From a virus: DNA of 5,813 nucleotides. A program made the position numbers and the translations under genes. The stretch is taken from IMG/VR virus record IMGVR_UViG_3300045988_025734. The stretch is one strand, 5' to 3'. Within the stretch, counting starts at the first letter, position 1, and each line of letters opens with the position of its first letter. This document shows, one piece after another, positions 1 to 5,813 of the stretch. Under the pieces are notes generated by a model. That model ran no database searches. It worked only from the letters and a program-made list of their open reading frames with translations, and was not told where the DNA came from.

Positions 1-89
1 ATTTTTTTTGTAACATAGCCTGCAACATATCTATAGGTCTCAGGCGTTGCTTGTGCTATCTGTATTTGACCCATGCCCCATAGATTGCA
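1..89. repeat. Terminal redundancy, copy 1 (identical to 5725..5813). This is the signature of a circular contig; unit genome 5,724 nt.
   Basis: Direct comparison: attttttttgtaacatagcctgcaacatatctataggtctcaggcgttgcttgtgctatctgtatttgacccatgccccatagattgca occurs at both ends. The Rep reading frame is continuous across the junction because 5724 is divisible by 3. Confidence 0.95.
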
Positions 90-557
90 CATCCATTCGC
101 TGGTGTAATATCCGTTGTGTTTTATTTTATAGATTTGCTTTAGGTCTGTTGGTTGCCATCCATACAAAATCATGTGATAGTGCGGTCTTGCCGTTTGTTC
201 TCCGTATTCTCCCGCACAGAAATAGCGTAATTGGCCCCTATAAGCCTTTCTGAGACGTTTTAAGAATTTTTGCATATCCGGATATAGTAATGTTTGTACG
301 CTTTCAGGCGCTTTCTCTCCCGGCTTCCAGACGTACTGCACTTTGCGCATAATTTCACCGGTTTTTACTATCATGCCCGGCACGTGGTCATCATCGTAAG
401 TTAGTGTAATGAACCATACTTGTTCTTTTGGCCATCCTCTGGCCTCTAGCTCTATGCGTGTCGTCCAGTCCTCCCGTTGTCGGATTCTGCATCCGATGCA
501 CTTTCCGCATGGTATCAACATTACTTTTGGATTATACATTAAATCTTCATATTTCAT
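1..557 (-). CDS. VP4: Replication initiation protein (Microviridae VP4 / phiX174 A-like HUH endonuclease), N-terminal part. It runs off the window edge and continues at 5724..5364.
   Basis: My own translation of the reverse complement gives MKYEDLMYNPKVMLIPCGKCIGCRIRQREDWTTRIELEARGWPKEQVWFITLTYDDDHVPG...LRYFCAGEYGEQTARPHYHMILYGW...YRYVAGYVTKK. It shows the CxxCxxCR element, motif 1 FITLTY, the HUH motif HYH, and the double-Tyr motif YVAGYVTKK. The ORF track misses it because it has no stop inside the window. The frame is open up to an ATG at 596 (MSLARFSELAGKQ-), but that ATG sits in the loop of a terminator-like hairpin. ATG 557 or ATG 539 are therefore more plausible starts. None has a strong SD. 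Confidence 0.9.
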   Translation of the reverse strand, partial: MKYEDLMYNPKVMLIPCGKCIGCRIRQREDWTTRIELEARGWPKEQVWFITLTYDDDHVPGMIVKTGEIMRKVQYVWKPGEKAPESVQTLLYPDMQKFLKRLRKAYRGQLRYFCAGEYGEQTARPHYHMILYGWQPTDLKQIYKIKHNGYYTSEWMCNLWGMGQIQIAQATPETYRYVAGYVTKK

Positions 558-572
558 TTGTTTTCCGGCTAA

Positions 573-609
573 CTCAGAAAAGCGGGCAAGTGACATCACA
601 TGCCCGCTT
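573..609 (-). terminator. Hairpin plus T-run between VP2 and Rep (candidate leaky intrinsic terminator/attenuator).
   Basis: Perfect inverted repeat agcgggca (581..588) / tgcccgct (601..608), extendable by a580:t609, with a 12-nt loop. On the coding strand it reads AGCGGGCA-N12-UGCCCGCU followed by UUUUCUGAGUU. It lies about 50 nt after the VP2 stop. Confidence 0.45.
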
Positions 610-658
610 ATTTCTCTATCTTCCGGGCTGTATATCCGTATTAACGGCTTGTAACAGC

Positions 659-1513
659 TCACTTTAAATAATCACCCGGCTTTCTTTCTTCTCCATAATC
701 TCCCGTTTTGTTTTGTGGCTTTGTGAATTCTTGCTTTCTTCCCTGCTTTGGCGCTGCCTTTTCAATTGCTTCTTCGGTTACCTTGTCGGTGCCTTTTCCA
801 ATTTCTGTCAGTGCTTTTGTCATTCCATAGGGTGTCAGGTGCGTTTGACTTAGCATTTGCTGCCAGCTTTGCGCAGCGTTGTACCAGTCTGATTTGCTCC
901 AGCTGCTGCTGCTGTATGCGTTTGGCACAAATCCTCCACTTCTGCTTACGCCTAGTGCACTGCTGCTTGCAAGTCCCATACTTGCGCCGCTTATCGTTGC
1001 CGCACTTCCTCCCGGTGTGCTTGCGCCGCCGTTTGCGAATGCCAGTATTGGATTGAGCCCGGCTTTTTTCATATCTTCTACGGCTCTTTGGTAGGCCGTG
1101 GAGCTCATTCTTTCCTGCCATTCTCTGTTTTTCATGGCTTCGGTGCTGTTGAAATTCATTGCCGCCGTGTTTTCGATGTGGTTATAGATACCCTGTGCGA
1201 TTGCGCCCAAGGTATTGTAGCCCATTTGCTTAAGCATGGAGCCGGTGTTAAATTGGCTTTGTCTCTGTGCTTCTCCTGCTTGGTATTGGTATGCTCCTTC
1301 CAGCCACTTTTGTACCTGTTCAATGTTCGTTCCTGATTGGCTTCCGCTTTCGGAATGTCCTCCGCCTTGGCTTACACTGCCGCCTTGGCTTTGGCTGTTT
1401 CCCGTCTGACCCCAACCGCCAAACATGCTTCCAATGTTTTTAGCCGCTCCCGCAATGCTTCCTATTGCGTTTGCTCCTGCGCCAACCATTGACATAATTG
1501 TTAATGGATCCAT
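659..1513 (-). CDS. VP2: Minor capsid / DNA pilot protein VP2 (284 aa).
   Basis: Gly/Ala-rich hydrophobic N-terminus (MVGAGANAIGSIAGAA), a Gly/Ser/Gln low-complexity linker, and the block REWQERMSSTAYQRAVEDMKKAGLNPILA. That block matches the conserved S(S/N)TAYQR...AGLNP signature I recall for gokushovirus VP2. It lies immediately downstream of VP1. ATG start at 1513. Confidence 0.85.
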   Translation of the reverse strand: MDPLTIMSMVGAGANAIGSIAGAAKNIGSMFGGWGQTGNSQSQGGSVSQGGGHSESGSQSGTNIEQVQKWLEGAYQYQAGEAQRQSQFNTGSMLKQMGYNTLGAIAQGIYNHIENTAAMNFNSTEAMKNREWQERMSSTAYQRAVEDMKKAGLNPILAFANGGASTPGGSAATISGASMGLASSSALGVSRSGGFVPNAYSSSSWSKSDWYNAAQSWQQMLSQTHLTPYGMTKALTEIGKGTDKVTEEAIEKAAPKQGRKQEFTKPQNKTGDYGEERKPGDYLK

Positions 1514-1521
1514 TTTAAAAT

Positions 1522-1541
1522 AGCCCGGATTTCTCCGGGCT
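1522..1541 (-). terminator. GC-rich hairpin between the VP1 stop and VP2 start. It is either an attenuator/mRNA-stability element or an SD-bridging structure.
   Basis: agcccgg (1522..1528) / ccgggct (1535..1541): 7-bp stem, 6-nt loop. On the coding strand it reads AGGAGGA-[hairpin]-AUUUUAAAAUG. The AGGAGG SD (1545..1550) is upstream of the stem and the VP2 ATG is 8 nt downstream of it. Confidence 0.45.
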
Positions 1542-1551
1542 TCCTCCTTTC

Positions 1552-3231
1552 TTACAGCTTGTACAGGCCGGGTACGCTGTACAGCGGCATCCGTCTTGTG
1601 GTCTTATTTGCGACACGCACGGCCCCAAAGAATTGTGGTTCATTCTGCACAATCAGTGTTCGTGCAATTTCGGCTTTGCCCTCTGCTATCCATTCTTGGC
1701 TGAGTGTCGGCACGGTGCTGTAGATATCTGCGTAATGCCAGAAGTCCAACGTACCGGTTGCGTTGCTTCTCATAAGGCCGGAAACACGGTTTGGTTTCAT
1801 CCGGTAGTCAGCCCAGGCTTCCTGATATCCGAAAGTTTCCTCATCTGTTGCGTCTCCGGTGAGCATGATTTCTTTCTTTTTCACCGGCTGTTCGCCTAGG
1901 TTTGCAAACTGTGGTACATAGTAGTCCAGTCTGTCTTTTCGGCTCCAGAAGCGTTCAAGGCCCTGCTGATAGCTCCTGTTGTGTCGCACGCAGGCAACAC
2001 CGATGACAAAGCCGTGCTCTTCAAAGCTCTTGGTGAACGAGCTTTCTCTAATAGGCGTCACTGACACAGCACCGGTTTCACCGATAGGTGTGTCATTTTC
2101 GGTCTGCTGGCCGCTGGTCTGGATAATTTGGTTAACGTTGACCTGATACCGTCCGCCACCCAGATATTCCGGAATTTGCACGGTTTTGTCGCTGATGGTC
2201 ACATCCCATAGCGCGCGTACCTGCTCACGGTACCGGCTGCCGCCTCTGGCCAGTGCTTCGTAGTACTGCTGTACTGCAATTGCTTCTCGTAGGTCGTTTA
2301 TGGTCGCTGCCGTTACAGTACTTAAGTCCGCTCCCATCCAATAGGATTTTACAGTTGGTGACCCGCTGTTTGCCACGTCTGCGTCAAAGCTCGTTCCATT
2401 TTTTCCCCATCCGCCTGCATAGGTCGTAATTGGTAAGTCCGGGTCGTTTGTTTTCCATCGTAAACTTCTTTGTCCTGATAGTTCGATTTTCTCGTTTAGG
2501 TTTTCATCTTTGTATGCTTCAATTTTTGCGTTGCCCTGAATTGGCATCGTAATTTCCGGCCCACGCTGTGGGTACGGCATGCAGCTTGTGAAGTAGTCGT
2601 GGAACTTATTTACCGGCAGCAGATTTCCGCCCAGTACTGCGTTTTGCAGATCGGTTTCCAGTGTTTCGGAGGCTTCTGCCGTGAAGTTGTATGTCACGTC
2701 TGCGTCATCGTTTTTTAAAACGGCTGCGTTGTCCACGTTTTCGTCTCTGAAAAATTCGTTCCAGATTTTGACATATGCTCGGATAGGTAGCGCGTTGATG
2801 GTAAAAGGTTTTTTGATTTTTGTCGGCACACCCATATAGTCCAGAATGGACCTTTCATCCGGTGCAGGTTTTACGTTCGTGCCGTTGATTTTGATTTGCG
2901 GCACAGCATATGCCTTTGTCGGCATCCATGGCGTTTCTTCCACCTCGCCCATGAAGCGTTTGAAGTTGTCCCACAGAATCCGGTCTGGTGTGTAGAAATA
3001 GTAAAAGTCGATGAATGCGTCATCCATTACCGGATATTTCGGTGTGGTCATTCGGATGATTGCCGTTGTGTCTACCTGGAAGGTATCGCCTGGTAGCACT
3101 TCGTCCACAAAGAACGGGATGAGCTTTCCAGCATCAAACGTGGTCAGAATAGTCTGGTCTCTGTTGAATCGTGTTCGGCTTGCGTGCATTTCCGGAATCT
3201 GAAGGAAATGCCGTTCGTTATTTCTGTTCAC
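1552..3231 (-). CDS. VP1: Major capsid protein VP1 (Microviridae F-protein family), 559 aa.
   Basis: The N-terminal region HASRTRFNRDQTILTTFDAGKLIPFFVDEVLPGDTF is the hallmark gokushovirus VP1 start (S.F....T.F.aG.L.P....EvLPGD). The size is typical. The start codon is GTG at 3231..3229, preceded by GAGGAAA 6 nt upstream. It overlaps the end of the upstream scaffold-like gene by 14 nt. Confidence 0.95.
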   Translation of the reverse strand: MNRNNERHFLQIPEMHASRTRFNRDQTILTTFDAGKLIPFFVDEVLPGDTFQVDTTAIIRMTTPKYPVMDDAFIDFYYFYTPDRILWDNFKRFMGEVEETPWMPTKAYAVPQIKINGTNVKPAPDERSILDYMGVPTKIKKPFTINALPIRAYVKIWNEFFRDENVDNAAVLKNDDADVTYNFTAEASETLETDLQNAVLGGNLLPVNKFHDYFTSCMPYPQRGPEITMPIQGNAKIEAYKDENLNEKIELSGQRSLRWKTNDPDLPITTYAGGWGKNGTSFDADVANSGSPTVKSYWMGADLSTVTAATINDLREAIAVQQYYEALARGGSRYREQVRALWDVTISDKTVQIPEYLGGGRYQVNVNQIIQTSGQQTENDTPIGETGAVSVTPIRESSFTKSFEEHGFVIGVACVRHNRSYQQGLERFWSRKDRLDYYVPQFANLGEQPVKKKEIMLTGDATDEETFGYQEAWADYRMKPNRVSGLMRSNATGTLDFWHYADIYSTVPTLSQEWIAEGKAEIARTLIVQNEPQFFGAVRVANKTTRRMPLYSVPGLYKL

Positions 3232-3628
3232 TCGTTTCCTCTTTCTGCACCTTTTCCGGTGCGTTTTCTTGAGCTTCCTTCAGCTCTTTCAGCTTCATGG
3301 CGTTTACCTGTGCCGTTGCCATCATCTGGTGATATTCGTGGATGTTCTGCGGCCATCCGGTAATATCCGTGATAGGTGTTTCTTCCTTGGATAGTGCACC
3401 TTGTGACAGGCTTCTCATGAATTCTGGGTCGAAAGATGCTTTTCGTACGATGCTTTTAATATCGCATTCATCAGCATAACTTTCAATCTCTGCCTGCACG
3501 TCGATGCTTTCAGTTTCCTGCAAGTACTCTTTGCCGTCTTTGTCCTTTGCCCAGACGTACTGTTTTCTTTCGTTTTTGCCCGATTCGGAAAAGAGGGGCT
3601 TTCGCCCCTCCTCATATCGTTTATTCAT
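3218..3628 (-). CDS. Putative internal scaffolding protein (VP3-like), 136 aa.
   Basis: A charged, helical protein with ADECDIKSIVRKASF, resembling the (E/D)xDIN.I..R motif I recall in gokushovirus VP3. It sits directly upstream of VP1 and overlaps it. SD GGGAGGG lies 9 nt before ATG 3628. Its start overlaps the orf79 stop (ATGAATAA). Confidence 0.55.
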   Translation of the reverse strand: MNKRYEEGRKPLFSESGKNERKQYVWAKDKDGKEYLQETESIDVQAEIESYADECDIKSIVRKASFDPEFMRSLSQGALSKEETPITDITGWPQNIHEYHQMMATAQVNAMKLKELKEAQENAPEKVQKEETSEQK

Positions 3629-3860
3629 GCGGTTTGCCCTCCCATACCTTTTCCGTGTCGTTCTGGAAGGTGCCCAGTTCGTCCTCGAAATTTGCCAGCT
3701 TAAAGCCGGTGTAATCCTGCGGACTCTGGCCGATGAAGGTTTTCTCGTCCTTTGCCATCACGTTGCACATGCGTGCAAAGGTTGCGTTGTTTTTGCTTTC
3801 GCCTACCCACGCATAGCATTTTGCCACGTTGTCCCAGATACCATAATAGGAATGAATCAT
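3621..3860 (-). CDS. Hypothetical protein orf79 (79 aa).
   Basis: ATG 3860 is preceded by AAAAAAAGGAGAAAAACA, a strong AAGGAG SD with 7-nt spacing. Its end overlaps the VP3-like start by 8 nt (coupled). No motif recognised. Confidence 0.7.
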   Translation of the reverse strand: MIHSYYGIWDNVAKCYAWVGESKNNATFARMCNVMAKDEKTFIGQSPQDYTGFKLANFEDELGTFQNDTEKVWEGKPHE

Positions 3861-3877
3861 TGTTTTTCTCCTTTTTT

Positions 3878-3979
3878 TTACAGCCGGATGCCACCGCGCA
3901 TGGGCTTCTGGCTCAGGTTAATACTTTTGGTTTTTCGTGCGGTCACGTTGAACATTCGCTTGTCTTTTCGCATGTTCAT
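3878..3979 (-). CDS. Small, highly basic peptide (33 aa); candidate DNA-binding/packaging protein (phiX174 J / gokushovirus ORF8-like).
   Basis: Manual translation gives MNMRKDKRMFNVTARKTKSINLSQKPMRGGIRL, with about 10 K/R in 33 residues. It fills the otherwise unexplained 117-nt gap between orf75 and orf79 in a genome with almost no other gaps. It is below the ORF-track length cutoff. The SD is weak (GTAAGAAA). Confidence 0.5.
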   Translation of the reverse strand: MNMRKDKRMFNVTARKTKSINLSQKPMRGGIRL

Positions 3980-3983
3980 TTTC

Positions 3984-4211
3984 TTACGATATGCCATTGT
4001 AAAATCCCCTTCTGATAAGTTCAAGTTCGATTGCATCTGCAAAGCTCTTTAAGTGCCAGATCTCGTCCAGCATCTTCTTTGCCGTTTCTATGTCGGCTAT
4101 CTTACGTAAGAGCTTATAGTTTGTGTCGATTTCCTTGTATTTCTTTTCAAGGATATTTCTCAGTTCTTCTTCGGTCTGGTCCCTTACGTTCCACGACTTG
4201 TTTAGGCTCAT
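3984..4211 (-). CDS. Hypothetical protein orf75 (75 aa), predicted all-helical and charged.
   Basis: ATG 4211 is preceded by AAGAAGGAGGACTAACCAAC, a very strong AAGGAGG SD. The protein is rich in K/E/L heptad-like sequence. No motif recognised. Confidence 0.7.
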   Translation of the reverse strand: MSLNKSWNVRDQTEEELRNILEKKYKEIDTNYKLLRKIADIETAKKMLDEIWHLKSFADAIELELIRRGFYNGIS

Positions 4212-4216
4212 GTTGG

Positions 4217-4333
4217 TTAGTCCTCCTTCTTGATTTCGTCATGCAGAGCATGATAAATCTCATCCAGCTTTTCCAAAATCTGCATCATGATGCGGATTGC
4301 CTGCTTTACGTCCTTGATGGAAATCAATGCCAT
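4217..4333 (-). CDS. Small hypothetical protein orf38 (38 aa), translationally coupled to the peptidase gene.
   Basis: Manual translation gives MALISIKDVKQAIRIMMQILEKLDEIYHALHDEIKKED. Its ATG (4333..4331) overlaps the peptidase TAA stop as TAATG. AAAGGGGTGA lies 5 nt upstream. The ORF fills the gap to orf75 exactly. It is below the ORF-track cutoff. Confidence 0.5.
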   Translation of the reverse strand: MALISIKDVKQAIRIMMQILEKLDEIYHALHDEIKKED

Positions 4334-4719
4334 TATGTCACCCCTTTTCTATATTTACTTTCGCGTACATCAATGTGTACGAAATTAGTATACCGGATGA
4401 TTCCGCCTTTGTCAAGTATGCTATCTGCATATTTTGCGACTTCTTTTGAACTGTGCCCTTTCACTACGATATCGGCGGCCATTCCTTTACAATGGAAGCT
4501 GTTTCCTGCTCCGTTGACTTTTTCGTTGTAGCTTGGTGTCCTATAGCCGCTGTTGACTTTGCAAGGTGCATTGAAATGATTTCTAATCTTCTCCAGTGTT
4601 TCGAGTAGCTCTGTGCATAGGAGCAGTTCAAAACTTCCGTCTTTACATGCAAATTCTTTCGCTTCAAAGTGCTCGCTCACCTTTCCGAAGTCTCTGTTGA
4701 TGAAGTTAATGTGTTTCAT
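4333..4719 (-). CDS. Zinc-dependent cell-wall peptidase, Peptidase_M15 (M15_3 / D-Ala-D-Ala carboxypeptidase-like fold), 128 aa; candidate endolysin.
   Basis: FEAKEFACKDG...NSGYRTPSYNEKVNGAGNSFHCKGMAADI...FVHIDVR matches the family pattern EF.C...SGYR...N..vGG...S.H..G.A.D...HvD.R. The H-x6-D and H-x-D zinc ligands are present. AAGGAG SD lies 9 nt before ATG 4719. The N-terminus MKHINFINRDFGKV has no signal peptide or TM segment. Confidence 0.9.
   Translation of the reverse strand: MKHINFINRDFGKVSEHFEAKEFACKDGSFELLLCTELLETLEKIRNHFNAPCKVNSGYRTPSYNEKVNGAGNSFHCKGMAADIVVKGHSSKEVAKYADSILDKGGIIRYTNFVHIDVRESKYRKGVT
4387..4415 (-). promoter_or_regulatory. Candidate internal promoter inside the 3' part of the peptidase gene.
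   Basis: The coding strand reads TTGACA (4415..4410), a 17-nt spacer, then TATACT (4392..4387). The -35 is 6/6 and the -10 is 5/6 with optimal spacing. It would drive orf38 and everything downstream without orf63 or the peptidase. It could also be a chance match within coding sequence. Confidence 0.35.
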
Positions 4720-4738
4720 GGTTTTTTTCTCCTTTGTT

Positions 4739-4930
4739 TTACATCCACATTATTTTGTTTTCATCTTCGTTTTCTAGCTGGTTGATTCTCTGTCTGGATA
4801 GCTCGCCACTTCGGTTCGTCCAGCACCTCAATTTTTTGTCGTAGGTATAAGGATAATAGATATACCCGTCAATATCTGAATGATAACATTTTACTTTTTT
4901 GTTTTCGGTGTATTCGTAGTGGCTTTTCAT
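4739..4930 (-). CDS. Hypothetical protein orf63 (63 aa), Tyr-rich N-terminal half and acidic C-terminal helix; first gene after the promoter.
   Basis: ATG 4930 is preceded by AGAGAGGTAAAAACA (GAGG SD, 8-nt spacing) and lies about 25 nt downstream of the consensus promoter -10. The stop is 19 nt before the peptidase ATG. No motif recognised. Confidence 0.65.
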   Translation of the reverse strand: MKSHYEYTENKKVKCYHSDIDGYIYYPYTYDKKLRCWTNRSGELSRQRINQLENEDENKIMWM

Positions 4931-4955
4931 TGTTTTTACCTCTCTTTCTGGTTAT

Positions 4956-4984
4956 ATTATAGCATTTCTCTTTACAATTGTCAA
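4956..4984 (-). promoter_or_regulatory. Main promoter: perfect -35, 17-nt spacer, extended -10.
   Basis: The coding strand reads TTGACA (4984..4979) attgtaaagagaaaTGc TATAAT (4961..4956). Both hexamers are consensus, the spacer is 17 nt, and a TGn extended -10 is present. It lies at the downstream end of the only long non-coding region, directly ahead of the gene array. Confidence 0.8.
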
Positions 4985-5045
4985 GTTTCAATTTGTACAA
5001 GGTTGCGCAGCAATTTTGTGCAAATTGGAACTTTCGCCGTTAGGC

Positions 5046-5210
5046 GTTTTCAACACTTTCCACATAGTTTTCAACTTTTCCACATTGTTAAACTTTAGCA
5101 CAACAGAGCGTTTCAACAATTCAACAAGGTATTCACAATTCTTTCAACACTGTTTTTGCTACTTTTTTCCGATGCTACGTTAAAAATACAGGTTTTCAAC
5201 TTTTTCACAG
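5046..5210. repeat. Iteron-like array: three 19-20-nt direct repeats plus TTCAAC half-sites.
   Basis: R1 5046..5065 is gttttcaacactttccacat, R2 5067..5085 is gttttcaacttttccacat, and R3 5192..5210 is gttttcaactttttcacag (17/19 identical to R2). Exact TTCAAC starts at 5049, 5070, 5112, 5120, 5143 and 5195, and a variant TTCACA at 5132. Six exact hexamers fall within 152 nt, against a chance expectation of about 0.04. Confidence 0.85.
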
Positions 5211-5214
5211 CCCC

Positions 5215-5250
5215 TACTACTACGACTACAACAAGTTATATAATAATATT
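5215..5250. repeat. (NAC)6 trinucleotide run (5215..5232) followed by an 18-nt pure A/T-rich block (5233..5250).
   Basis: tac tac tac gac tac aac, then aagttatataataatatt. It lies between the iteron array and the GC-rich tract. Confidence 0.7.
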
Positions 5251-5301
5251 ACGCGCGTGCATGTGCGCGCGTCTACGCGTGCGCGTGCGCGTGCGCGTGC
5301 G
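5251..5301. repeat. GC-rich alternating purine-pyrimidine tract containing about 4.5 tandem (G/A)CGCGT hexamers.
   Basis: acgcgcgtgcatgtgcgcgcgt (5251..5272) is 22 nt of strict R-Y alternation and imperfectly self-complementary. After a 2-nt break comes acgcgt gcgcgt gcgcgt gcgcgt gcg (5275..5301), 27 nt of strict R-Y alternation. Its GC content is far higher than the flanking AT-rich sequence. Confidence 0.9.
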
Positions 5302-5313
5302 AATAAACACCAA

Positions 5314-5347
5314 TAGCCTAGTACCTTACTTGATAGGTACTAGGCTA
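5314..5347 (-). terminator. Perfect 12-13-bp hairpin 17 nt downstream of the Rep stop; terminator and/or origin stem-loop.
   Basis: agcctagtacct (5315..5326) / aggtactaggct (5335..5346), plus t5314:a5347, with the 8-nt loop tacttgat. On the coding strand the stem is followed by UUGGUGUUUAUUC, an imperfect U-run. Confidence 0.6.
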
Positions 5348-5363
5348 GGTGACACCAAAAATC

Positions 5364-5813
5364 TTATAAGCCGCCCTTTTGGAGCTTTACAGACTTTTTG
5401 ATAACTCTTTCTTTCGTCTTTAAGTCCTTCTCATAGTCTGCATTTTCGTATTTGAGCCTGTTTTGCTCAATAACTGCTTTCTGTCGGTTCCTCTTGATTC
5501 TCCATAGCCTTTCAGGGTTTTCAGCTTCCATCATTTTTTCGTAGTATCGCGGAATCTGTGCTTTCTTTCCGTTGGTACATTGGATGTAGCCTTTTTGCCA
5601 TATTTCTTTTTTGTGCTCTTGATAATAGGCATCTCCAAGGCCCGGTTTCAGACTCATACATGCAAATGGCTTTTGCTGGCCCAGGTTATAGTATACATTT
5701 GCTTTCTGGCCGTCAATTTCGTACATTTTTTTTGTAACATAGCCTGCAACATATCTATAGGTCTCAGGCGTTGCTTGTGCTATCTGTATTTGACCCATGC
5801 CCCATAGATTGCA
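5364..5813 (-). CDS. VP4: Replication initiation protein VP4, C-terminal part. Same gene as 1..557; the full protein is about 305-318 aa in the circular genome.
   Basis: The frame is open from the window edge to the stop at 5366..5364. The track's Met at 5798 is internal (..NLWGMGQIQIAQATPETYRYVAGYVTKKMYEID..). Bases 5725..5813 duplicate 1..89. The basic C-terminal region (RIKRNRQKAVIEQNRLKYE) is typical of microvirus Reps. Confidence 0.9.
   Translation of the reverse strand, partial: CNLWGMGQIQIAQATPETYRYVAGYVTKKMYEIDGQKANVYYNLGQQKPFACMSLKPGLGDAYYQEHKKEIWQKGYIQCTNGKKAQIPRYYEKMMEAENPERLWRIKRNRQKAVIEQNRLKYENADYEKDLKTKERVIKKSVKLQKGGL
5725..5813. repeat. Terminal redundancy, copy 2 (identical to 1..89).
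   Basis: See copy 1. Confidence 0.95.

What the first reader, a model, noticed from the sequence alone, without database searches (positions are those of the whole stretch)
4333..4719. Endolysin-type M15 zinc peptidase in a microvirus, with no holin, signal peptide or E-like membrane protein
Characterised Microviridae lyse through single-gene amurins such as phiX174 E, which is overprinted, membrane-anchored and inhibits MraY. The lysis route of gokushoviruses is not established. This genome instead carries a canonical muralytic Peptidase_M15 gene with all zinc ligands intact, placed second behind a consensus promoter. The protein has no N-terminal signal or SAR sequence. Among all minus-strand ORFs, including alternate frames, I see no hydrophobic TM-like stretch except the Gly/Ala-rich N-terminus of VP2. 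Its route across the membrane is therefore unexplained. Three explanations are open: a novel release partner among the adjacent ORFans, a lysis role for the VP2 pilot protein, or an entry function in which the peptidase digests thick peptidoglycan. I recall M15-like genes being noted sporadically in metagenomic microviruses, so the presence is probably not unprecedented. The mechanism, as far as I know, is uncharacterised.
Basis: partly seen in the sequence, partly recalled or inferred. Interest (0 to 1): 0.72.

Follow-up and report, generated by a model that had tools for sequence, protein, structure and literature searches.

The report
Holin-less M15 wall peptidase in gokushovirus
A small circular ssDNA gut phage carries a cell-wall-cutting zinc peptidase taken long ago from Clostridia phage endolysins; it has no membrane-hole partner gene. 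This has been known since 2012, but how the enzyme reaches the wall is still unexplained.

Summary
Window 4719-4333 (minus strand) encodes a 128-aa Peptidase_M15_3 protein (Pfam E=6.6e-22). H76, D83 and H115 are invariant. It is the second gene behind a perfect TTGACA-17-TATAAT promoter. No TM-like segment exists in any coding-strand frame.

The window is a complete 5,724-nt circular gokushovirus, 94% identical to GenBank KT264792.

The finding is not new. Roux et al. 2012 described M15_3 genes in human-gut gokushoviruses and proposed an endolysin role. Hundreds of near-identical genes sit on ~5.7-kb contigs.

New comparative points:
- All microviral M15s form one group, separate from Clostridia and dsDNA-phage homologues. 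Those homologues are multidomain endolysins lying next to holins.
- The neighbouring ORFans are not M15-specific. orf38 and orf75 occur in M15-less relatives, and the orf63 slot is hypervariable.
- In 111 genomes, M15 (94) and a 38-aa single-TM ORF (15) never co-occur. The TM genomes form a single clade, so this counts as roughly one evolutionary event.

Best reading: a holin-independent lysis enzyme. Its route across the membrane is unresolved. Presence: already known. Mechanism: open.

The parts
4333..4719 (-). M15 gene: single-domain, 128-aa, 14.5-kDa zinc peptidase (Peptidase_M15_3, M15A-like) with pI 8.9, no signal peptide and no TM segment
   Evidence: Zn ligands H76/D83/H115 are invariant. 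The protein is 99.2% identical to an unannotated ORF in KT264792.
4956..4984 (-). Consensus sigma-70/sigma-A-type promoter (TTGACA-17-TATAAT, TG-extended -10) that drives orf63, M15 and the genes downstream
   Evidence: (12 of 12 matches) and the sequence. This is a consensus match only; function was not shown.
4739..4930 (-). orf63, a Tyr-rich soluble ORFan and the first gene behind the promoter. It occupies a hypervariable accessory slot and is not a consistent M15 partner.
   Evidence: No Pfam, PHROG or NCBIfam match. Homologues are found in only 5 of ~110 related genomes. Other genomes carry unrelated ORFan families in this position, with or without M15.
4381..4923 (-). Exchangeable cassette (orf63 plus M15 residues 1-113). 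It is the only segment with no homology to KX513877, which is otherwise ~89-90% identical.
   Evidence: blastn breakpoints. KX513877 carries an unrelated orf67 and an M15 that is 52% identical.
4217..4333 (-). orf38, a 38-aa acidic amphipathic-helix protein. Its ATG overlaps the M15 stop codon (TAATG). It is a core gene of the clade, not M15-specific.
   Evidence: Sequence. It is conserved in 116 loci. Homologues carrying the LDxIYH motif occur in M15-less genomes.
3984..4211 (-). orf75, a conserved soluble protein (WNVRDQ...ELELIRR). It is a core gene of the clade and is also present in M15-less relatives.
3878..3996 (-). VP8-like 39-aa basic protein (pI 12). In the M15-less sister clade, a 38-aa TM ORF begins at this gene's stop codon. 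In the window, only 17 nt separate this gene from VP5.
   Evidence: phrog_10695, E=1.8e-11.
659..1513 (-). VP2 pilot protein. Its Gly/Ala-rich N-terminus is the only weakly hydrophobic stretch of a real coding-strand gene, so it is the only in-genome candidate for a membrane-active factor. This role is inferred.
   Evidence: phrog_8742, E=3.8e-126; KD19 = 1.35.
5314..5347 (-). Terminator-like 13-bp hairpin followed by a T-rich tail, just after the VP4 stop codon. It closes the transcription unit that begins at the promoter.
1..89 (.). Terminal redundancy: positions 1-89 are identical to 5725-5813. The contig is a circular genome of 5,724 nt, and VP4 runs across the junction (596->1, then 5724->5364).

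Best explanation
The ORF encodes the bare catalytic module of an M15A/LAS-type zinc peptidoglycan peptidase. An ancestor of this gut gokushovirus lineage captured it once from a Clostridia-phage-type endolysin, and the lineage has kept it under purifying selection since.

The protein is made in the cytoplasm, apparently from the strong promoter at 4984-4956, and most likely serves as the virus's wall-degrading lysis enzyme. It has no dedicated holin, signal sequence or M15-specific partner gene. Its access to the wall must therefore depend on a holin-independent failure of the cytoplasmic membrane late in infection. That failure would be caused by core virus functions; the VP2 pilot protein is the only candidate in the genome.

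Shown: the identity and conservation of the enzyme, its origin, the absence of TM ORFs, and the non-specificity of the neighbouring genes. Inferred: the lysis role and the membrane route. The host is inferred to be a Gram-positive Clostridia member such as a Lachnospiraceae. In such a host no outer-membrane step would be needed.
For: - Family and active site.
- Abundance: 785 homologues at E<=1e-10. The best 120 are 71-98% identical, and about half of them have a longest contig of ~5.0-6.0 kb.
- Single acquisition: all microviral M15s form one block in an NJ tree, apart from bacterial and dsDNA-phage homologues. They share a C-terminal YRKG motif (108 of 115 microviral sequences, 0 of 79 bacterial) while diverging to ~45-50% identity with the catalytic residues intact.
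- Donors: the nearest non-microviral homologues are almost all from Clostridia. In (pro)phage contexts they are domains of modular endolysins (NAGPA+M15, Phage_lysozyme+M15, GH25+M15, M15+PG_binding_1). Those endolysins directly abut Phage_holin_4_1 or Hol44 holins.
- No TM ORF in the window, and none consistently in ~94 M15-bearing relatives.
- The sister clade that lost M15 carries a conserved 38-aa single-TM ORF: 15 genomes with it, 94 with M15, 0 with both. This fits two alternative lysis devices.
- Literature: Roux 2012 proposed the endolysin role. The isolated lytic microvirus vB_RpoMi-Mini has only four predicted genes, one of them an M15 peptidase. Ebor Gp7, a microviral peptidoglycan hydrolase of a different family, degrades peptidoglycan in vitro.
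- Host hints: strong Shine-Dalgarno sequences (AAAGGAG, AAGGAGG) and an extended -10. A related virus is joined to Lachnospiraceae feoB in contig L004.
Against: - No experiment on any microviral M15_3 protein was found.
- The membrane route is pure inference. The VP2 N-terminus scores below a TM threshold (1.35). A phiX174 H-like tube would be too narrow for a 14.5-kDa globule (my own knowledge, not tested here).
- The M15/TM exclusivity maps to one clade on the VP1 tree (Fitch minimum 3 changes, two of them losses). It is roughly one evolutionary event, not a statistical association.
- Two relatives (MG945780, MT135259) have neither gene, so neither gene may be essential.
- The fold search gave only weak support. 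The best hits are Hedgehog N-domains and VanXY, at E>=0.017 and TM ~0.4. The model has mean pLDDT 78.5.
- The host assignment rests on an old HGT signal and on two contig junctions that could be chimeras.
Confidence: 0.5

Rival explanations
1. Enzymatic amurin. The peptidase never leaves the cytoplasm. It removes the terminal D-Ala, or cuts the stem peptide, of UDP-MurNAc-pentapeptide or lipid II on the inner face of the membrane. This starves D,D-transpeptidation, and growing cells lyse as they do with phiX174 E or beta-lactams. No holin would be needed.
For: - No holin, signal sequence or TM ORF.
- The closest solved structure by sequence is 1LBU, the Streptomyces albus Zn D-Ala-D-Ala (muramoyl-pentapeptide) carboxypeptidase, E=6.5e-10.
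- VanXY D,D-pentapeptidases appear among the weak fold hits.
- M15 is replaced by a small TM protein in the sister clade, which fits two routes to blocking wall synthesis.
- From established knowledge: cytoplasmic M15 enzymes (VanX, VanXY, E. faecium DdcY) do act on cytoplasmic precursors. All characterised microvirus and levivirus lysis proteins act on wall synthesis.
Against: - The nearest homologues (45-58% identity) are catalytic domains of holin-associated, multidomain endolysins that act on mature wall.
- NCBIfam's only family match is the cross-link endopeptidase MepK, far below its cut-off.
- The 1LBU match covers only 46 residues around the zinc site.
- A strong promoter and a strong SD would give early, high expression. 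That is awkward for a precursor-depleting toxin.
Confidence: 0.15
2. Entry enzyme. M15 is packaged in, or attached to, the virion. It digests a path through thick peptidoglycan during DNA delivery, as a virion-associated hydrolase rather than a lysis protein.
For: - The inferred Gram-positive (Clostridia) host would present a wall thicker than the capsid.
- Ebor Gp7 was detected in virions in trace amounts.
- The protein is a bare catalytic domain with no wall-binding domain.
Against: - The sister clade, with the same core genes, manages without any peptidoglycan hydrolase.
- The gene lies in the accessory slot, not among the structural genes.
- Donor homologues are endolysins next to holins, not tail or virion proteins.
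- No structural role is known for any extra protein in T=1 gokushovirus capsids (my knowledge).
Confidence: 0.1
3. An adjacent ORFan (orf63, orf38 or orf75) is a dedicated non-TM release factor or chaperone for the peptidase. This would resemble mycobacteriophage Ms6 Gp1 with LysA.
For: - The orf38 start codon overlaps the M15 stop codon, and orf38 follows M15 in essentially every M15-bearing genome.
- orf63 and M15 were exchanged as one cassette relative to KX513877.
- orf38 is a strongly amphipathic helix, muH 2.15.
Against: - orf38-like and orf75-like genes are present in relatives that lack M15.
- orf63 occurs in only 5 related genomes. The slot holds at least six unrelated ORFan families, which are shared with M15-less genomes and absent from dsDNA-phage M15 loci.
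- orf38 is acidic (pI 5.5), unlike membrane-disrupting cationic peptides.
Confidence: 0.07
4. A membrane protein was missed. An antisense, overprinted or non-canonically initiated ORF supplies the holin or amurin.
For: - The plus (antisense) strand carries long hydrophobic ORFs: 3504-4052 (182 aa) and 4031-4531 (166 aa).
- Roux 2012 noted a complementary-strand ORF beside a microviral peptidase.
- An overprinted +1 ORF in VP1 (2024-1896) is TM-like in two relatives.
Against: - Long antisense ORFs are generic in this clade. The median longest is 162 aa in 111 genomes, and their positions vary. This is expected from an A-poor antisense strand.
- The VP1 +1 ORF reaches KD>=1.6 in only 2 of 104 genomes and scores 0.84 in the window.
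- The poly-Val stretch has no start codon.
- No microvirus is known to express complementary-strand genes (Kirchberger 2022 removes them as artefacts).
Confidence: 0.05

Closest known systems
M15_3 peptidase genes of human-gut Gokushovirinae and Alpavirinae (Roux et al. 2012, PLoS One 7:e40418). GenBank examples: KX513877 'peptidase M15' and KT264792 (unannotated).
   Same: Same protein family, same virus subfamily and same biome. The genomic slot is the same, between VP4 and VP5. The protein is 99.2% identical to the ORF in KT264792, and the whole genome is 94% identical.
   Different: Nothing essential differs. This window is another isolate of a described type. The published work did not examine the missing holin or the flanking ORFans.
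Modular M15_3 endolysins of Clostridia (pro)phages, with Phage_holin_4_1 or Hol44 holins
   Same: The catalytic domain is homologous (45-58% identity) with an identical zinc site. These are presumably the donor lineage.
   Different: Those enzymes carry a second catalytic or wall-binding domain and sit next to a holin. The microviral gene is the catalytic domain alone, has no holin, and has its own C-terminal YRKGV tail.
phiX174 E and other single-gene lysis proteins (amurins)
   Same: Both occur in a small ssDNA phage that achieves lysis without a holin-endolysin-spanin cassette.
   Different: E is an overprinted membrane protein that inhibits MraY and has no enzymatic activity. Here the candidate is a soluble, non-overprinted, horizontally acquired enzyme. 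No E-like ORF exists in the window.
Streptomyces albus G zinc D-Ala-D-Ala carboxypeptidase (PDB 1LBU; MEROPS M15A) and E. coli MepK (YcbK)
   Same: The zinc-binding core motif (SxHxxGxAxD) is shared. 1LBU is the best PDB sequence hit (E=6.5e-10), and MepK is the only NCBIfam family hit.
   Different: Both are secreted or periplasmic cellular enzymes with export signals. The match to each is partial and far below equivalog cut-offs (42 bits against 185 for MepK).
Peptidase or lysin genes of other isolated microviruses: Occultatumvirinae roseophages, vB_RpoMi-Mini, phiHBP1 and Ebor Gp7
   Same: Each is an accessory wall hydrolase in a microvirus and is presumed to act in lysis.
   Different: They belong to different microvirus families with Gram-negative hosts. 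Ebor's enzyme is a different fold family, and Ebor also encodes a 45-aa predicted membrane protein.

Membership tests
Peptidase M15 (clan MD / LAS; Pfam PF08291 Peptidase_M15_3) | Profile match above the curated gathering score | tested here: met
   78.1 bits against a cut-off of 23.2, E=6.6e-22, covering profile positions 2-108 of 108. PF05951 scores 30.1 against 27.
Peptidase M15 (clan MD / LAS; Pfam PF08291 Peptidase_M15_3) | Zinc ligand triad His-x6-Asp ... His, plus the catalytic Asp of the HxD motif | tested here: met
   H76, D83, H115 and D117 are present. They are invariant in alignments A3 and A4.
Peptidase M15 (clan MD / LAS; Pfam PF08291 Peptidase_M15_3) | Hedgehog/DD-peptidase fold | tested here: inconclusive
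   The AF2 model has mean pLDDT 78.5. The best Foldseek PDB hits are Hedgehog N-terminal domains (E=0.017-0.1, TM ~0.4) and VanXY (E 0.4-0.8). This is the expected fold class, but the scores are below significance.
Peptidase M15 (clan MD / LAS; Pfam PF08291 Peptidase_M15_3) | Hydrolysis of peptidoglycan peptide bonds | not testable with these tools
   Needs a zymogram or muropeptide analysis.
Canonical holin-endolysin lysis cassette | A small membrane protein (holin) encoded with the endolysin | tested here: not met
   No coding-strand ORF or stop-to-stop segment has a usable 19-aa window with KD>=1.6. The same holds in ~94 M15-bearing relatives. By contrast, dsDNA-phage homologues do have adjacent holins.
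Signal-peptide or SAR endolysins | N-terminal hydrophobic signal or signal-anchor-release segment | tested here: not met
   The N-terminus is MKHINFINRDFGKVSEHFEAKEF. The highest KD19 in the whole protein is 0.63. SignalP was not available.
phiX174 E-type single-gene lysis protein (amurin) | Small membrane-anchored protein, typically overprinted in another gene | tested here: not met
   All alternate frames were scanned. The only recurrent overprinted ORF, in VP1 at 2024-1896, scores KD 0.84 here and reaches >=1.6 in 2 of 104 relatives.
Gokushovirinae (Microviridae) | VP1 (Phage_F), VP2, VP3 scaffold, VP4 Rep and VP5 on one strand of a ~4.5-6 kb circular genome | tested here: met
   The genome is 94% identical in nucleotides to Gokushovirus WZ-2015a KT264792.

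The most novel reading that the evidence does not exclude
The microviral M15 peptidase is an enzymatic single-gene lysis protein. It stays in the cytoplasm and destroys the D-Ala-D-Ala end (or the stem peptide) of peptidoglycan precursors, so it blocks wall synthesis without ever crossing the membrane. The 38-aa TM protein of the sister clade would then be a conventional amurin that replaced it. This would make M15 the first catalytic amurin. It would also explain why microviruses from several families carry M15 peptidases and no holin.
Probability: 0.13. Interest if true: 0.85.

Novelty: already known. Interest (0 to 1): 0.38.

Why it matters
The gene itself is a textbook-level annotation for gut gokushoviruses, so this window adds no new kind of element.

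What remains open is how gokushoviruses lyse their hosts, and how a soluble wall peptidase can work without a holin. That question now has concrete, cheap tests:
- M15 alone, against M15 with VP2.
- The 38-aa TM protein of the sister clade.
- A precursor-pool assay.

If the host is indeed a Clostridia member, these abundant gut phages would be Gram-positive-infecting microviruses, for which there is still almost no direct evidence. A compact holin-independent lysin would also interest enzybiotic work.

Tried and rejected
- Antisense (plus-strand) hydrophobic ORFs as hidden holins: rejected. Long antisense ORFs are generic and differently placed in 111 related genomes.
- Overprinted +1 ORF inside VP1 (2024-1896) as an E-like protein: rejected. 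It is not hydrophobic in the window or in most relatives.
- Poly-Val stretch at ~5232: this is a translation of a short GTC/GTA triplet run in the intergenic region, with no start codon.
- orf63, orf38 and orf75 as M15-specific partners: rejected on distribution. Pfam, PHROG and NCBIfam give them no function.
- Search of 185,579 species genomes for an integrated relative, to name the host: only one microvirus contig was found, binned in a 'Bacteroides sp. CAG:545' MAG with VP1 at 41% identity. No prophage was found.
- Two longer contigs join related virus DNA to bacterial or mobile-element DNA (L003, L004). I could not tell integration from chimera. The L004 junction has 6-nt microhomology.
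- Structure search against the PDB: only weak hits of the expected fold class.
- Literature search for an experimental account of how microviral peptidases are released: none found.

Full report
WHAT THE WINDOW IS

The first 89 bases are identical to the last 89. The contig is therefore a circular genome of 5,724 nt.

All genes lie on the minus strand, in this order:
- VP1 (3231-1552)
- VP2 (1513-659)
- VP4/Rep (596->1, then 5724->5364; intact once the circle is closed)
- a ~430-nt intergenic region
- orf63 (4930-4739)
- the M15 gene (4719-4333)
- orf38 (4333-4217)
- orf75 (4211-3984)
- a VP8-like basic protein (3996-3878)
- VP5 (3860-3621)
- VP3 (3628-3218)

VP1, VP3 and VP5 match Phage_F, Chlamy_scaf and Phage_ORF5. 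VP2 and VP4 match the PHROG pilot and replication-initiator families.

The genome is 94% identical over its full length to Gokushovirus WZ-2015a KT264792, from human faeces. It is ~89-91% identical over 86% of its length to Human gut gokushovirus KX513877.

THE OBSERVATION

The 128-aa ORF is a bona fide Peptidase_M15_3 protein (78 bits, E=6.6e-22) and matches PHROG 894 'endolysin' (E=1e-36). H76, D83, H115 and D117 are invariant across microviral and non-microviral homologues.

By sequence, the closest solved structure is the Streptomyces albus zinc D-Ala-D-Ala carboxypeptidase 1LBU. NCBIfam gives only a sub-threshold match to the endopeptidase MepK. An AlphaFold model (pLDDT 78.5) finds Hedgehog N-domains and VanXY as its best PDB neighbours. 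That is the expected fold class, but the scores are not significant.

The promoter claim holds. A 12/12 TTGACA-17-TATAAT site with a TG extension lies at 4984-4956, just upstream of orf63. Good Shine-Dalgarno sequences precede M15 and orf75.

The 'no membrane protein' claim also holds on hydropathy. No stop-to-stop segment in any coding-strand frame has a usable 19-residue window above 1.6. The VP2 N-terminus reaches only 1.35, and the peptidase itself only 0.63.

IS IT NEW?

No.
- Roux et al. 2012 reported M15_3 genes in five human-gut gokushoviruses and six alpaviruses. They showed the genes were horizontally acquired, linked the gokushoviral ones to Clostridiales, and proposed an endolysin role.
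- Kirchberger et al. [quoted passage not shown]
- Later isolates also carry such genes: Occultatumvirinae roseophages, vB_RpoMi-Mini with only four predicted genes, and phiHBP1. A different lysin, Ebor Gp7, has been shown to degrade peptidoglycan.
- In the large protein collection there are 785 homologues at E<=1e-10. The best 120 are 71-98% identical, and about half of them have a longest contig of ~5.0-6.0 kb.
- The KT264792 copy is 99.2% identical but unannotated.

WHERE THE GENE CAME FROM

A scan of one genome per bacterial species returned 80 loci, nearly all Clostridia: Lachnospiraceae, Oscillospiraceae, Faecalibacterium, Lacrimispora and others. Identities were 43-58%. Only one of the 80 loci was itself a microvirus contig.

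In viral and bacterial contigs, these homologues are domains of modular endolysins: NAGPA+M15, Phage_lysozyme+M15, GH25+M15 and M15+PG_binding_1. They directly abut Phage_holin_4_1 or Hol44 holins.

In an NJ tree, all microviral M15 sequences form one block, separate from these. They also share a private C-terminal YRKG(V) motif, present in 108 of 115 microviral sequences and 0 of 79 bacterial ones. Within the block they have diverged to ~45-50% identity with the active site intact.

I read this as one old capture of the catalytic domain alone, followed by long retention under selection. Cassettes have also been exchanged within the lineage. Against KX513877, the only non-homologous segment of the window is 4381-4923, which is orf63 plus M15 residues 1-113.

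THE NEIGHBOURS ARE NOT M15-SPECIFIC PARTNERS

orf38 (LDxIYH motif) and orf75 (WNVRDQ...ELELIRR) follow M15 in every M15-bearing genome I examined. They are also present in relatives that have no M15.

The orf63 position is a hypervariable slot. The window's orf63 has homologues in only five related genomes. At least six unrelated ORFan families occupy that position, several of them in both M15-bearing and M15-less genomes. None occurs beside the dsDNA-phage M15 genes.

A LEAD FROM THE SISTER CLADE

Relatives that keep orf75 and VP8 but lack M15 carry a conserved 32-38-aa single-TM ORF. An example is VNVIITVGAGATIIAMCSATFALIVMGIDIVKNWRKNK, with KD 2.0-2.45. Its GTG start overlaps the VP8 stop codon, and the ORF is wedged in front of VP5. 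In the window, only 17 nt lie between VP8 and VP5.

Of 111 genomes, 94 have M15 only, 15 have the TM ORF only, 2 have neither and none has both.

This fits two interchangeable lysis devices and an M15 that needs no TM partner. The limitation is that the TM genomes form one contiguous clade on the VP1 tree. The pattern therefore reflects about one replacement event, not a statistical association. The two genomes with neither gene, and the many classical gokushoviruses without either, also suggest that some core function contributes to lysis.

HOW IT MOST LIKELY WORKS

I commit to a lysis enzyme that acts without a dedicated holin (confidence ~0.5). It would be expressed constitutively with the rest of the genome and would accumulate in the cytoplasm. 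It would reach the wall when the membrane fails late in infection. VP2, the DNA-pilot protein with a Gly/Ala-rich N-terminus, is the only genome-encoded candidate for causing that failure. This step is inference only.

A Gram-positive Clostridia host would remove the need for any outer-membrane step. The evidence for such a host is:
- the donor signal;
- Firmicutes-type holins beside the homologues;
- the SD and extended -10 usage;
- a contig in which a related virus (M15 76% identical) is joined, as a 1.8-copy concatemer, to Lachnospiraceae feoB at a 6-nt microhomology.

The junction could be a chimera.

The most interesting rival, at ~0.13-0.15, is that the enzyme acts on cytoplasmic precursors as a catalytic amurin. 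Cytoplasmic M15 enzymes such as VanX, VanXY and DdcY do this (established knowledge). The M15A holotype is a muramoyl-pentapeptide carboxypeptidase. Against this reading stands the close kinship to holin-served endolysin domains. A virion or entry role (~0.1), an ORFan partner (~0.07) and a missed membrane ORF (~0.05) are less likely, for the reasons given under each rival.

VERDICT

- Observation: confirmed.
- Interpretation: partly supported.
- Presence: already known.
- Mechanism: genuinely open, and made more testable by the M15/TM-ORF contrast.

Noticed in passing
L102 (KT264788) 4756-4872; also L103-L105, L108, L109 and L155-L166: A conserved 32-38-aa single-TM ORF (KD 2.0-2.45, basic C-terminal tail) has a GTG/TTG start overlapping the VP8 stop codon. 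It is found only in relatives that lack M15: 15 of 111 surveyed genomes, never together with M15. It is unannotated in GenBank and is a candidate gokushovirus lysis protein.
   Followed up: partly
window 4381-4923, compared with KX513877 (L002 3732-4329): A 543-nt cassette (orf63 plus most of M15) is replaced by an unrelated orf67 plus a 52%-identical M15, in a genome that is otherwise ~89-90% identical. The breakpoints lie at the orf63 start codon and in the conserved M15 C-terminus.
   Followed up: yes
window 1-89 and 5725-5813; VP4 at 596-1 / 5724-5364: An exact 89-nt terminal repeat shows a circular 5,724-nt genome. The Rep gene looks truncated in the linear window but is intact across the junction.
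   Followed up: yes
window ~4985-5205 (minus strand): Six or seven copies of GTTGAAA(A)C lie in the VP4-orf63 intergenic region. The region is conserved in relatives, where it shows up as spurious 'LLKHSVVLKFNNVEMLKT' ORFs. These may be Rep- or regulator-binding repeats or part of the origin.
   Followed up: no
window 5215-5300 (minus strand): Low-complexity tracts: an alternating CG/CA run (gcacgcgcacgcgcacgcgc...) and a short GTC/GTA triplet run. Both lie just downstream of a 13-bp terminator-like hairpin (5347-5314). Their function is unknown.
   Followed up: no
window 4387-4415 (minus strand): A second near-consensus promoter (TTGACA-17-TATACT, 11 of 12 matches) lies inside the 3' end of the M15 gene, upstream of orf38.
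   Followed up: no
L004 3896-4279 (ENA ERZ15610145 NODE_3616, 14,362 nt): A gokushovirus with a 76%-identical M15 is joined, as ~1.8 tandem copies, to a Lachnospiraceae locus inside feoB. The join is at a 6-nt microhomology (AGGAAG) with the VP1 3' end. An uninterrupted feoB exists on another contig (L247). This is either integration or a chimera.
   Followed up: partly
L003 9880-10416 (ENA ERZ27260629 k99_7785, 42,252 nt): The contig end carries M15 (from residue ~13, 90% identical) and the start of orf38, directly after a Tn916-type integrase and Xis in a dsDNA mobile-element or phage context. This is either a chimera or a capture or insertion event.
   Followed up: partly
window 3504-4052 and 4031-4531 (plus strand): Two long hydrophobic antisense ORFs (182 and 166 aa). 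Such ORFs are generic in this clade: the median longest is 162 aa, and their positions vary. This is consistent with the A-poor antisense strand rather than with genes.
   Followed up: yes
L102, L104, L105, L106 and L109, just downstream of VP4: A 27-aa hydrophobic mini-ORF (MLNTMNFYPWNDIFCFILMLILLWITC) recurs in the M15-less clade. It includes one genome (MG945780) that lacks both M15 and the 38-aa TM ORF.
   Followed up: no
L001 (KT264792.1), record positions 4230-4613: The GenBank record of the closest relative annotates only VP1-VP5. Its 99%-identical M15 gene and the orf38, orf75 and VP8 genes are unannotated.
   Followed up: yes

Follow-up and report, generated by a model that had tools for sequence, protein, structure and literature searches.

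The DNA analysed here, referred to as the window, is a viral stretch of 5,813 nucleotides whose first 89 nt recur at its end, a terminal redundancy which indicates that the window represents a complete genome, a circle of 5724 nt. Gokushovirus WZ-2015a KT264792 from the human gut shares 94% identity with this genome, and many gokushoviruses from pig, monkey and human faeces share about 75%. All genes lie on the minus strand and encode Rep (VP4), which spans the circle junction, the VP2 pilot protein, the VP1 capsid protein (Phage_F, E 1e-137), the VP3 scaffold, the small DNA-binding protein VP5, an M15 peptidase and two small ORFs. The only long non-coding region of the genome is 4931-5363; the preliminary description had likewise placed the repeats in the sole non-coding region. 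Read on the coding strand, it extends between the Rep stop codon and a consensus promoter. This promoter (TTGACA-17-TG.TATAAT, 4956-4984, minus strand) agrees with the consensus at 12/12 positions, carries a TG extension and drives orf63, the M15 peptidase and the downstream genes. An oriC-like element sits between Rep and orf63, and the promoter is its neighbour, outside the module described below. Two plus-strand ORFs of this region, 5016-5183 and 5156-5401, were rejected as coding because relatives show 1-nt and other non-triplet indels in the region. An Rfam search of 4900-5420 returned only sub-threshold matches to miRNA hairpins, at a GC tract and at a hairpin at 4983-5033.

On the plus strand of the window TTCAAC occurs six times, at 5049, 5070, 5112, 5120, 5143 and 5195, and the remaining three copies lie elsewhere on the minus strand (3.5 +/- 1.7 copies are expected for the whole window and both strands). 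Together with a TTCACA at 5132, these are the repeats listed in the preliminary description, and every one of them was recovered. Longer units are also apparent: an 18-nt repeat pair (5067-5084 and 5192-5209, 94% alike), a 15-nt family at 5046, 5067 and 5192, and a period of 20 with 2.1 copies called by TRF at 5046-5089. The repeats are real and non-random, but their elementary unit is shorter than the 19-20 nt first proposed. It is the 9-mer (T/C)TTTC(A/C)ACA, also written TTTTCMACA, and the 20-21-nt unit, present in 2.1 tandem copies and one distant copy, resolves into two fused 9-mers that are also found singly.

Eleven such DnaA-box-like 9-mers, all in the same orientation, start at 5047, 5056, 5068, 5076, 5094, 5110, 5118, 5129, 5141, 5193 and 5201. 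The first nine form an upstream array on the plus strand (5047-5149) and read TTTTCAACA (5047), CTTTCCACA (5056), TTTTCAACT (5068), TTTTCCACA (5076), TTTAGCACA (5094), GTTTCAACA (5110), AATTCAACA (5118), GTATTCACA (5129) and CTTTCAACA (5141). The genome contains two perfect matches to TTWTNCACA, one in the array (5076) and one in the proximal pair (5201); with at most one mismatch, six of the 23 matches in the genome fall inside 5040-5215, all six on the plus strand. E. coli DnaA would bind only weakly to a box with A at position 6, as in most boxes of the array (TTTTCAACA, for example). T4 tracts follow one another along the array at a spacing of about 10.5 bp. The TTCAAC copies at 5120 and 5143 had both been described as out of helical phase; this is correct for 5120, whereas 5143 fits the 10.5-bp phase (offset 94, or 8.95 turns). 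As single-stranded DNA the array has no structure (fold z +0.17), and its description as direct repeats of the protein-binding type stands.

The array is followed by a box-free spacer of 43 nt (5150-5192, plus strand), in which alignments of relatives show a conserved ...CG..T.ACGTT..., and by a fused proximal pair of boxes, TTTTCAACT and TTTTTCACA, that overlap by 1 nt (5193-5209, plus strand). Next come a GC-rich gap of 4 nt, GCCC (5210-5213), and a DnaA-trio-like run, CTA CTA CTA CGA CTA CAA CAA (5214-5234), which on the minus strand is 3'-GAT GAT GAT...-5'. The run leads to an AT-rich element, TTATATAATAATATTA (5236-5251), whose 16 nt form the genome's longest stretch of A and T only. The interval 5233-5252 is the least stable 20-bp window genome-wide (-17.0 kcal/mol), and the most stable windows follow directly. 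Read continuously, 5193-5251 is TTTTCAAC-TTTTTCACA-GCCC-CTACTACTACGACTACAACAAG-TTATATAATAATATTA. It was the CTACTACTAC trinucleotide run at 5214-5234, joining the last repeat to the AT-rich tract and missed in the preliminary description, that allowed this architecture to be identified.

The arrangement is that of a bacterial basal unwinding system (BUS), as known from incC of B. subtilis (Richardson 2016; Pelliciari 2021, PMC8287927). The module shares with the BUS of a chromosomal oriC the order, orientation and spacing of the elements, a fused proximal pair, a 4-nt GC gap and trios that start CTA CTA CTA. The published layout consists of proximal DnaA boxes, often a fused pair, a GC-rich gap of 4-5 bp, trios and an AT-rich region (PMC8287927, PMC8235120), where trios are 3'-GAT-5' elements, repeated at least three times and located within 16 bp of a box (PMC8287927). 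The boxes proximal to the unwinding element are fused or overlapping in B. subtilis (boxes 6/7) and in H. pylori (ts1/ts2) (PMC8235120). For comparison, the lower strands given 3' to 5' in Table S1 of PMC8287927 were converted to upper strands, which read TTATCCACA-AATCCACA-GGCC-CTACTATTACTTCTACTA-AT-rich for B. subtilis and TTATTAACA-AATCAACA-GCCC-CTACTACTATTACTACTA for C. tetani; in the same table, Ruminococcus albus carries TTTTCAACA GGT TTTTCAACA.

Each published element has a counterpart in the window. The box beside the trios, expected to lie within two mismatches of TTATCCACA, is TTTTTCACA (5201-5209), which has two mismatches to it and none to TTWTNCACA; most relatives carry TTTTCCACA instead, with one mismatch. 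The optional weaker tandem box, with up to four mismatches and often fused, corresponds to TTTTCAACT (5193-5201), and the spacer of at most 16 bp, typically 4-5 bp and GC-rich, to GCCC (5210-5213). For the trios, at least three in a row of the form 3'-NAN-5' (consensus 3'-GAT-5') are expected on the strand where the box reads TGTGGATAA; the counterpart is CTA CTA CTA of the plus strand, GAT GAT GAT when the minus strand is read 3'-5', in the orientation of Table S1. The easily melted AT-rich region past the trios is 5236-5251. The number of consecutive perfect trios in the window genome is three, the published minimum, the fourth being CGA.

The module is widespread among related phages. It is present in at least 79 of 96 related gokushovirus genomes, the remainder being variants or truncated contigs; this count uses an anchor that tolerates the varying ninth base of the box, as stricter patterns undercount (27 and 33 of 80). 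Relatives can be aligned over the DNA between 5047 and the Rep stop but not on the promoter side, and more distant relatives match exactly the interval 5047-5248. Mean pairwise nucleotide identity among 63 IMG/VR genomes is 77% for the array and adjacent core and 83% for the Rep coding sequence, which was the criterion for selecting the loci, against 66% for VP2, 56% for VP1 and 39%, with many indels, for the 150 nt of non-coding DNA to the left of the array. Since the array aligns across relatives whose structural genes are far more diverged, it is not a chance feature.

Variation within the module is unevenly distributed. The sole frequent change within the repeat units of relatives is C<->A at position 6. 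In 79 relatives hardly any variation affects the first box of the pair (TT[TA]TCAAC), the TTTTCCAC of the second box or the first three CTA, so that the pair can be written TT[TA]TCAAC-TTTTCCAC[A/T]; the ninth base of the second box, the sequence of the 4-nt gap and the fourth trio vary. The box-to-trio distance stays constant despite the varying gap sequence. Near-invariant boxes and first three trios, kept at a constant distance, are a pattern that fits the functional anatomy of a BUS. Past the trios, the phages carry an invariant CTACAACAAGTTA that is absent from host oriCs. Across 72 distinct arrays the median is eight same-orientation boxes and no inverted one, and some relatives carry an inverted box pair. 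About six relatives have a single proximal box, which is allowed in the published system, and one (L141) has an insertion where the trios would be. BUS-like matches were also found in the viral contigs L029, L067 and L097 (11.6 to 95 kb, non-microvirus) and in L081 (5.8 kb); these were set aside, as they encode no microvirus proteins.

The orientation of the module is not fixed. Two relatives, KT264800 from mink and MG945388 from pig, carry the array, core and AT-rich element in gene sense, inverted relative to the window, with the orientation of the Rep-proximal hairpin unchanged. Inversion as a block indicates that the module is a discrete unit working in either orientation, and its inversion relative to both hairpin and genes makes it unlikely that the module must be coupled to the Rep nick site in a fixed direction. 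In L223 and L224 the module is flipped and lies about 190 nt from the promoter; the idea of a DnaA-loaded helicase moving toward the nick hairpin was downgraded on account of this inversion. KT264800 has five trios. KT264798 has the orientation of the window, five perfect trios and no GC tract, and its hairpin begins about 15 nt past the AT-rich element. The box-trio module was not found in the cultured gokushoviruses Chp2, phiMH2K and SpV4, which indicates that gokushovirus replication does not in general require it.

Two further elements separate the module from Rep. An alternating purine-pyrimidine (CG/TG)n tract at 5250-5301, called by TRF as CGCGTG x4.3, includes the duplex windows of highest stability in the genome, along with its longest alternating runs, of 23 and 28 nt; as single-stranded DNA the tract folds no better than shuffled sequences (z -0.10). 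The tract occurs in most relatives, is absent from the L035/L222 clade and flanks the module on both sides in L223; judging by these genomes, it is dispensable in some clades. At 5314-5347 on the plus strand lies a 13-bp hairpin (fold z -6.2) with an 8-nt loop, TACTTGAT, followed by AGG; loop and AGG are invariant among relatives. Covariation supports the stem: 94% of cells are paired, compensatory changes affect six of 13 pairs and not one of 500 shuffles scores as well. In a second clade the hairpin stem is another one and CTTGATAGG is the same. The loop holds an invariant ACTTGATA, on the strand antisense to the genes, the nick core known from phiX174/pC194-type origins. Directly 3' of the hairpin is a near-invariant GGTGACACC (5349-5357, plus strand), which resembles the GAC.AC stretch of the 'key' sequence in the phiX174 origin. 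The succession of repeats, AT-rich tract, GC-rich tract and hairpin with ACTTGATA bears out in part the composite origin suggested in the preliminary description, although Rep iterons are not supported.

The closest counterparts of the core were sought in bacterial chromosomes. The 28-nt pattern TCAACTTTTYCACANNNNCTACTACTAC, taken from the phage core, was scanned against 185,579 bacterial and archaeal species, one genome each, and gave 12 matches, all on bacterial contigs (24-543 kb). Ten of the 12 contigs are labelled Clostridia (Ruminococcus sp., R. flavefaciens, Ruminococcaceae, Oscillospiraceae, Eubacteriales and Ca. Improbicoccus); the other two belong to a 'Fusobacteriota' MAG and an 'Alistipes' MAG, and the latter contig may be misbinned because its DnaA C-terminus resembles that of R. 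flavefaciens. Microvirus VP1, VP2 and VP4, which were sought on all 12 contigs, are absent. Instead, 11 of the 12 matches adjoin dnaA and/or dnaN, the usual order being dnaA, match, dnaN, recF. For eight contigs (L127-L131, L133, L137 and L138), the adjacency has family-model support (Pfam Bac_DnaA 1.5e-69 and DNA_pol3_beta 1.2e-34; NCBIfam DnaA and DnaN equivalogs); for L132, L134 and L135 the adjacency rests on ORF sequence similarity only.

These host origins read ...TTTTCAACTTTTCCACAGCCCCTACTACTACTACTA, then AT-rich DNA. Their proximal pair is TTTTCAAC-TTTTCCACA, preceded by a box-poor spacer of roughly similar length, and the GCCC gap is identical in eight of the 12 matches. The phage core at 5193-5228 is identical at 34 of 36 positions to R. 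flavefaciens and to an Oscillospiraceae MAG, and identity to host oriCs is 92-94% over 34-39 nt; further upstream the likeness is one of vocabulary and not of collinear sequence. As the pattern that retrieved the bacterial loci came from the phage, the core matches by construction, and the independent evidence is the genomic context and the upstream vocabulary. The commonest 9-mers of the 12 host oriCs and of the 72 phage arrays are the same and in nearly the same rank order: TTTTCAACA (26 in the host oriCs and 177 in the phage arrays), CTTTCAACA (17 and 164), TTTTCCACA (11 and 34) and GTTTCAACA (5 and 34), with the TTCAACA variants AATTCAACA (36) and ATTTCAACA (35) ranking just above the last two in the phage arrays. 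An nhmmer profile of the 12 oriC segments has a single match in the phage genome, 5046-5255 (E 8e-21), and a profile of the upstream box clusters only, from which the selecting pattern was removed, still matches 5046-5141 (E 1.5e-6). It should be noted that the DnaA boxes of the Ruminococcaceae and these other Clostridia are themselves putative, assigned from their position in oriC only. The host class to which the comparison points agrees with the consensus TG-extended promoter, with the strong RBS and with the CRISPR-based prediction that assigned gut gokushoviruses to Clostridiales (PMC10159846).

Taken together, these observations suggest that the repeats are a cluster of binding sites for host DnaA and that 5047-5251 is a copy or mimic of the chromosomal origin module of the likely hosts, Clostridia of the Ruminococcus/Oscillospiraceae type, a reading that we favour with modest confidence. 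The element is a copy or mimic and not a chromosomal origin, since it sits on a 5724-nt microvirus circle. Binding of DnaA in itself is probable. The site of action would be the double-stranded replicative form, where DnaA-ATP would fill the same-orientation boxes and a DnaA filament would extend from the proximal pair onto the 3'-GAT-5' trios of the minus strand. The A/T-only 16-mer, the weakest duplex of the genome, would then melt, and the (CG/TG)n tract, where present, would bound the bubble. The opened duplex could load the host helicase and so begin a DnaA-initiated theta-type round of replicative-form replication; alternatively, opening could help to expose the nearby Rep nick hairpin. 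That the opening serves phage replication in one of these ways, through helicase loading or help for Rep, seems somewhat better than an even bet. A more far-reaching scenario, in which a large clade of gut gokushoviruses captured a Clostridia host origin module for a DnaA-initiated theta-type stage or for licensing, alongside Rep-driven rolling circle, is put forward only tentatively.

The main rival is a pure DnaA sink or sensor that fires no origin: the boxes would titrate DnaA, as datA does, and block host initiation, or would couple phage development to the level of DnaA-ATP. A dense cluster of same-orientation boxes matching the host oriC would suit this purpose, as would a module that works in either orientation and cultured gokushoviruses that replicate without it. 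However, a sink needs boxes only, and nothing in the region is better conserved than the trios, the A/T-only element and the gap of fixed length, which stand in exactly the order and orientation required for unwinding; we therefore regard a sink as unlikely, though it is the alternative to be taken most seriously. Considerably less probable is the idea that the repeats are iterons of a phage protein, which the preliminary description had raised for a Rep. In this reading Rep (VP4) or VP5 would bind them for a rolling-circle origin or for packaging, and the likeness to oriC would be coincidental or secondary. Direct repeats in the sole intergenic region, close to a nick-type hairpin, do invite it, and the phage-specific CTACAACAAGTTA past the trios, invariant and absent from host oriCs, is a further point in its favour. 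Iterons are expected to be replicon-specific, though, and the same 9-mers fill Clostridia dnaA-dnaN spacers, together with the proximal pair, the gap and the trios, at chromosomal origins without any microvirus gene, so that the repeat vocabulary is that of the host origin. Further, the array is 105-300 nt from the hairpin and invertible relative to it.

Regulation of the promoter at 4984-4956, whether by DnaA or by intrinsic curvature of the phased T-tracts, is about as improbable as phage iterons, or slightly more so. The array does lie 62-226 nt upstream of a 12/12 minus-strand promoter, and its T4 tracts recur at about 10.5 bp, but the intervening DNA is conserved at only 39% and rich in indels, the module is inverted in KT264800 and MG945388 and, in L223 and L224, flipped and about 190 nt from the promoter, and the trios and unwinding element would be left unexplained. 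The earlier suggestion of regulator sites for the downstream promoter is not supported. It is very improbable that the module is a patch of homology through which the phage recombines or integrates in the region of the host origin. One could cite for this the 92-94% identity to host oriCs, but the homology spans only 34-39 nt, microvirus genes are beside none of the 12 bacterial sites, and the upstream similarity is not collinear. Least credible of all is the earlier proposal that the sites are Spo0A 0A-boxes, by which the phage, like phi29, would fall silent when its host sporulates. In its favour, the coding-strand core TGTTGAA differs from TGTCGAA at a single position, there are spore formers among the Clostridia, the likely host class, and at B. 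subtilis oriC Spo0A sites do overlap DnaA boxes. Against this, in the 72 distinct arrays the coding strand holds TGTCGAA 0 times and TGTTGAA or TGTGGAA 494 times (447 and 47), and the 12 host oriC segments hold a single TGTCGAA; the diagnostic position toggles between T and G (A/C at DnaA-box position 6) and is never C.

Compared with known systems, the putative origin module of the phage differs from an oriC BUS in lying on a 5.7-kb rolling-circle ssDNA phage and not beside dnaA/dnaN, in being joined to a nick hairpin of the HUH-Rep type and in having a shorter trio run that continues as the phage-specific CTACAACAAGTTA. DnaA boxes occur in the theta origins of plasmids and phage-plasmids such as P1 oriR, F, pSC101, R6K and RK2, which likewise are mobile replicons that borrow host DnaA through boxes in their origins. 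In those origins one to few DnaA boxes assist a plasmid initiator acting on its own iterons, whereas the microvirus has a whole host-type module of array, trios and unwinding element and no evident phage-specific iterons. Iterons of plasmids and CRESS-DNA viruses resemble the array as short direct repeats near a replication origin, but they are replicon-specific and bound by the replicon's own Rep, while the phage repeats are host-origin 9-mers. E. coli datA, a site of DnaA titration and inactivation, is similarly a cluster of DnaA boxes outside the origin able to soak up DnaA; it lacks trios and an unwinding element and does not open, unlike what is predicted for the phage module, which has both.

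Microviruses, the standard examples of rolling-circle phages, are among the commonest viruses in the human gut, and their replication has been assumed to depend on their own Rep and host elongation factors. Literature searches on gokushoviruses or Microviridae with DnaA or DnaA boxes, and on oriC-like phage sequences, found no earlier report, and a wider search on phage and DnaA and on Microviridae origins or hairpins found nothing relevant; a complete host-type module of boxes, trios and unwinding element in a microvirus appears to be new. If the reading is correct, the replication model would gain a step that depends on the host initiator, served by a conserved host-type DnaA module that occupies about 200 of the 5724 nt and varies less than the capsid gene. 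An origin mimic that can be matched to bacterial oriCs could also provide a sequence-only host call for uncultured microviruses. For the host, a multicopy replicative form could disturb initiation. The module may even be of use as a tool, a small natural origin cassette that could perhaps replicate in Ruminococcaceae/Oscillospiraceae, which are difficult to manipulate genetically.

The nick-type hairpin deserves separate comment. The phiX174/pC194-type rolling-circle origin is nicked at CTTG^ATA, and that of phiX174 is located within gene A on the coding (viral) strand and has neither a hairpin nor DnaA boxes. The phage hairpin loop with ACTTGATA and the GAC.AC element after it are reminiscent of the 30-nt phiX174 origin, but here the motif lies in a covarying hairpin and on the strand antisense to the genes. 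As the nick-type motif is on this T-rich strand, these phages may package the non-coding strand. The equivalent loop of Chp2 lies on the coding strand, and that phage has only two tandem TTTTGCACA and a hairpin. The geminivirus nonanucleotide TAATATTAC at 5244-5252 is taken as a chance occurrence, since relatives do not keep it.

The DNA next to the promoter contains one more structure, a 24-bp imperfect hairpin at 4983-5033 that overlaps the -35 hexamer (fold z -4.6). It recalls the 'A site' of the ABC primosome in plasmid R6K, a single-stranded DNA hairpin with a DnaA box that serves DnaA priming on single-stranded templates. The main phage array differs from such a site in consisting of direct repeats and, being unstructured as single-stranded DNA, cannot present duplex boxes on a single strand. 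The stem of the 4983-5033 hairpin does hold ATTTGCACA, a DnaA-box-like 9-mer with one mismatch (5017, minus strand), and the hairpin is kept in the closest relatives only.

An exact terminal redundancy of 89 nt (window 1-89 = 5725-5813) identifies the window as the assembly of a circular genome 5724 nt in length, and the junction of the circle is spanned by the Rep gene (VP4). The nick-type motif ACTTGATA in the loop of the Rep-proximal hairpin (window 5327-5334) is located on the non-coding strand of the genome, antisense to every gene, whereas the equivalent hairpin loop of the Chlamydia phage Chp2 carries TCTACTTGAT on the coding strand. At four-fold degenerate sites, the coding strand of the window is rich in A (36-52%) and poor in T (8-12%), which makes its antisense partner the T-rich strand. 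In contrast, it is the coding (viral) strand that is T-rich (51-65%) in Chp2 and SpV4. Taken jointly, the motif strand and the skew hint that the non-coding strand may be packaged in the window's clade. However, the skew is not decisive, because phiMH2K, like the window, has A>T.

In some gokushovirus clades, the entire module comprising the array, core and AT-rich element is inverted with respect to both the genes and the hairpin near Rep. Inverted modules are found in KT264800 (1120-1345), where GC-rich tracts flank the module on both sides, and in MG945388 (1200-1400). A different variation is seen in L141 (IMGVR_UViG_3300045988_016202), a close relative with a 96% identical Rep, wherein an insertion of ~70 nt bearing its own hairpin takes the place of the CTACTACTAC trios together with the second box of the proximal pair, in the region equivalent to window 5205-5235. 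Either the core has been knocked out naturally in this genome, or the insertion is an artefact of assembly.

Beside the AT-rich element runs an alternating purine-pyrimidine (CG/TG)n tract of ~50 bp (window 5250-5301), whose duplex is the most stable in the genome and directly adjoins the least stable one. The tract, which could act as a barrier or form Z-DNA, is absent from the L035/L222 clade. The AT-rich element also contains the geminivirus nonanucleotide TAATATTAC (window 5244-5252); as relatives do not conserve it, its occurrence is probably due to chance. Further, a perfect promoter (TTGACA-17-TGnTATAAT, window 4956-4984, minus strand), accompanied by a strong RBS, precedes orf63. Its -35 hexamer is overlapped by a 24-bp imperfect hairpin (window 4983-5033, z -4.6), the stem of which holds the DnaA-box-like ATTTGCACA with one mismatch. 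This hairpin is reminiscent of single-stranded DNA 'A-site' primosome signals, and its conservation is limited to the closest relatives.

Candidate DnaA boxes also occur in Chp2, where two tandem TTTTGCACA 9-mers, 12 nt apart (2828-2848, minus strand), lie between VP3 and ORF8 in non-coding DNA, at a distance of ~60 nt from the origin-type hairpin of that phage. The pair could represent DnaA boxes in a Chlamydia phage, arranged opposite to the boxes of the window. Full oriC-like regions, with many TTATCCACA / TGTGGATAA boxes along with a proximal pair, GC gap and CTACTACTAC, were observed in three non-microvirus 'viral' contigs of IMG/VR (L029, 95 kb; L067, 36 kb; L097, 11.6 kb). These may be DnaA-dependent origins of phages or phage-plasmids, or host DNA in viral bins. 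Two of the 12 bacterial origin matches fall outside Clostridia by label. The contig binned as Alistipes (L135) carries a DnaA C-terminus similar to that of R. flavefaciens, which suggests misbinning. The other, from a Fusobacteriota MAG (L133), has classic TTATCCACA boxes, and its core may be a genuine convergent one.

Follow-up and report, generated by a model that had tools for sequence, protein, structure and literature searches.

A predicted phiX174-type replication origin, presented in a hairpin and inverted relative to the genes, in a clade of gut gokushoviruses

Genome organization and gene content

The window analysed here, i.e. the whole stretch of 5,813 nucleotides of the IMG/VR record IMGVR_UViG_3300045988_025734, is a complete circular gokushovirus genome with a unit of 5,724 bp and a terminal redundancy of 89 bp (positions 1-89 being repeated at 5725-5813). 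This genome is 94% identical to that of Gokushovirus WZ-2015a (KT264792), recovered from faeces, and its size fits the range of the circular genomes of Gokushovirinae (about 4.4-6 kb). The gene set is that of the subfamily, with the VP1 capsid protein (PF02305, E = 1e-137), the scaffold protein (Chlamy_scaf, PF09675) and Phage_ORF5 (PF20577), and PHROG families were matched by the pilot, scaffold and Rep proteins. Recognisable genes are found on the minus strand only (Table 1), and the strand that carries the element described below is devoid of any conserved gene. A 182-aa ATG ORF on the plus strand (3504-4052) was examined and rejected as spurious, as stop codons break it in the closest relatives and it matches no PHROG; long open frames are to be expected on this strand, where stop codons are rare, A representing only 18.5% of its bases. 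Genes on the complementary strand are essentially unknown in Microviridae (PMC3394797).

The VP4/Rep protein (340 aa) is encoded across the circular junction, from position 662 down to 1 and then from 5724 down to 5364. A consensus sigma-70 promoter is present 25 nt 5' of the first ORF (4984..4956), and the perfection of this promoter ahead of the first ORF indicates that the whole genome forms one operon, ending with Rep at the hairpin. The promoter overlaps in its -35 region with a 24-nt imperfect inverted repeat (4983-5033, 83% complementary, with a spacer of 3 nt), a possible operator or a possible priming hairpin of the single strand. A tRNA search of the window returned nothing relevant.

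Table 1. Features of the gokushovirus genome in the window and around the hairpin
Feature	Position	Strand	Characteristics
Minus-strand genes		-	63-aa ORF, M15 peptidase, small ORFs including a basic J-like peptide, VP5, VP3 scaffold, VP1 capsid, VP2 pilot, VP4/Rep
Sigma-70 promoter	4956..4984	-	TTGACA-17-(TG)TATAAT, extended -10; 12/12 consensus matches
Repeat array	5046..5210	+	(C/T)TTTCAACA / TTTTCCACA, one orientation; candidate iterons for Rep or a host factor
(CG/TG)n tract	5250..5300		GC-rich, alternating purine/pyrimidine; adjoins the hairpin; Z-DNA-prone
T-rich tail	5300..5313	-	TTGGTGTTTATTCG; 3' of the hairpin on the coding strand; terminator-like
Stem extension	5308..5311	+	CACC, pairs with GGTG (5348-5351); four extra pairs across a 2-nt bulge
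Putative origin hairpin	5314..5347	+	13-bp perfect stem, 8-nt loop; covariance-model match E = 1e-9
Predicted nick-site core	5328..5335	+	ACTTGATA; single occurrence; 8/10 nt of the phiX174 recognition sequence
Conserved 3' flank	5348..5356	+	GGTGACACC; TGACA block starts 17-18 nt past the predicted nick; counterpart of the phiX174 'key' (binding) part
VP4/Rep, 3' part	5364..5724	-	Stop codon 5364-5366; PF23343 E = 9e-17; PHROG 942 E = 4e-109
VP4/Rep, 5' part	1..662	-	HUH (PHYHMIL) and two-tyrosine (YVAGYVTKK) motifs

Structure of the hairpin and of its surroundings

A first reading of the window made from the sequence alone (hereafter the sequence-only reading) had described a perfect hairpin with CTTGATA in its plus-strand loop, and this structure was recovered at exactly the same positions. 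It is composed of two fully complementary 13-nt arms, TAGCCTAGTACCT (5314-5326) and AGGTACTAGGCTA (5335-5347), surrounding an 8-nt loop that reads TACTTGAT on the plus strand (5327-5334). This is the sole perfect inverted repeat of at least 10 nt with a short spacer in the window, and its fold as single-stranded DNA (-15.1 kcal/mol, z = -6.2) was equalled by none of 200 shuffles. In some relatives (L033, L036), the extended stem is unbroken and reaches up to 17 bp. The hairpin has no match in Rfam, from which only two sub-threshold matches of miRNA models were obtained, both on the neighbouring repeats.

The heptamer CTTGATA occurs twice in the window (5329 and 5618), both times on the plus strand and never on the minus strand. 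This count alone is not significant (0.55 expected, with at least two copies in 15 of 200 shuffles), and the significance of the hairpin therefore comes from the comparison with relatives rather than from the number of motifs in the window. The second copy (5618-5624), pointed out by the sequence-only reading as lying inside the Rep gene, where phiX174 keeps its origin, is not an origin and turned out to be coincidental: it lies in no hairpin, is not matched by the model described below and is the complement of the Rep codons Tyr-Gln-Glu, being found at that place in 21 of 74 relatives.

The hairpin is flanked by two other elements. TTTYMACA has seven matches in the window, six of them inside 5046-5210, a total of seven being reached in none of 200 shuffles. 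Among 73 genomes of the clade to which the window belongs, the repeats amount to about 7.5 copies per 365 nt beside the hairpin versus 0.15 per 365 nt elsewhere, i.e. an approximately 50-fold enrichment. Their identification as DnaA boxes, to which they have a partial resemblance, was considered and rejected, the two exact matches to TTWTNCACA being not significant and the consensus of the repeats being TTTCAACA. The (CG/TG)n tract belongs to the conserved layout of the origin region; it is at least 16 nt long in 67 of the 73 clade genomes, with a fold energy no better than that of shuffles, and in some relatives (L005, L009, L012 and L015) a perfect GC-rich hairpin takes its place.

Conservation and covariation among gokushoviruses

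More than 50 GenBank gokushoviruses share the non-coding region 5047-5356 at 75-82% identity, their genes being more divergent. The hairpin is located just 3' of the VP4 stop codon in 17 of the 18 GenBank relatives examined, and in all these 17 the loop yTACTTGATA is identical and the 3' flank TGACACC is also invariant. Their stems differ from each other yet remain complementary; that of L016 is entirely different.

About 330 IMG/VR gokushovirus contigs were then collected, each oriented with VP1 on the plus strand, and a covariance model (R1) was built from 94 modules, a module comprising the stem, the loop and the downstream block. With a threshold of E <= 1e-3, this model matched exactly once per genome in 91 of the 100 genomes searched, and never on both strands. 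In the model-guided alignment, 88.5% of the stem cells are paired versus 62% in shuffles, and the covariation score reaches 0.60 versus 0.16 in shuffles, a value attained by none of 500 of them, the slid controls remaining at or below 0.12. Compensatory changes were observed in all 10 modelled pairs. Within CTTGAT, C, T, G and T are the same in all 91 genomes, and TGACA is present in 89 to 91 of them. Altogether, about 240 gokushoviruses each carry a single copy of the same module, with its covarying stem, its CTTGAT loop and TGACA placed 17-18 nt past the predicted nick. The comparison of relatives that the sequence-only reading had advocated, expecting a conserved loop and a covarying stem, thus gave a positive outcome over these genomes; and an exhaustive search with the covariance model revealed no copy on the coding strand, where a second module was absent at E <= 1.

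No integrated copy of the module was found when bacterial genomes were searched. Some IMG/VR contigs longer than one genome unit (L168, L169/L197 and L195) contain the module twice, in identical copies separated by about 4.4-4.5 kb, which is consistent with assembled concatemers or terminal redundancy rather than with two origins.

Relationship with the phiX174 origin and initiator

The A protein of phiX174 cuts the viral strand between G4305 and A4306 in a 30-nt origin, using Tyr343, Tyr347 and a HUH motif (bioRxiv 10.64898/2026.07.25.740675). When anchored on ACTTGATA, this origin and the module of the window align without gaps with 18 identities over 35 positions, CTA and CACC included. Both consist of a core, ACTTG/ATA, and of a second block beginning with GAC about 18 nt 3' of the nick; the GAC that is invariant in the module is located at +18/+19 from the predicted nick, at the same distance as the GAC of the phiX174 'key' region. 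The recognition core and the key block at a fixed distance, two hallmarks of a phiX174-type origin, are thus present in the window. Location on the gene-sense strand, the third one, is found in Chp2, SpV4 and phiMH2K and not in the window. Further differences concern the context, the phiX174 origin lying outside any hairpin, inside gene A and on the coding, packaged strand, whereas the one proposed for the window occupies the loop of a 13-bp stem located in non-coding DNA immediately 3' of the Rep gene, on the non-coding strand.

The initiators are also related. The Rep of the window has both the metal-binding motif (PHYHMIL, residues 160-166) and the YxxxY tyrosines (Tyr218 and Tyr222 of YVAGYVTKK, residues 218-226) that define HUH initiators, together with its PF23343 match. 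The phiX174 A protein is a homologue that likewise belongs to the HUH proteins and has two catalytic tyrosines (YVAxYVxKK); its counterparts of these motifs are LHFHAVHF and YVAKYVNKK. Over longer segments, EYGEQTARPHYHMILYG and RYVAGYVTKK in the window correspond to EYGTANGRLHFHAVHF and FYVAKYVNKK in phiX174, and the same EYG..HUH and YVAxYVxKK motifs are carried by ORF4 of Chp2. As a homologous enzyme is associated with a homologous two-part site occurring once per genome, the simplest reading is that this site is an origin, and on these sequence grounds the hairpin module is very probably the rolling-circle origin of Rep. From the phiX174 site CAACTTG/ATA, the nick is predicted between G5332 and A5333, the loop being the presumed substrate of cleavage by VP4/Rep.

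Other rolling-circle systems share part of this organization. Rolling-circle plasmids of the pC194/pUB110 family have a CTTGATA nick consensus related to that of phiX174, and are nicked on the displaced strand. Their double-strand origins resemble that of the window by this consensus; they differ by another family of Rep and by the lack of DNA packaging, and presentation in a hairpin is not known to be required. In circoviruses, geminiviruses and other circular Rep-encoding ssDNA viruses, a stem-loop carries the nick site at its apex and short direct repeats lie close by; genome types differ in how the origin is oriented with respect to the genes, some being ambisense or antisense. The apical position of the nick site in circoviruses and geminiviruses is like that proposed for the window, an architecture that is not evidence of membership: these viruses have an unrelated nonanucleotide, a single-tyrosine Rep fused to a helicase and eukaryotic hosts.

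Orientation of the module relative to the genes

Among a set of 303 genomes, the module was called in the sense orientation in 167 and in the antisense orientation in 77. It is on the coding strand in Chp2 (in the VP3-ORF8 spacer), SpV4, phiMH2K and nearly all environmental genomes. The intergenic hairpin of classical gokushoviruses (Chp2 2901-2950, SpV4 around 505-550, phiMH2K 3293-3347) is the same module. As in the window, its stem covaries, its loop reads (C)TACTTG(A/T)T and a TGA(C/T)A block follows downstream; it differs from that of the window by its location on the coding strand and at other places in the gene order.

Conversely, among the 80 genomes of the gut clade surrounding the window (VP1 53-96% identical), the module is opposite to VP1 in 73 and never on the coding strand; the covariance model adds three of the remaining seven, all antisense. 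The module is likewise antisense in 17 of the 17 GenBank relatives where it was found. Four unrelated IMG/VR genomes of environmental origin (L161, L206, L208 and L337) also have it antisense to VP1 and Rep, each of them being nested among sense-type relatives. The gut clade and these four scattered lineages imply that the orientation has flipped at least five times. As the loop and the 3' TGACA are inverted together, the module is truly inverted relative to the genes, and the orientation does not reflect the ambiguity of a palindrome. The proposal that the loop exposes a HUH-type nick motif antisense to all genes is thereby supported by a module conserved across the family and by a genome in which every gene is on the minus strand.

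Base composition and substitution asymmetries

At 4-fold degenerate sites, the coding strand of the window (T 0.11, A 0.41) has a composition that is the mirror image of those of phiX174 (T 0.57, A 0.09), Chp2 (T 0.49, A 0.25) and SpV4 (T 0.65, A 0.28). An A-rich coding strand is also found in phiMH2K and in about a quarter of the genomes with a sense module, and composition was consequently set aside as a decisive proxy of the packaged strand. In non-coding DNA, the T-A skew separates the two classes weakly (-0.22 in the antisense class versus -0.08 in the sense class). The 4-fold composition of L161 is extreme (A 0.80, T 0.05).

Substitutions were polarised by parsimony in triplets of close relatives, a procedure with some bias at these divergences. 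For phiX174 and NC16 polarised against WA11, a triplet whose packaged strand is known, that packaged strand, the coding one, has an excess of changes to T, with C>T at 17/103 versus G>A at 2/69, G>T at 3/69 versus C>A at 1/103 and A>T at 2/48 versus T>A at 1/393. In the gut clade, where 13 triplets were analysed at 4-fold sites and in coding-strand notation, the pattern is reversed: G>A exceeds C>T (0.250 versus 0.101, p = 4e-21, all 13 triplets agreeing in direction), C>A exceeds G>T (0.085 versus 0.033, p = 1e-7) and T>A exceeds A>T (0.091 versus 0.022, p = 1e-12). Changes to T are therefore in excess on the antisense strand, mirroring phiX174. The remaining complementary pairs (A>G and T>C, A>C and T>G, C>G and G>C) have ratios near 1, and the non-coding DNA of the clade shows the same direction (G>A 0.124 versus C>T 0.074, p = 2e-4). 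Selection for A-ending codons was considered as the cause of the asymmetry and rejected, since it should distort the pairs A>G/T>C and A>C/T>G, each of which is balanced, and since the non-coding DNA agrees.

The controls are less uniform. The 15 sense-module triplets have a phiX-like direction on the coding strand that is weak and heterogeneous (1.2-2.0-fold, p = 0.001-0.05), with the expected sign for C>T versus G>A in 8 of the 15, and their non-coding sites give no clear direction. The cultured Chlamydia phages Chp2, Chp4 and CPAR39 (L019, L354 and L355) display no asymmetry, every complementary pair being near 1, so that the substitution signature is informative only where it is present. 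One IMG/VR contig (L103) is identical to Chp4. Moreover, the gut clade is one lineage and its asymmetry is in effect one evolutionary observation, L161, L206, L208 and L337 having no relatives close enough for this comparison. The asymmetry, strong in size for the gut clade, supports a real change of the single-stranded strand without being decisive.

Proposed mechanism and alternative interpretations

In the supercoiled double-stranded replicative form, the stem would extrude or melt, exposing TACTTGAT in a loop of the plus strand. The HUH protein VP4/Rep would bind there, helped by the downstream TGACACC block, and would cut between G5332 and A5333, becoming linked to the 5' end via one of its two tyrosines. 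The host polymerase would extend the 3' OH, displacing the nicked strand, which would then be recircularised as in the reaction of the phiX174 A protein. In phiX174, the origin alone decides what is packaged, the procapsid receiving the displaced parental strand (PMC13386984). If packaging is assumed to be phiX174-like, a module located opposite to the genes means that the gut clade packages its non-coding strand; the strand displaced and encapsidated would be the non-coding one, making these phages 'negative-sense' microviruses. We infer, with moderate confidence and from sequence comparisons, that the antisense strand is the one displaced and packaged in the gut clade. This is also the best supported of the three explanations offered by the sequence-only reading, given the inverted module and the mirrored mutational asymmetry. 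On balance, it seems probable that this clade, the dominant gokushovirus clade of human and animal guts, and at least four other lineages have virions containing the complement of their mRNAs, that the origin has flipped at least five times and that the orientation of one 50-nt module directly reveals the packaged strand. Counted against packaging of the antisense strand is that rolling-circle forks would run head-on against transcription in the arrangement of the window.

Virions holding the coding strand could be reconciled with a Rep origin in the module if Rep acted on the complementary loop, ATCAAGTA, or if the antisense nick served the replicative form only, the packaged strand being produced from another, undetected site. 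In favour of this, all characterised Microviridae have been described as positive-sense, the evidence from substitutions is indirect and its controls are heterogeneous, and composition is not decisive. We nevertheless regard coding-strand virions as rather unlikely: both blocks of an asymmetric module are inverted together, which means that the recognised strand is inverted as well, a second module on the coding strand is absent at E <= 1, and the excess of changes to T falls on the antisense strand in both coding and non-coding DNA. The hairpin could also be a strand-specific signal of single-stranded DNA instead of a nick site for Rep, acting as a complementary-strand origin (a priming site) or as a packaging signal. 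Intergenic hairpins are used for complementary-strand synthesis by phiX174 and other microviruses (PMC9865509), and the nick site of phiX174 itself is outside any hairpin. Such a role is improbable, as the invariant bases are those of the phiX174 cleavage core and of the GAC block, with the spacing of a viral-strand origin, and no such motif is known to be common to the priming hairpins of phages; moreover, the module would still be on the packaged strand, leaving the strand inversion in place.

A role in transcription has to be weighed along with these. On the minus strand, the hairpin starts 17 nt past the Rep stop codon and is followed by TTGGTGTTTATT; its 13-bp stem has 6 GC pairs and is succeeded on the coding strand by the interrupted tail TTGGTGTTTA, the whole being flagged as terminator-like. 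At least five T are found in the first nine nt after the hairpin in 52 of 73 clade genomes, on a coding strand with only 18.5% T. The hairpin and its T-rich tail are thus probably also a putative intrinsic terminator of the single operon in the gut clade. That the structure would be only a terminator or a 3'-end stabiliser of the Rep-terminal operon, its likeness to a nick motif being incidental, is highly improbable, because terminators need neither an invariant loop nor an invariant flank. In addition, the tail is not T-rich in 21 of the 73 clade genomes, nor in the other inverted lineages, and in more than 160 genomes, including Chp2 and phiMH2K, the module is sense-oriented, located elsewhere in the genome and lacks a T-run. 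Of the earlier suggestion that the hairpin may be only the Rep terminator, the exclusive role does not stand against the invariant loop and flank, and a second role is likely in view of the tail. Finally, a chance palindrome containing a chance heptamer, another of the earlier suggestions, would be compatible with a motif count that is not significant in the window alone, and is left with a negligible probability by the comparison with relatives: conservation and covariation across the family, one copy per genome and E-values down to 1e-9 exclude coincidence.

Conclusions

The origin predicted in the window is phiX-type, presented in a hairpin and inverted. We found no description of this module as the gokushovirus origin in the literature, an earlier mention of a phiX-like motif in older papers on Chp2, SpV4 or phiMH2K being possible, nor any report of antisense packaging in Microviridae. 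Conserved intergenic hairpins of other microvirus clades have been treated as possible complementary-strand origins (PMC9865509). If the proposed polarity holds, the clade of the window would resemble Anelloviridae, which are negative-sense ssDNA viruses, in having every gene antisense to the packaged strand; the analogy concerns polarity alone, Anelloviridae belonging to an unrelated realm and having unrelated replication proteins.

The stem, the CTTGAT loop and TGACA about 18 nt past the predicted nick provide a compact and searchable origin signature for gokushoviruses, which rank among the most abundant human gut phages. Its inversion in their main gut clade predicts that the virions contain the non-coding strand, in contradiction with the textbook polarity of the family. 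Were this true, Microviridae would not be uniformly positive-sense, the interpretation of strand-specific ssDNA viromics would be affected and the unusual A-rich codon usage of the clade would be explained as the mirror of the T-bias of ssDNA phages. It would also bear on the design of synthetic or rebooted gut microviruses, and would mean that the genome polarity of an ssDNA phage can flip by the inversion of a small cis element.
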